DNA of 61,469 bases from Eubacteriales bacterium (GCA_045635885.1 JAZTWO010000041.1:1-61469), one strand, 5' to 3'. Numbered from the stretch's first letter, positions 1 through 61,469 are shown. Program-made: numbers and translations. Notes: generated by a model not told the origin, from the letters alone.

Positions 1-416
1 GGAGTTACAAAGTAAAGAATATCTTCTTTTTCGAGAAAAGGAAGCGCGAACCCCCAAAGCTCATAAAGATCGCTTCGGGGAACCCCGCACGCAAAAAGCT
101 TTTAATCGTATTATTGTAAACAAATTTTGCGCAATGCGCGTGACTCACTTCTTCGCGCTCGTCACAAATGTGTCTTTGTTTTCAAGAAAACAAAGAAACT
201 GCGCCTTGCTACTCTGCACATAGAGTTTTTGATAGCAAAATGGCAACGTTTTTAGTAGCAAATCACAGATTTTCGAATGTATGAGAAAATCGTTATGTTC
301 CAATTTATTGGAACGATTTGCGCAGATTAATTTAACTCACACGATTAAAAGTTTTGCGGAGCTTTTTCAAAAGCGACCTTTTTTATCTTTGTAACTATCC
401 GCTAAATCCCCATTTA
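1..416 (-). mobile_element. Structured non-coding repeat element, copy A (MITE/REPIN-like or ncRNA), truncated by the window start
   Basis: Reverse complement aligns with 15833-16231 over about 300 nt, including an identical 38-nt core (129-166 = rc of 16093-16130). Inverted ends AGTTACAAAG/CTTTGTAACT. No ORF. The mobile-element label is an inference. Confidence 0.7.
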
Positions 417-425
417 TTTTTCAAA

Positions 426-451
426 AAAGCCCCCACAGGAATGGGGGCTTT
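426..451 (-). terminator. Intrinsic terminator after glucokinase
   Basis: AAAGCCCCCA-caggaa-TGGGGGCTTT hairpin with a T-run on the minus strand. Confidence 0.8.
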
Positions 452-459
452 GCGTCAAA

Positions 460-1410
460 TTACATCAAAAGTGCAGCAGCACCGAGAAGTCCTGCGCTAT
501 TTTCAAGCTCTGCAATAAGAATGGGTACTTGAGGTCCTTTATCGCCTGCATAGATTTCCTTATTCATAATTGCCTGCAAGGGTTTGATAAGATTGTCACC
601 CTGTGCACAAACACCACCACCAAGAAGAATTACTTCAGGACGGAAGATATTTGCGTAGTTAATAAGTCCACAAGCAAGGTGCTCTATGTAAGAATCAACA
701 ACTTCTTTTGCATAGGGGTCAACGGGCGCATAATCAAACACCGTTTTGCCACAAACCGCATCAAGCGAGCCACATTCCCACATCTTTGAATCGGGATGAG
801 CTTCCATAGCTCTCTTTGTATCACGGATAAGAGCAGTTGCAGAAGAATATGCCTCAAAGCAACCACGACGTCCGCAAGAGCATTGTTCCCCGTCCTTTAC
901 GATAACAATGTGACCAAGCTCTGCACCTGCGCCCCTGTTACCCTCAACAATTTTGCCATCCAAAACAATTCCACCGCCAACACCCGTGCCGAGTGTAATC
1001 ATAACTGCGTTATTATAGTTACGAGCAGCACCAAACTTAACTTCGCCAAGAGCCGCAACGTTTGCATCGTTGCCAATTTTAACTGTAATGCCACCAAGAA
1101 GGCGAGAAAGCTCGTCACAAATTCTGAAATTTTCCCAACCGAGATTGTTGGCGTAAACAACATTGCCTTCGTTTGAGTCAATCATACCGGGAGAACCGAT
1201 GCCAAGTCCCTCAACGTCAGCAGTAGTAAGTCCCTGACGCGCAAGAAGGTCATTTGCAAGATTTGCAATATTTGCCGCAACGCCCTTGTCACCCTTTTCA
1301 ACCTCTGTAGGTGTCTTGTCGCAAACAAGAATTTCTCCCTTTTCGTTTACAATTCCGCCCTTGATATAAGTGCCTCCAAGGTCGATTCCAATATAGTATT
1401 TGTTGCTCAT
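460..1410 (-). CDS. glcK: ROK-family glucokinase
   Basis: IGIDLGGT phosphate loop, NDANVAALGE, TLGTGVGGG, ELGH and CSCGRRGCFE Zn motif. Confidence 0.9.
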   Translation of the reverse strand: MSNKYYIGIDLGGTYIKGGIVNEKGEILVCDKTPTEVEKGDKGVAANIANLANDLLARQGLTTADVEGLGIGSPGMIDSNEGNVVYANNLGWENFRICDELSRLLGGITVKIGNDANVAALGEVKFGAARNYNNAVMITLGTGVGGGIVLDGKIVEGNRGAGAELGHIVIVKDGEQCSCGRRGCFEAYSSATALIRDTKRAMEAHPDSKMWECGSLDAVCGKTVFDYAPVDPYAKEVVDSYIEHLACGLINYANIFRPEVILLGGGVCAQGDNLIKPLQAIMNKEIYAGDKGPQVPILIAELENSAGLLGAAALLM

Positions 1411-1422
1411 AATAGTCTCCTT

Positions 1423-2079
1423 TTATTTTATCTTTTCAAGTTTTGAGGTATGCGCTATAACAACGAGCTTCATATCTCTATTTAATGGAAGCGATGGGTC
1501 AAGGTCGATATTAACCTTGTCACCACTTTTAATTGCAATTACGTTTACACCATATTTTTTTCTTAAATTCAATTCGATAAGATTTTTGCCAATCCATTCG
1601 TTTTTGATTTCAAGCTCGATAAGTGAAACGTCATCAGAAAGCTCCATAACGTCCACAAATCCCGACGAAAGAATGTTTTTTGCAAGTCGAACACCCGACT
1701 CACGCTCGGGGATAACCACCTTATCGGCACCCACCTTTAAAAGTATCTTTGCTTGCATTTCGTTGGCGCATTTTGCAATAACGGTTTTAACTCCAAGCTC
1801 TTTGCAAAGCATTATTATCATTACGCTTGCCTCAAGATGATTTGCCATTGCAACTATCACCACGTCAACGTTTGCAATTCCAAGATGACGCACCACTTCG
1901 GGATCAGTTATATCTGCACTTTTGCAAAACGGAATGTCGGATATTGCAGAATTAACGATATTCTCGTCAAGGTCAACTGCAAGAACGTCTGCACCGTTTT
2001 TTACAAGTTCCTTAGCCACAGCCATGCCATATCGTCCAAGGCCAAAAACGGCATATGATTTATTTAAACTCATAACCAA
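1423..2079 (-). CDS. ktrA: TrkA/KtrA potassium uptake RCK subunit (start possibly 2073)
   Basis: VFGLGRYG Rossmann motif, VGADKVVIPERE, C-terminal RCK_C; adjacent to ktrB. Confidence 0.9.
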   Translation of the reverse strand: MVMSLNKSYAVFGLGRYGMAVAKELVKNGADVLAVDLDENIVNSAISDIPFCKSADITDPEVVRHLGIANVDVVIVAMANHLEASVMIIMLCKELGVKTVIAKCANEMQAKILLKVGADKVVIPERESGVRLAKNILSSGFVDVMELSDDVSLIELEIKNEWIGKNLIELNLRKKYGVNVIAIKSGDKVNIDLDPSLPLNRDMKLVVIAHTSKLEKIK

Positions 2080-2088
2080 ACTCCATTT

Positions 2089-3456
2089 CTATCCAACACT
2101 AATTTCTTCGGTTGGATTTTTTATATTATTGGATGATTCCTTGCTATATGAAAAAGCAATAGCAAGTGAAATTGGTCCAATTCTGCCAAGATACATTGTG
2201 CAAATGATTATCAACTTGCCCCACAAATTCAAAAATGGAGTGAGGTTTCTTGTAAGTCCCACCGTTGCGGTCGCACTGACACTTTCATATAATATATCAA
2301 GTACCGAAGCATCCATAACGTATGACAGGGAGAGCGTTGAAATAAACATTATTGTAAATGACATAACGGTAACGGCAACCGCCTTTCGTGCCACTTGCCT
2401 TGAAAGTGAACGGTTGAACACCGACACCTCGTTTTTGTTACTAATAAGCGCATAGGCAGTAAAGACAAGCACCGCTATTGTAACGGTTTTAATACCACCG
2501 GCCGTACCAACGGGCGATCCACCAATGAACATAAGAAAAAGCGAAAGAATTGCAGTTGAATTACTTAAATTCTCTTGTGGAACACCTGCAAATCCTGCAG
2601 TTCTTGTGGTTACCGATTGAAACAATGAAACCTGAATTTTATCAAACAGTGACATGTTTCCTATAGTTTTTACATTTGAAAATTCAAAAATAAATATCAA
2701 AAATGCGCCACCGAAAATAAGTATCGCAGTTGCACTTAAGACGATTTTAGAGTGAAGAGTTAACCTTTTAAAGCATTTGAATTTTTGCAGTTTAAAATCC
2801 TTAACAACTCTTAAAATATCCCACCAAACGATATATCCAAGACCGCCCAAAATAATGAGCGCAGAGGTGATAAGGTTGATTGTGGGATTTGTGGCATAGG
2901 AACAAAGACTATCCTTTGCAATAATGTCAATTCCTGCATTACAAAACGCAGAAACGGAGGTAAACACGGATATCCATATTCCCTTTAAGCCAAATTGAGG
3001 GACAAAAACCATCATATAAAGAATTGCTCCAATTCCCTCAACTATCAAAGTACCTATAATCACTTTTTTTATAAACTTATTCAAGCCCTCAAGCGAATTA
3101 AGGTTGAATGCATCTCCAATAAGTCGGCTATCCTTAAGCTTCATTTTACGGTGCATGGCTACCGTTATGCCCGAAAGCACTGTGATAATTCCAAGTCCGC
3201 CTATTTGAATAAGAATAAGCAAAACAACCTGACCGAAAACACTCCAAGTGCTGAAGGTTGGCAAGGTTACAAGACCTGTAACGCAGGTTGCAGTTGTGGA
3301 TGTGAAAAGTGCGTCAATATAGGACACTGAAACTCCACTTTTCGTGCTTATCGGCAGTGACAAAAGCAAGCTACCAATTAAGATTACCACCAAAAAGCTA
3401 ATCAATATCAGTTGCGTGGTATTTGCCCTCTTTATTCTGTTTTTCACAGAAATCAC
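2089..3456 (-). CDS. ktrB: TrkH/KtrB potassium transporter membrane subunit
   Basis: Four pore motifs: ATCVTGL, SAFCNAG, TTRTAGF, SATATVGL; also MFIGGSPVGTAGGIK. Confidence 0.9.
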   Translation of the reverse strand: MISVKNRIKRANTTQLILISFLVVILIGSLLLSLPISTKSGVSVSYIDALFTSTTATCVTGLVTLPTFSTWSVFGQVVLLILIQIGGLGIITVLSGITVAMHRKMKLKDSRLIGDAFNLNSLEGLNKFIKKVIIGTLIVEGIGAILYMMVFVPQFGLKGIWISVFTSVSAFCNAGIDIIAKDSLCSYATNPTINLITSALIILGGLGYIVWWDILRVVKDFKLQKFKCFKRLTLHSKIVLSATAILIFGGAFLIFIFEFSNVKTIGNMSLFDKIQVSLFQSVTTRTAGFAGVPQENLSNSTAILSLFLMFIGGSPVGTAGGIKTVTIAVLVFTAYALISNKNEVSVFNRSLSRQVARKAVAVTVMSFTIMFISTLSLSYVMDASVLDILYESVSATATVGLTRNLTPFLNLWGKLIIICTMYLGRIGPISLAIAFSYSKESSNNIKNPTEEISVG

Positions 3457-3472
3457 TTTCCTTTACTATGAT

Positions 3473-4675
3473 TTATTTGTTTGCATTAGGATTCATATCA
3501 ACCGTTTTCATTTCATCAAGAGATTGATATTTTTCCTGATAATAATTCTCGTGTGTAATGGTAATTGAACCCGGCATATCCGAGTCGATTTCTATAACCG
3601 TGCATCCACGTTGATAACCGAATTTATCAATTTTACCGTAGGCAACATAGTCAATGCTGTATCCGTAAGAGAACAAAACACCCTTATATTCCATTTCAAA
3701 ATTGTTAAAGTGGTCGTGACCAAAGAATACGTATTTAGTGTTACCAAGCTCTAATATTTTTTCAAAAAGATCATCGCCCTTGTCTGAAGGATATACTACC
3801 TCTTTCTTTTCACCGTCATTTCCTGAAAACCAAGTAACGTTGCCACCAATTTCACGGCCGTTGGCTACATACTCATCATATCCGGTTTTAACTTCTTGAA
3901 GAGGAATGTGCACGAAGAGAAGTGAATTTTGAGGATTGTAAAGCTTAATCATATTTTCATACCAATCAACCTGATCTTGCTTGATATTATCATAATGCCA
4001 CAAAGCAAAGTCAATAAGACCACCTATAACTCCCTTGTGCAAATATGAATGGCTATCCATCATAAAAAAGCTTTGTGTAATCTCGCCATTTGTGTTTTTT
4101 ACATTGATAACGTGATTGCCTTCTCCTGAAACTCCTTCAGGGGAGTTCATAAACAAGCATCTTTCAAGACTTTCGTCTGCATATATGTTGGCAACTTCCT
4201 CACGATTGTAATAGTTGTAGGGCTCGTTATCGTGATTACCAAGCGTTATTGTCCAATAAACACCAAGATTTTCCATAAGACGAACAAACATCTTGTGGGC
4301 ATATCCATTATTGATTGTACCTGTTGTGGGAATTGCAAAAGATATATCACCTGTAATAATTACAAGATCGGGATCCTCTGCCATAACCATTGATGCAACG
4401 GCTTTGATGGCTTTTTTATCCTTCTCTACGTTGCCACAACCGCCTCCCAAGTGAACGTCGGTAAGATGAAGCACTTTGAAATCCTCGTCAGTTGTGAAAT
4501 ACCAGTTGCCATATTCATCCTTTTGTGGTGCAAGTTGATTTTTTGCTTCCACCTTAAAAGTGTCTATGTATTCAATCATATTGTCATAATTTTTTTCATT
4601 AAGAACATAAAAAACTCCACATGCCAAACCTATAATGATAGCAAAAATAAGCAGACTAATTAAAATTTTTTCCAT
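3473..4675 (-). CDS. Membrane-anchored calcineurin-like metallophosphoesterase
   Basis: DVH, ITGD, GNHD, HIP and GHDH motifs; N-terminal hydrophobic helix. Confidence 0.85.
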   Translation of the reverse strand: MEKILISLLIFAIIIGLACGVFYVLNEKNYDNMIEYIDTFKVEAKNQLAPQKDEYGNWYFTTDEDFKVLHLTDVHLGGGCGNVEKDKKAIKAVASMVMAEDPDLVIITGDISFAIPTTGTINNGYAHKMFVRLMENLGVYWTITLGNHDNEPYNYYNREEVANIYADESLERCLFMNSPEGVSGEGNHVINVKNTNGEITQSFFMMDSHSYLHKGVIGGLIDFALWHYDNIKQDQVDWYENMIKLYNPQNSLLFVHIPLQEVKTGYDEYVANGREIGGNVTWFSGNDGEKKEVVYPSDKGDDLFEKILELGNTKYVFFGHDHFNNFEMEYKGVLFSYGYSIDYVAYGKIDKFGYQRGCTVIEIDSDMPGSITITHENYYQEKYQSLDEMKTVDMNPNANK

Positions 4676-4829
4676 AATTTTTCATCCTTAAATATTTTTG
4701 TGCTGACAATCGCACTTGAATTATTTTAACACATTTTGTTAATAATATCAAGTGTTTTTGCGTTTTAAGCACTAAAATAATAACAAAAATTATTTTTTCA
4801 AAAAAAATTAATTTTTTTCAAAAAAAGTA

Positions 4830-4858
4830 TTGACAAATTAAAATTATTGTGTTAGAAT
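4830..4858 (+). promoter_or_regulatory. Sigma-A promoter of the tRNA pair
   Basis: TTGACA (4830-35), 17-bp spacer, TG-n-TAGAAT (4853-58), A/T-tract UP element upstream. Confidence 0.8.
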
Positions 4859-4886
4859 ATACAAGTCGCAGATGTGCGGTATATTT

Positions 4887-4963
4887 GGCGGGATAGCTCA
4901 GTTGGCTAGAGCAATCGGTTCATACCCGATAGGTCATGGGTTCAAGTCCAATTCCCGCTACCA
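4887..4963 (+). tRNA. tRNA-Met (CAT), elongator type
   Basis: Cloverleaf with GGCGGGA/TCCCGCT acceptor stem, ATCGG-TTCATAC-CCGAT anticodon arm, TTCAAGT T-loop and encoded CCA. Confidence 0.92.
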
Positions 4964-4967
4964 TTTC

Positions 4968-5042
4968 GGCCCGTTGGTCAAGCGGTTAAGACACGGCCCT
5001 TTCACGGCTGTAACATGGGTTCGATTCCCGTACGGGTCACCA
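4968..5042 (+). tRNA. tRNA-Glu (TTC)
   Basis: GGCCCGT/ACGGGTC acceptor stem, CTTTCAC anticodon loop, TTCGATT T-loop and encoded CCA. Confidence 0.95.
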
Positions 5043-5083
5043 AAATAAAAACAGGAGTGCAAACGCACTCCTGTTTTTATTTT
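5042..5083 (+). terminator. Intrinsic terminator of the tRNA operon
   Basis: AAAATAAAAACAGGAGTGC-aaac-GCACTCCTGTTTTTATTTT. Confidence 0.85.
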
Positions 5084-5241
5084 GCTAATGCGTACAATGA
5101 ATTGTAGCCATCTTTTTTGCGTAGCAAAAAAATTATGGGCAAGAATGCCTCAAGCATTCTTGGTTATTTATCATTCAGTAATTGACTTTTGTGCATTTTT
5201 GTGATACTATTAATTGATTTTATTATTAAAGGAGAAAAACA

Positions 5242-6510
5242 ATGAAAGAAAAACTTATTAGATTTTTTACATCAAAAAAGTTCATTATCACTGCATGCAT
5301 TTTGCTTTTTATTATCTTGCTTTGTACCATAGTTGGCCCACACATCATCCTCGCAATTGTTCGTCAACCCACCCCTGAAAATCACTTGTATAGCGAATAT
5401 TTCTACACAAGCTACGAACAAGTGCGTGAACATCTTAAAGAAAGAGTTGAATCCCTTGAAAACGAAGGTGTGGTTGTTGAATATAAAACACATGCCATTG
5501 ATGCTTCTGATGATCTTTATATCGACAACATATATCTTCCTTCAACACAAAACCAAACAAATCTTATCGTTTTAACAACTGGCGTACACGGAATTGAAGG
5601 ATACATCGGTTCTGTTATGCTTGACGTTTTCTTTGAGGAAATTTATCCCAATATCGACACAAACACCACAGGTATTTTGATTGTCGCTAACATAAATCCT
5701 TACGGAATGAAATATATGCGACGCTACAACGAAAACAACGTTGACCTTAATAGAAACTTTATTGAAGATTGGAGCACTTTTGACCTCTCTTCTAACACAG
5801 AATATCCAAAGGTTGACAAATTCCTTCAACCCACAGGCAAAATGGGTAATGGTTTTTGGCACGAGGTTGGATTCTATTTTTCACTTGCTAAAGAAGCTAT
5901 TTTCAAAGGTGCCGATACAATCACCAATGCCCTTCTTACAGGTCAGTATGAATACGAACAAGGCGTTTATTACGGTGGAAACGGTGACGAAGCTTCCACA
6001 ACCTATCTTAAAGGGGTTTTTGCAGAGTGCATTGACGGTGAATACGAAAACATCATACACATTGATATCCACTCCGGTTATGGTCCAAGATATGATATGG
6101 TAATTTTCAACTCCGTTCAAGACCCCACATTAGAAGAAGATGCTAAAGAAATGTTCCAATATGATTACATCATAGCTCAAAATTCTGATGATTTCTATGT
6201 AACATATGGTGACACAACCGACTATTTCTATCGACTTCTTAAAAACAAAAATTCAACCAAAACACTCTACTCCACATGTTTTGAATTTGGCACTATAGGT
6301 GACGGGACTCTTGATTCAATTCTCTCACTTAAATATACAGTAGACGAAAATCGTCAACATTGGTATCCAACCAACAACAAAATAACACAGGAAATTGTTA
6401 AACAAAATTATTTAGAGCTTTTCTATCCCACAGAAACAAACTGGCGACTTTCCGCTATAGAAGATTTTATCAAGGCATTTAACGGTGTGCTGAATGCTAA
6501 AATTAAATAA
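5242..6510 (+). CDS. M14-like (DUF2817-type) zinc metallopeptidase, membrane-anchored
   Basis: GVHGIEG (HxxE), NPYG, RYNENNVDLNRNF, DIHSG, CFEFGT; RBS AAGGAG; promoter TTGACT-17-TACTAT at 5182-5210. Confidence 0.8.
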   Translation: MKEKLIRFFTSKKFIITACILLFIILLCTIVGPHIILAIVRQPTPENHLYSEYFYTSYEQVREHLKERVESLENEGVVVEYKTHAIDASDDLYIDNIYLPSTQNQTNLIVLTTGVHGIEGYIGSVMLDVFFEEIYPNIDTNTTGILIVANINPYGMKYMRRYNENNVDLNRNFIEDWSTFDLSSNTEYPKVDKFLQPTGKMGNGFWHEVGFYFSLAKEAIFKGADTITNALLTGQYEYEQGVYYGGNGDEASTTYLKGVFAECIDGEYENIIHIDIHSGYGPRYDMVIFNSVQDPTLEEDAKEMFQYDYIIAQNSDDFYVTYGDTTDYFYRLLKNKNSTKTLYSTCFEFGTIGDGTLDSILSLKYTVDENRQHWYPTNNKITQEIVKQNYLELFYPTETNWRLSAIEDFIKAFNGVLNAKIK

Positions 6511-6515
6511 TGAAT

Positions 6516-6545
6516 AAGAGGGGGCTTGCGCCCCCTTCTTTTTTT
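6516..6545. terminator. Terminator between convergent genes
   Basis: GGGGGC-ttgc-GCCCCC followed by a T-run. Confidence 0.75.
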
Positions 6546-6636
6546 ATCTGTTGCAGCAGCAGGTGATGATAAGAAGTGCAATGAGAAGAAGCCAGATATA
6601 GTCGTTTTCAAAAAGATTGCAAAGGCAGTTGTTCAT
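6544..6636 (-). CDS. 30-aa Cys-rich hydrophobic small protein, probably sporulation-related; not in the ORF track
   Basis: MNNCLCNLFENDYIWLLLIALLIITCCCNR*; GGAG RBS 8 nt upstream of the ATG; own promoter-like motif. Confidence 0.7.
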   Translation of the reverse strand: MNNCLCNLFENDYIWLLLIALLIITCCCNR

Positions 6637-6693
6637 AAATTAAGCTCCGTTTCAATGTTTAGTAAGCAAGTAAAATTTACCTGCTTCGTTATT

Positions 6694-6722
6694 ATTCTAT
6701 GAAAATCGAAAAAATGTGTGAC
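6694..6722 (-). promoter_or_regulatory. Putative mother-cell (SigE/SigK-type) promoter
   Basis: Minus strand GTCACA-N15-CATAGAAT upstream of the small ORF. Confidence 0.5.
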
Positions 6723-6727
6723 AAAAA

Positions 6728-6759
6728 AGATCGACGTTCCAAAAAAGGAATGTCGATCT
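6728..6759 (-). terminator. Intrinsic terminator
   Basis: AGATCGACGTTCC-aaaaaa-GGAATGTCGATCT with a T-run on the minus strand. Confidence 0.75.
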
Positions 6760-6765
6760 GATTTT

Positions 6766-7428
6766 TTATTCAAGATAGAGCGCATCTGCATCTAAAAATG
6801 CGTGTGTGTTGAGAGAATTATCTGTTGGAATAACTCTTTCTGCACCACAATCACGGCATCTAACCAAAACTCCGTTTGAGCGCACCTCAAAGCCATATTT
6901 TTCCTCATCAATCTCACCCGAATGCTCGCAACGACAGAAAATCTTATTCTCTGCTTCAAGCTCGGAAAGAACGAAAATCACACTTTGAGCAAGCTCGGAG
7001 TCAAGTGCCTCGTCCTCATCCTCTGCATTCGCTTCACGAAAGGCAGAAAGGTCTGAAATTCCATGCTCCTCCATCAATTCCATCAATTTAAGCTCTCCAC
7101 GAGCCAAGTTTGCCTTAACGTGATCCATATCACCAAGAAAGCAAACATCAAGATCGGAATATGGACACTGAAGGAAGAAGTCCTCTTTACCAAAGAAAAC
7201 GTTTGAGCTAACCAAAAAACTATGTGGCTTGGGACAAATGATGCAAGGAACGTTTAATCTGATTTTTCCGTCACTCTGCTTTACTACTGACATTTCGCTT
7301 CCACCACAATCGCATTTGAGCTTAATCATTGGCGCAGAAAGTGTGAAAATATCAATCATACTCATAACCCCTGCCCCACAGTGCGGACAACGGTATGCTA
7401 TTGTTGTTTGTTTCTTTTCAAGTACCAT
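6766..7428 (-). CDS. Hypothetical Cys-rich (zinc-ribbon-like) protein; start revised from 7473
   Basis: CPHC, CDC, CIIC, CPY, CRC and CRDC motifs; AAGGA upstream of ATG 7428; the longer ORF start overlaps a hairpin at 7448-7475. Confidence 0.65.
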   Translation of the reverse strand: MVLEKKQTTIAYRCPHCGAGVMSMIDIFTLSAPMIKLKCDCGGSEMSVVKQSDGKIRLNVPCIICPKPHSFLVSSNVFFGKEDFFLQCPYSDLDVCFLGDMDHVKANLARGELKLMELMEEHGISDLSAFREANAEDEDEALDSELAQSVIFVLSELEAENKIFCRCEHSGEIDEEKYGFEVRSNGVLVRCRDCGAERVIPTDNSLNTHAFLDADALYLE

Positions 7429-7486
7429 AATACTAAAAATCCTTACCAAAATGGCACGGACGAGCCGTGCCATTTTAATTTATTTA

Positions 7487-9376
7487 TTAACCAAAAATCT
7501 TCTTGAAAATGTTGTTGTTTACTTTAACGGGGTGAGCCGCCTGCTTATCAGCAAACCAAGATTCCATTTCTTCTGCAGTTGCACCGTCGTGAGCTGTGGG
7601 TCTCCATGCTGCCTCGGATTCGCCACCGTAGTACATGATGTGCCAACCGTAAGATGACTTAACAAGATCGATTTCACCCTCTGTTGTTGCAGAGTAGAGC
7701 CAATCTTCGAATTCTGCAACCATTTTGCCCTTAGCTACGTCGTCATAGAATACGCTTGAGTCGTGAGTTACTGACTTACCAGCTGCTTCGAAATCTTCTT
7801 TTGTAATCTTTCCATCAACAAGCTTTGCCTTAAGTTCTTCATAGAGCTTTTCAGCTGCTACCTTAGCTTCTTCTTCTGTCTTATAAGAAACTGCGGGGTT
7901 AGTTGCAGTTGCTGTGTCAACCTTGAAGAGGATGTGTCCAACGTCACGAAGGATATAATCATCTCTGTGTGCGGGTTCTGTTACGAAGTAGAGAGAAAGT
8001 GAGTACTTGCCTGTCTTCTGCTCTGCTTCTGTCATTTCCTTATCTTCAAAGAAGTTAGAATACTTGCCTGCGCTTGTACCGTTCTTATCTTCACCTTCAG
8101 CATAATCAATGCTATACTGTGCCTTAACACCACCGAAGAGGAACTTGCCAAGGTCTGTTGAAAGTGTGTAAGAAACTGTCTTTGTGTTATCTGTGATAAC
8201 CTTATTAAGGTTTGTAATCAATGTCTTGGGGAATGTTTCTTTAGCTTTTTCCCACTTTGACTTTTCAGTTGTTACGTTCTCTTTGTTTTCGTCATCAACT
8301 TCAGGAACTTCTTCTTCAGTTGTAAGATCATCCTTGCCTTCGATAACTGCAGTGATAACCTTATCCTTCAACTCTGCCTTGTAAGCATTGAGAGCTTCTT
8401 CAGAGGGCTTGTCCGCTGTCAAGAAGTTCTTAACCGCTGTGTCATATGTGCTCTTGAATACTTCGTCATACTTGTAATCAAGAAGCATTGTCTTGAATTC
8501 ATCAAGAGTCTCAGCTGTACCAAGCTTGTTGATGATTTCCATATCGGCAACCTTTGCAAGTTCGTTCTGCTTCATTGCCTTTTCTTCAGCTGCTGCTACT
8601 GCTTCCTTATATGCGGGATCTTCTTTTCCAAGAGGATATGCCTTTTCGTCCACTGTTTCAGCAACGATTGTGCTGTTGATTGTAAGAAGAATGTATTCTG
8701 CCTTGATGAATGTTTCAAGGTTTGCCTTGAAGAATTCATCTTCACGAGCTTCATCAATGCTATCGTGTGTTTTGTTGTAAACTGTCTGATAGTAAGTTGA
8801 TGCGATATACTCAATTTCAAGTGCCTTGCGAAGGTCTCTTACGCTAAGGTAACCACCAAATGCTTCAAGCTGCTGACGGATATAAGCCTGTACGCCCATA
8901 TTGTTTGCCTTTGCCTGAGACTTGAGTGCCTTGATTGTGTCTTTAGCATATTCTTTAGCTTCTTTTTCAAGTGCATCGTAATCTACTTCGGGATCTTCCA
9001 TAGCAGTTTCACAGTAAACAAGGTATGTTTCAACTGTGCTCTTTGTACCGCTTACGAAATAATCGTAATAAGTTGTTTTACCATCTGTTGTTACCTGCTC
9101 ATCAAGAGGCAAGCTGGGATCAAAGCTGATCAAGCCGAACATGATGTAGTAGTAATAGTTTGAAAGCCAATTCTGATAGTATGAGTTTGCAAAATAAGAC
9201 ATCATTGCACCGTTAACCTTAAAGTGCTCGGATGATGCTCCTTTGCTGACACGAACCAAGAAACCTGTTCCTGTCAAAAGTGATACAACAAGACCAATCA
9301 AAATTGCAATTGTAACAACCAATGCAATAAGACTATTCTTGCTCATTTTCTTTTTTTGAATTTTAGCATTTGCCAT
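7487..9376 (-). CDS. Membrane-anchored parvulin-type peptidyl-prolyl isomerase (PrsA-like foldase); start revised from 9403
   Basis: N-terminal TM helix; C-terminal rotamase motifs VGHILF, KGKMVAEFEDW, VKSSYGWHIM; RBS AAGGAGAG. Confidence 0.8.
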   Translation of the reverse strand: MANAKIQKKKMSKNSLIALVVTIAILIGLVVSLLTGTGFLVRVSKGASSEHFKVNGAMMSYFANSYYQNWLSNYYYYIMFGLISFDPSLPLDEQVTTDGKTTYYDYFVSGTKSTVETYLVYCETAMEDPEVDYDALEKEAKEYAKDTIKALKSQAKANNMGVQAYIRQQLEAFGGYLSVRDLRKALEIEYIASTYYQTVYNKTHDSIDEAREDEFFKANLETFIKAEYILLTINSTIVAETVDEKAYPLGKEDPAYKEAVAAAEEKAMKQNELAKVADMEIINKLGTAETLDEFKTMLLDYKYDEVFKSTYDTAVKNFLTADKPSEEALNAYKAELKDKVITAVIEGKDDLTTEEEVPEVDDENKENVTTEKSKWEKAKETFPKTLITNLNKVITDNTKTVSYTLSTDLGKFLFGGVKAQYSIDYAEGEDKNGTSAGKYSNFFEDKEMTEAEQKTGKYSLSLYFVTEPAHRDDYILRDVGHILFKVDTATATNPAVSYKTEEEAKVAAEKLYEELKAKLVDGKITKEDFEAAGKSVTHDSSVFYDDVAKGKMVAEFEDWLYSATTEGEIDLVKSSYGWHIMYYGGESEAAWRPTAHDGATAEEMESWFADKQAAHPVKVNNNIFKKIFG

Positions 9377-9501
9377 TTTTATCTCTCCTTTATTTGTGGG
9401 CATTAATAGAGTTATTATATAATTATATTGTTATCACATTTTGAATAATTTATGAACAAACTGTGAATTGTACGTTATTTCTACGTTTTTATACAAATTT
9501 A

Positions 9502-11445
9502 TTAAATGTTCATAATGATAGGCAAAATCATTGGTCTGCGTTTGTTTTTTGCATACACATATTTTGCTAAATCGTCCTTCAATTTCGTCTTTAAAGCAAC
9601 TCTGTCTGCAAATCTTGAATTGTCAAAATATTGCTCGATTGAGTTCTCCGCAACTCCCTTGATTTCACCCATAAGCTCTTCTGCCTCTCGGACGTAAACG
9701 AAACCACGGGAAACAACGTCGGGCCCCGAAATAAGAAGCTTTGCATCAAGGTCAACACCTACAACCACAACGATAAGTCCATCCTGTGAAAGATGACGTC
9801 TGTCACGCAAAACGATATTGCCGATTTCACCAACGCTATTACCGTTTACAAGCACCTTGCCTGCAGGAACGGTTTCAACAAATCTTGCGCCTGAAGACGA
9901 AATTTCAAGCACCTTGCCAATGTCAGAGATAAAAATATCCCTTTCTGCCATTCCCATTTCAAGCGCAAGCTCACGATTGGCATTCAAGTGGCGATATTCA
10001 CCGTGAACAGGCATAAAATATCTCGGTTTTAAAAGTGCCTGCATCAGCTTCAGCTCTTCCCTGCACGCATGTCCCGAAACGTGAACGCTTGTAAGCGTAT
10101 CGTGAAGCACAGTTACACCGTTTTTAGTAAGCTCGTTTATAATTCTGCTTATCAACTTCTCGTTGCCGGGAATTGGGCTTGACGAGAGAATTACCACGTC
10201 ACTTCTTCCAATTGTCACCTCACGGTGATCGGAAAACGCCATTCTGTAAAGCGCACTCATGGGTTCACCCTGTGAGCCGGTTGTTACAATGGTTAATTGG
10301 TCAGGACGGAATCTCTTAATTTCAGAAATATCAATCAAAACTCCCTGTGGGATATTCATATATCCAAGCTCGGTTGCAGCCCCCACAACATTGAGCATGC
10401 TGCGACCCGTGATGGCAACCTTTCTGCCGTGACGTGCGCTTACATCAATAACCTGCTGAACACGGTGAACGTTTGAAGAAAAGGTTGCAATTACTATTCT
10501 CTTATCCTTTTGAGTTGAGAAAATATATTCAAGAGATTTGCCAACCTTTCGCTCGCTTGGAGTATATCCCTCTCTTTCTGCGTTTGTGCTTTCACACATA
10601 AGAAGTTCAATTCCCTCTTTTCCAAGTTCACCAAGTCGGGTTATATCCATAACCTCGCCGTCAATGGGAGTAAGGTCGAGCTTGAAATCACCCGTGTGGA
10701 AAAGTTTGCCTTGCGGTGTGTCGATACAAAGCGCACACGCATCTGCAATTGAGTGGTTAACGTGGATAAATTCAACCGCAAAATTCGTTCCGATTTTTAC
10801 TGTGTCGCCTGCGCTAACCACCTTTAAATCCGCATTAAAGGGCAATTTGTGTTCAAGGAGCTTATTCTTGATGATTCCAAGTGTTAAAAGTGTGCCGTAA
10901 ACCGGCACGTTCACTTCACGAAGAAGATACGGAATGCCTCCGATATGGTCCTCGTGACCGTGGGTTAAAACAATGGCACGAACCTTGTCGATATTATCCT
11001 TAAGATAAGTGAAATCGGGAATTACAAGGTCAATTCCAAGCATATCCTCGTCGGGAAAACCAAATCCGCAGTCGATAACGATAATATCCTCGCCACACTC
11101 GATTGCGGTTATATTTTTCCCGATTTCATTGAGTCCCCCAAGCGGAATTATACGCACCTTGGCAGAAGGATTTTTCTTAACCACAGGTCTGTTTTCCGAC
11201 TTTTTCTCAAATTTTGCACGTTTTATTTCGTTGCGCTTTTTGTTTTTCTCACTTTGATGGCTCTTTTTTTCCACCTTGCTTGACTTAACTTCGTTTTTTG
11301 TACTTTCTACTGCTTCTTCTTGAAGCTTGGCAAGTTTTTCCCTGACGTTCTTTTTAGAAAGCTGTTTCTTTTTGCCATCTTTTTTTCTCTTATGAACGGG
11401 AGCTTTAACCTTCTCCACAATCTCATTATTTTGCTTTTTAGCCAA
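9502..11445 (-). CDS. rnj: Ribonuclease J with Lys-rich N-terminal extension (probable TTG start)
   Basis: PLGGLNEIGKN, HGHEDHIG, TGDFK, TGSQGEP, HVSGH and PVHGE motifs; RBS AAGGAAG before TTG 11445. Confidence 0.93.
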   Translation of the reverse strand: MAKKQNNEIVEKVKAPVHKRKKDGKKKQLSKKNVREKLAKLQEEAVESTKNEVKSSKVEKKSHQSEKNKKRNEIKRAKFEKKSENRPVVKKNPSAKVRIIPLGGLNEIGKNITAIECGEDIIVIDCGFGFPDEDMLGIDLVIPDFTYLKDNIDKVRAIVLTHGHEDHIGGIPYLLREVNVPVYGTLLTLGIIKNKLLEHKLPFNADLKVVSAGDTVKIGTNFAVEFIHVNHSIADACALCIDTPQGKLFHTGDFKLDLTPIDGEVMDITRLGELGKEGIELLMCESTNAEREGYTPSERKVGKSLEYIFSTQKDKRIVIATFSSNVHRVQQVIDVSARHGRKVAITGRSMLNVVGAATELGYMNIPQGVLIDISEIKRFRPDQLTIVTTGSQGEPMSALYRMAFSDHREVTIGRSDVVILSSSPIPGNEKLISRIINELTKNGVTVLHDTLTSVHVSGHACREELKLMQALLKPRYFMPVHGEYRHLNANRELALEMGMAERDIFISDIGKVLEISSSGARFVETVPAGKVLVNGNSVGEIGNIVLRDRRHLSQDGLIVVVVGVDLDAKLLISGPDVVSRGFVYVREAEELMGEIKGVAENSIEQYFDNSRFADRVALKTKLKDDLAKYVYAKNKRRPMILPIIMNI

Positions 11446-11613
11446 TAAATACACTTCCTTTCTATATGTAAATTTGCGCACAAAGAAGGACCGCATATAA
11501 ATGCGGTTTTTTGCTATGAAAACGCCTTTTTGCTCACTTTTTAATCACGGACTAACACGACCACACCGCTAAAAAAGTGAAGGCGTTTTTTATACGCACG
11601 TTTCATCATAACC

Positions 11614-11642
11614 ATTATACCTTAAAACGAAATAAATGTCAA
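11614..11642 (-). promoter_or_regulatory. Sigma-A promoter of rnj
   Basis: Perfect TTGACA-17-TATAAT on the minus strand. Confidence 0.8.
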
Positions 11643-11715
11643 TAGAATTTAATCGACAGTTTTTTACAAGCAAAATGGTATTTTTGCCACAATTTTCCAA
11701 ATTTTGCATTCGGTA

Positions 11716-11744
11716 TTGACATTTTTTGACAATTGGTGTATAAT
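11716..11744 (+). promoter_or_regulatory. Sigma-A promoter of the abrB-like gene
   Basis: Perfect TTGACA-17-TATAAT. Confidence 0.8.
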
Positions 11745-11798
11745 GGCATCATAAAAGCTCAGCTTTTATTTTCGTTATAAAAAAAGGAGATGTAAAAT

Positions 11799-12041
11799 AT
11801 GAAAACTACAGGAATGACAAGACCAATTGACCACCTTGGAAGAGTGGTTATACCGATTGAAATTCGTGAAAGCTTGAATATCAAGCCCAAAGACCTTTTG
11901 GAAATTTCTGTTCAGGGGAACAAGATAGTTTTGAAAAGAAGCTGCGAGGTTTGCATCTTTTGTGACAACACAAAGGACCTTGTTGACTTTGCCGGCAAAA
12001 AGGTTTGTCCCTGTTGTATTGAAAAGCTTACAAATAAATAA
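11799..12041 (+). CDS. abrB: AbrB-family transition-state regulator
   Basis: MKTTGMTRPIDHLGRVVIPIEIR, plus CIFC and CPCC in the C-terminal domain; RBS AAGGAG; terminator 12057-12085. Confidence 0.88.
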   Translation: MKTTGMTRPIDHLGRVVIPIEIRESLNIKPKDLLEISVQGNKIVLKRSCEVCIFCDNTKDLVDFAGKKVCPCCIEKLTNK

Positions 12042-12160
12042 TCAAACATTTATTTCAAAAAGCCGAGTTTATGCTCGGTTTTTTTGTTTTTCTTTTAATA
12101 AGTTTAATATTACCATTGATTTTTAGTTAATTTTATAGTATAATATACAATGGTATATAA

Positions 12161-12724
12161 TTGTTATATACAAAAATGCGAAAGGATGTGAAAAACTTGC
12201 GTGGTGTTGAGTCTGCAAGGGCTAAAATAATTTTACACAAATGCGCCTTTTACGGCGCGGCACTATTCATTATTGGCGTGCTTCAAACAACGTTTTTCAC
12301 AAAAATTAACGTTTGGGGCGCAACCCCCGACCTTTTGCTTGCGGCACTTGCCGCACTGGCTCTTTATGAGGATGGCAGAGTGGTTTCGATTTGCGGAATC
12401 ATTTCGGGTGTATTCTACTGTGCGCTTGGCGGTTTTTCAATTCCCTTTTACATCATTTTCTCATTTTTAAGCGCATACGCTTTATACATTGTTGCAGAAA
12501 ACGGAGTTCCAAAAAGACATTTTTCGTTTTTTGCTTTAGCAATTTTAGCTTTTGGTGCAAAGGCGATTTTCAATTTGGCAGATATTTCGTTGGCGGCACA
12601 CAGCTTTGGTGTGATTAAAGCAACAACCAATATAATTATTCCCGAATTCGTTTCGTCTATGATTTTTTCTCCCATCTCATATTTAATATTTTTCACTTTG
12701 ACACGAATAATCAATAAAAAATAA
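12161..12724 (+). CDS. mreD: MreD-like rod-shape membrane protein (start uncertain, possibly TTG 12197)
   Basis: LQTT...GATPDLLL motif, several TM helices, near PBP2. Confidence 0.6.
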   Translation: MLYTKMRKDVKNLRGVESARAKIILHKCAFYGAALFIIGVLQTTFFTKINVWGATPDLLLAALAALALYEDGRVVSICGIISGVFYCALGGFSIPFYIIFSFLSAYALYIVAENGVPKRHFSFFALAILAFGAKAIFNLADISLAAHSFGVIKATTNIIIPEFVSSMIFSPISYLIFFTLTRIINKK

Positions 12725-12738
12725 AAGGAAGGCACTAT

Positions 12739-13776
12739 ATGTTTGACAATTTTGACAATGATTTTAATGAAATTCCAATGACTGATGCAGAAATCAAATC
12801 ACACAAAAAAACCTTTTCAAATCTCTGCTTCTCACTTTTGGCGTATTGGCTAATAATCGAGGTTGTTGCAATAATCGTTTCATTCATCTTGGGAAATTAC
12901 GCCCCAAACGTTTTGCAAAATTACAACGTAAATTTATTTATTAGCTTAACAATTCAATATGCAATAGCATTCCCCATTTTTTATCTTATGTTAAAGAAAA
13001 TTCCCGAAACTGTGCAGATTGAAAAAAGAAAACTCAAATTTAGGGAATTTGCTAAATATACCCTTATCGTATGCTTTGCAATGTACGTTGGCAACACAAT
13101 TTCAAGTGTATTGATTGATGCAGTTCAAAATCTTCTTGGCAAAGCTCCCGAAAACCAAGTTAGCACATTACTTGACAACACAAATGTTATTATATCCGTT
13201 ACATTGGCAGGCATTGTTGGTCCTATTTTTGAGGAAATTATGTTCAGAAAGCTTTTGGTTAAAAAGCTGATGCCATATGGCGACCTTGTGGCAATCATTT
13301 TCCCGTCACTTCTTTTCGCTCTTTTCCATCAAAATCTTTATCAGATGTTCTATGCGTTTTTGATCGGCGCTTCTCTTTCATACGTTTATATTAAGTCGGG
13401 AAAAATCATTTACACAATGATTTTGCACGTTTTCATTAATCTTTTCTTCGGCGTTATTCCCTCGATTGTAATCGGTTCATTCGACTATCAAGCATTTGTC
13501 GAATTGTTTAACTCAGAAAACGTTGAAGCTATTACCGACTTCGTTATGGCAAATCTTGGAGCATTACTCTTTATTGCAATTTATGATTTGGTTTACTATG
13601 GTCTTGCAATAGGCGGCGCTGTCATTTTTGGTATAAACATTCGCAAGGTAATTTTGAACAAGGGAACAGTTAAATTTCCCAAGGGCACTGCCGCAGACAT
13701 CATTTTCTTTAATATCGGAACAATACTTTTAATTGCAACTCTTGTTTTGATGACTGCAATTAATACGTTCAGTTAA
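12739..13776 (+). CDS. CPBP/CAAX (Abi) family intramembrane metalloprotease
   Basis: PIFEEIMFR, FALFH and ILHVFIN motifs; multiple TM helices. Confidence 0.88.
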   Translation: MFDNFDNDFNEIPMTDAEIKSHKKTFSNLCFSLLAYWLIIEVVAIIVSFILGNYAPNVLQNYNVNLFISLTIQYAIAFPIFYLMLKKIPETVQIEKRKLKFREFAKYTLIVCFAMYVGNTISSVLIDAVQNLLGKAPENQVSTLLDNTNVIISVTLAGIVGPIFEEIMFRKLLVKKLMPYGDLVAIIFPSLLFALFHQNLYQMFYAFLIGASLSYVYIKSGKIIYTMILHVFINLFFGVIPSIVIGSFDYQAFVELFNSENVEAITDFVMANLGALLFIAIYDLVYYGLAIGGAVIFGINIRKVILNKGTVKFPKGTAADIIFFNIGTILLIATLVLMTAINTFS

Positions 13777-13810
13777 TAACACTTTTTTTAGAAAGGAGAG
13801 TGGGTTATTT

Positions 13811-15820
13811 ATGAAAAAACAGAATACTATGCCAAAAAGATATATAATCCTGCTCTCTGCATTTGCGCTTGTATGCTTTGTTTTTTCGGCTCGTCTTATC
13901 AATTTGCAATTCAACAAAAGTCAAACCGAAGACTTGCGTGCAAAAAGCGAATATACAACCGAAACCCAAGTTATTCAAGCATTAAGAGGTAATATTTGTG
14001 ACAGAAACGGTAAGGTGCTTGTTACAACCTCCTATGCCTATGACATTGTTTTGGACTATAACAAAATGTCCGACAATTTTATTGAGTTCAATAATTCCAT
14101 TTTGGCAGTTCTTGATGCGCTTGACGAAACTCAAAACAACGAATACCGTGCTTCAGACCTATTCCCTTTTGTTGGGGAATATCCAAATTATTCTTATTCC
14201 GAAGAGGCATTGACAAAAGGTAGTGCGACATACAACGCCCTTAACAAAATGCTGAAGGAATTGGAGCTTGAAAACATTAGCGCAAAGGAATTGACCGAAT
14301 ATTTCGTTAAACGTTGGAAGTTTAATCGACTTGACGAAAATTCAAATCCGATTTTTTCTGATGATGACATTGGCAGACTTATTCGCATTAGATATGATAT
14401 GTTAAGATGTCAATTCAGTTCAACCAATCCATACACAGTGGCAAAGGGTGTTGATATTTCGTTTTTGACTTATATCAAGGAATTATCCATTGTTGGTGTT
14501 GCAGATAGAATAAGCTCAAAAAGAACCTATATGTACCCGGGATATGCCTCACACATTCTTGGCAGAGTTGGTTCTATAACTGCAGAAACCTGGGATTATT
14601 ACAAGTCCCTTGGCTATGGCATCAACGACATTGTTGGCATTGATGGATGTGAAAATGAATTTGAAGAATATTTGCGTGGCAAGGATGGCGTTCTTACCAT
14701 CACCCGAAACGGCGAGGGCGAGATCGTTAAAGAAGAAATCACCGTTGCTCCCATTGCGGGCAAGGACGTTTGGCTTACAATTGACATTGACGTTCAAATT
14801 GCCGCAGAGGATGCGCTTGCAAGCTATATGAAAACCTATGAAAAAAATTCAGGGGCAAGCATTGCCATTGACCCCAACACCGGTGACGTGCTTGCGATTG
14901 CTTCGTATCCCACATACAATCTTTCAACATTTTCGGCAGATTATAATTCACTTGCATCAAACCAAGATCTGCCACTTTTGAACAGAGCGCTTAACGCAAC
15001 TTATGCGCCCGGCTCTACATACAAGGTGGCAGTTGCATTGGCGGCTTTGCAAGAGGGCGCTATCACCAATAGCACTTGCTTTACTTGTAATCACGGTTAC
15101 AAAAATCATAATTTGAGTATTGGTTGCAACAACCACAATTCATATCACACAAGCAATTTGAATGTGATTGAGGCGTTGACCTACTCTTGCAACGCATTCT
15201 TTATTGAGGCGGGGCTTGACAATCTTGATATTGACACAATGACCGAATATTGCAAGGCATTGGGACTTGGTCAAAGCTCCGGCATTGAGCTTAGTGAAAA
15301 AATAGGTCAAATTGCTCATCCCGATAATACTTCAGATTGGCTTTTGTACGAAGAAGCATCTTCATATATCGGTCAGTCAATTCACAAGTACACCCCCTTG
15401 CAGGTTACTTCATATATCGCAACTGTTGCAAACGGCGGAACTCGTTATGCGGCTCACTTGCTTCATTCGGTTAGAACATTTTCAGGCGAGGTTGTTTATG
15501 AATACACCCCCACGGTGTTAAGCACACTCACAATTTCAGCTAACAATCTCAACACAATAAAGCTTGGTATGAAGAGTATGGTTGACAATTCATCAACAGT
15601 TGCTTTAAATATGTACACAAAATATAAAATCGACGTTACCGTGTGTGGAAAGTCAGGTACTGCGCAGATTGGTAACAACAAGCAAAATTGTTGGTTCACT
15701 GCATTTGCACCAATGGAAAATCCCAAAATTGCCGTGACCTCGATTATCGAGAACGGAAGCACGGGCGCTTCGGTTTCGGATATTGATGCGGCAGTAATTG
15801 CGGCTTATTTGAATAGATAA
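13811..15820 (+). CDS. mrdA: Class B penicillin-binding protein (PBP2/MrdA-like)
   Basis: TM anchor, RGNICDRNG, APGSTYK (SxxK), SCN and KSGTAQ. Confidence 0.85.
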   Translation: MKKQNTMPKRYIILLSAFALVCFVFSARLINLQFNKSQTEDLRAKSEYTTETQVIQALRGNICDRNGKVLVTTSYAYDIVLDYNKMSDNFIEFNNSILAVLDALDETQNNEYRASDLFPFVGEYPNYSYSEEALTKGSATYNALNKMLKELELENISAKELTEYFVKRWKFNRLDENSNPIFSDDDIGRLIRIRYDMLRCQFSSTNPYTVAKGVDISFLTYIKELSIVGVADRISSKRTYMYPGYASHILGRVGSITAETWDYYKSLGYGINDIVGIDGCENEFEEYLRGKDGVLTITRNGEGEIVKEEITVAPIAGKDVWLTIDIDVQIAAEDALASYMKTYEKNSGASIAIDPNTGDVLAIASYPTYNLSTFSADYNSLASNQDLPLLNRALNATYAPGSTYKVAVALAALQEGAITNSTCFTCNHGYKNHNLSIGCNNHNSYHTSNLNVIEALTYSCNAFFIEAGLDNLDIDTMTEYCKALGLGQSSGIELSEKIGQIAHPDNTSDWLLYEEASSYIGQSIHKYTPLQVTSYIATVANGGTRYAAHLLHSVRTFSGEVVYEYTPTVLSTLTISANNLNTIKLGMKSMVDNSSTVALNMYTKYKIDVTVCGKSGTAQIGNNKQNCWFTAFAPMENPKIAVTSIIENGSTGASVSDIDAAVIAAYLNR

Positions 15821-15832
15821 TAAAACAAATGA

Positions 15833-16231
15833 AAAATTGGGATTTATCGAGTAGTTACAAAGATAAAAAGGTCGCTTTTGAAAAAGCTCCGCAAAACTTT
15901 TAAACGTGGGAGTTAAATTAATCTGCGCAAATTGTGTCAATAAATTGACACATAACGTTTTTCTCGCCATTTTAACAGGCGGCTCGAAAAACTGTAATTT
16001 GCTAATACAAACTATAGACATTTTGCTATCAAAACGGCTACGTGCAGAGTAGCAAGGCGCGGTTTTTGTTGCATTTATGCAATAAAAACGAGTGTGACGA
16101 GCGCGAAGAAGTGAGTCACGCGCATTGCGCGAAATTTGTTTACCATAACACGATTAAAAGTTTTTTGCGAGCTTTTTTTCAAAAAAGCGAAAATTTTTAT
16201 CTTTGTAACTTTTCCTATAAATCAAAATTTG
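15833..16231 (+). mobile_element. Structured non-coding repeat element, copy B (complete)
   Basis: About 400 nt with ~95-nt imperfect terminal inverted arms and AAAT-N4-ATTT boxes at both ends; homologous to rc(1-416). Confidence 0.75.
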
Positions 16232-16252
16232 ATACTAGTAAATAATAACACA

Positions 16253-16287
16253 AAAAAGGCGCAATTTCAAGTGAATTGCGCCTTTTT
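16253..16287. terminator. Bidirectional terminator
   Basis: AAAAAGGCGCAATTT-caagt-GAATTGCGCCTTTTT. Confidence 0.8.
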
Positions 16288-16293
16288 ATTATT

Positions 16294-17112
16294 TTATTTT
16301 CTTTTCAATTTGCCAATCACGCGTCCAACGCAGCTAACGTCTTCAAAATCCTTAAGAAGAATATCACCATACATTGAATTTATAGAGATGAGACGGTCGC
16401 CACCGTAAATTTTGAAATATCCGTTTCCGTCAAGAATGAATATACCAAGCTCACCGACCTCAACATAGTCGGAATTAGCCACCAAAAGAACGTCGCCATC
16501 ACGATATTTTGGCTCCATACTGTTACCGCTAATACGAAGAGCAAAATCCGCCTCACGAGTTCTTTCGTTATCGGGAATCATAATGTCATCACTTGCAGGC
16601 GACTCAACAAACACACCAACACCTGCAGAAACAGGCATATCAAAAAGAGCGATGGCACGTTTTCCAAGTCCACGGTTTTGAGCAAGCTCACGAGCAGAAA
16701 TTTTTGTGCTTGGAGCAGCAATGGGAGAAAGAATTTTTGTTCCCTTTTCTTTAACCTCAACAGAATGATCTTGATATGGCGCTCTTGCAACTCTTTCTTT
16801 TTCTTTGTCAAGAACGAGTGTAACAAGCTCCTTACCATGTGAATCGAGCGCACGATAATTTTCAATAAGGTGCATTTCGCCACGGTCAAGAGTGAAATTA
16901 TTGGTGTTTTCAGGCACACCGTTTACAACGTATTCAAGCGAAGTGTCAAGCGCATCACAAATAGCCACGATATTTGAAAGCTTGGGACTATCACTAATTC
17001 CCGCAAGAATTTTAGAAAGTGTTCCAAGGGGAATTCCCGTCATTTCAGAGAGCATGTCGTTAGTTATTTTCTTTTCGCTTTTAAGAAGCTTTATTCTATC
17101 AATATAATCCAT
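16294..17112 (-). CDS. XRE-HTH plus peptidase S24 repressor (cI/LexA-like); start revised from 17136
   Basis: N-terminal XRE HTH, VSAG cleavage site, ISGNSMEP catalytic Ser, YFK catalytic Lys; RBS AAAGGAG; promoter TTTACA-17-TATAAT at 17155-17183. Confidence 0.88.
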   Translation of the reverse strand: MDYIDRIKLLKSEKKITNDMLSEMTGIPLGTLSKILAGISDSPKLSNIVAICDALDTSLEYVVNGVPENTNNFTLDRGEMHLIENYRALDSHGKELVTLVLDKEKERVARAPYQDHSVEVKEKGTKILSPIAAPSTKISARELAQNRGLGKRAIALFDMPVSAGVGVFVESPASDDIMIPDNERTREADFALRISGNSMEPKYRDGDVLLVANSDYVEVGELGIFILDGNGYFKIYGGDRLISINSMYGDILLKDFEDVSCVGRVIGKLKRK

Positions 17113-17138
17113 AAGTGTTCTCCTTTCACTTATCAAAT

Positions 17139-17376
17139 TTCCTTTTGTGGAATTATTATATCACACATTTTTCCATTTGTAAAGACATTTTTGAAAATTT
17201 TTAAAATATTTTTCCATTTTTAGAAAAAACCTATTGACAAACGGTGTCGTTTGTGGTATTATAAGGTCACAACAGTTCCAAATTAAGAAAAAGGAGATTT
17301 ACTATGAACGCTACATATCACTACAAAACAGGTAGAAATAATATAACTTTCGATAAGGGAAATTCCAAAAAAGGAA
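17139..17376. promoter_or_regulatory. Divergent promoters with five TTCC-N6-GGAA operator-like palindromes
   Basis: Boxes at 17139-52, 17212-25, 17276-89, 17348-61 and 17363-76; rightward promoter TTGACA-17-TATTAT at 17234-17262. Confidence 0.65.
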
Positions 17377-17642
17377 ACTTCAAACCCTTTGTTCGCAAGC
17401 AGCCCGCATACGTTGAATTTGCAGATAAATGCCTTTCATTTATTGATATGGTTCTTGAATTTCTCTGCTCTGCCCGTGTCATAGTTGCGGCAAAAGCATT
17501 CTTTTCATTTGCGGTTTTGCTCGGCTTTTTGGGAATTATCGGCGGCATCGAAATTGGCACAATATCCCTTGTTTCAGGCATCACATGTCTTTCATTAATT
17601 ATTGCACTTGAGTTTGTAATTTTAAGAGAAGAAAAATTTTAA
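17304..17642 (+). CDS. Small membrane protein (basic N-terminus, two C-terminal TM helices), function unknown
   Basis: RBS AAGGAG, own promoter and terminator (17649-17682), hydrophobic C-terminal half. Confidence 0.75.
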   Translation: MNATYHYKTGRNNITFDKGNSKKGNFKPFVRKQPAYVEFADKCLSFIDMVLEFLCSARVIVAAKAFFSFAVLLGFLGIIGGIEIGTISLVSGITCLSLIIALEFVILREEKF

Positions 17643-17689
17643 TAAACAAAAAACACCACGGCAAAAACGCCGTGGTGTTTTTATTTTAT

Positions 17690-18940
17690 TTAGTCAACGA
17701 AAACAATGTCACCATTTTCATCAAGAAGTGTGTATTCAGGAAGTTCAATAGATGTTGTTCCCAAATCATTTAGAAGCACAAGCACTTCAATATATTCTAT
17801 TCTATCCTTTTCATAAGGGCTAGAATAAACTACTTCAAATACACACACTGCCTTTGTAAACATACCATTTTCAAAATAGATATAAAGTTCTGCAGAATCT
17901 GCGCCAATGTATTCAGCTACAACTGCATCAAGAGCCATCTTATAGTATCTTCCCTCTTCGTCATATGTGAGGTAATCTACGCTGATATAGTTTTTAGCTT
18001 CTTCAACACCTGCGTTAAAGTCATCCATTGTTCCGCCAACGGGAGTTGCATACCAATCAGCATAGCTATCCTGCTTCACCACATAGAACTCGCCATCAAT
18101 AAGTGTCAAATATGTTCCTAGTGTTTGACCGTAAGCTGAAACTTCAATTCCAATTGTAGTATCAGCAAATTTAATACCCAATTCTACAGAATATCCATCA
18201 TATGACACAACTCCATTCAATGTGAAGTTTCTGTTGTCAAGAAGAGCCGCCAACTGTTCTGTTGTAACTGTTGTTTCAACGCCTTCAGCAGCATTGTTGG
18301 GGTCAACAACGCCGTCATTAAGAATCACGTATGAAGGAATATCAATAACTGTTGTTCCAACGTTCTTGATTTCCACGGTTTCTTTCATATCCATATATTC
18401 TGACTCAGCAATAGCATAAGAAAGAACGCCATTATTAAACTGGAATTTGAAAACCGTATGTGTACCATCTTCCCATACATAGGTCTTTGTAGCTTCATCA
18501 TAAACCAAGTCTTCAAATTCAATCTCGTAAAGACCTACCGTTTCGCCCAAAGTAATATTCTCCATGTCAGGCATATATTCAGATTTTGAACCTACCCAAC
18601 CGGCATTAGTTTCAGAAAGAATACAACCGCCTTCAAAATCATAAACCATAGACTGTTTGTAATCATCAACTTCAGCTACTATTCTTGCTTTAGTGTCAGC
18701 AACTTCAATGAAATAATAATATCCAGGACTGTTTTGACTTACTGTGTAGTTTGTGGAATTATACAAGTTTTCCCATTCTGATTTGTCAATAGTTGTTCTT
18801 GAACCGCTAATGTATTTGTCAATCAAACCTCCAACAAATCCACTAACGTCGTTCCAAGTTTTTTCAAAGTCACAAGAAGTGAGCATGAACGTTGAAAGTA
18901 ACATTACTGTTACAAGTACTAGTGATAGAATTCTTCTCAT
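17690..18940 (-). CDS. Acidic lipoprotein with two internal repeat domains
   Basis: Lipobox LTSC; repeated motifs L(V/T)YDE...F(N/E)NG...GTT(V/S)I(D/E)(I/L)PxY. Confidence 0.75.
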   Translation of the reverse strand: MRRILSLVLVTVMLLSTFMLTSCDFEKTWNDVSGFVGGLIDKYISGSRTTIDKSEWENLYNSTNYTVSQNSPGYYYFIEVADTKARIVAEVDDYKQSMVYDFEGGCILSETNAGWVGSKSEYMPDMENITLGETVGLYEIEFEDLVYDEATKTYVWEDGTHTVFKFQFNNGVLSYAIAESEYMDMKETVEIKNVGTTVIDIPSYVILNDGVVDPNNAAEGVETTVTTEQLAALLDNRNFTLNGVVSYDGYSVELGIKFADTTIGIEVSAYGQTLGTYLTLIDGEFYVVKQDSYADWYATPVGGTMDDFNAGVEEAKNYISVDYLTYDEEGRYYKMALDAVVAEYIGADSAELYIYFENGMFTKAVCVFEVVYSSPYEKDRIEYIEVLVLLNDLGTTSIELPEYTLLDENGDIVFVD

Positions 18941-19140
18941 AATTTTTCCTTTCTTTTGAGACTGAATTTAAAATGCCATCAAGAGAAAAGCATTTTATGG
19001 TAATCTCTATGTTATTATATTAACATACATATATACGAATTGCAATAGCATTTTATTTTTTTGTATAATATTATATATTTTCATATATTTTTTTGTACAT
19101 ATTAATCAAAAAACGGCTCAAACGAGCCGTTTAAAATTAT

Positions 19141-19479
19141 TTAAGCCATTTTGTCTGAAAGCTTTGCGCCACCAACAATGTGGAAATGAAGATGATGAAC
19201 AGTTTGACATGCATCATCACCACAGTTTGAAATTACACGATAACCATTTTCAATTCCAGCTTCTTTAGCAATTCTTGGAATATTTTCAAAAATTTTAGCA
19301 ACGATTGCGCTATTCTCTGCAGTAATTTCATCAACGCACGCAATATGTGCCTTGGGAATTACTAAAATATGCACGGGTGCTTGGGGGGCAATGTCATAAA
19401 AAGCATAGATATCCTCGTTTTCAAATGCCTTTTTAGATGGGATTTCCCCATTTATAATTTTACAAAATAAGCAGCTCAT
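19141..19479 (-). CDS. hit: Histidine triad (HINT) protein
   Basis: CLFCKI, DIAPQAPVHILVIPK, QTVHHLHFHIVGG; terminator 19108-19132. Confidence 0.93.
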   Translation of the reverse strand: MSCLFCKIINGEIPSKKAFENEDIYAFYDIAPQAPVHILVIPKAHIACVDEITAENSAIVAKIFENIPRIAKEAGIENGYRVISNCGDDACQTVHHLHFHIVGGAKLSDKMA

Positions 19480-19601
19480 AGTTTTTTCTCCTTTGGTTTT
19501 TATGTATTGATTTTAACACTTTTTGCATTGATAGTCAATAAGTTATTGATATTTTTTTGATTTTGTGTTATAATCATTTTAATAATTTTTTGGAGATTTG
19601 T

Positions 19602-20687
19602 ATGAATATCAATATAAGCTTAGATTTATGGCATTATCTTGCCAAAGCCAATCGCCCAATCGTGATGTACGGAATGGGCAATGGTGCGGACAAGATTATT
19701 GCTGTTTGTGAAAAATACGGCATTGAAATTTCAGATTTCTTTGCAAGTGACGGTTTTGTCAGGGGACACTCCTTCCATGGAAAAACCGTAATTTCATATT
19801 CCACAATGAAGGAAAAATATCAGGGGAAAAACCCAATTGTTTTACTTTCTTTCGCCTCTTCTCTGCCCGACGTTATGGCACTTTTCAAAAAGGTGGGCGA
19901 AGAATGTGAATTGTATGCTCCTGACGTCCCCGTTTTTGGAGAAACACTTTTCACAATGGAATTTTTCAACGAAAACCGTGCACGATTTGAGGCGGTTTAT
20001 AATATGCTTGCCGATGAAGAATCAAAACGAATTTTTGAAAACGTAATCTCATATAAACTCACGGGCAATATTGATTATCTTTGGAAAAGCGAGAGCGACA
20101 AAGCAGAGGTTTATGAAAAAATTCTTGATTGCAAAAGCATTAAGCGATACGTTGACCTTGGTGCCTATAATGGCGACACAATTCGTGAAATGCTTAACTT
20201 TAACCCCAACTTAACTCAAGCAATCGCTCTTGAGCCGGACGCAAGAAATTTTAGAAAACTTAATGAATATGCCCTGACGGTTGATAACATTGACATCAAA
20301 TGCATCAACGCAGGCGCTTGGTGTGAAAACACCACTCTGCTTTTTGATGCAAGCGGAAATAGAAACGCAGGCATTGTTTCAAAGGGAAATATCGTTTCAA
20401 AAATCAAAGAGGTCCCCGTTGTTTCAGTTGACGAGGTGCTTGAAGGTGCTTTTGTGGACTACATAAAATATGACGTTGAAGGTTCTGAAAAAGAGGCGCT
20501 TATCGGCTCTGCACAGACCATAAAAACGCACGCACCCAAGCTTCTTGTTTCCCTTTATCACAGAAGTGAGGATGTGTTTACCCTGCCCGAATTAGTTAAG
20601 GAATTAAATCCCGATTATTCCCTTTATATTCGTCGCTTCCCATACATTCCTGCGTGGGATCTTAATCTATATGCAATAAAAAAATAA
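19602..20687 (+). CDS. FkbM-family methyltransferase; start revised from 19557
   Basis: VDLGAYNGDT, EPD and YIKYDVEGSE motifs; GGAG RBS before ATG 19602. Confidence 0.85.
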   Translation: MNINISLDLWHYLAKANRPIVMYGMGNGADKIIAVCEKYGIEISDFFASDGFVRGHSFHGKTVISYSTMKEKYQGKNPIVLLSFASSLPDVMALFKKVGEECELYAPDVPVFGETLFTMEFFNENRARFEAVYNMLADEESKRIFENVISYKLTGNIDYLWKSESDKAEVYEKILDCKSIKRYVDLGAYNGDTIREMLNFNPNLTQAIALEPDARNFRKLNEYALTVDNIDIKCINAGAWCENTTLLFDASGNRNAGIVSKGNIVSKIKEVPVVSVDEVLEGAFVDYIKYDVEGSEKEALIGSAQTIKTHAPKLLVSLYHRSEDVFTLPELVKELNPDYSLYIRRFPYIPAWDLNLYAIKK

Positions 20688-20859
20688 AAAACGCAATTTT
20701 TTTGCGTTTTTTATTTTTTGAAATTTAAATTATATAGCAAAAATACAAAATTTGGAGGATTAAGATAAATTTATTTATATATTTGTTACACAAATAATTG
20801 ACAATTATCTATAAATTTGATATAATAAACTGATTAAATATAAATATTAATATGAAGGA

Positions 20860-22185
20860 GTGAACAAATTGCCTTTATTCAAAAAATTACCGGGTGTATC
20901 CCTTCCCCACAAAAAAGGGACAGCAAAATCAGTTCCCGTGGCTATGCCCACGCCTGCAAGTGTACTTATGCCCCTCTCAATGCATATCGGTGCGCCTGCA
21001 ACTCCCGTTGTTAAAACAGGTGATCTTGTAACCGTTGGTCAGGTTATTGCCGAGGCATCGGGATACGTTTCTGCAAAAATTCATTCAAGTGTTTCAGGCA
21101 AGGTTAAAAACACAGATACCACCATTCTTTCAAACGGGAGAAAGGTTTCTGCCATCCTTATTGAAAGTGATGGGCTTGATACTCCCTGCGACACACTTGC
21201 TCCACGTGAGGTTAACACACTTGAAGACCTTGTAAATGCAGTTAAGGATAGTGGCATTGTTGGTCTTGGTGGCGCAGGATTTCCCACTGCAGTAAAGCTC
21301 AACGTTAAGTCCGTTGACGAAATTGTTATTAACGGTGCAGAATGCGAGCCATATATTACAAGTGATACTCACACCATGCTCGACCGTGGCGACGATATTC
21401 GTTTTGGTATTGAAATTCTAAACAAATGCTTAAATCCCCAAAAGGTGATTTTTGGCATTGAAAAGAATAAGCCGGAATGTATTGAAAACATTAAAAATCT
21501 CACATCCGATATTGAAAACGTGACTATTGCTCCCCTTAAGGCAATGTACCCTCAGGGCGGAGAAAAGGTTCTTGTTTATCACACAACGGGCAAGGTTATT
21601 ATGGAAGGAAAGCTCCCCATTGATGCAGGTGTTATTGTAATCAACTGCACAACCTTGGCAGAGATTGCTTCATTCATAAAAACAGGTATGCCCCTTACTA
21701 AAAAGTGCATCACTATTGACGGTGGTGCTGTTGCAGAGCCCAAAAACGTTATTGCTCCTATCGGCACAAAAATTGCTGATATTATCGAATTTGCAGGCGG
21801 AGTTAAATCCGAACCCCAAAAGATAATTCTTGGTGGTCCTATGATGGGTTGGTCCGTTGAAAGCATGGAAATGCCCGTTATGAAAAACACTAACGCAGTT
21901 CTCTTCTTCAACGAATATGAAGCAACTGTTCCAGAGCCCACTGCTTGCATTAAATGCGGCAACTGCGTAAATGCTTGCCCCTTCGGTCTTGATCCCAAGG
22001 CATTCGTTCAGGCATTGCGTGCAGGTGATGACGAGGCACTTGTCAACCTTAAAGCAAACATCTGCATGGAATGTGGTTGTTGCTCTTTCGCATGCCCTGC
22101 TAAGCGTCAGCTTGTTCACACAAACAAGATTGCCAAAGCAAAGGTAATGAAAATTCTTAAAGAACGTCAGGAGGCGAAAAAATAA
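20860..22185 (+). CDS. rnfC: Rnf complex subunit C (start possibly TTG 20869)
   Basis: GIVGLGGAGFPT, NGAECEPY, YPQGGEK and two CxxCxxCxxxCP motifs. Confidence 0.95.
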   Translation: MNKLPLFKKLPGVSLPHKKGTAKSVPVAMPTPASVLMPLSMHIGAPATPVVKTGDLVTVGQVIAEASGYVSAKIHSSVSGKVKNTDTTILSNGRKVSAILIESDGLDTPCDTLAPREVNTLEDLVNAVKDSGIVGLGGAGFPTAVKLNVKSVDEIVINGAECEPYITSDTHTMLDRGDDIRFGIEILNKCLNPQKVIFGIEKNKPECIENIKNLTSDIENVTIAPLKAMYPQGGEKVLVYHTTGKVIMEGKLPIDAGVIVINCTTLAEIASFIKTGMPLTKKCITIDGGAVAEPKNVIAPIGTKIADIIEFAGGVKSEPQKIILGGPMMGWSVESMEMPVMKNTNAVLFFNEYEATVPEPTACIKCGNCVNACPFGLDPKAFVQALRAGDDEALVNLKANICMECGCCSFACPAKRQLVHTNKIAKAKVMKILKERQEAKK

Positions 22186-23132
22186 TGAATAATCTTTTGA
22201 CAGTTTCTCCCTCTCCACATATCAGAAGTCCAAGAACAACAACTTCAATTATGACAACCGTGCTTATCGCACTTTTCCCTGCGGCACTTTTGTCAGTTGT
22301 GTTTTTCGGATTCAAAGCACTCCTCATTCTTTTGGTTTCAAACCTTGCGTGCGGACTTCTCGAATACGGTTGGTGCAGACTCAACAAGCTTAAAAATACA
22401 GTTGTTGACGTTTCTTGCTTTGTAACAGGCACACTTTTGGCACTCACTCTTCCTGCAAATCTTGGCGAATTTAAGAATTTGTGGATGGTTGTTGTTGGTG
22501 CTTTTATAGCAATTATCATAGTTAAAGAATTCTTTGGTGGAATTGGTTACAACTTTGCAAACCCTGCAATTACCGCAAGAATAGCAATGCTCGTTTGCTT
22601 TCCCGACGCTATGACTCAAACCGTACATACAAGCTTTACAAACGTTGAGCTTGCTTCGAGTGCTACTCCCCTTGGAGATATAGCTGCAAATAAGGGTGAG
22701 CTTCTCCCCTCTTGGATTGAAATGTTCGTGGGTGATCACGCAGGCGCAATTGGTGAAGTTTCTGCTCTTGCTCTTATTATCGGTGGTATCTTCCTTATCG
22801 CAACTAAGGTTATCACATGGCACATTCCCGTTTCATTTATTGCAACTGTTGGTCTTTTCACACTCGCAACAGGAACATACCCCTCATATCAAATTATTGC
22901 GGGCGGTCTTATGATTGGTGCATTCTTTATGGCAACCGATTACGTTACAAGCCCAGATACACCCAAGGGTAAGTTGGTATTTGGTATTGGATGCGGCCTT
23001 ATCACTGCGGTTATCCGTGTTTACGGTGGCTACCCCGAAGGCGTTTCATTTGCAATTTTGCTTATGAACATTCTTAATCCCTATATCATCAAATTGACTA
23101 GAAATAAGGCGTTTGGAGGTATTAAGCAATGA
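22185..23132 (+). CDS. rnfD: Rnf complex subunit D
   Basis: SPSPHI, FGGIGYNFANPA, SATPL (FMN-carrying Thr), FMATDYVTSP, YPEG. Confidence 0.95.
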   Translation: MNNLLTVSPSPHIRSPRTTTSIMTTVLIALFPAALLSVVFFGFKALLILLVSNLACGLLEYGWCRLNKLKNTVVDVSCFVTGTLLALTLPANLGEFKNLWMVVVGAFIAIIIVKEFFGGIGYNFANPAITARIAMLVCFPDAMTQTVHTSFTNVELASSATPLGDIAANKGELLPSWIEMFVGDHAGAIGEVSALALIIGGIFLIATKVITWHIPVSFIATVGLFTLATGTYPSYQIIAGGLMIGAFFMATDYVTSPDTPKGKLVFGIGCGLITAVIRVYGGYPEGVSFAILLMNILNPYIIKLTRNKAFGGIKQ

Positions 23133-23647
23133 AAAACGATAGTGTGAAATCATTGGTTGTACTCACCGCCTGCGCACTTGTTATAATGGTTCTTCTTGCA
23201 GGCATTAATATTGCAACCAAGGATAGAATCGAGCAAAACAATTACGAAAAAATGATGAAATCACTTGAAGGTCTTATTCCCGATGTTGAAAAAACCGATT
23301 ACGAACAGGTTGAAGACCTTTCAGCATATCCAAAATCCATATCCGCAATTTTTGTTGATAAAGAAGGCCGTGGCATTGCAGTAATATTCACCGCAAAATC
23401 ACAGTATTCTTCATCACCAATGAAATATGCAGTCGGCTTTGATGCAGATGGCAAAATCATATCTGTAAATCAAATCACATATATGGAATCAAAGAGCTTT
23501 GGTAACTACTATAAGTCCTATCAGGGTCTTGTACAGTCCGAGGCAAGTGGTGTTGAAGTGTTTGGTGGCGTTACATACTCTTCAAACGCATTCAAATCAG
23601 GTCTTAATGATGCTTTTGAAGCATTTAAGATTACAAACAATAAATAA
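23129..23647 (+). CDS. rnfG: Rnf complex subunit G
   Basis: N-terminal TM helix, FMN-binding-like GGVTYSS motif, operon position. Confidence 0.8.
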   Translation: MKNDSVKSLVVLTACALVIMVLLAGINIATKDRIEQNNYEKMMKSLEGLIPDVEKTDYEQVEDLSAYPKSISAIFVDKEGRGIAVIFTAKSQYSSSPMKYAVGFDADGKIISVNQITYMESKSFGNYYKSYQGLVQSEASGVEVFGGVTYSSNAFKSGLNDAFEAFKITNNK

Positions 23648-23659
23648 GGAGGACGGAAA

Positions 23660-24370
23660 ATGAATAACAATAAAATGTCAACCTTGACCAAAGGTATCAT
23701 CAAAGAAAACCCCGTTCTCGTGCTTGTTCTCGGAACCTGCCCCACCCTTGCGGTAACAACAGGAATTGTTTCTGCAATCAGTATGGGACTTGCAACTCTT
23801 GCGGTGCTTGTTTGCTCAAACATGGCAATTTCGGCACTTAGAAACGTTATTCCCGACAAGGTTAGAATTCCCTCTTACATAGTTCTTATTGCGGGCTTTG
23901 TAACCGCCGTTCAAATGCTTTTGCAGGCATATGCACCCGACATTTATGATTTGCTTGGTGTTTATCTTGCACTTATCGTTGTAAACTGCATCATTCTTGG
24001 CAGAGCCGAGATGTTTGCAAACAAAAATAACGTAATTGATTCTGCCCTTGACGGAGTTGGTATGGGAATTGGCTTTACACTTACACTTTTCGTAATGGCT
24101 TTCATTCGTGAAGTGCTTGGAAGCGCTACCTTCGCAGGTATCGCAATCCCATTCCTTGAACCCTTCAAGCTCCCCATTCTTGTAAGCGCCCCCGGTGGCT
24201 TCTTCGTGTTCGGCATTCTCATTGCTCTTGTTGGAATTATCACAAAGGGTGAATATCCCAAGAAAAAGAGCTTTGGTTGTGAGGGTTGCCCCTCTGCCGC
24301 ATCCTGCGCAAAGGCGAAAAGCGGCAAAGGATGTGCTAATTCTGCAGAAAGCGAGGTAGCAGAGGCATGA
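23660..24370 (+). CDS. rnfE: Rnf complex subunit E
   Basis: ENPVLVLVLGTCPTLA, VRIP, LIVVNCIILGRAE. Confidence 0.95.
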   Translation: MNNNKMSTLTKGIIKENPVLVLVLGTCPTLAVTTGIVSAISMGLATLAVLVCSNMAISALRNVIPDKVRIPSYIVLIAGFVTAVQMLLQAYAPDIYDLLGVYLALIVVNCIILGRAEMFANKNNVIDSALDGVGMGIGFTLTLFVMAFIREVLGSATFAGIAIPFLEPFKLPILVSAPGGFFVFGILIALVGIITKGEYPKKKSFGCEGCPSAASCAKAKSGKGCANSAESEVAEA

Positions 24371-24963
24371 TTAAAACATTGATTATGATTTTGATGTCAT
24401 CCGTCCTCGTAAACAACTATACACTCTCTAAATTCCTTGGCATTTGCCCCTTCCTCGGTGTTTCCAAAAAGACCGACCAGGCAACAGGTATGGGTGTTGC
24501 GGTTACCGCAGTAATGGTTGTTGCAACTGCAGTTACATGGCCAATTCAAAAATATGTTCTTGACGAGCTTGGACTTGGCTACCTTCAAACAATAGTATTT
24601 ATTGTGGTTATTGCAACTCTTGTTCAGTTTGTTGAAATAGTTTTAAAGAAATATATTCCCGCGCTTCATAAATCGCTTGGTGTATACCTCCCACTTATCA
24701 CAACAAACTGTGCAGTTCTTGGTGTAACAATCAATAATATTTCTGACGGTTTTAATTTTATCGAATCCATCTTCTCAGCAATTGGTTGCGGACTTGGTTT
24801 CCTTCTTGCAATGGTGCTTTTTGCAGGTGTAAGAAGCGTGCTTGAGGGTAACGACAAAATGCCCAAGGCACTTCAAGGTCTTCCCATAACACTTATCGCC
24901 GCTTCCATCGTTTCCCTTTCATTTATGGGATTTGGTGGAATTATTGAAAATCTTTTCGGTTAA
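24367..24963 (+). CDS. rnfA: Rnf complex subunit A
   Basis: FLGICPFLGVSK, LPLITTNCAVLG. Confidence 0.95.
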   Translation: MIKTLIMILMSSVLVNNYTLSKFLGICPFLGVSKKTDQATGMGVAVTAVMVVATAVTWPIQKYVLDELGLGYLQTIVFIVVIATLVQFVEIVLKKYIPALHKSLGVYLPLITTNCAVLGVTINNISDGFNFIESIFSAIGCGLGFLLAMVLFAGVRSVLEGNDKMPKALQGLPITLIAASIVSLSFMGFGGIIENLFG

Positions 24964-24975
24964 GGAGGTAAAAAT

Positions 24976-25797
24976 ATGACTGCTATTTTATATGCTGCTA
25001 TTCTTGCCTTGGTGATTGGTCTTCTTTGTGCGTTGGTGTTGGTGCTTGCCGCAAAGTTTATGAGCGTTCCCGTTGATGAAAGATTCCCCAAGGTGCGTGA
25101 GTGCCTTCCCGGTGCTAACTGCGGTGCGTGTGGTTACACAGGTTGTGACGGATATGCGCAGGCGCTTATTGATAACCCCGAGCTTAAATGTAACCTCTGC
25201 GTGCCAGGTGGCGATTCAACTGCACAAAAGCTTGGTGAAATTCTTGGCAAAGAGGTTGAGGATGTTATTGAAATGGTTGCGGTTGTAAAGTGCGACGGCA
25301 ACTGCTCTGCGGTAAAGCAGAGATTCGAATATAAGGGCGTTAAAACATGTGAAGCCGCTAATATGTTCTATGGTGGTTCAGGAACTTGTTCCTTTGGTTG
25401 TATCGGACTTGGCGACTGTGCAAGAGCTTGCCCGCAAAATGCAATCTGCGTTGAAAATGGCGTTGCTTACGTTAATAGCGAGCTTTGTATCGGTTGTGGA
25501 ATTTGCGCAAAAGCATGTCCCCACCACATAATTGAGCTTATGCCCGACATAAATAGAACCCTTGTTCTCTGCTCAAGCCACGACAAAGGCGCAATTGTTA
25601 GAAAGTTCTGCACAAACGGATGTATCGCATGCGGCAAATGTACAAAAACCTGCCCCAACGGTGCGATTACCCTTGTAAATAACCTTGCAACAATCGACTA
25701 TGAAAAATGCACCAATTGCGGCGCTTGCCGTGATGTCTGCCCCGTTCACTGTATCGTTGAAAAGGACATATCGGGCATTCACAGAATTGCTAAATAA
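24976..25797 (+). CDS. rnfB: Rnf complex subunit B (polyferredoxin)
   Basis: LPGANCGACGYTGC and several CxxCxxCxxxCP motifs. Confidence 0.95.
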   Translation: MTAILYAAILALVIGLLCALVLVLAAKFMSVPVDERFPKVRECLPGANCGACGYTGCDGYAQALIDNPELKCNLCVPGGDSTAQKLGEILGKEVEDVIEMVAVVKCDGNCSAVKQRFEYKGVKTCEAANMFYGGSGTCSFGCIGLGDCARACPQNAICVENGVAYVNSELCIGCGICAKACPHHIIELMPDINRTLVLCSSHDKGAIVRKFCTNGCIACGKCTKTCPNGAITLVNNLATIDYEKCTNCGACRDVCPVHCIVEKDISGIHRIAK

Positions 25798-25804
25798 TTC
25801 AAAC

Positions 25805-25909
25805 AAAAATCCTCTCTCACGAGAGGATTTTTTACATTAATTATTATTTTTTATTTATTCTCTATTCTTTATTCTTTACAAAAAACTCCTCTCTCGCGAG
25901 AGGAGTTTT
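25805..25909. terminator. Two near-identical terminator hairpins separated by a heptamer tandem repeat
   Basis: AAAAATCCTCTC-tcac-GAGAGGATTTTT (25805-32) and AAAACTCCTCTC-tcgc-GAGAGGAGTTTT (25882-909); TTATTCT-like units at 25841-75. Confidence 0.8.
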
Positions 25910-25920
25910 GTTTTTTATCT

Positions 25921-28900
25921 TCATTCGGGTTTGTAGCCCCAAATGTAATTATAAGTTGTATTGCACCAATTTTCATCCCATCCATATGGTTTTGAGGATG
26001 CTTCACAATAAATTGTGATTGATGAAGAATAGTAGAATACGCTATAACCCATAGTTTCTACAGATTCAGGAATAACTATGCTTGTAAGTGCTGTACAATA
26101 AGCAAATGCATAATTTCCAATACTTGTTACAGATTCGGGGATATTTATACTTGTAAGTACTTTACAACCATAGAATGCATAATCACCAATGTTTGTAACA
26201 GAGTTGCCAATTGTTACGCTTTTGAGCGCAGTGCAATTATAGAATGTAGAAGCTCCAATACTCGTCACGGAATTGGGGATTTCTATGCTTGTAAGTGCTT
26301 TACAACCATAAAATGCTCTATTACTTATATTCGTTACATAGTTTCCTATTGTTACACTTGTAAGTTTTGAGCAACCTTCGAATGCATTATAATCAATATT
26401 TGATACGGAGTCAGGTATTATTATACTTGTAAGTGATTTGCAATTATAGAATGCATTAACGCCTATACTGGTTACGGAGTCTCCTATTGTTACGCTTTTA
26501 AGTGATGAACAACCAGAGAATGTAGAATTATCAATAATTTCTACTAAATCGGGTATTTCTATACTTGTAAGTGAGGTGCATCCATAGAATGCAGAATTTC
26601 CAATACTTATCACAGAGTCAGGAATTTTTACGCTAGTAAGTGAGGTACAACCGTTGAAAGCACGAACACCGATATTTGTCACTTTTTTTCCGTTTATTGT
26701 AGATGGTATAGTTACAGTATTAGTAACTCCGGTAAACTTATCAATAGAAATCTCATTGTTTTTTTGATGCCATACTAGGCCATCAGATGTTATCCCCGAA
26801 GTTTGAACACCCCACACAACAAGTAAACTGGACTCATTCCATGAAGAACCCCATCCGTCAGGCTTTGATTCAGCTTCACAGTAAATTATCCTCGAAAGAT
26901 TACTAGAAAATACACTGCCCATACTAGTTACAGAAGCGGGAATTGTTATGTTTGTGAGCAAATTGCAATTATAGAATGCATAATTACCTATATGTGTTAC
27001 GGAATTTGGAATTGTTATACTTGTGAGTGATTTGCAATTATAGAATGCATAATTACCTATACTTGTTACGGTATTGGGAATTTCTACGTTTTGAACCAAT
27101 TCATTATTAAAATACAAATTAGTAGCTTTAATCATAGGATTAGAATAAAAATCTGTAAAATTAATGGCAACCCAATCTTCAACAGTTCCCATAAAGTATA
27201 CATCTTGGAGATTTGTACAATTATAAAATGCATTAGAACCGATACTTGTCACGGATCCGGGGATTGTTATGTTTGTGAGTGCTCTACAATTATAGAATGT
27301 AGAACCACCTATACTATTTAAGTTATTAAGTATTGTTACGCTCTTGAGTGAAGTACAATTATAGAATGTGGAACCTCTAAGATTATTTACATAGGGAATT
27401 GTTATACTTGCAAGTGATTTGCAATTGTAGAAGGCATAACCCCATATATCAGTCAACTGACTATTTTCACCAAATGTTACGCTTGTAAGCGACTCACATT
27501 GATAGAATGCATAACCATCAATACTTGTAATAGAATCGGGGATTTCTATAGTTGTAAGCGAAATACAGTTATAGAATGCAGAATCACCAATACTTGTAAC
27601 AGAGTCGGGGATTTCTATAGTTGTAAGCGAAACGCAGTCATAGAATGCTCTTTCAGGAATACTTGTTAACTGACTATTTTGAGCAAATGTTATGCTACTC
27701 AATTTAGTGCAATAATAGAATGCTCCATAACCAATACTCGTCACAGAGTTGCCGATTGTTACGCTTGTAAGTGAATTGCATTTTTCAAATGCTCCAGCAC
27801 CAATGCTCGTTACAGAGTTGGGAATTGTGATGCTTGTTAGTGGTGTGTAAGCAAAAGCTAAATCACCAATACTCTTCACAGAATTAGGAATACTTATGTT
27901 TGTAAGTGGGCAACCACTAAATGCTTCTTTACCAATGGTTATCACCGATTTAGGAATTGTAATACTTGTAAGATAATCACAAATGTAAAATGCACGATTA
28001 TTAATAATTCTTGTGCCACTATTAATTTTGCAACTTGTTATTGCGCCATCTTTAGCACGCATTAATACAAGATATGGATTAGTATTATTTCCAAGATAGA
28101 AGGCATTATCATACTGATTATATTTCAAAGATGTACAACTTCCAAATACATTCTCACCAATACTTGTTAAGGAGTCGGGAATACTTATATTTATAAGTGA
28201 TGTGCAACCAAGGAATGCAGAACCACCAATACTCGTTACAGAGTTACCTATAGTTACACTTGTTAGCGATGTACACTGTTCAAATGCTGAATCTGCAATG
28301 ATCGTTACAGAATCAGGAATTTCTATGCTTGTAAGTAAAGTGCAATTTCTAAATGCTTTAGCACCAATACTTGTCACAGAGTTAGGAATTTCTATGTTTG
28401 TGAGTGAAGCGCAATATTGAAATGCAGAATCACCAATACTCGTCACAGAGTTAGGAATTTCTATGATTTTAAGTGATGTGCAAAAGCTAAATGCAGCCGC
28501 ATCAATACTCGTTACGGTGTCGGGAATTGTTATACTTGTAATCGAATTGCAATTATGGAATGCAGCATAACCAATACTCGTTACAGGTAATTCATTATAA
28601 GTATTAGGGATAATTATTTTGTTACTTGTGCAAACACCTTTGCCAACTACAGAATAGCTAACTCCATCAGGATTCAGAGAAAATTCAAGTCCTTCCGAAC
28701 CGATTGGATAAATTGATAAAACAGAAATAACTTGTCCGCAAGTCATACATTGTGTATGCTTGCTTCCATATTCAGTATTTGTAGGTTCTCGATCAATTAT
28801 CCAATCGCTTTCAACATGCCCAAGTGCTGAACCACTTGTAATTCTACAAGTACTACATGTCTTGGGTGCAGTACAAGTAGCATCAACCCATGTATGACCA

Positions 28901-31857
28901 AGCGCTGTTCCTTCTGTCACACCGCATGTTTTACAAGTTTTAGCTACGGTACAAGTTGCATCTACCCAATTGTGTCCAAGCGATGCGCCTTCGGTTGCAC
29001 CGCAAGTTTTACAAGTTTTAGCTACTGTACAAGTTGCATTATCCCAATTATGACCAAGCGCTGCGCCTTCTGTTGCGCCACATCTTTCACAAGCTTTGGG
29101 TGTGGTACAAGTAGCGGCTGTCCAATCGTGTCCAAGCGCTGTGCCTTCCTTCAAGCCACATCCTGTGCAGGTCTTGGGTGTTGTGCAAGTTGCTTCTTCC
29201 CAAGTATGTGTGTGGTTTGTGTCAAACACAAAGTCAATTTCATATGTGCCAAGATAGAAAACGGAGCTACCCTTTCTATATGACTTCCAGTCATCATTTG
29301 ATGTAACTGTGATTATCAAGGTATCGTTAAACACCTTGGGTGCGCCAAGTTTAGAAACTATTACACCGTTCTTGATTTCGCAATATGTTCCATCTGCAAA
29401 TGTGATGTTTACTCTATACTTGCTTCTTTCATTAAGTGAAAGCTCCTCAGTTTTAATAACCATATTTACAAGGTCATAGTAAACAACATTCAAAAGATCG
29501 TTTTCTGCGATATCATAAGAACCAAGAATATTTAATTTATCCTCATATTTTTCATATGCGAAATAGAGATTTTCATAACCGTATTTCTGCAAAATCTTCT
29601 TTATTTCCGCAAGGTCGGTTGTGCCGTCCTTTTTAATCAGCTTATAGTAAGCATCAATGTCAAGATAAGCACCAATTTCCAAATATGCGCCATGATAATC
29701 GTTGGCGGTGTCAAGAACACCTGTAAGCTCGGCATAAGTACCAAGCTCTGCCTTAACGCCTGCCTTTATCCACTTTTCAAAGCCGGAAATGTGAATGTAT
29801 GTATCAACTACCAAGCCAACTCTTGTCTCAATCTGACCCAAAACAGCAAGGTGATGTTGAGTAACTGAACTGTTGCTCATTTGTGAATAGGGCTGCAAAT
29901 AGTCATGGTTCAATCTCATACCGTATACATTAGTTTGGCTATAAGTGTATGAATAATCCATAATCGCTTTTGCGTCGAAAGAAATTGCAAATCCAACGCC
30001 AATGCTTGCACTTACGGGGCCACAAATCGGTATTTCAACAGTGCCCACACGAACTTCTGCTCTTGCGCTCTTACTGTCAACCTGTGTAAGCTTGCTGATA
30101 TCTGCAGCAACCTTTTCCCAGTCAGAGCAATAAAGAGTGTTCATGTAATAGGAGTTGAAGTCATTTTCAAGACTTGCACCGTTTTGGGGCTTGCAGTGGT
30201 CACACTTTTCTGTAGCCGCCTGCACCTGATTTGCAGTTGTCTTTTCAAATACAGAAGGATCGCTCGCTCTTGTCACCTCAACGCAACAAGCAAGATGCAC
30301 TTCACCTGTATTTTTATTTACAACGTATCCACTATTGCTTATTTCTTTAGAATCAACGGCAACACGGAAATTAAAGTTTACCTTGTCCTCTTGAATCATC
30401 GCAACGTCGAATTTTTCAAGCTTAATTCCCTTCCATTGAGTCTTAATATCATAATTTACGTCAATTCTGAAGTAACTATCAATACGATAGTTAAACATAA
30501 CTGAAAGCGTACCAATTTTTGTTCCGCTTGAATTCTTAATATCAAGAGTAACATCACCAATAATATCTATTGCCATCTTGCTATTGTTAAATTCTACAAT
30601 AGGATTAATATTAATACTATTCAAAAATGTAGTTGTATCAATAAGGTTTGGTGAAGTATAACCGTTTGCTTCAAGATAGTTTTCAGATGAAACCTTGATT
30701 GCGCTAAGGAATTCAACAAACTCCTCGTCAGCATAAAGAGCATTAACAATATCATCCTCTATAGCCGCAACATCAACGTTTACGTTTGAAAAATCAACTT
30801 CTTTATTATAGGCAATATCAAATTCCTTAAATATTTCCTGAAGCTCTGGCTCTAACAATGTAATCAACCATCTGCCGTCGGACAAGGGATAATAATCGCC
30901 AATAACACCGAAATAGCATTCTGTTTCGCTTGTTATCTGATCCATAGACTCTACTTCGCCAACGCAAATAATATCGCCCTTTGACAAAGCACCGATGTTG
31001 TTAACTATCAAGCAAAGATTGCCTGCCAAGTCAGAATAAATTTCATAGGGATAATATCCACCACCTGCATTTTCAAGTGACTTTAAGAAGACGATTCCGT
31101 CATTATATTCATAAACGTTTTCGTGATGGGGATCGCCCATAATAGTGAATGAAAGCTCTTTGCTCTTATACGATGCAAAAGCTAATTCACCTGAAAGCTT
31201 TGCAATATATGTTGTATCATGCATATAAGCTTCAGGCATGGAAACTCGCCATCTATTATTGCCATCTTTTTTTAACGTATACTGCAAAAGAACGTCGGTA
31301 TCATCTTCATACTCAGTTCCATAGAAATAACTGTCAAGAATTTTAAGATTGTTTCTGATGTACTCTTCACTTTCACTTGAAACAATGTAAAATACGAAAT
31401 TCGTATCAACATCAAAAATCTCGGTTATTCCAAGATAGTCTTCAATGCGCTCGTCACTTGCGATATTTACCACGTCGTGACAAGTTTCACACTCAAAAGC
31501 AATTGTTGTTTCATCACTTGAAATCTCAACGTATGAGTGACCCAATGCACTTGTTGAATGGCGCAAAACGTCTCCGCATCGAGCACAAACACTTTCGTAT
31601 ATACCACGAGTAGTGCAGTCCTCTTCTACGACAGCAACAGGTTCGCTATAAACGTGACCCAATGCATCAACCAAATCCGAAATATATCGTTCTCCACAGT
31701 GATCACAATGATATTCGGTATAACCAATTGAGGTACAAGTAGCCTCTACTTTGTTGACCTCAACAACTTCATGATTCTTCTTGTCTTTGTTGCCACATGA
31801 TGTAAAGATAAGCAACAAACAAAGCATCAATAAAGTTAATGATAAAAGTTTTTTCAT
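25921..31857 (-). CDS. 1978-aa BspA/TpLRR (LRR_5) surface lipoprotein with Cys/His repeats and a large unknown domain
   Basis: Lipobox FTSC; about five GHxWxxATCTxxKTCxxCG repeats; many 23-aa IPxSVTSIGxxAFxxCxxLTS repeats; terminal TIYCEA...WGYKPE cap. Confidence 0.9.
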   Translation of the reverse strand: MKKLLSLTLLMLCLLLIFTSCGNKDKKNHEVVEVNKVEATCTSIGYTEYHCDHCGERYISDLVDALGHVYSEPVAVVEEDCTTRGIYESVCARCGDVLRHSTSALGHSYVEISSDETTIAFECETCHDVVNIASDERIEDYLGITEIFDVDTNFVFYIVSSESEEYIRNNLKILDSYFYGTEYEDDTDVLLQYTLKKDGNNRWRVSMPEAYMHDTTYIAKLSGELAFASYKSKELSFTIMGDPHHENVYEYNDGIVFLKSLENAGGGYYPYEIYSDLAGNLCLIVNNIGALSKGDIICVGEVESMDQITSETECYFGVIGDYYPLSDGRWLITLLEPELQEIFKEFDIAYNKEVDFSNVNVDVAAIEDDIVNALYADEEFVEFLSAIKVSSENYLEANGYTSPNLIDTTTFLNSININPIVEFNNSKMAIDIIGDVTLDIKNSSGTKIGTLSVMFNYRIDSYFRIDVNYDIKTQWKGIKLEKFDVAMIQEDKVNFNFRVAVDSKEISNSGYVVNKNTGEVHLACCVEVTRASDPSVFEKTTANQVQAATEKCDHCKPQNGASLENDFNSYYMNTLYCSDWEKVAADISKLTQVDSKSARAEVRVGTVEIPICGPVSASIGVGFAISFDAKAIMDYSYTYSQTNVYGMRLNHDYLQPYSQMSNSSVTQHHLAVLGQIETRVGLVVDTYIHISGFEKWIKAGVKAELGTYAELTGVLDTANDYHGAYLEIGAYLDIDAYYKLIKKDGTTDLAEIKKILQKYGYENLYFAYEKYEDKLNILGSYDIAENDLLNVVYYDLVNMVIKTEELSLNERSKYRVNITFADGTYCEIKNGVIVSKLGAPKVFNDTLIITVTSNDDWKSYRKGSSVFYLGTYEIDFVFDTNHTHTWEEATCTTPKTCTGCGLKEGTALGHDWTAATCTTPKACERCGATEGAALGHNWDNATCTVAKTCKTCGATEGASLGHNWVDATCTVAKTCKTCGVTEGTALGHTWVDATCTAPKTCSTCRITSGSALGHVESDWIIDREPTNTEYGSKHTQCMTCGQVISVLSIYPIGSEGLEFSLNPDGVSYSVVGKGVCTSNKIIIPNTYNELPVTSIGYAAFHNCNSITSITIPDTVTSIDAAAFSFCTSLKIIEIPNSVTSIGDSAFQYCASLTNIEIPNSVTSIGAKAFRNCTLLTSIEIPDSVTIIADSAFEQCTSLTSVTIGNSVTSIGGSAFLGCTSLINISIPDSLTSIGENVFGSCTSLKYNQYDNAFYLGNNTNPYLVLMRAKDGAITSCKINSGTRIINNRAFYICDYLTSITIPKSVITIGKEAFSGCPLTNISIPNSVKSIGDLAFAYTPLTSITIPNSVTSIGAGAFEKCNSLTSVTIGNSVTSIGYGAFYYCTKLSSITFAQNSQLTSIPERAFYDCVSLTTIEIPDSVTSIGDSAFYNCISLTTIEIPDSITSIDGYAFYQCESLTSVTFGENSQLTDIWGYAFYNCKSLASITIPYVNNLRGSTFYNCTSLKSVTILNNLNSIGGSTFYNCRALTNITIPGSVTSIGSNAFYNCTNLQDVYFMGTVEDWVAINFTDFYSNPMIKATNLYFNNELVQNVEIPNTVTSIGNYAFYNCKSLTSITIPNSVTHIGNYAFYNCNLLTNITIPASVTSMGSVFSSNLSRIIYCEAESKPDGWGSSWNESSLLVVWGVQTSGITSDGLVWHQKNNEISIDKFTGVTNTVTIPSTINGKKVTNIGVRAFNGCTSLTSVKIPDSVISIGNSAFYGCTSLTSIEIPDLVEIIDNSTFSGCSSLKSVTIGDSVTSIGVNAFYNCKSLTSIIIPDSVSNIDYNAFEGCSKLTSVTIGNYVTNISNRAFYGCKALTSIEIPNSVTSIGASTFYNCTALKSVTIGNSVTNIGDYAFYGCKVLTSINIPESVTSIGNYAFAYCTALTSIVIPESVETMGYSVFYYSSSITIYCEASSKPYGWDENWCNTTYNYIWGYKPE

Positions 31858-31984
31858 AAAAAACTTCCTCCTCCGTTTTTCCTCGGCAGGTAATATAAAT
31901 AATAATATTTATTTAACAATGTTATTTTAGCACAAATTTTCCTTTATTGCAACCCTTTTTTGTTCTTTTTTATTGTTTGTTCAT

Positions 31985-32016
31985 AAAAAAAGCTCCTTGC
32001 TTTGCAAGGAGCTTTT
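31985..32016 (-). terminator. rnpB terminator
   Basis: AAAAGCTCCTTGC-ttt-GCAAGGAGCTTTT. Confidence 0.8.
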
Positions 32017-32020
32017 ATTC

Positions 32021-32426
32021 GTAATCGTGTCTATAAGCCGGGTTCTGTCTTAAACGGTCATCTATCTTCGCTTGTTGTCACCAACAAGCTTCGAGGGGTA
32101 CCCCTCGTGCCACCCTGCAGATATGTGTCGGGCAAACATCTGCGCACGGTGTTGCTTCAAGTAGGGTTTACAGCGGATCTATGTTACCATAGAAACGGGT
32201 GAGCTCTTACCTCGCCTTTCCATCCTTACCCCTAATAAAATTGCTAACGCAATTTGATTAGTAACAAACTGCAAGCAGTTTATTAAAAAGGGCGGTTTAT
32301 TTCTGTTGCACTTTCCCGGCAGTCGCCTGCGGCTGACGTTATCAGCTACTCTGCCCTGTGAAGCCCGGACTTTCCTCGCAATAACACCTTTCGGCAACAT
32401 ATTGCGCGACCGTTCGGCACGGTTAC
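32021..32426 (-). ncRNA. rnpB: RNase P RNA, type A-like
   Basis: GAGGAAAGTCCGGGC and ACAGAACCCGGCTTA (P4), GGAAAGTGCAACAGAAA, P13 loop GGTAAGAG, P14, P18; P1 GTAACCGTGCC/GACACGATTAC. Confidence 0.95.
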
Positions 32427-32434
32427 AGATAGTT

Positions 32435-32463
32435 ATTATAATATAAATTGAAGAAAATGTCAA
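32435..32463 (-). promoter_or_regulatory. Sigma-A promoter of rnpB
   Basis: Perfect TTGACA-17-TATAAT just upstream of P1. Confidence 0.85.
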
Positions 32464-32471
32464 TAGGATAC

Positions 32472-33128
32472 TTAGATTTCATCCTTTATTTTAATCTGCG
32501 GAACTCTTGTAACGAAGCACGCAACAATGGCTGTGATGACAATTTCAGGAATCATATACGTTCCGTTGTAAATAATTGAATAAACCGTTGCAAGTGAAGC
32601 ACCTGAAAATGTTTCAAGTATTTTTTGTCCCCATGAGTAAAATCCATCCTGTGTAAAAAACCATTCTGCCCAAGTGCCAAAAAATATCGCTCCTGACAAA
32701 ATATGGGAGATATATCTAAGCGAAATTGCAAAAATTGACCCAAGAACGATAGCTTTTTTGGTTTCAAACTTTTTTCTGAATACTCCGCCCAAACCAAGAA
32801 CGGAATATGCAAGAATATAGTCAATAAAAATCACCAAAACAGCTCGCCACCAAAGCATTTGGCTATCCCCAGGCAAAAAGAATGCGCTAACGGTGTTAAA
32901 GCCAAGTAACATTTGCAAAATTGAATAGGCAAATGCAGTTAAAAGCCCCCATTTTGTGCCATACATATAGGCAACTATAATGATGGGAAGCATGCTTGCG
33001 ATTGTAAATCCACCACCGAATGGCAGATTAAGGAATGGCATAACCGCACAAATGGCGGAAATGGACGTTGCAAATGCAATCATTATTGCACTTACAGTAA
33101 GGGCTTGTGTTCTTTGTTTCTTTTCCAT
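32472..33128 (-). CDS. thiT: ECF S-component thiamine transporter ThiT; start revised from 33158
   Basis: LPFGGGFTIASMLP, DYILAY, SGAIFF, YSIIYNGTYM; RBS AAGGAG; TPP riboswitch upstream. Confidence 0.9.
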   Translation of the reverse strand: MEKKQRTQALTVSAIMIAFATSISAICAVMPFLNLPFGGGFTIASMLPIIIVAYMYGTKWGLLTAFAYSILQMLLGFNTVSAFFLPGDSQMLWWRAVLVIFIDYILAYSVLGLGGVFRKKFETKKAIVLGSIFAISLRYISHILSGAIFFGTWAEWFFTQDGFYSWGQKILETFSGASLATVYSIIYNGTYMIPEIVITAIVACFVTRVPQIKIKDEI

Positions 33129-33142
33129 AAGAAAACTCCTTA

Positions 33143-33300
33143 AAAATAAACTAACCACACGAAAAAGTCCGTGTGGTTGTAATTTTTAGAGAGTTTTCTC
33201 CCAAGTACTACCTACGACGGCATTATCCGTATCAGGTTAAGGGTTCAGCATCTCTATTGAGCCATCTCAGCAATAAGCACCCCTGACTTCTTATGTGGTT
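33143..33300 (-). promoter_or_regulatory. TPP riboswitch (aptamer about 33203-33289) with terminator platform
   Basis: AGGGGTGC..GCTGAGA..ACCCTTAACCTGATACGGATAATGCCGTCGTAGG; terminator AACCACACG/CGTGTGGTT at 33153-78; promoter TTGACA-17-TAAACT at 33309-37. Confidence 0.93.
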
Positions 33301-33360
33301 GTGAGTATAGTTTAGCACAAATTTTATGTATTGTCAAGAGGAAATTGAATTTAACTATGA

Positions 33361-33386
33361 GGCGGGCGATTCGTGAATCGCCCGTC
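33361..33386. repeat. REP-like palindrome, copy 1
   Basis: GGGCGATTC-GT-GAATCGCCC; exact reverse complement of the core at 40554-40573. Confidence 0.8.
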
Positions 33387-33491
33387 ACCTATAAATCAAA
33401 ATTTGAAACACTAACAATACTTTTAAAAACTATTGCAAATATTTAAAAACTGTGATAGAATAAAAATAATAAAAACACAAAGGAGAAAATT

Positions 33492-36254
33492 ATGAAAAAG
33501 TTTTTAACACTCACACTCGTTGTGTTAACTTTGGTTTGTTTGCTCGCATCGTGCGGTGGGCAGGAACAAAAAACAACCGCAGCCACGACAACACAACCAA
33601 TTAAACCCGAACCGCCCGTTCATACGCACAATTATGATGAATGGAAGACGGTTAAAAATCCCACCTGCACGGAAAATGGCGAAGAGGTGAGATATTGCTC
33701 TTGCGGTGAAAAGCAGAGTGAGGTTGTTGTTGCATTAGGACACAATCCTGCCGAAGCGGTTGAAGAAAATCGCGTTGAAGCGACCTGTTATGCAGAGGGT
33801 GGATACGATATGGTTATTTATTGCTCTGAATGTAAGGCAGAGCTTGAAAGAGCAACGTTTGCGTTAAGCAAGGTTGAGCATACGCCTGCAAATGCGGTTG
33901 AGGAAAACCGAGTAAATCCCACACACGAGAAGGACGGTAGCTATCAAATGGTAGTTTATTGCTCAGTAGCGGAGTGCCACGCAGAGCTTGAAAGAACAAC
34001 GCATATTATTGATATGCTTGTTCATCACCCCGGTAATGTGGTTGTTGAAAATCAGGTGACTGCAACTTGTACGAAAAACGGAAGCTATGACGAGGTTGTT
34101 TATTGCCTTGACGACGATTGCGGACACAAGGAACTTTCAAGAAAAACAATTTCCGTTCCTATGGTTGCTCATACACCTGCCGACGCAGTTGAAGAAAATA
34201 GAGTTGAAGCTACTTGCACAACAAAGGGTAGCTACGACGAGGTGGTTTACTGCGCAAACTGTGGCACGCAGATGAGTAGAACTAAAAAGGTTATCGACAT
34301 GGTGTCACACACCGAAAGCGATTGGATTGTCGACGTTGAAGCGACAACCACAACTGTGGGTTCGAAGCATACGGAGTGTACGGTTTGCGGTGCAAGAATT
34401 AAGACGGAAACAATAGATAAATTGCCAAGACCTGCATCCGAAGGACTTGCATTTACTCTCAATAGTAACTTTGCAAGTTATTCTGTAACAGGAATTGGCA
34501 CTTGTACGGATACGGATATTGTTATTCCAAGTACTTATAACGGCTTGCATGTAACAAGTATTGGTAATTATGCATTCCAATATTGCTTATCGCTTACAAG
34601 CATAGAAATCCCCGACTCCGTGACGAGTATTGGTAAGTATGCATTCGAAGGTTGCTCATCGCTGACAAGTGTAACAATTGGAAACTCCGTGACGAGTATT
34701 GGTGATCGTGCATTCGAAGATTGCACATCGCTCACAAGCGTAACAATCGGTGACTCCGTGACGAGTATTGGTGATTGGGCATTCGCTTATTGCTCATCAC
34801 TTGCAAGCATAACAATCCCCGACTCCGTGACGAGTATTGGTGATCGTGCATTCCAATCTTGCAGATCGCTCGCAAGCGTAACAATCGGCGATTCCGTGAC
34901 AAGTATTGGTTATGCTGCATTTGCTGGTTGCTTATCGCTTACAAGCATAACAATCCCCGACTCCGTGACGAGTATTAGTAAGTCTGCATTTAATGATTGC
35001 TATTCACTTATTGAAGTTATCAACAAATCATCATTGAATATAGTTGCAGGTTCATATGATTATGGATATGTTGGCTATTATGCAAAGTATATTATAACCG
35101 ATGAATCTCAGTCTGCACTTAAAACCGTAGGTAATTTTATTTTCTGTGATGATGGAACAGATATTTATCTTGTTAAATATTTGGGTAGTGATGCTGAAAT
35201 AACTCTTCCCGAATATGATGGCGGAAAAGAGTATGGTGTTTGGAATTATGCATTCTACGATAATGATATTATTACAAGCATAACAATCCCCGATTCAGTA
35301 ACAAGCATTGGTAATTATGCATTCGAATATTGCACATCACTCACAAGCATAACAATCCCCGACTCCGTGACGAGTATTGGTTATGTTGCATTCAAAGATT
35401 GCACATCTCTTACAAGCGTAGTAATACCCGACTCTGTGACGAGTATTGCTGATGCTACATTCCGTAATTGCTATTCACTTACAAGCATAACAATCCCCGA
35501 TTCCGTGACGAGTATTGGTAGTGAGGCGTTCTATGAGTGCAAATCGCTCGCAATCGTAATAATCGGCGATTCCGTGACGAGTATTGGTAGTTCTGCATTT
35601 GATAGTTGCTTATCGCTCGCAAGTGTAACAATCGGCAGTTCCGTTACAAGTATTGGAGATGGTGCATTTTCTCCTGGTTTCTCACTCATCGAAGTAATAA
35701 ACAAATCATCGTTGAATATCACCGCAGGTTCCTATGATAATGGAGGAATTGGATATTATGCAAAGCATATTATAACCGATGAATCACAATCAGCAATTAA
35801 AACTGTTGGAGATTATATTTTCTATGATGACGGAACTGAAATTTATTTGGTAAAATACATTGGCAATGATACAGAAATAACTCTTCCTGAATATGACGGT
35901 GGAAAAAAATATGCGATTTGGAAATATGCATTTTTCTATAATGAGAAAATAACAAGCGTAACAATTCCCAATTCTGTGACAAGTATTGGTAGTGAGGCAT
36001 TTGGTATTTGCTTATTACTTACAACTATAATAATTGATAATTCTGTGACGAGTATTGGTGATTGGGCATTCAATGGTTGCACATCACTTGCAAGCATAGT
36101 AATCCCCAATTCAGTAACAAGTATTGGTGATAGTGCATTCTCTGGTTGCGATTCGCTCACAATTTACTGCGAAGCAACTTCAAGGCCGAGCGGATGGCAT
36201 TATTATTGGAATTCTTACAACCTCCCTGTAGTTTGGGGCTACAAACCCGAATAA
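33492..36254 (+). CDS. 920-aa BspA/TpLRR surface lipoprotein with Cys/His repeats
   Basis: Lipobox LASC; HxPxxAVEENRVxATC..YDxVVYC repeats; 23-aa LRRs; WGYKPE cap; RBS AAGGAG. Confidence 0.9.
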   Translation: MKKFLTLTLVVLTLVCLLASCGGQEQKTTAATTTQPIKPEPPVHTHNYDEWKTVKNPTCTENGEEVRYCSCGEKQSEVVVALGHNPAEAVEENRVEATCYAEGGYDMVIYCSECKAELERATFALSKVEHTPANAVEENRVNPTHEKDGSYQMVVYCSVAECHAELERTTHIIDMLVHHPGNVVVENQVTATCTKNGSYDEVVYCLDDDCGHKELSRKTISVPMVAHTPADAVEENRVEATCTTKGSYDEVVYCANCGTQMSRTKKVIDMVSHTESDWIVDVEATTTTVGSKHTECTVCGARIKTETIDKLPRPASEGLAFTLNSNFASYSVTGIGTCTDTDIVIPSTYNGLHVTSIGNYAFQYCLSLTSIEIPDSVTSIGKYAFEGCSSLTSVTIGNSVTSIGDRAFEDCTSLTSVTIGDSVTSIGDWAFAYCSSLASITIPDSVTSIGDRAFQSCRSLASVTIGDSVTSIGYAAFAGCLSLTSITIPDSVTSISKSAFNDCYSLIEVINKSSLNIVAGSYDYGYVGYYAKYIITDESQSALKTVGNFIFCDDGTDIYLVKYLGSDAEITLPEYDGGKEYGVWNYAFYDNDIITSITIPDSVTSIGNYAFEYCTSLTSITIPDSVTSIGYVAFKDCTSLTSVVIPDSVTSIADATFRNCYSLTSITIPDSVTSIGSEAFYECKSLAIVIIGDSVTSIGSSAFDSCLSLASVTIGSSVTSIGDGAFSPGFSLIEVINKSSLNITAGSYDNGGIGYYAKHIITDESQSAIKTVGDYIFYDDGTEIYLVKYIGNDTEITLPEYDGGKKYAIWKYAFFYNEKITSVTIPNSVTSIGSEAFGICLLLTTIIIDNSVTSIGDWAFNGCTSLASIVIPNSVTSIGDSAFSGCDSLTIYCEATSRPSGWHYYWNSYNLPVVWGYKPE

Positions 36255-36261
36255 ACATACT

Positions 36262-36290
36262 AAAAACTCCTCTCGGTGAGAGGAGTTTTT
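36262..36290. terminator. Bidirectional terminator, same sequence family as 25805 and 25882
   Basis: AAAAACTCCTCTC-ggt-GAGAGGAGTTTTT. Confidence 0.85.
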
Positions 36291-36294
36291 TATT

Positions 36295-39200
36295 TTACTG
36301 TTTTGATTCGATTTCGACGTACTTTTCAAGTATACAGTTAAGGGATTTAAGCGCATCTGCGCTCGACTTTGGTCGCACGCTGATATAGGGCTTTGATGAA
36401 AGAATTATCTTCATTTTACCGTCGTAATTCTCTTCAACCTCGCTCCAAATATCAATATCAATGCGGCTTGGAATTATGCGGAATTCACTTCCCTCTTGCG
36501 TGATTGATGTAATCTTACATTTAAGCGCATTTGCGCGAATAAGAGCTATCATCAAAAGATTTTCAACGGGCTTGGGCATATCACCGTAGCGGTCAATCAT
36601 CTCGTCAAGAATGTCAAGTCGGTCATATTCGTTGTCAATAAGCGCAATTCTCTTGTAAAGTCCCATTCTTTGAGATGAGAACGATACGTATTTTTCGGGA
36701 ATGAATGCGTTATAGTTGAGAGTTACCGTACATTCGGGCTTTTCCTCGACCTTTTCGCCCTTTTCTTCAAGCACCGCTTCATTCAAAAGCTTGATATACA
36801 AATCGTAACCAACCGCATCAAGATGCCCGTGCTGTTCTGCACCGAGCATATTTCCTGCGCCACGAAGCTCAAGGTCACGCATTGCAATCTTAAAGCCCGC
36901 ACCAAATTCTGCATATTCACGAATTGCTTCAAGTCGCTTTTGAGCGATTTCGGTGAGCGCCATATCCTTGGGATATGTGAAATAAGCATAGGCACGTCTG
37001 CTTGAACGTCCAACACGTCCCCTTATCTGATGCAACTGAGAAAGCCCGAGTCGATGCGCATTATCAACGATTAAAGTATTGGCATTTGGAATGTCAATTC
37101 CCGTTTCAATAATCGTTGTGCTAACAAGAATATCAATTTCACCCTTGAGCATCTCACCCCAAATTTCTTCAAGCTCTTCCTTGTCCATTTTACCGTGTGC
37201 AACGGTTATTTTCGCATCAGGAAAACACTTTTGCAATCTTGAAGCAACGGCATAAATGCTATCCACAAAATTGTGCATATAGAACACCTGCCCGCCACGG
37301 CGAAGCTCACGTCTGATTGCTTCATTAACAATCAAATCATCCTGCTCTAAAACATAAGTTTGAATAGGAATTCTATCTATTGGCGCTTCGTCAAGCACGG
37401 AAATATCACGAAGTCCACCCATTGCCATGTTGAGCGTTCTTGGAATGGGTGTGGCGGAAAGACTGAGAACGTCAATATTACCCGAAAGCTTCTTTAATTT
37501 TTCCTTTTGTGCAACACCAAATCTCTGCTCCTCGTCAACAATCAGTAGCCCAAGATTGTTAAATTCAATATCGTTTGAAATAATTCTGTGTGTACCGATA
37601 AGAATGTCAATCTCGCCACGTTTAAGTCTTCTTTTAGTCACTCCCTGCTGCTTTGTAGTTTTAAAACGTGAAATCATATCCACGTTAACACCAAAAGCAC
37701 GGAATCGAGAAAGCGCAGTTTGATAGTGCTGGAGTGCAAGAATTGTGGTCGGCACCAAAATTGCGACCTGCTTGCCACCAAGCACCGCCTTATATGCCGC
37801 ACGGAACGCCACCTCTGTTTTACCAAAGCCAACGTCACCGCAAAGGAGTCTATCCATTGGCATAGATTGCATCATATCGCTTTTTATATCGTTAATCGCC
37901 TCAATTTGAGCATCGGTTTCGTCATATTCAAATGCCGCCTCAAAATCACGTTGAAAATCGTCGTCACGGGGGAATGCAAATCCCGGTGTTCGAGTTCTGC
38001 GAGCATAGAGTTCGATAAGCTCCTTAGCCATCTCCTTAACCGCCGCCTTTGCCTTTGCCTTGGTTTTGCCCCACTCTGCGCCGCCAAATCGAGAAAGCTT
38101 TATAAGCCCGTCATCCGAATGTGCACCAACGTATTTTGACACCATATCAAGCTTTTCAACAGGCAAAAACAGTTTGTCGCTTCCTGCATATTGAATAGTG
38201 ATATAATCGTGTCCAATACCGTTTTGAACAAGGTTTGTAATGCCTGAATATCGACCGATACCATATGCCTCATGAACAACAAGGTCTCCAACCTCAAGGT
38301 CATTGTATGAGAAAATTTGTTGCGTATTGCTCTTTTTCTTTTTTCTGCGCATGGATTTTGAAACGGAATTCACACCGCCGTTTCTTCCCTCTTTGCTTGT
38401 TGAAAGCACCGCAACTCTGGCAGAGGGGAGTTCAAATCCAAAAAATTGATCCTTATAGAAAACACCAACCTCTCCCTGCTCCACTTTTGGCGGCTCAACA
38501 CTTGTTTTAATCTCTTTTTGAGCCAAGGTTCCTGCAATATTCTTTGCAAAAATCTCATTTTCACAAAGAACACAAACCGCAAAATTACTTGCAAGATATT
38601 GGTCAATATCTTCAAATAAAAGTTCAACCTTATCGTCATAAGAAACGGTTTGCTTGCTTCTAAAATAGAAAATTCCACTTGTATTTTTGCCCGAAAGCCC
38701 CTGTGTTATGGAGTCGGTATGCAAGGTAACGTTTCTATCACAGAAAAGCTCATACTGTGCACTGGGCTTTGAATAATCCGTATATTTGGGCGCAATAGTG
38801 CCACCCTCTACCAGCTCTTCAATAACTTGGTGTTGATGCCATTCTGCGCCTCTGATTCGTTCAGAAATAGCATTTGTTCCCTTAATAATAACACATGTTC
38901 TCTCAGTAATATAATCAAAAAGCGAGCATCTTTCAGGATAAATAAGAGTGATATATTTATCAATAAATTTGAGTGATCCACCCTCTCCGTTAAGACCATC
39001 AATTGCATTAATTTCTGCAGTAAGTTCAAGAACAGCATCTGCATTTTTTGATGATTTGAATTGCTCACTAACTGCTTGACGAAGTTTTTCTATCTTCTCT
39101 GCATTAGCCAAAATCTCACGAGCAGGAGAAAACTCAATGCACTCAACACTTTCAATCATTCTTTGAGTTTCAACCGAGAAAAGACCCATTCTGTCAATTT

Positions 39201-39855
39201 CGTCACCAAAGAATTCAATTCTGACAGGCAAATCGGCACGAACCTTTTCACCGTCTTCGTTGATATAAAATCCACCTGGTGCAAAAATATCAACAATGCC
39301 GCCTCGGTGTGCAAATTGCCCTGCACCGTCCACCATATCAACGTTGGTATATCCGCAAAGAGTTAAAAATTTGCAAAGCTCCCTTGGTGTTGTGATGGTT
39401 TGAGTGTCAAGACGAATTATGCTCTTTCTTAATTCCTGTGGTGGAATTGTGTAAGAAAGTGCCGCATCGGGAGTTGAAATAACCACATCAAGCTCGGAAT
39501 TGAGTATTCCAAACAAGACTTTAAGCCTCTCATGTTCATACTCATGGGAGGCGGTAATATTATAAAAATTCAAATCACGGTTTAAATAAAATCCTGCACT
39601 AATGCCAAATTGAACAAATAATTTTTGCAAGCGCAAGCATTCCTTTTCCTCAGGGCAAATGATGACTAAGGGCATTTTACCTCGTTTATCTTTTGTATCT
39701 TCTACAAGAGAAATGATAGTCGAATCACTTGCACCGTCAGAAAGACCGCTGATTGCTATTGGATATGCCTTGTGCGTGGAAAACTCCTTTTTGACAGCGT
39801 CAATAAGTTGTCTATATTCACTGTCAAGGCGTATCGCTTCTGTAATAAAACTCAT
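36295..39855 (-). CDS. mfd: Transcription-repair coupling factor
   Basis: RGGIVDIF, CarD-like RID, GDVGFGKTE, DEEQRFG, SATPIPRT, QIRGRVGR, TRG motif. Confidence 0.97.
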   Translation of the reverse strand: MSFITEAIRLDSEYRQLIDAVKKEFSTHKAYPIAISGLSDGASDSTIISLVEDTKDKRGKMPLVIICPEEKECLRLQKLFVQFGISAGFYLNRDLNFYNITASHEYEHERLKVLFGILNSELDVVISTPDAALSYTIPPQELRKSIIRLDTQTITTPRELCKFLTLCGYTNVDMVDGAGQFAHRGGIVDIFAPGGFYINEDGEKVRADLPVRIEFFGDEIDRMGLFSVETQRMIESVECIEFSPAREILANAEKIEKLRQAVSEQFKSSKNADAVLELTAEINAIDGLNGEGGSLKFIDKYITLIYPERCSLFDYITERTCVIIKGTNAISERIRGAEWHQHQVIEELVEGGTIAPKYTDYSKPSAQYELFCDRNVTLHTDSITQGLSGKNTSGIFYFRSKQTVSYDDKVELLFEDIDQYLASNFAVCVLCENEIFAKNIAGTLAQKEIKTSVEPPKVEQGEVGVFYKDQFFGFELPSARVAVLSTSKEGRNGGVNSVSKSMRRKKKKSNTQQIFSYNDLEVGDLVVHEAYGIGRYSGITNLVQNGIGHDYITIQYAGSDKLFLPVEKLDMVSKYVGAHSDDGLIKLSRFGGAEWGKTKAKAKAAVKEMAKELIELYARRTRTPGFAFPRDDDFQRDFEAAFEYDETDAQIEAINDIKSDMMQSMPMDRLLCGDVGFGKTEVAFRAAYKAVLGGKQVAILVPTTILALQHYQTALSRFRAFGVNVDMISRFKTTKQQGVTKRRLKRGEIDILIGTHRIISNDIEFNNLGLLIVDEEQRFGVAQKEKLKKLSGNIDVLSLSATPIPRTLNMAMGGLRDISVLDEAPIDRIPIQTYVLEQDDLIVNEAIRRELRRGGQVFYMHNFVDSIYAVASRLQKCFPDAKITVAHGKMDKEELEEIWGEMLKGEIDILVSTTIIETGIDIPNANTLIVDNAHRLGLSQLHQIRGRVGRSSRRAYAYFTYPKDMALTEIAQKRLEAIREYAEFGAGFKIAMRDLELRGAGNMLGAEQHGHLDAVGYDLYIKLLNEAVLEEKGEKVEEKPECTVTLNYNAFIPEKYVSFSSQRMGLYKRIALIDNEYDRLDILDEMIDRYGDMPKPVENLLMIALIRANALKCKITSITQEGSEFRIIPSRIDIDIWSEVEENYDGKMKIILSSKPYISVRPKSSADALKSLNCILEKYVEIESKQ

Positions 39856-39869
39856 ATTTATTACTCCAT

Positions 39870-40505
39870 TTAGTTTTTCTTGTTACAAATCTGCATAGCA
39901 TCGTCAATACTTGCAGAAAGAATCTTCTCAAGCCCCTCGCAAACGGTTGGGAAAGTGCCCTCAAGTGCCTTTAATTCGTCACTCTTGAATTCGGAAAGCA
40001 CCCAAGATGCAAGGTCATAATTTGGATGTGGCTTTTGTCCAACACCCACCTTAATTCTTGGAAAGATTTGCGTGCCTGTATGCTCGATTATGCTCTTGAT
40101 TCCGTTGTGACCACCTGCACTTCCATCACGGCGAACACGAAGGCGACCAACGTCAAGAGAAATATCATCATAAATAATAATAAGATTTTCGGGCTTGATT
40201 TTGTAAAAATCAAGAGCTGCACGAACACATTCGCCCGAAAGATTCATAAATGTTTGGGGCTTTACCAAAAGCACTCGCTTGCCCGAAATTGTTGCCTCGC
40301 CAACAAGTCCCTTGTGAGCGCTTTTGTTCACACGGGCATTGTACTTGTTGCATATATAGTCTATTACAAGAAATCCCGCATTATGTCTTGTGTGAAGATA
40401 TTGCGCACCCGGATTGCCAAGTCCCACAACAATGTGTGAAATCGGTTCGCGAGACGCAGTATTTTCAGTTGAAATTTTCTTAAATAATTCAAAAATGTCT
40501 GCCAT
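39870..40505 (-). CDS. pth: Peptidyl-tRNA hydrolase
   Basis: VGLGNPG, TRHNAG, KPQTFMNLSG, GSAGGHNGIKS. Confidence 0.96.
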   Translation of the reverse strand: MADIFELFKKISTENTASREPISHIVVGLGNPGAQYLHTRHNAGFLVIDYICNKYNARVNKSAHKGLVGEATISGKRVLLVKPQTFMNLSGECVRAALDFYKIKPENLIIIYDDISLDVGRLRVRRDGSAGGHNGIKSIIEHTGTQIFPRIKVGVGQKPHPNYDLASWVLSEFKSDELKALEGTFPTVCEGLEKILSASIDDAMQICNKKN

Positions 40506-40549
40506 TTTAGTTTCCTTGAATTGTGTTAGTATGTAGTTATTTATATTTG

Positions 40550-40578
40550 GTAGGGGCGATTCACGAATCGCCCGCTAC
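40550..40578 (+). repeat. GTAG-type REP-like palindrome, copy 2
   Basis: GTAG-GGGCGATTC-AC-GAATCGCCC-GCTAC in the polC-pth spacer. Confidence 0.8.
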
Positions 40579-40586
40579 TATTTTTA

Positions 40587-43500
40587 TTAAAAGAACGAAA
40601 TTTGGTCGGTATCTGAAAGTCCGTCAAGTACTCCGTTTTTGCGCAAAATTTCGATAACTGTACCCGAAAGCTTTGCACGAATTTGCAAATCCTCAATTGA
40701 GAAGAAGTCCTCCTCATTACGTGCTTCAATTATGTTAAGAGCCGCGTTTTCACCAAGCCCTGAAAGAGATGAGAAGGGCAAACGAATACCGCCATTTTCG
40801 GGCAAAAATGCCTTTTGGTCACTCTTTTTAAGGTTGATGGGCAAGAATTTAATTCCTCTTGCATATGCCTCACGAACAAGCTGAAGTCCTGCAATAGATG
40901 CCTGCTCTTTTTGTGATGCTTCTTTTCCAAGCTCTTCAATTCGTTTGATTTCGTTAGAAACTCCACGATGACCTCTCATAACTATTTCGGCATCAAGTCC
41001 AACAGATGAAACAGTGAACATTGCGGAATAGAATGCAACGGGCATATGTACCTTATACCAAGCAACACGAATTGCAGACATAACGTATGCCGCCGCATGC
41101 GCCTTGGGGAACATATACTTAATCTTCTTACAGGAGTCGATATACCAATCGTCAACGCCTGCCGCTACCATAGCTTCTTCCCATTCGGGCTTAAGTCCCT
41201 TACCCTTACGAACACTCTCCATAATTTGGAATGAGAGCGCACTATCAACACCGTAAGCAATAAGGTCGTTCATAATGTTGTCACGACATCCAATAACGTG
41301 TGAAATGTCGCAAATGCCGTTATTAATAAGATCCTGCGCATTACCCGTCCATACGTCAGTTCCGTGTGAAAGACCGGAAATCTGAAGTAAATCGGCAAAT
41401 GAACTTGGTTTTGCTTCCTCAACCATCTTCATAACAAATCGTGTGCCAAATTCGGGCAAACCATAAGTACCTATCTTCGCTCCGCCAATATCGTCGGGAG
41501 TAATTCCAAGCGAGTCGGTTGAAAGGAACAATTCATAAACCGCCTTGTCATTCATAGGAACGTCCATAACGCTTGTGTCGGAAAATCTTTCAATCCACTT
41601 ATATTTTGTTGGAATATCGTGTCCAAGCTCGTCAAGTTTGAGAAGCGTATCGTGAAGATATTCAAATGTAAAATGAGTTGTTACGATATTCGAGCTTGCA
41701 TCTTCTGCAGGGTGCTGAACGGGACAGAAATCATAAATTTCCATTTCCTTGGGTACAACAACGATACCGCCGGGGTGCTGACCTGTGGTTCGCTTAACAC
41801 CAACGCATTTAGCAACAAGTCGGTTCATTTCGGCTCTTGGCAAGCTAATTCCCTTTTCTTCAAGATACTTAAGCACAAAGCCAAAGGCAGTTTTTTCTGC
41901 AACACCACCAATAGTTCCTGCACGGAAAACGTTCTCCGCACCGAACAATTCTTCAGTATATTTATGCACCTTACCCTGCACTTCACCTGAGAAGTTAAGG
42001 TCAATATCGGGGGATTTTTCACCGTAGAAGCCAAGGAAGGTTTCAAACGGAATATCATGTCCGTCTGCGCACATTTTGGTGTCACAGTTGGGGCATTTTT
42101 TGTCGGGCAAGTCAAATCCCGAACCGTATTCGCCATTCATAAAGAACTCGCTATGTTGACAATTCGGGCAATAATAATGTGGTTTAAGTGGGTTAACCTC
42201 AGAAATTCCTGCACAGGAAGCAACAAAGGATGAACCAACAGAACCACGAGAACCAACAAGATATCCGTTGTCCTCACTATATTTAACAAGCTTTTGGGCG
42301 ATAATATATAGCACCGCAAAACCGTTTTTAATAATTGAAGTAAGCTCCTTGTCAAGTCTCGCTCTTACATATTCGGGCAAGGGCTTGCCATATTTTCTTT
42401 CGGCATTTTCATAGCACATTCTTTGAAGGTCCTCTTCAGCTCCTTCAATTTTAGGTGTAAAAGTGCCCTTGGGGAAAGGTCTTATTCCGTCTTCAACCAT
42501 ATCTGCAATAAGGTTGGGATTTGTGATAACAACCTCTTTTGCCTTTTCTTCTCCAAGATACGAAAATTCCTCAAGCATTTCTTCAGTTGTGCGCAAATAG
42601 AGTGGGCAATCCTTGTCCGCATCCTTAAAACGCATGCCTGCAAGCAACACCTTTCTGCCAATCTCGTCGTCGGGATTAAGATAATGCACGTCGCAAGTAG
42701 CCACAACGGGCTTTTTATACTTTTCACCAAGCTCAACAATCTGTTTATTCAACTCTCTAAGATCATCATCACTGCCAACAGTTCCCTCGTCAATAAGGAA
42801 ACGGTTGTTTGAAATAGGTTGAATTTCAAGATAATCATAGAAGTTTACTATATTTTTAATATCCTCTTCGGGCTTCTTTTCAAGAATTGCTCGGAAAAGC
42901 TCACCTGCCTCACACGCAGAGCCGATAATCAAGCCCTCACGGTGCTTTTCAAGTTCACTTTTTGGAATTCTTGGCATTCTCTTGTAATATTTCAAATATG
43001 AATATGACACGAGCTTGTAAAGGTTTTTAAGCCCTGTGGGATTTTTAACCAAAATAACCTGATGGTATGGTTTGATATTCAATGGATTTGAGTTTTCACT
43101 CATATCCCTTTGCAAATCGTCAAAATTCTTAATATCAAATCTATCCATCTTTTCAACCATTGCAAAAAAGATGTTAGCAAGAATTTCTGCGTCGTCACAA
43201 GCTCTGTGATGGTTAAATTCACCAAGATTGTAGTATTTAGCAACAACGTCAAGCTTGTGAGATTTGAGGTCCGAGTTCAAAAATCTTGACAAAGTAACCG
43301 TGTCAAGATAGGGGTTTGAAAATTTATATCCAAGGTCCCTTGATGCCTTTCTGATAAACGAAACGTCAAAGTTTGCGTTGTGAGCAATTAGCAATCTATC
43401 CCCAATAAAATCAAGGAATTTGCGCAAAACAACGTCAATTTTATCCGCATCTGCAACCATACTGTCATCAATTCCGGTAAGCTCAACAATAACGTCGGGA

Positions 43501-44990
43501 ATGGGCACTTCGGGATTAACAAACTCGTTAAATCTTTCAATTACCTCCCCGTCTTTAATTTTTACCGCACCGATTTCAATAATCTGTGAGGTAAGAACAG
43601 AAAGACCGGTTGTTTCAATATCAAAAACTATAAATTCATCTTTAAATGAACCCTTGTATTCACCAACAACTGCGCTTGTTTTGTCATTTACAAAATATGC
43701 TTCCATACCGTAAATAACCTTCATACCAAGCTTTTCGGCGGCAAGCATAGCCATTTGATATGCCTGAACGTTTCCGTGATCGGTAATAGCAACCGCTTTG
43801 TGTCCCCATTCGTGCGCCTTTTTAACCGCCTCGTCGGGTGGCAAAAGCGCATCCATTGTGGACATTTGCGTATGTAAATGCAATTCAACTCGCTTTTCTT
43901 CTGCGTTATCAAATCTCTTAATCTCTTTAATTTTGGCTATGTGATTAAATGAGAAAATAAGGTCTTTTCCAACACCCTCTTTTTTCTTTTCAATTTCACT
44001 TTTTCCGTAAAGAGCAATTGCCGCTCCGTTTTTAGCCACGCTCGCAATCAATGAACTCTTTTCATCATCCTCATATGCTCGCACTTCAATTGAAGTGTTA
44101 CCGTCATAAACGCAAAATGTGGTTGCAACTTTGTTTCCACGTCTTGCCGGTTCTTGAGTAAAACCAAAAACCTCACCAATAATAACAACTCCACGAGAGT
44201 AACCGTTAAGGTCGGCAATTGGTGTTGGATTTATGTCAAATTCCTCACCGTAAGCATATTCGGGTGAAGAAAGGTCAAATTTCTTATATCCAATGGAACA
44301 AATTCCGTCATTAATATTAATCTCTGCACCCGTATTAAGTGTTGCAACACGAGGAAGATTTGCTCCTGCAACTTCTTTTTCATTTTTGGGTGCGCTTTCA
44401 CTGCCTTGAATAGCACCAGATTCATATCTCTTGTTTTGCTCAACAATATTTCTATCGTGCGCACGAAGTTCAGAATTGAGCTTATCGCGAGTGTGGGTTG
44501 CCAATTTTTCGTCACTAACTATATTAACGTTAAACTTAACACCAAACTCGGCAAAAATAATTCTTTCAATAATTTGTGGCGTTTCTGCATTTTTAAGCAA
44601 GGTAACACCACCCGAAACAAAAGGAATAGTTATAGTGATATTTTCGCCAACTATCTCCCAATCACAACCCGAGAAAAATCCACGGGCAACAATGCCAACT
44701 CTTTCAGCTTCAAGAAGAATTTGTTCAAAATAGCGAGTGTCAAAAAGATCTGCAGGATATTTGGGAAGCAACTTCATATAATTTAACGAATATGCCTCTC
44801 TAATTTCATTTTCAATGCGATAAAGCAGATTTTTATTAACAATCTGATTAAAATAAACGTCCGCTTCAATCACTCGTGCCTCTTTATTCAAACGAACAGA
44901 ATAATTTTGCACGCAGGACAAGACACGAATTATCTCCGTGTCTTGAGGCTGATATTTATTAAATTTTTCGAGAAAGGTCTTCTCTGCCAT
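40587..44990 (-). CDS. polC: DNA polymerase III PolC
   Basis: PHP ELHLHT and AITDHG, exonuclease FDIETTG and AHNANFD, RGSVGSS, PDIDLNFSG, FPKAHAAAY. Confidence 0.97.
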   Translation of the reverse strand: MAEKTFLEKFNKYQPQDTEIIRVLSCVQNYSVRLNKEARVIEADVYFNQIVNKNLLYRIENEIREAYSLNYMKLLPKYPADLFDTRYFEQILLEAERVGIVARGFFSGCDWEIVGENITITIPFVSGGVTLLKNAETPQIIERIIFAEFGVKFNVNIVSDEKLATHTRDKLNSELRAHDRNIVEQNKRYESGAIQGSESAPKNEKEVAGANLPRVATLNTGAEININDGICSIGYKKFDLSSPEYAYGEEFDINPTPIADLNGYSRGVVIIGEVFGFTQEPARRGNKVATTFCVYDGNTSIEVRAYEDDEKSSLIASVAKNGAAIALYGKSEIEKKKEGVGKDLIFSFNHIAKIKEIKRFDNAEEKRVELHLHTQMSTMDALLPPDEAVKKAHEWGHKAVAITDHGNVQAYQMAMLAAEKLGMKVIYGMEAYFVNDKTSAVVGEYKGSFKDEFIVFDIETTGLSVLTSQIIEIGAVKIKDGEVIERFNEFVNPEVPIPDVIVELTGIDDSMVADADKIDVVLRKFLDFIGDRLLIAHNANFDVSFIRKASRDLGYKFSNPYLDTVTLSRFLNSDLKSHKLDVVAKYYNLGEFNHHRACDDAEILANIFFAMVEKMDRFDIKNFDDLQRDMSENSNPLNIKPYHQVILVKNPTGLKNLYKLVSYSYLKYYKRMPRIPKSELEKHREGLIIGSACEAGELFRAILEKKPEEDIKNIVNFYDYLEIQPISNNRFLIDEGTVGSDDDLRELNKQIVELGEKYKKPVVATCDVHYLNPDDEIGRKVLLAGMRFKDADKDCPLYLRTTEEMLEEFSYLGEEKAKEVVITNPNLIADMVEDGIRPFPKGTFTPKIEGAEEDLQRMCYENAERKYGKPLPEYVRARLDKELTSIIKNGFAVLYIIAQKLVKYSEDNGYLVGSRGSVGSSFVASCAGISEVNPLKPHYYCPNCQHSEFFMNGEYGSGFDLPDKKCPNCDTKMCADGHDIPFETFLGFYGEKSPDIDLNFSGEVQGKVHKYTEELFGAENVFRAGTIGGVAEKTAFGFVLKYLEEKGISLPRAEMNRLVAKCVGVKRTTGQHPGGIVVVPKEMEIYDFCPVQHPAEDASSNIVTTHFTFEYLHDTLLKLDELGHDIPTKYKWIERFSDTSVMDVPMNDKAVYELFLSTDSLGITPDDIGGAKIGTYGLPEFGTRFVMKMVEEAKPSSFADLLQISGLSHGTDVWTGNAQDLINNGICDISHVIGCRDNIMNDLIAYGVDSALSFQIMESVRKGKGLKPEWEEAMVAAGVDDWYIDSCKKIKYMFPKAHAAAYVMSAIRVAWYKVHMPVAFYSAMFTVSSVGLDAEIVMRGHRGVSNEIKRIEELGKEASQKEQASIAGLQLVREAYARGIKFLPINLKKSDQKAFLPENGGIRLPFSSLSGLGENAALNIIEARNEEDFFSIEDLQIRAKLSGTVIEILRKNGVLDGLSDTDQISFF

Positions 44991-44992
44991 AA

Positions 44993-46081
44993 TTACCTCT
45001 GATTTTTCATTTCCTTAATCTTTTCAATCAATACGTCAATTATCTTGTCTTCGGGAATTTTGTGAAGTATTTCACCGTGCGAGAACAAAAGTCCCTCTCC
45101 AATTCCGCCTGCAATTCCAATATCGGCTTCACGAGCTTCACCAGGTCCGTTTACAACGCAACCCATAATTGCAACTTTTATTGGAAAATCTTCAAGCCCG
45201 TTTTCTTTCACGGCTTCTTCAAATCTGCCCACAAGTGAAATCAAATCTATCTTGGTTCTTCCGCAAGTGGGACAGCTAACAATTTTTATTCCACTCTGCC
45301 CCTCAATTTCAACGGCAGAAAGTATCTTTTTAGCCGCCGCCACCTCAAGCACGGGGTCTGCGGTAAGGGATACACGAATTGTGTCGCCAATACCCTCACA
45401 CAAAAGTGAGCCAATGCCAATGGCACTCTTCATTGTGCCAAGATTTTCACTTCCTGCCTCTGTAACACCAAGGTGGATATTGTAATTGCAACGTTCCGCA
45501 AGCAATTTATTAACTTTTATCATAGAGGGCACGTTTGATGCCTTAATCGACACCACAATATCCTCAAAATCATACTTTTCAAGCAAAGTAATGTGACGAA
45601 AAGCACTTTCGCAAAGTGCTTCGGGAGTGGGCGAGCCATACTTTTCCAAAATATCCTTTTGCAAAGAACCTGAGTTTATTCCAATTCTAATCGGAATACC
45701 CCTCATTTTGCAAGCATCTGCAACCGCCTTAACTCTATCGTCACTTCCAATGTTACCGGGATTTATTCTAATCTTATCCACACCAAGCTCTGCACAACGA
45801 AGTGCAATTTTATAGTCGAAGTGAATATCGGCAACAATGGGTATATATATTCCGTTTTCTTTAAGATATGGTATGGTCTCTGCCGCCTCAAGTGTAGGCA
45901 CGGTAATGCGAACAATGTCACATCCCGCATTCTGCAAAGCTCTGATTTGCTCAAGAGTTGCAACCTTATCGTGCGTGTCAGTGTTAGTCATTGACTGAAT
46001 AGCAATTGGTGAATCTCCACCAATATAGATATTCCCTATCTTCAATTTTTTCGTTTGTCTTCTAATTTCGTTGTATTTCAT
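44993..46081 (-). CDS. ispG: HMBPP synthase
   Basis: QSMTNT, ADIHF, RINPGN, HLGVTEAG, SCPTCGR, MGCVVNGPGE. Confidence 0.97.
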   Translation of the reverse strand: MKYNEIRRQTKKLKIGNIYIGGDSPIAIQSMTNTDTHDKVATLEQIRALQNAGCDIVRITVPTLEAAETIPYLKENGIYIPIVADIHFDYKIALRCAELGVDKIRINPGNIGSDDRVKAVADACKMRGIPIRIGINSGSLQKDILEKYGSPTPEALCESAFRHITLLEKYDFEDIVVSIKASNVPSMIKVNKLLAERCNYNIHLGVTEAGSENLGTMKSAIGIGSLLCEGIGDTIRVSLTADPVLEVAAAKKILSAVEIEGQSGIKIVSCPTCGRTKIDLISLVGRFEEAVKENGLEDFPIKVAIMGCVVNGPGEAREADIGIAGGIGEGLLFSHGEILHKIPEDKIIDVLIEKIKEMKNQR

Positions 46082-46106
46082 TTTAAGTCCTTTGATTGTA
46101 AATCAA

Positions 46107-47147
46107 CTAAAACAAATTAATTACATCCTTAACCGAGATAAGCAACATAAGCCCCAAAAGAAGCATAAGTGTAATGCCTGTAATGGCATCCTCGGTCTCT
46201 TTTTTAATAACCTTTCTTCCTGCAATTCCGTCGATAAGATGGAAAATAATTCTACCGCCATCAAGCGCAGGAATGGGCAAAAGATTGAAAATACCCAAGT
46301 TCATACTGATAAGAACAATAAGGTTAATAAGCGCAGAGGTACTAACCTTAGCAACCTCTCCAACAGTTTCAACAATGCCAATCGGACCTGAAACAGCTTC
46401 AACGCCAAATCGTCCGCTAATCATACCAACAAGCGAATCCACAACCATTTTAACCATATTGATAGAGCGATAAAACGCCTGATATAAATAGTCAAAGAAA
46501 CTCACGTCCTCAAGGGCGGATAAAGCGTACAACTTAAAGTCCATATCACCAAGAACAACGCCCGAATCCTCGACCGTATTAAACACCACGTTTTCAAGAA
46601 CAATGGTTTCACCGTTTCTTTTTACAGTAATATCAATGGCTTCATAACCCTGCATCATTACTTCGTAATACACTTCTTCCCCGGTGTGAACTCTCACGTT
46701 TCCAATCTTAATAATTTCGTCATCCACCTGGAGCTTTGCATGGCTAACTGAATTATCCCAAAATCCACCAACTGTGGTAGAACCGAGTGTGGGAGTTGAA
46801 ATAACAAGGCAAAACATCAATATAATTGCAAAAATAATATTCACAGCAGGACCTGCAACTGTAACCACAATCTTTTTCCAAGGATTGAGATTATTATAAG
46901 CCATTGGGTTTTCACTTGTGCCCTCTTCGCCTTCCATTTGAACAAATCCACCTATTGGGAAAGCACGAAGTGCATATTTTGTACCCTGTTTTCCCTGCCA
47001 CGAATAAATTTTTGGCCCCATACCAATTGCAAATTCAAGCACGGGAACTTTAAAAAGTCGAGCAAAGAAAAAGTGTCCAAATTCGTGAATAAACGTCAAA
47101 AAGCCAATCACCAAAACGGTAATAAGCACATATACAATAGAATTCAA
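46107..47147 (-). CDS. rseP: Site-2 protease RseP/RasP
   Basis: HEFGH, AGPAVN, NLLPIPALDGG; lies between dxr and ispG. Confidence 0.92.
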   Translation of the reverse strand: MNSIVYVLITVLVIGFLTFIHEFGHFFFARLFKVPVLEFAIGMGPKIYSWQGKQGTKYALRAFPIGGFVQMEGEEGTSENPMAYNNLNPWKKIVVTVAGPAVNIIFAIILMFCLVISTPTLGSTTVGGFWDNSVSHAKLQVDDEIIKIGNVRVHTGEEVYYEVMMQGYEAIDITVKRNGETIVLENVVFNTVEDSGVVLGDMDFKLYALSALEDVSFFDYLYQAFYRSINMVKMVVDSLVGMISGRFGVEAVSGPIGIVETVGEVAKVSTSALINLIVLISMNLGIFNLLPIPALDGGRIIFHLIDGIAGRKVIKKETEDAITGITLMLLLGLMLLISVKDVINLF

Positions 47148-47159
47148 ATCATTTTCTCC

Positions 47160-48329
47160 TTAAATTTTCAAATATGCCGCAGCAATTTTTCTCGCCTTAG
47201 CATCTGCCTCAAAAATACCGTCAAGGGTATGAATTTCCTTGGCTTCGGGCATTGCATAAACTGTGTAGCAAACGCATTCGGATATCTGTCCGAATTTAAT
47301 TTTTTCATTAAGATATGCCGCAACCGCAACCTCGTTTGCCGCATTAAGAACCGCACACGTTGCTCCACCGCACGAAAGTGAATAAAGAGCAAGATCCAAA
47401 AGCGGAAATGCCTCTCTGTCAGGGCGAGCAAATGTCAATTTTGATATTTTAGCAAGGTCAAGCGGCTCAATAACACCTTCACTTCTATCCGCCTTGTCAA
47501 GCGCATATTGAACACAATGACGCATATCGGGAATAGAAAGTTGAGCAATAACGCTATTATCAATATATTCCACCATAGAGTGAATTATACTCTCACGGTG
47601 AACAAGTACGTCAATTTTGTCGGCAGTAAGTCCAAACAAATGTGCAGCCTCAATTATTTCAAAGCCCTTGTTCATAAGGGTTGCGCTGTCAATTGTAATT
47701 TTTGCGCCCATTTTCCACGTCGGATGCGCAAGCGCACGAGAGGTGGGCAAATCGTAAATTTCTTCCTTGCTCATTCCAAAGAAAGGACCACCTGAAGCAG
47801 TTAAAATTATCTTTTTAACCTCTTCTTTTTTACCCGAGCGCAAGCATTGATGTATCGCACAATGCTCACTGTCAACGGGCAAAATATCAATTCCCTTTTC
47901 ACGTGCCTTGTTCATCACAATTTCACCCGCAACAACAAGACTTTCTTTGTTAGCAAGTGCCAATCTGATTCCGTTTTCAAGGATTGCAAGGGTCGGCAAT
48001 AATCCTGCCTGACCAATAATTGAATTAACTGCGAACGTAGCTCCGCTTTCTTCAATCATTTGGCAAATTCCGTCAACTCCGCAAAAAACTCGAATGTCCG
48101 TGTCTTCAAGCGCAAGCATAAGTGATGCCGAAGCACTCTCGTCGCACATGGCAACAAATTTAACGTTATGTTCCTTTGCCTGCACGGCAACACGTTCCCA
48201 ATTCTTGTTGGCGCAAATGCCCACAACTTCCGTTCCCGTTTTTTTGGCAACGTCAAGGGCTTGCTCACCAATTGAGCCCGTGCATCCCAACACAAGCATT
48301 TTTTCTGTATTATTCATTGTTTTTTCCAA
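47160..48329 (-). CDS. dxr: DXP reductoisomerase (start may be ATG 48317)
   Basis: LGCTGSIG, LANKES, PVDSEH, HPTWKMG, NAANE. Confidence 0.96.
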   Translation of the reverse strand: MEKTMNNTEKMLVLGCTGSIGEQALDVAKKTGTEVVGICANKNWERVAVQAKEHNVKFVAMCDESASASLMLALEDTDIRVFCGVDGICQMIEESGATFAVNSIIGQAGLLPTLAILENGIRLALANKESLVVAGEIVMNKAREKGIDILPVDSEHCAIHQCLRSGKKEEVKKIILTASGGPFFGMSKEEIYDLPTSRALAHPTWKMGAKITIDSATLMNKGFEIIEAAHLFGLTADKIDVLVHRESIIHSMVEYIDNSVIAQLSIPDMRHCVQYALDKADRSEGVIEPLDLAKISKLTFARPDREAFPLLDLALYSLSCGGATCAVLNAANEVAVAAYLNEKIKFGQISECVCYTVYAMPEAKEIHTLDGIFEADAKARKIAAAYLKI

Positions 48330-48351
48330 AAATTTAATACTGCAATATATC

Positions 48352-49209
48352 TTAAACTAATACAAGTGCAAGAACTATAGAAACTGCAAGAATAGAGTCA
48401 AATCTATCAAGAACCCCACCATGTCCGGGGAATATCTTTCCATAATCCTTAATTCCATAAGTTCTCTTAATAACACTCATAGAGAGGTCGCCTATCATTG
48501 AAACGAAAGCAGAAAGAAGTCCTGCAAATCCAAGCAAAACAAGGCTAATATTATAGTCTGTAAGAGAATTTATAATCGCACCGTAACCTACGAAGAAAGC
48601 GATACAAAAAACAACTCCACCTATAGCTCCCTCAACTGTCTTTTTAGGACTAACATTAGGAATAAGCTTGTGTTTTCCAAAGAACACACCGGTAAAATAT
48701 GCAAAGGTATCCGTTACCCATGCTCCAATGAAAATGAAATACCAATAGTATTCACCACCAAAGCTATCACGAATCATAACTATTGATGACGTAGCACTAA
48801 TTATGTAAAGTGAAATAAGCACGCTTGCTAACGTCTTATTCATATCCACGTTTTGATCCTTTTGATAAGAGAATATCCAAACGCCAAGAATATAGAGCAC
48901 ATAAAGTCCCAACACAACAATCAGTGCATCATAAGATCTAACGGGTTTATATGGAATTACCGATGAAAGTGTAGTAGCCAATTTATTATCCAATGTGTAT
49001 CTAACAACAAACGGAGCAGCAACGGCAGCAATATACAACGGAACGGAAATCAAAAGATTTTTTCTTATTCCCATACAGCCAAGAAGCTCCCAAACGCCAA
49101 CAACTCCAATAAATGCTATCGCAATGGGAAAAGCAATCGTGCCTGAAAAAATGCAAATTGGAAGTGCAACCAAACCAAGTATGATTGCTGTAATAATTCT
49201 CTGTTTCAT
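48352..49209 (-). CDS. cdsA: Phosphatidate cytidylyltransferase
   Basis: SPKKTVEG, GDLSMSVIKR, IKDYG, PGHGGVLDRFDS. Confidence 0.95.
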   Translation of the reverse strand: MKQRIITAIILGLVALPICIFSGTIAFPIAIAFIGVVGVWELLGCMGIRKNLLISVPLYIAAVAAPFVVRYTLDNKLATTLSSVIPYKPVRSYDALIVVLGLYVLYILGVWIFSYQKDQNVDMNKTLASVLISLYIISATSSIVMIRDSFGGEYYWYFIFIGAWVTDTFAYFTGVFFGKHKLIPNVSPKKTVEGAIGGVVFCIAFFVGYGAIINSLTDYNISLVLLGFAGLLSAFVSMIGDLSMSVIKRTYGIKDYGKIFPGHGGVLDRFDSILAVSIVLALVLV

Positions 49210-49226
49210 TTTTGTTACCTTCTTTC

Positions 49227-49928
49227 TTAAAGACCACCGTATTTACGGCGTCTTCTATAAAAATCGTTTATTGCCACTATCAAATCGTCATCTGAAAAAT
49301 CGGGCCAAAGCGTGTCGGTAAAATAAAGCTCCGAATAAGATGACTGCCAAAGCAAAAAGTTAGACAATCGCATCTCTCCTGCGGTTCGAACAATCATATC
49401 AGGTTCAACGCAATCCCCAGTGTAAAGAGCAAGTGAAAGATTTTCCTTGTTAATCTCCTTACCCTCGTCAACAAGCTTTTGGCAGGCATAAACAATTTCG
49501 TCCCTGCCGCCATAGTTTATAGCCACGTTTAATGTTTTTTTGAAATGCTTGCTTTCGTCTTCAAGCTTTCCAATCTTTTTTCTCAAAGATTTATCAAGTT
49601 TTTCTGTGTCACCAATAACTCGAAAACGCACTTCTTTTTGTATCAGAGTTTTTCCACATTTGTCAAGATACATCTCTAAAAGCCCCATGATAGTTTTAAT
49701 CTCCAACGGGGGTCGCTTCCAGTTTTCAGTTGAAAAGGCATAAAAAGTCACCGCCTCAAGTCCAAAATCAAAGCAGGTATTTGCAACTCGTTCAAAAACC
49801 TTAACTCCCTCTTTGTGTCCCTCGGGACGTGCCATGCCCCTTGCCTTTGCCCAACGTCCGTTTCCGTCCATAATAAAGGCAATGTGCTTTAAATTTTCGT
49901 CAACCTTAAAATCAATTCTCTTTTCCAA
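49227..49928 (-). CDS. uppS: Undecaprenyl diphosphate synthase
   Basis: IMDGNGRWA, FSTENWKRP, YGGRDE, RLSNFLLWQ. Confidence 0.96.
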   Translation of the reverse strand: MEKRIDFKVDENLKHIAFIMDGNGRWAKARGMARPEGHKEGVKVFERVANTCFDFGLEAVTFYAFSTENWKRPPLEIKTIMGLLEMYLDKCGKTLIQKEVRFRVIGDTEKLDKSLRKKIGKLEDESKHFKKTLNVAINYGGRDEIVYACQKLVDEGKEINKENLSLALYTGDCVEPDMIVRTAGEMRLSNFLLWQSSYSELYFTDTLWPDFSDDDLIVAINDFYRRRRKYGGL

Positions 49929-49993
49929 ATCTGTACCTCTTTTAATTCCAAAAAGGCGGGAATTTAAGCCCCCGCCTCATAGTGTTTTGCTAA

Positions 49994-50548
49994 TTAGATA
50001 GCCATAATTTCCTTCTCTTTTTTAGCAGAGCAAGCATCAACCTCTTTGATGTAGCTGTCTGTAAGGTCCTGAACCTTCTTTTCTGCATTCTTAACGTCGT
50101 CCTCTGTAAGATCGCCGTCCTTCTTGCCCTTCTTAATTGCATCATTAGCATCGCGACGAATGTTACGGATAATAACCTTTGTATCCTCACCCATCTTTTG
50201 AATCTGCTTTTTAAGTTCCTTACGTCTTTCCTCTGTTACCTGGGGGAATACAAGGCGAATCATCTTACCGTCATTAGAGGGATTGATACCAATATCACTC
50301 ATAAGAATTGCCTTTTCAATTGCCTTAAGAGTTGATGCGTCGTAAGGTGTGATTGTGAGTGTTCTTGAGTCAGCCATTCTAATATCTGCCATTGTATTAA
50401 CGGGAGTGGGAGAGCCATAATACTCAAAAGTTACTCTGTTAAGCACGCCTGCATTTGCCTGACCTGCACGGATTGACTGAAGATTGTAGTCATATGCCGC
50501 AATAGTTTTCTTCATTTTTTCTTCAAAATCTTTAATGTTGAATGCCAT
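49994..50548 (-). CDS. frr: Ribosome recycling factor
   Basis: IRAGQAN, YYGSPTP, GINPSNDG, TEERRKEL, IRNIRRDA; hairpin at 49954-77 downstream. Confidence 0.96.
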   Translation of the reverse strand: MAFNIKDFEEKMKKTIAAYDYNLQSIRAGQANAGVLNRVTFEYYGSPTPVNTMADIRMADSRTLTITPYDASTLKAIEKAILMSDIGINPSNDGKMIRLVFPQVTEERRKELKKQIQKMGEDTKVIIRNIRRDANDAIKKGKKDGDLTEDDVKNAEKKVQDLTDSYIKEVDACSAKKEKEIMAI

Positions 50549-50582
50549 AATTTTTTACCTCGTTTTATATTATTTCCAATTT

Positions 50583-51299
50583 TTATCTGTGTAATTCAGT
50601 TCCCATTTTTTCACCCATGATTACTCGATAGATGTTATTTGGGTCGCTAAGCGCAAAGGCATAGCATTTAATATCGTTTTCCATACAAAATGCACTTGCA
50701 GGAATATCAAGGGCCTTAAGCTCCTTGTCAAGAATTTCTCGATATGTAATTTCATCATATCTTTTTGCATTGGGGTCAACATGTGGATCGGCAGAATAAA
50801 TACCGTCGATATTTTTCGCCATAAGAATAACGTCTGCCCCAATTTCAGCTGCATGAATAGCCGCAGCAGTATCTGTTGAGAAGAATGGCATTCCCGTTCC
50901 GCCACCAATGATAACAACCTCACCCTCATCAAGATGACGTCTTGCATCTCTTATACGGTAAGGATCTGCAAAGGAGTTAACCTCCATAACCATCATCGCC
51001 CTTGATTTAAGTCCAACACCATTAAACGTTTCTTCAAGAGCCAAAGAATTGATTGCGGTTGCAAGCATACCCATTTGGTCTGCCTTTGCCCTGTCCATTT
51101 TGCCGCTTTGTCTGCCACGCCAAATATTACCTGCACCAACAACAACGGCTATTTCAACGCCCTCTGCAACGCAGCGTTTCAAAACATCTGCTATTTGTTC
51201 TATGTATTCAAAATTAAGAATACCATTGCAGTCCTTCGCAAGCGCCTCACCTGAGAGCTTAAGAAGTACCCTTTTGTATTTTGGAGTTAAGTTTTCCAT
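50583..51299 (-). CDS. pyrH: UMP kinase
   Basis: LLKLSGEAL, GAGNIWRG, DQMGMLAT, PFFSTDT. Confidence 0.96.
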   Translation of the reverse strand: MENLTPKYKRVLLKLSGEALAKDCNGILNFEYIEQIADVLKRCVAEGVEIAVVVGAGNIWRGRQSGKMDRAKADQMGMLATAINSLALEETFNGVGLKSRAMMVMEVNSFADPYRIRDARRHLDEGEVVIIGGGTGMPFFSTDTAAAIHAAEIGADVILMAKNIDGIYSADPHVDPNAKRYDEITYREILDKELKALDIPASAFCMENDIKCYAFALSDPNNIYRVIMGEKMGTELHR

Positions 51300-51496
51300 T
51301 GCTTTTATCCTCCGTTAAAGTGAAAATTTGATGATTTTGTCAAAATCATACTCGGTCACTCTAAATAATATCATTTTTTTGTCGTTTTGTAAAGAGTTTT
51401 TTATAAATTTATTATATTATTTTATATAAGCATTTTTTAAGCGAATATTAGCACTGGCAAAATCATATTTTAGTGACAAAAAAGCGAGGTCATTTT

Positions 51497-52585
51497 ATGC
51501 GAATTTTAACTGTAATAGGCACTCGACCCGAGGCAATAAAAATGCTCCCATTAGTCAAGGAATTGCAAAAATACAACGAATTTGAACCACTTGTTTGCTT
51601 TAGCAAGCAACACAATACGTTAGCCGAAAATGTTTTTGATTTTTTCAAAATCAAGCCCGACTATACCTTTAACGCAAAAAACGATTTTTTAAATCTAAAA
51701 GAAATGACTATAAATTTTCTTGATTTTTTTGATGTGATTTTTAAAGAAACATCGCCCGATTTAATTTTGACGCACGGGGATACAACTACCGCTTTTTGCG
51801 CTTCTCTTTCTGCGTTTTATAGTGGCATAAAAGTCGCTCATATAGAGGCAGGACTTCGTACTCACAACCCATTTTCTCCCTTTCCCGAAGAATTTAACCG
51901 AGTAGCAATTGACAGCGTTTCAACATATCATTTTGCTCCCACAAAAGCTGCCGCAAAAAACCTATTGTCAGAAGGAAGAACGTCAGTGTTTACAGTGGGT
52001 AACACAGGAATTGACACTTTAAAATATACAATTGACAAAGCATATAAATCACCCATTTTAAATGAAGCAAAAAACAAAAAAATCATACTAATAACTTCGC
52101 ATAGAAGAGAAAATTTGGGAAGCAGACTGACCTCTGCTCTACTTGGAATTAAAGATGCCCTTCAACACCAAAATGACGTGTTTGCCATCTTTCCTGCCCA
52201 CCCCAATCCAAAGGTTAAAAACACCGTAAAGAATATTTTTAGCGATGTCAAAAATATCAAGATTTCTCCCCCTCTCCCACTCTATGATTTTCACAATATT
52301 TTATCTCGTGCTCACCTGATAATAAGTGATAGTGGCGGAATACAAGAAGAAGCATCCTACCTTGGTATACCCCTGTTTTTGTTGCGAGATACCACCGAGC
52401 GTCCCGAATGTATTGAATGTGGAAATACAAAATTGATTGGCACATCTAAAGAGCAGGTTGCACAAGAGCTTTCTTTTGCATTAAATAACGAAGAATGTAT
52501 TAAAAGTATGCAAAAAAGGTCATTTGCCTTTGGCGACGGAAACGCATGTGAAAAAATTGCAAAAAAACTCTTGTCTTTATGCTAA
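51497..52585 (+). CDS. wecB: UDP-N-acetylglucosamine 2-epimerase (non-hydrolysing); start revised from 51473
   Basis: GTRPEAIK, HGDTTT, HIEAGLR, HRREN, SDSGGIQEEA, TERPE; RBS GAGGT. Confidence 0.92.
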   Translation: MRILTVIGTRPEAIKMLPLVKELQKYNEFEPLVCFSKQHNTLAENVFDFFKIKPDYTFNAKNDFLNLKEMTINFLDFFDVIFKETSPDLILTHGDTTTAFCASLSAFYSGIKVAHIEAGLRTHNPFSPFPEEFNRVAIDSVSTYHFAPTKAAAKNLLSEGRTSVFTVGNTGIDTLKYTIDKAYKSPILNEAKNKKIILITSHRRENLGSRLTSALLGIKDALQHQNDVFAIFPAHPNPKVKNTVKNIFSDVKNIKISPPLPLYDFHNILSRAHLIISDSGGIQEEASYLGIPLFLLRDTTERPECIECGNTKLIGTSKEQVAQELSFALNNEECIKSMQKRSFAFGDGNACEKIAKKLLSLC

Positions 52586-52641
52586 ATTAATGATATAATA
52601 TATTGAATTATTATGTACACTTCTAAATCAGGAGGCAAAAA

Positions 52642-53925
52642 ATGAAAATCAATGAAATCAAATCACAAATAATTAATGGGGATTTTGACCTCAAACTTGC
52701 AAAGCTCTATGGCTCTGCGGCATTAAACAGTCAAAAAGACCGCTATATCAATGCAATCAACTCATTCGCTTCCCTTTTTGGCGAAGAAAGAGATGTAAAT
52801 ATTTACTCTGTTCCCGGCAGAAGCGAGCTTGCAGGCAACCACACCGACCACAATAACGGAAAGGTAATTGCCGCTTCAATCGACCTTGATATTATTGCAA
52901 TCGTTTCTCAAAACGGAACAAACACCATCAACCTCAAAAGCGAGGGCTTCCGTCATATAAACTTAGATTACACCGAATATAACCAGCCCAACGAAGCTCA
53001 TTTTGGCTCAACCGCATCCCTTATTGCAGGCATGTGCCAAGGATTTGTTGAAAAAGGTTATAGCATTGGCGGTTTTGATGCATATTGTACTTCAAACGTG
53101 CTTCGTGGTTCAGGACTTTCATCAAGTGCCGCATTTGAAGATATGGTGGGCAATATTTTAAACCACGAGTTCAATAACGGAAGTGTTTCTAATATCGAAA
53201 TTGCAAAGCTTGCTCAATATGCAGAAAACGTATTCTTCGGCAAGCCCTGTGGACTTATGGACCAGGTTGCATGCGCTCACGGTGGTATTGTTTCAATTGA
53301 CTTTGAAGACACAAAAAATCCCAAAATTGAAAAAATAGATTTCGACCTCACAAAAGCAGGATATAACCTTTGCATTGTTGACACAGGCGGAAACCACGCA
53401 GACCTCACAGACGACTATGCTTCCGTTCCACAGGAGATGAAATCCGTTGCCGCACTTCTTGGCAAAACACATCTTCGCCTTTGCACAATGGAAGAAGTTC
53501 TTGAAAACGTGAAAGAAATTCGTGAAAAATGTGGCGATAGAGCACTTATGAGAGCAATTCACTTTTTCCGTGAAAACGAGAGAGTTGATACCATGAAGCA
53601 AACTCTAAGTGCAGGCGAACTTGATCTCTATTTTGCAGGAGTGAAAGAGTCGGGCAAATCCTCTTTCTGCTATCTCCAAAACGTTTATACAACAAAGAAC
53701 GTTGCAGAACAAGGACTTTCACTTGCGCTTTGCATTACAGATAGATTTATGCATAGCAACAAGGGTGCATTCCGTGTTCACGGTGGTGGCTTTGCAGGAA
53801 CAATTCAGGCGTACCTTTCAAACGAAGACGTTGCGCTTTATAAAGAAACAATGGATTCAGTGTTTGGCGAAGGTGCATGCCTCGTTCTTCGTGTTCGTCA
53901 AGAAGGCGCAATTAAGGTAAACTGA
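52642..53925 (+). CDS. galK: Galactokinase-family GHMP kinase
   Basis: PGRSELAGNHTDHN, GSGLSSSAA, PCGLMDQ, RVHGGGFAG. Confidence 0.85.
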   Translation: MKINEIKSQIINGDFDLKLAKLYGSAALNSQKDRYINAINSFASLFGEERDVNIYSVPGRSELAGNHTDHNNGKVIAASIDLDIIAIVSQNGTNTINLKSEGFRHINLDYTEYNQPNEAHFGSTASLIAGMCQGFVEKGYSIGGFDAYCTSNVLRGSGLSSSAAFEDMVGNILNHEFNNGSVSNIEIAKLAQYAENVFFGKPCGLMDQVACAHGGIVSIDFEDTKNPKIEKIDFDLTKAGYNLCIVDTGGNHADLTDDYASVPQEMKSVAALLGKTHLRLCTMEEVLENVKEIREKCGDRALMRAIHFFRENERVDTMKQTLSAGELDLYFAGVKESGKSSFCYLQNVYTTKNVAEQGLSLALCITDRFMHSNKGAFRVHGGGFAGTIQAYLSNEDVALYKETMDSVFGEGACLVLRVRQEGAIKVN

Positions 53926-54698
53926 TGGCAAATTATTCTATCACTTCCCTTTATTCCGGTTCAAAGGGCAATAGCGTGCTTATCGAAAGTGAAAATGCCA
54001 AAATTTTGATTGATGCAGGAAAAAGTGCCCGTGCGCTTTGTAAAGCCCTTGCAGAAATTGATAAAACAATTGAAGAAATCGACGCAATTTTCATCACGCA
54101 CGAACACGCCGACCATATTGGCGCACTTGAAGTGCTACTGAAAAAGCACAAAATCCCCGTTCATATCGTGGGCATTAGTGCCAATAAACTTCTAATGCGC
54201 TCAAAGGAAATATTTGAAGACGTTCTTTGCCTTCACACACCAATTTTCACAGTGAATGTTGGGAACATGAAAATAACAAGCTTCCCCACTCCCCATGACA
54301 GCGAATATTCGGTTGGCTATCACATTGAAATTGGTGAAACGTGCATTGGATATGCCACGGATATTGGCTATATAACCGAAGAAATCAAAGGCGCACTTTC
54401 CGGTTGCGAAAGCATTGTGCTTGAGTGTAATCACGACGAAAAAATGCTTATGGAAGGACCATATCCCTATGATTTAAAGCTCCGCATAAAATCAAATCGG
54501 GGTCACCTTTCAAACCGTGCGTGTGCAGAGTTTGTCAGCGACCTTTGTTTTATCGGCACAAAAAACATTCTCCTTGCCCACTTAAGCGAGGAAAATAATG
54601 ACCCCGACCTCGCCTTTGACGAGGTTTGGAGCGCAATTTCTGACGAAACAATCAACCTAAAAATTGCTTCACAATATCAACCCACAAAACTGATTTAA
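53925..54698 (+). CDS. YycJ/WalJ-like metallo-beta-lactamase-fold hydrolase
   Basis: SGSKGN, THEHADH, PHD, ATDIG, ECNHD, GHLSN, AHLSEENN. Confidence 0.88.
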   Translation: MANYSITSLYSGSKGNSVLIESENAKILIDAGKSARALCKALAEIDKTIEEIDAIFITHEHADHIGALEVLLKKHKIPVHIVGISANKLLMRSKEIFEDVLCLHTPIFTVNVGNMKITSFPTPHDSEYSVGYHIEIGETCIGYATDIGYITEEIKGALSGCESIVLECNHDEKMLMEGPYPYDLKLRIKSNRGHLSNRACAEFVSDLCFIGTKNILLAHLSEENNDPDLAFDEVWSAISDETINLKIASQYQPTKLI

Positions 54699-54707
54699 GG
54701 ACAAATT

Positions 54708-55187
54708 ATGTTAAACGTTAAAATTTACGTCACAGGCACACTTAAAGAGCAGTATTATAAGGATGCCATTGCAGAATATAAAAAACGCCTTAATGCATAC
54801 TGCAAGCTTGATATAATTGAATATAAGGAGTACAAGCTCCCCGAAAATCCAAGCGAAAAGCAGATTGAACAAGCACTTGTGGCAGAGGGGCAAAAAATCC
54901 TTTCCGATATTTCGCCCAAAGCATATAAAATTGCAATGTGTGTGGAGGGTAAGCAACTTTCAAGCGAGGAATTTGCCGAAAAGCTTGATAAAATCGGCAT
55001 CACTCACGGTGAGCTTGCAATAATTATCGGCAGTTCATACGGACTTTCTAACGAATTAAAGCAAGCGTGTGATTTTCGCATGTCGGTGTCAAAAATGACA
55101 CTAACCCATCAAATGCTTAGGGTGTGGCTCGTTGAAATAATTTATCGTTGCCTCTCCATCAATAATGGCGGAAAATATCACAAATAA
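54708..55187 (+). CDS. rlmH: 23S rRNA pseudouridine-1915 N3-methyltransferase
   Basis: EYKKRL, IIGSSYGL, SKMTLTHQMLR, YHK stop; terminator 55192-55218. Confidence 0.95.
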   Translation: MLNVKIYVTGTLKEQYYKDAIAEYKKRLNAYCKLDIIEYKEYKLPENPSEKQIEQALVAEGQKILSDISPKAYKIAMCVEGKQLSSEEFAEKLDKIGITHGELAIIIGSSYGLSNELKQACDFRMSVSKMTLTHQMLRVWLVEIIYRCLSINNGGKYHK

Positions 55188-55220
55188 AAACAAAAGGACT
55201 CAATTTGAGTCCTTTTTTGT

Positions 55221-55757
55221 TTATAAATCAAACTTTTCTTTTATCATTTTCGCAACAACGTCGGGTGCGAGGTTAGTATTGTCAATTCTCAAATAATTTT
55301 CAAAGGGAATTTCGCCCTCTTCACTAACAAGTCGGTGATTATCTTCGTTAAGTAATCTTTGCTCTGAAGCAACCAAATCTCGCTTCGACGCCTTGTTTTT
55401 AAGGCGATTCTCCGTCTTGTTTCTCTCAAGACGAACACTTTTGTCGGCAATAAGCTCCACACAGTAAACTTCATCAAATTTTGATGCGACATTCATCACA
55501 TATTCACGGTCAGAAGGCATATCAAAAGCCCACATCACCGTAAAAATCATACCTTGATAGTCACCTTTAACAAACTCGTCAAAAACAACCTCACGCAATT
55601 TTTGTATTGCTTCCCCGTGAAAATATCCAAAAACATCAATAACCGGCTCAATCATCATGTGATTGTGAAAAAGGCGCAAATCTGTCATCTTCATAAGCTC
55701 CTGCCCCACGGTCATCTTTCCAACCGCCCCACTTCCGATTATCAACACTAATTTCAT
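55221..55757 (-). CDS. P-loop AAA/shikimate-kinase-like protein
   Basis: LIIGSGAVGKMTVG Walker A, FHNH, RLERN..ENRL..K.SKR. Confidence 0.8.
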   Translation of the reverse strand: MKLVLIIGSGAVGKMTVGQELMKMTDLRLFHNHMMIEPVIDVFGYFHGEAIQKLREVVFDEFVKGDYQGMIFTVMWAFDMPSDREYVMNVASKFDEVYCVELIADKSVRLERNKTENRLKNKASKRDLVASEQRLLNEDNHRLVSEEGEIPFENYLRIDNTNLAPDVVAKMIKEKFDL

Positions 55758-55787
55758 ATTTTCACCTGCCTTTTTGATTTTGTTAAT

Positions 55788-57695
55788 TTATTCGCCTGTA
55801 TAGCCCCAAACAACAGGACAATCATAACTGTTCCACCAGGAATTCCACCCGCTTGGCTTAGAAGATGCTTCACAGTAAATTGTAAGGGATGTACAATCTT
55901 GGAATACCCCAGAATCAATACTTGTTACTGAATCAGGGATTACTATGCTTGCAAGAGATGTGCAATCACGGAATGCCCAAACACCAATACTTGTTACTGA
56001 ATCGGGTATTACTACACTTGTAAGTGATGTGCAATAAGCAAATGCATAACCACCAATACTTGTTACTGAATCGGGGATTACTACACTTGTAAGGGATGTG
56101 CAATTATAGAATGCATGACTACCAATACTTGTTACTGAATCGGGGATTGTAAATAATTTTGCTTCTTTTCCTATCGCATATTGTATTAATATTGTTCCAT
56201 TTTTGCTATAAAGATTTCCATCAATAGATTTATAATGCTGATTGTTTGTGTCAACCTCTATGCTTGTAAGGGATGTGCAATTATCAAATGCATATTTACC
56301 AATGCTTGTTACTGAATCGCCTATCTCTACACTTGTAAGGGCTGAGCAATATTCGAATGCATATTCACCAATACTTGTTACTGAATCGGGAATTACTATG
56401 CTTGTAAGGGATGTGCAATCAGAGAATGCAGAATTACCAATACTTGTTACTGAATCGGGTATTACTACACTTGTAAGAGATGCGCAATCACGGAATGTAT
56501 CATCACCAATACTTGTTACTGAATCTGGTATTACTACACTTGTAAGCGATGCGCAACCACGGAATGCATCATCACCAATACTTGTTACTGAATCAGGTAT
56601 TACTACGCTTGTAAGGGATGTGCAAAACCCGAATGCACCAGCACCAATACTTGTTACTGAATCGGGTATTCCTATGCTTGCAAGGGATGTACAATTACGG
56701 AATACAGAATTACCAATACTTGTTATTGAATCGGGTATCACTATGCTTGCAAGGGATGTGCAATTATCGAATGCATTATTACCAATGCTTGTTACTGAAT
56801 TTGGTATTTCTATGCTTGTAAGTGATGTGCAATTATAGAATGCAGAATTACCAATACTTGTTACCGAATCGCCTATCTCTACACTTGTAAGGGATTTGCA
56901 CTTATAGAATGTGTACATACCAATACTTGTTATTGAATCGGGTATCACTATGCTTGCAAGGGATGTGCAATTATCGAATGCATTATTACCAATGCTTGTT
57001 ACTGAATTTGGTATCTCTATGCTTTTTAGAGATGTACAATAACGGAATGCAAGCTCACCAATACTTGTTACTGAATCGGGGATTACTATGCTTGTAAGAG
57101 ATGAGCAGAACGCGAATGTAGCATTACCAATACTTGTTACTGAATCACCTATCTCTACGCTTGTAAGTGATTCGCAATTTTTGAATGCCCAATTACCAAT
57201 CCTTGTTACTGAATCACCTATCTCTACACTTACAAGTGATTTGCAACCATAGAATGCAGAATTACCAATACTTGTTACCGAATCGCCTATCTCTACACTT
57301 GTAAGAAATCGGCAATTATAAAATGCATTATCACCAACACTTGTTACCGAATCTCCTATCACTACACTTGTAAGAAATCGGCAATCATAAAATGCATTAT
57401 CACCAATGCTTGTTACTGAATTGGGGATTAGTATACTTGTAAGTGATTTGCATTTTTTGAATGCATTACGACGAATACTCGTCACAGGTAACTCGTTATA
57501 AGTTGATGGAATAATGATATCCGTATCTGTGCAAGTTCCAATGCCTGTTACAGAGTAACTTTGACCGTCTGCATTTAATGAAAATTCAAGACTTTCCAAT
57601 ACTGCGTTATGTTCAATATTTTCATTACCACCGCAAGAAGTTATCGTAAGTGCTAAAGCAATTGAAATTAATATAAATAATAAAACTTTTTTCAT
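55788..57695 (-). CDS. 635-aa BspA/TpLRR surface lipoprotein
   Basis: Lipobox ITSC; about 20 tandem 23-aa LRRs; TIYCEASSKPSGW...VVWGYTGE cap. Confidence 0.92.
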   Translation of the reverse strand: MKKVLLFILISIALALTITSCGGNENIEHNAVLESLEFSLNADGQSYSVTGIGTCTDTDIIIPSTYNELPVTSIRRNAFKKCKSLTSILIPNSVTSIGDNAFYDCRFLTSVVIGDSVTSVGDNAFYNCRFLTSVEIGDSVTSIGNSAFYGCKSLVSVEIGDSVTRIGNWAFKNCESLTSVEIGDSVTSIGNATFAFCSSLTSIVIPDSVTSIGELAFRYCTSLKSIEIPNSVTSIGNNAFDNCTSLASIVIPDSITSIGMYTFYKCKSLTSVEIGDSVTSIGNSAFYNCTSLTSIEIPNSVTSIGNNAFDNCTSLASIVIPDSITSIGNSVFRNCTSLASIGIPDSVTSIGAGAFGFCTSLTSVVIPDSVTSIGDDAFRGCASLTSVVIPDSVTSIGDDTFRDCASLTSVVIPDSVTSIGNSAFSDCTSLTSIVIPDSVTSIGEYAFEYCSALTSVEIGDSVTSIGKYAFDNCTSLTSIEVDTNNQHYKSIDGNLYSKNGTILIQYAIGKEAKLFTIPDSVTSIGSHAFYNCTSLTSVVIPDSVTSIGGYAFAYCTSLTSVVIPDSVTSIGVWAFRDCTSLASIVIPDSVTSIDSGVFQDCTSLTIYCEASSKPSGWNSWWNSYDCPVVWGYTGE

Positions 57696-57802
57696 AATTT
57701 TTCCTCACGTTTCAGCCCGTCGGCATTTATACCTACATTTTACCACCACTTGAATATTTTGTCAACACATTAATATTTGTGATTTCTATTGTGTTACACG
57801 TT

Positions 57803-57989
57803 GTTAGTGCAAACATCACGGCTATGTAACTTTAAATATCAAAACCCTTTTGTCGCTTTTTCTTTTGAGAAAGTAGCCCCAAAAGAAAAAGCTTTGCAAA
57901 AAGAAAACGGGCATTTTGTGCTCAAGCCGCTTGGCTTCCGCTTTTGAAAAAGCGGAGCAAAACAACAGCTTTGGTTAATGTAAACATCA
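57803..57989. repeat. Multi-hairpin non-coding element flanked by 16-bp imperfect direct repeats
   Basis: GTTAGTGCAAACATCA and GTTAATGTAAACATCA; hairpins at 57855-92 and 57937-56; shares CGCTTTTGAAAAAGC-N3-GCAAAAC with the 400-nt element. Confidence 0.65.
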
Positions 57990-58016
57990 AAAAAAAGGCA
58001 GGTTCCCTGCCGTTTT
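57990..58016 (-). terminator. alaS terminator
   Basis: GGCAGG-ttc-CCTGCC with a T-run on the minus strand. Confidence 0.8.
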
Positions 58017-58045
58017 CATCTATTTATTATAATAGTTTTATCCAA

Positions 58046-60676
58046 TTATTTTGACATTGTTTCAACAATTTCCTCTGCTTTTGTCAAAGCTTCGTCAATC
58101 TTGCTTACGTCAACACCACCTGCCATAGCAGAGTCGGGACGTCCACCGCCCTTGCCGCCTGTAACTGCCGCAACAGCGCCAACAAGCTTGCCTGCGTGAA
58201 CACCGTTTGCAACCGCGTCCTTACCTGCAACTGCGATAAAGTTGAGCTTACCGTTAGCATTAACCGCAAGAACCGCAACTGTATCAGAATGCTCTGCCTT
58301 AATCTTGTCGCCAAGTGTTCTTGCACTGTCAACGTCCATGCCTTCGGCATTAAATGCGATAAGTTTAACGCTCTTAATCTGCTTTGCAGATCCAAGAACT
58401 CCATCAAGCTTTGAAGCTGCAATCTTGTTATTAAGCGCTTCAATTTCCTTCTTAAGTGAAGCAATTTCGCCCATAACTGCCCCTGCTCTCTTTGCAAGGT
58501 CATTTGTATTGGGAACTTTAAGCTCTGCAGCCGCCTGATTGATAAGTGCATCTCTTGTTGCAAGAACGTGAAGAACGCCAAGACCTGTTACCGCTTCAAT
58601 TCTTCTTACGCCTGCCGCAACGGATGATTCACTTGTAATCTTGAAAAGACCAATCTTGCCTGTGTTGTCACAGTGTGTACCACCGCAAAGCTCGGTTGAG
58701 AAGTTGCCCATCTTAACTACACGAACAGTCTTGCCATACTTTTCGCCAAAGAGTGCCATAGCGCCCTCTTTTCTTGCGCTTTCAATGTCCATTTCTCTTG
58801 TAACGATTTCGTTAGCCGCAAGAATGTGAGCATTAACAAGCATTTCAACTTCCTTAAGCTCATTTTCAGTAAGAGCAACAAAGTGTGTAAAGTCAAATCG
58901 GCAAACGTTTTCGTCAACGTAAGAGCCCGCCTGCTCAACATGTGTGCCAAGAACTGTACGAAGAGCCGCCTGAAGCAAGTGAGCCGCAGAGTGATTTCTC
59001 TTAATAGCATCACGGCGAGAATCAAGAATATCTGCAGTAACCACATCACCAACGTTCAATGTGCCATTGGCAACTGTGCAAAGGTGAATGTAAACACCGT
59101 CAGTTTTCTTTGTATCATATACGTTAAGAAGCAAGTTTTCTGCATAGATTGTACCACAGTCGCCAACCTGACCGCCGCCCTCTCCATAGAAAGGAGTCTT
59201 GTCAAGCACAACTGTGCAATCGCCCTCGTTAACGGAGTCAACACTCTCATCATTAACAAGAATTGCAACAACCTTTGCTTCTGTTCTGTAATCTGTATAA
59301 CCTGTAAATTCGGTTTTGGGAAGATCTGCAAGAATGTTCTTTGAGTTGTCGGACCAACCGCTAATATTAGCTCTTGCCTCTCTTGCTCTTGTTCTCTGGT
59401 CGAGCATAAGCGCCTTAAATGCTTCCTCGTCAATCTTAAGATGATTTTCTTCTGCGATTTCTCTTGTCAAATCAATGGGGAAACCAAATGTGTCATAGAG
59501 CTTGAATACTTCTTCACCTGAAATTGTGTCGCTATTTTCATTAATAGCATTGCGAACAAGCTCAGAAAGGATTGAAAGACCTGCATCGATTGTTGCATCA
59601 AATCTTTCTTCTTCCATAGAAAGCACCTTGCGGATGTAATCGCCCTTTTCTGAAAGCTCGGGATAAGCCGCACAGCTTTCGTTAATTGCAACGTTAACCA
59701 TATCAACAAGGAATGCGTGATTGATGCCGAGAAGCTTTCCATGACGACAAGCACGACGAATAATTCTACGAAGAACGTATCCTCTGCCTTCGTTTGAAGG
59801 AATAACGCCATCCGCAATCATAAACATTGCGCTTCTTGTGTGGTCTGTGATAACACGAATAGAAATATCGTTGTTAGCATCGTTTCCGTATGTCTTGCCG
59901 CTAATTTCGCAAACCTTATCAATAATTCTTCTGATTGAGTCAACCTCAAACATATTGTCAACACCCTGCATTACGCACGCAAGACGTTCAAGACCCATAC
60001 CTGTGTCGATATTCTTTTGTGCAAGCTCCTCATATGTGCCGTCGCCCATATTGTTGAACTGTGAGAATACGTTGTTCCAAATTTCCATATATCTGTCGCA
60101 TTCGCAACCGGGCTTACAATTGGGATCACCACAACCGTACTTTTCGCCACGGTCAAAGTAGATTTCAGAACAAGGACCGCAAGGACCTGTACCGTGTTCC
60201 CAGAAGTTGTCTGCCTTGCCCATACGAACAACGTGGTCAGGGTTAACACCAATGTGATTTACCCAAATGTCATAGGATTCGTCGTCCTGCTCATAAATTG
60301 AGGGCCAAAGAAGATTTTCGGGAATTTCAAGCTCTTTTGTAAGGAATTCCCAGCACCATTCGATTGCTTCTACCTTGAAGTAGTCGCCAAATGAGAAGTT
60401 TCCGAGCATTTCAAAGAATGTGCCGTGACGAGCTGTGTGACCAACTCTTTCAAGGTCGGGTGTTCTGATACACTTTTGACATGTGCAAACTCTGTTTCTT
60501 GGTGGCTCTTCTTCACCGGTGAAGTATTTCTTCATAGGTGCCATACCGGAGTTAATAAGAAGCAAAGATTTGTCGTTAATAGGAACAAGTGGGAAGGATT
60601 TAAGTCTCAAATGTCCTTTTTTTTCAAAGAATGAGAGATAGCTTTCTCTCAAATCATTAAGTGATGTCCATTTCAT
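58046..60676 (-). CDS. alaS: Alanine-tRNA ligase
   Basis: NSGMAPMK, RHGTFFEMLGNFSFGDYFK, IDTGMGLER, editing HSAAH and ELCGGTH, C-terminal GGKGGG. Confidence 0.98.
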   Translation of the reverse strand: MKWTSLNDLRESYLSFFEKKGHLRLKSFPLVPINDKSLLLINSGMAPMKKYFTGEEEPPRNRVCTCQKCIRTPDLERVGHTARHGTFFEMLGNFSFGDYFKVEAIEWCWEFLTKELEIPENLLWPSIYEQDDESYDIWVNHIGVNPDHVVRMGKADNFWEHGTGPCGPCSEIYFDRGEKYGCGDPNCKPGCECDRYMEIWNNVFSQFNNMGDGTYEELAQKNIDTGMGLERLACVMQGVDNMFEVDSIRRIIDKVCEISGKTYGNDANNDISIRVITDHTRSAMFMIADGVIPSNEGRGYVLRRIIRRACRHGKLLGINHAFLVDMVNVAINESCAAYPELSEKGDYIRKVLSMEEERFDATIDAGLSILSELVRNAINENSDTISGEEVFKLYDTFGFPIDLTREIAEENHLKIDEEAFKALMLDQRTRAREARANISGWSDNSKNILADLPKTEFTGYTDYRTEAKVVAILVNDESVDSVNEGDCTVVLDKTPFYGEGGGQVGDCGTIYAENLLLNVYDTKKTDGVYIHLCTVANGTLNVGDVVTADILDSRRDAIKRNHSAAHLLQAALRTVLGTHVEQAGSYVDENVCRFDFTHFVALTENELKEVEMLVNAHILAANEIVTREMDIESARKEGAMALFGEKYGKTVRVVKMGNFSTELCGGTHCDNTGKIGLFKITSESSVAAGVRRIEAVTGLGVLHVLATRDALINQAAAELKVPNTNDLAKRAGAVMGEIASLKKEIEALNNKIAASKLDGVLGSAKQIKSVKLIAFNAEGMDVDSARTLGDKIKAEHSDTVAVLAVNANGKLNFIAVAGKDAVANGVHAGKLVGAVAAVTGGKGGGRPDSAMAGGVDVSKIDEALTKAEEIVETMSK

Positions 60677-60732
60677 TTTTTATGTTTCCTTTCGGTTAAT
60701 AATTTCAAAGTTAAGATGTTATCTTTCAATAA

Positions 60733-60985
60733 AATAAAAAGCCCTCACGTCAAATGCATAAGCATAAGGACGAGAGCGCTCGTGATACCACCTTATTTCG
60801 CCATTTTCTCACAAAAATGACCTCATCAGCTAACTAATAGCCCACGCTTTAACGGGCGAACCCGACTTTCCTTTCGGAAGCAACTCAAGGATAGCTTCAC
60901 GCTCCGCACCCAACTGCCTCGCACCAACCGACAGCTCTCTGAACAAGCTCAAGAACGCTACTTATTCCTATCAACGTTTTTCATA
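60733..60985 (-). promoter_or_regulatory. T-box leader with Ala (GCU) specifier
   Basis: Stem I with AGTA, AGAGA and GGTG motifs; GAA-GCT-ATCC specifier (60893-95); T-box AAGGTGGTATCACG (60781-94); terminator; promoter TTGACA-17-TATTAT at 60993-61021. Confidence 0.93.
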
Positions 60986-61322
60986 CATAGATATAATATC
61001 AAAAAAGAAGAGTTTTGTCAATAGATTTGATAAAAAAAACACACAAAATTCAACCACTTATTCAAATCTTCTCGCAAAATGAACATATATACTTTTTCAA
61101 TTGTTAACTAAATGTAAATTCGTCACAATTTTATTAATAATGCTAATTTTTTATCTTTTTCGCCTTGATTTATATTCTCCCTTATGCTATACTTTATGTG
61201 GTATTAGAATAACTATAATATTTCCCTACATTTATATATGTGACGGTAACGAAAGGACATAAATTTTGTGTCTTTTCGTTACCGAAAATTGAAGTTCACA
61301 TAATAAAGAAAGGAAAAACATT

Positions 61323-61469
61323 ATGACTAACAACTCTATTTTCACAAGAGTGCTTGCTCTTATGATTTGCTTTATCATGCTTGTTGGCGGACTTACCGCT
61401 TGCTTTGGTGAAGTTGATCATGAAAACGTAGTAGGCACTACAACAACTAACGGTGAAGTTGTGACAACA
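61323..61469 (+). CDS. Lipoprotein, N-terminal fragment running off the window end
   Basis: MTNNSIFTRVLALMICFIMLVGGLTAC lipobox, Thr-rich linker, RBS AAAGGA; promoter TTGATT-17-TATACT at 61165-93. Confidence 0.8.
   Translation, partial: MTNNSIFTRVLALMICFIMLVGGLTACFGEVDHENVVGTTTTNGEVVTT

Follow-up and report, generated by a model that had tools for sequence, protein, structure and literature searches.

The locus analyzed here raises the question of what a non-coding stretch of about 400 nt may be, when it occurs in two inverted, diverged copies whose stems appear to keep their pairing, i.e., whether it is a piece of mobile DNA or a structured RNA. The window, by which we mean the whole stretch of 61,469 nt that was analyzed, is contig C41 of an 83-contig, 1.72-Mb, 97% complete genome (G000) of a bacterium assigned to Eubacteriales. 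We conclude that the copy in its first third (hereafter copy B) probably belongs to a family of small, non-coding and non-autonomous mobile DNA elements that is specific to one genus. The family as a whole is best placed among the MITE/BOX/bcr1-like non-autonomous elements, and an RNA role of its interior is only putative.

Copy B (15834..16231, plus strand) is complete and is composed of a G-type end, a left arm, module M1, module M2, a right arm and a T-type end, as delimited by the alignment with the other copy, BLAST searches of its own genome, public contigs and the z-score of its fold. Copy A (1..415, minus strand) is built in the same way, with an additional 46-nt G+C-rich insert in the T-side arm and its G-end at 400-415; its T-end is missing, as the contig starts inside the element. 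In the alignment of 1-440 (minus strand) with 15821-16260 (plus strand) the mean column identity was 81%, indels of 1, 2, 12 and 46 nt separated the copies, and a 38-nt block starting at 16093 did not differ at all. The inverted pair and the identical core described in the first-pass annotation were therefore both recovered. In contigs of four public gut-metagenome runs, many different flanks part from the element exactly at 15834 and 16232, which fixes its ends to within 1 nt of those proposed at first reading. No element of up to 714 nt between paired ends holds a gene, either in the own genome or at 130 public loci fetched with the T-end; as, in addition, the indels between copies A and B are not multiples of three, the element is considered non-coding.

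The statement that the element is present twice holds for the window, but not for the genome, in which a blastn search with copy B gave 127 segments that merged into 71 places. When modules were counted separately in the same genome with two-round nhmmer profiles, we found 83 places for the arm, 44 for M1, 21 for M2, 69 for a second type of core and 69 for a module combining a promoter-like sequence with G+C-rich palindromes. About half of the places of each class lie no more than 400 nt from a contig end, and such zones constitute 3.9% of the genome, which indicates that the family breaks the assembly and that its true copy number is probably higher. The contigs of the four public runs similarly stop at 15805 and resume at 16246, and none of them bridges an empty site at copy B, in runs where contigs stop at the edges of the element; the sequencing depth of the arms (summed over all organisms present) was about 10-200 times that of the flanks. 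Similarity between the full copies assembled in the own genome does not exceed 90.6% (median 77%), i.e., they are old and diverged, and recent movement is not evident among them.

The ends of the family members have a characteristic organization. Their outermost 16 nt occur in two forms, AAATTGGGATTTATCG (the G-end, 15834..15849 on the plus strand in copy B) and AAATTTTGATTTATCG (the T-end, preceded by TTC), and in copy B the terminal-motif scan placed the latter, AAATTTTGATTTATAG on the minus strand, at 16215..16233 together with a flanking trinucleotide, which in copy B reads GAT, most copies having GAA instead. The 16-nt termini and the arms of about 80 nt are inverted with respect to each other, and the two ends differ at fixed positions. 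Within the own genome there are 28 adjacent inverted pairs of termini, 99-697 nt apart, and each of the 27 complete elements that could be typed, which measure 99-508 nt, has one G-end and one T-end (G/G or T/T pairs never occur). In other genomes, the partner of a T-end was never another T-end in all 36 pairs of 68-714 nt, a list that was read by eye and comes from loci fetched via the T-end. The trinucleotide TTC/GAA abuts the T-end in 22 of the 27 complete elements, while the flank of the G-end is variable. Target-site duplications were not found for these 27 elements, as direct repeats of 2-9 nt, tried at offsets of up to 4 nt on either side, were not more frequent than in a control of mismatched pairs. 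Some single-strand transposons are expected to show an orientation bias with respect to the replicating strand; a comparison with GC skew, which is a noisy test, revealed no such bias (14:13).

As a rule, an arm bearing a small hairpin lies next to each terminus. In the left arm of copy B this hairpin, read from the sequence, is GCTTTT GA AAAAGC (15874..15887, plus strand), and in other copies its position is occupied by GTTCTTTTTGGAAAAAGAAC, GGGGGATTTTGAAAAATCCCCC or CCACTTTTTGAAAAAAGTGG, so that the centre TTTTGAAAAA is constant and the outer stem changes. The right arm is an inverted copy of the left one (16148..16229, minus strand; nhmmer arm profile, E = 2.6e-12). Between the arms of copy B lie two folded modules. 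Module M1 (15921..16005, plus strand) is a three-way junction in which stem P1 closes the two hairpins P2 and P3, the latter having a conserved loop; it is recognized by the covariance model R1 with a score of 87.1 bits, and its counterpart in copy A (255..327, minus strand) with 90.7 bits. Module M2 (15999..16136, plus strand), delimited in an alignment of 40 copies, is a second domain, in which stem P8 surrounds the variable hairpin P5 and hairpin P6 (16094..16119, plus strand). The latter has a covarying 5-bp stem and a conserved 16-nt loop, GAGCGCGAAGAAGTGA. On the plus strand the end of M2 resembles a terminator, with a G+C hairpin and then a run rich in T.

The interior of other members varies considerably. 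There may be none (arms-only elements of about 100 nt, e.g., C42:1940-2040 and C30:2063-2161), M1 with M2 as in copy B, M1 with another core, or G+C-rich palindromes, and a promoter-like module is also found among this cargo, with a strong promoter-like sequence in some cases. Many members of 99-297 nt are devoid of both M1 and M2. In the own genome and in five other species M1 mostly lies beside the G-end in a fixed orientation, from which two copies deviate; in two copies, C19 and C65, the core is reversed relative to the G and T ends.

The distribution of the family is narrow. By blastn it was detected in 21 of the 22 other genomes of the genus, the one without it being G008, and in none of 18 sampled genomes from other genera of the family and order, while the covariance model R1 detected no M1 in 150 other genomes drawn from 30 families of the order. 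Most of the public contigs in which the T-end occurs bear labels of animal-gut MAGs assigned to Clostridia or Eubacteriales. Searches of phage and plasmid collections gave no blastn match to the element, and the loop pattern of M1 had no match in viral contigs. Within the sample searched, the family is thus restricted to one genus of uncultured gut Clostridia.

Comparison of orthologous sites showed that the element may be present or absent between the same neighbours. The locus beside the gene 16294-17136 carries an element in six genomes and none in six others. The carriers have an element of the type of copy A, one of about 130 nt reduced to its arms, or members whose cores are unrelated, and the termini are the same throughout. 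GAA is absent from the expected place in the empty alleles of this locus, so the TTC/GAA trinucleotide may be part of the element itself. At a second locus, the same flanks enclose an A-type element in the genome analyzed here (G000), a different core in G002, a G+C-rich core in G001 and no element in G019. These counts answer the check on copy number and empty sites proposed in the first-pass annotation, with about 71 places in the genome and empty alleles in six genomes at the first locus and in G019 at the second. In relatives, separate contigs carry the two genes that adjoin copy B, i.e., gene order differs at the element. Such site patterns fit an insertion followed by exchange of the interior between copies, although independent insertions at one preferred site may account for them as well; the shared flanks of the occupied sites fit one old insertion with replacement of its interior equally well as repeated insertion.

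The constancy of termini around a swapped interior at orthologous sites, together with the reversal of the core relative to the ends in C19 and C65 and the strong promoter-like sequence of some modules, would also suit a reading in which the termini are sites of a site-specific recombinase and the elements behave as cassettes that can be inverted or exchanged, like invertons or shufflons. A further argument of this kind comes from the viral contig L311, where the exact 19-nt T-end pattern was found in genes resembling specificity subunits beside a tyrosine recombinase, an arrangement which we take to be a type I restriction shufflon. The pattern matches 23 viral contigs, most of which share the repeated motif layout of L311; however, the loci concerned have neither the arm nor a core of the family, and these matches are probably chance identities. 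A real G/T-ended element, of about 263 nt, is present on the viral contigs L310 and L316. Moreover, a close relative of the L311 recombinase (68% identity) occurs in only one of 23 genomes of the genus. The own genome has a single match at 31% identity, presumably a housekeeping Xer-type enzyme, as nearly every genome has one, including the element-free G008. Strand-changing joints at copy B were not found in the four runs, in which only short contigs were available. Taken together, we consider cassettes of this kind extremely improbable, and a family of mobile elements remains our preferred reading of these termini.

The second part of the question concerns the fold. The plus strand of copy B (15834-16231) is predicted to pair arm with arm into one long hairpin, at whose top lies a multibranch domain, just as had been proposed at first reading, with -140.2 kcal/mol and z = -10.98 in relation to 100 dinucleotide shuffles; the minus strand (-127 kcal/mol, z = -9.26) also folds far beyond chance. 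All the individual stems that had been named as compensated between the copies are there: GTGTCAAT/ATTGACAC (15934-51) is the counterpart of GTTCCAAT/ATTGGAAC (297-314), GCAAATT/AATTTGC that of GCAAATC/GATTTGC, and GTTTTTC/GAAAAAC that of GATTTTC/GAAAATC, and the hairpin at 16062-89 is indeed largely rewritten.

Pairing was then counted over many copies in hand-drawn helices, since a plain MAFFT alignment, which misregisters hairpins of variable length, gave only 23 pairs in RNAalifold. Among 55 distinct copies of M1, 90.7% of 1462 cells are paired (a shift of the partners by 1-3 columns lowers this to 32-46%), 14 pairs are altered on both sides, and none of 500 shuffles reaches the observed covariation score. 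The closing stem P1 switches between C-G in 29 copies, U-A in 25 and U-G in one, and in P2, which is 99.2% paired, five of seven pairs are altered on both sides, with three pair types at several positions. For M2 (40 copies), 91.9% of cells are paired, in contrast to 28-52% after sliding, and 11 pairs are altered on both sides. These include all four pairs of P8, which encloses P5 and P6, and four of the five pairs of P6, whose cells are 99.5% paired and whose 16-nt loop is constant while its stem takes the forms GTGAC/GTCAC, GTGCC/GGCAC, GCGCC/GGCGC and others. Helices P4 (76% paired) and P7 (no covariation) were unsupported by the pair counts of M2. It should be stressed that all these counts are descriptive and are not probabilities, because the copies are kin by descent, their MAFFT registration contains errors, and the slide and shuffle controls overstate significance where the structures are drawn from the same related sequences. 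Even so, the stems of M1 and M2 are maintained by compensating changes. Since some of the covarying helices span a long range and have other hairpins inside them, the pattern exceeds that of local palindromes, and the selection on a single-stranded fold suggested by the first-pass annotation is supported.

Paired changes might arise without any selection if quasi-palindromes in decaying junk sequence were corrected by intrastrand template switching during replication or repair. Perfect palindromes centred on two bases are indeed numerous (e.g., GTTCCAAT AA ATTGGAAC, a 13+2+13 variant of P2, and the arm hairpins), both strands fold well beyond chance, and the assembled copies are old and diverged, all of which would be expected from such a process. 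Nevertheless, covarying strands also stand 35-75 nt apart around other hairpins (P1, 13-90; the base of P3, 49-86 and 50-85; P8). A tandem T.C/C.T mismatch within P3, which correction should have erased, is conserved and unpaired in 51 of 55 copies, and unpaired loops are conserved across species. We therefore regard correction by template switching as quite improbable, and selection acting on the folded strand is the reading that we carry further.

Such selection could serve a function at the RNA level. According to this alternative, the core of about 220 nt formed by M1 and M2 functions as a structured RNA present in many copies, whose stems are kept for a role such as protein binding through conserved loops, and the transposon-like ends either only spread it or belong to an element from which the host recruited the RNA. 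The nested multibranch fold with compensatory changes in the long-range stems P1 and P8 speaks for it, as do the loops of P6 and P3, which are constant while their stems change. In addition, a 57-nt stretch of M1 recurs with 100% identity in copies from two other species, while the right flank of copy B, mostly a neighbouring gene, is only 79-87% identical in relatives. The terminator-like hairpin with its T-rich run at the end of M2 lies on the plus strand, and that strand folds better than the minus strand in 37 of 41 copies. The last argument is, however, mostly compositional, because about 9 of the 13 kcal/mol that separate the strands of copy B also separate shuffled sequences of the same composition. 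For the same reason the inference of a functional plus strand from its G-T mismatches, made at first reading, turned out to be weak; moreover, the counts of G-T versus A-C point in opposite directions in M2 (29 vs 7) and M1 (5 vs 18, the latter mostly due to one mis-registered variant), and we do not rely on them.

The agreement with the sense of the upstream gene, noted for both copies at first reading, does not extend to the family. Among 29 placed copies 15 have the orientation of that gene and 14 the opposite one, so there is no systematic co-transcription; for the downstream gene the ratio is 12:21, in approximate counts that include some overlapping loci. No promoter-like site was found on the plus strand of 15700-16400, and the many members of 99-297 nt exist without M1 and M2. 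The searches of Rfam agree with the first impression that the element belongs to no known RNA family. Rfam 15 at gathering score gave nothing on the elements in the whole window, and no match was obtained at E up to 1 for four A-type copies or at E up to 0.1 for eight loci with other cores. A dedicated RNA function of the core is therefore, in our opinion, rather unlikely, and we return to the non-autonomous mobile element as the preferred explanation.

For the mobile element, copy number, sharp ends, differentiated termini, restriction to a genus and the split into six occupied and six empty sites all uphold the first-pass proposal, and we infer its remaining part, i.e., mobility in trans. 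An enzyme supplied in trans would recognize both ends and insert the element without duplicating the target, interior modules would subsequently be swapped between copies by recombination, and the stems would be retained because the element depends on folding in single-stranded form. The folding strand may be either DNA during mobilization or a read-through RNA. A single-strand route (HUH/Y1-type, REPIN- or IS200/IS605-like) appears a better fit than DDE cut-and-paste, given the lack of duplication, the conserved trinucleotide at one end only, the hairpins close to the termini and the fold of the single strand.

Candidates for such an enzyme were sought in the own genome and in the genus. An open reading frame flanked by element ends was not found in the own genome or in pairs among the 130 public loci fetched with the T-end, though an autonomous copy could be missing from assemblies that are fragmented at repeats. 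One apparent autonomous candidate of 2.2 kb (L085) proved to be a short element adjoining ordinary genes. The transposase families IS110, DDE_Tnp_1 and rve occur in 8, 7 and 9 of the 23 genomes of the genus, respectively, and their loci have no arms, cores or termini of the family. Y2_Tnp was found in none of the 23, in a search whose control was also without a match. The own genome contains only a broken remnant of Y1_Tnp, no rve, and a TnpB zinc-ribbon family match inside a 1670-aa frame. The only canonical IS200-type TnpA found in the genus is in G001, at a locus without family termini.

The sole candidate with a suggestive distribution, weak as this indication is, is a RAYT-like Y1 gene, which matches NF047646 at 70-72 bits (cut-off 80). 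Y1_Tnp matches, weak or better, are present in 16 of 23 genomes and absent from the element-free G008, but they are also absent from six element-bearing genomes, including G010, the richest in candidate copies. In the own genome the gene is broken by an in-frame stop, and its HUH region is replaced by a palindrome. The first-pass annotation had suggested looking for copies on either side of a RAYT or TnpA(Y1) gene, and no such flanking was seen at 13 RAYT-like loci scanned for termini within 1.5 kb or at the TnpA locus of G001; an element accompanies two of the 13, on one side only and 450-800 nt upstream, and the arm profile matches at one of the 13. No recombinase or RT gene bordered by copies came to light either. 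G+C-rich palindromes beside the RAYT-like gene of one relative look like its more usual partner.

If the mobilizing enzyme indeed acts in trans, the M1-M2 core (about 220 nt) could be a structured RNA or single-stranded DNA scaffold working with it, a proposal to which we attach a very small probability. Were it true, the core would be an analogue of the guide and scaffold RNAs of IS200/IS605 and IS110 uncoupled from the protein gene, present in dozens of copies in a small genome; the near-perfect conservation of loops across species would reflect partnership with the enzyme, and a population devoid of transposase would be sustained by one chromosomal gene.

Among known systems, the closest in description are two repeats of Gram-positive bacteria. 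According to the account given in PMC3184786, bcr1 of the Bacillus cereus group is a mobile, transcribed repeat of about 155 bp with 5-bp flanking direct repeats, in which compensatory changes preserve a cruciform-like fold and whose positions are not conserved between relatives. The family described here is likewise a group-specific intergenic repeat of a Gram-positive lineage, with unconserved positions and a predicted fold kept by compensatory changes; the likeness is one of description. The present elements are 99-697 nt long, carry modular cargo and have no detected target duplication. BOX of Streptococcus pneumoniae is characterized in the same source as a MITE-like, non-autonomous element of 67-637 nt, built of repeated units with a predicted RNA structure. 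It shares with our family the modularity, the MITE-like character, the highly variable length and the small number of module types (again by description, homology not being expected), whereas here long inverted arms, ending in differentiated termini, enclose the modules. In its overall behaviour the family resembles these two precedents.

With REPINs the elements have in common the inverted doublet of a hairpin-bearing unit, the fold into a long hairpin, high copy number, lack of target duplication and the existence of a RAYT-like gene in the genus. Classical REPs are short G+C-rich sequences, whereas the units of this family are A+T-rich, reach about 95 nt and enclose large structured cargo, and the RAYT-like gene is neither flanked by family termini nor intact in the own genome. 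The absence of duplication, the subterminal hairpins, the conserved single-strand fold and TTC at one end only recall IS200/IS605-derived (PATE-like) elements; however, the ends of IS200/IS605 lack inverted terminal repeats and have different left and right hairpins on one strand, while here there is a clear inverted repeat, both in the terminal 16-26 nt and in the arms. Correia/nemis MITEs are also small, non-coding, multicopy and intergenic, with terminal inverted repeats, a long-hairpin fold and, in part, promoter-like modules, but the present family is without target-site duplication, and an insertion sequence that could be its parent, sharing its ends, did not turn up in the own genome, among the loci fetched with the T-end or at the IS110, DDE_Tnp_1 and rve loci of the genus. 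Size under about 700 bp, non-coding character, multiple copies and terminal inverted repeats are thus as in MITEs, and target-site duplication is what differs; since this feature is missing and the RAYT gene is not flanked as in REPINs, we file the family as a MITE-like variant that is a member of neither group.

A search of the literature outside subscription journals and supplements found nothing on such a family in these organisms. The repeats constitute a visible share of a 1.7-Mb genome, affect the assembly and comparison of genomes in this genus of ruminant-gut Clostridia, and mark places at which gene order differs between species. They also form a natural data set in which compensatory change preserves a multi-domain fold within DNA of selfish appearance, and the combination of differentiated ends, no duplication and no visible transposase makes them a place to seek an unrecognized route of mobilization or structured-RNA cargo. 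Even if this is only an old MITE-like family, it remains useful for annotation and as a warning against calling its open reading frames genes.

Three further features of the window are related to the family or adjoin it. A third, minimal member of about 65 nt (33342..33406, plus strand) consists of a degenerate G-like end, read by eye and not as a scored match, one G+C-rich palindrome and a T-end (match at 33389-33404) followed by GAA. A fragment resembling the arm hairpin lies upstream of a leucine-rich-repeat gene (57936..57963, plus strand), where it was noticed as direct repeat D11 and matches the arm profile weakly (E = 3.9e-4). Finally, immediately outside copy B there is a bidirectional terminator-like hairpin (16253..16287), which belongs to the flanking locus and is also kept in species without the element.

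For gene order around copy B of the family, the window interval 14900-17100 was compared with relatives, and wherever both flanking genes were matched (the upstream one being penicillin-binding-protein-like), they were found on separate contigs. In the relative G020 both of these contigs are long, the matched positions being about 83 kb and 43 kb. Gene order is thus different at the element.

The genome carrying the window (G000) contains a broken RAYT-like (Y1 HUH) gene on contig C71, at 10230-10580 (about 1360-1710 of the fetched locus L059), with an in-frame stop codon close to its start and a G+C-rich palindrome in place of the HUH region. Most of the other genus genomes carry unbroken homologues of 170-210 aa. 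Contig C70 of G000 is small (1668 bp) and is made up of an open frame for a DDE_Tnp_1 transposase (324 aa, 82 bits); the family termini are absent from it, and the contig probably represents a collapsed insertion sequence.

Some family copies carry, within the hairpin of either arm, an insert of about 46 nt that is G+C-rich, starts with GCGGGGTTCCCCGAAGC and ends with GGGGGTTCGCGC. It was found at window positions 1-60, as well as in copies on contigs C38, C51, C11, C1, and C49, and it behaves as a nested sub-module. A further abundant module occurs at about 30 sites of the G000 genome, among them C26:3212, C26:3356, C4:9141, and C19:9429. It combines a promoter-like sequence that has an extended -10 (TGTGTATAAT) with a following palindrome starting with GTAGGG. 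Its frequent position 140-400 nt 5' of ordinary genes, together with the linkage of the second core type of the family to it, suggests that this module may supply promoters.

A 19-mer identical to the T-end of the family is located inside a conserved repeat of gene clusters on viral contigs (L302-L324), and beyond this 19-mer no similarity between these clusters and the family was found. In these clusters, specificity-subunit-like genes are grouped with a tyrosine recombinase (e.g., L311:700-5800), an arrangement resembling phase-variable type I restriction shufflons.

Most prominent in the scan of the window for repeats were long arrays of 69-nt (23-codon) units, placed within large open frames on both strands (26000-28600, 34440-36260, and 55780-57600); these frames probably encode leucine-rich-repeat surface proteins. 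The ordinary RNA genes that passed the Rfam gathering score in the window were RNase P class A (32018-32425), a T-box leader (60763-60983), a TPP riboswitch (33191-33294), and two tRNAs (4887-5039).
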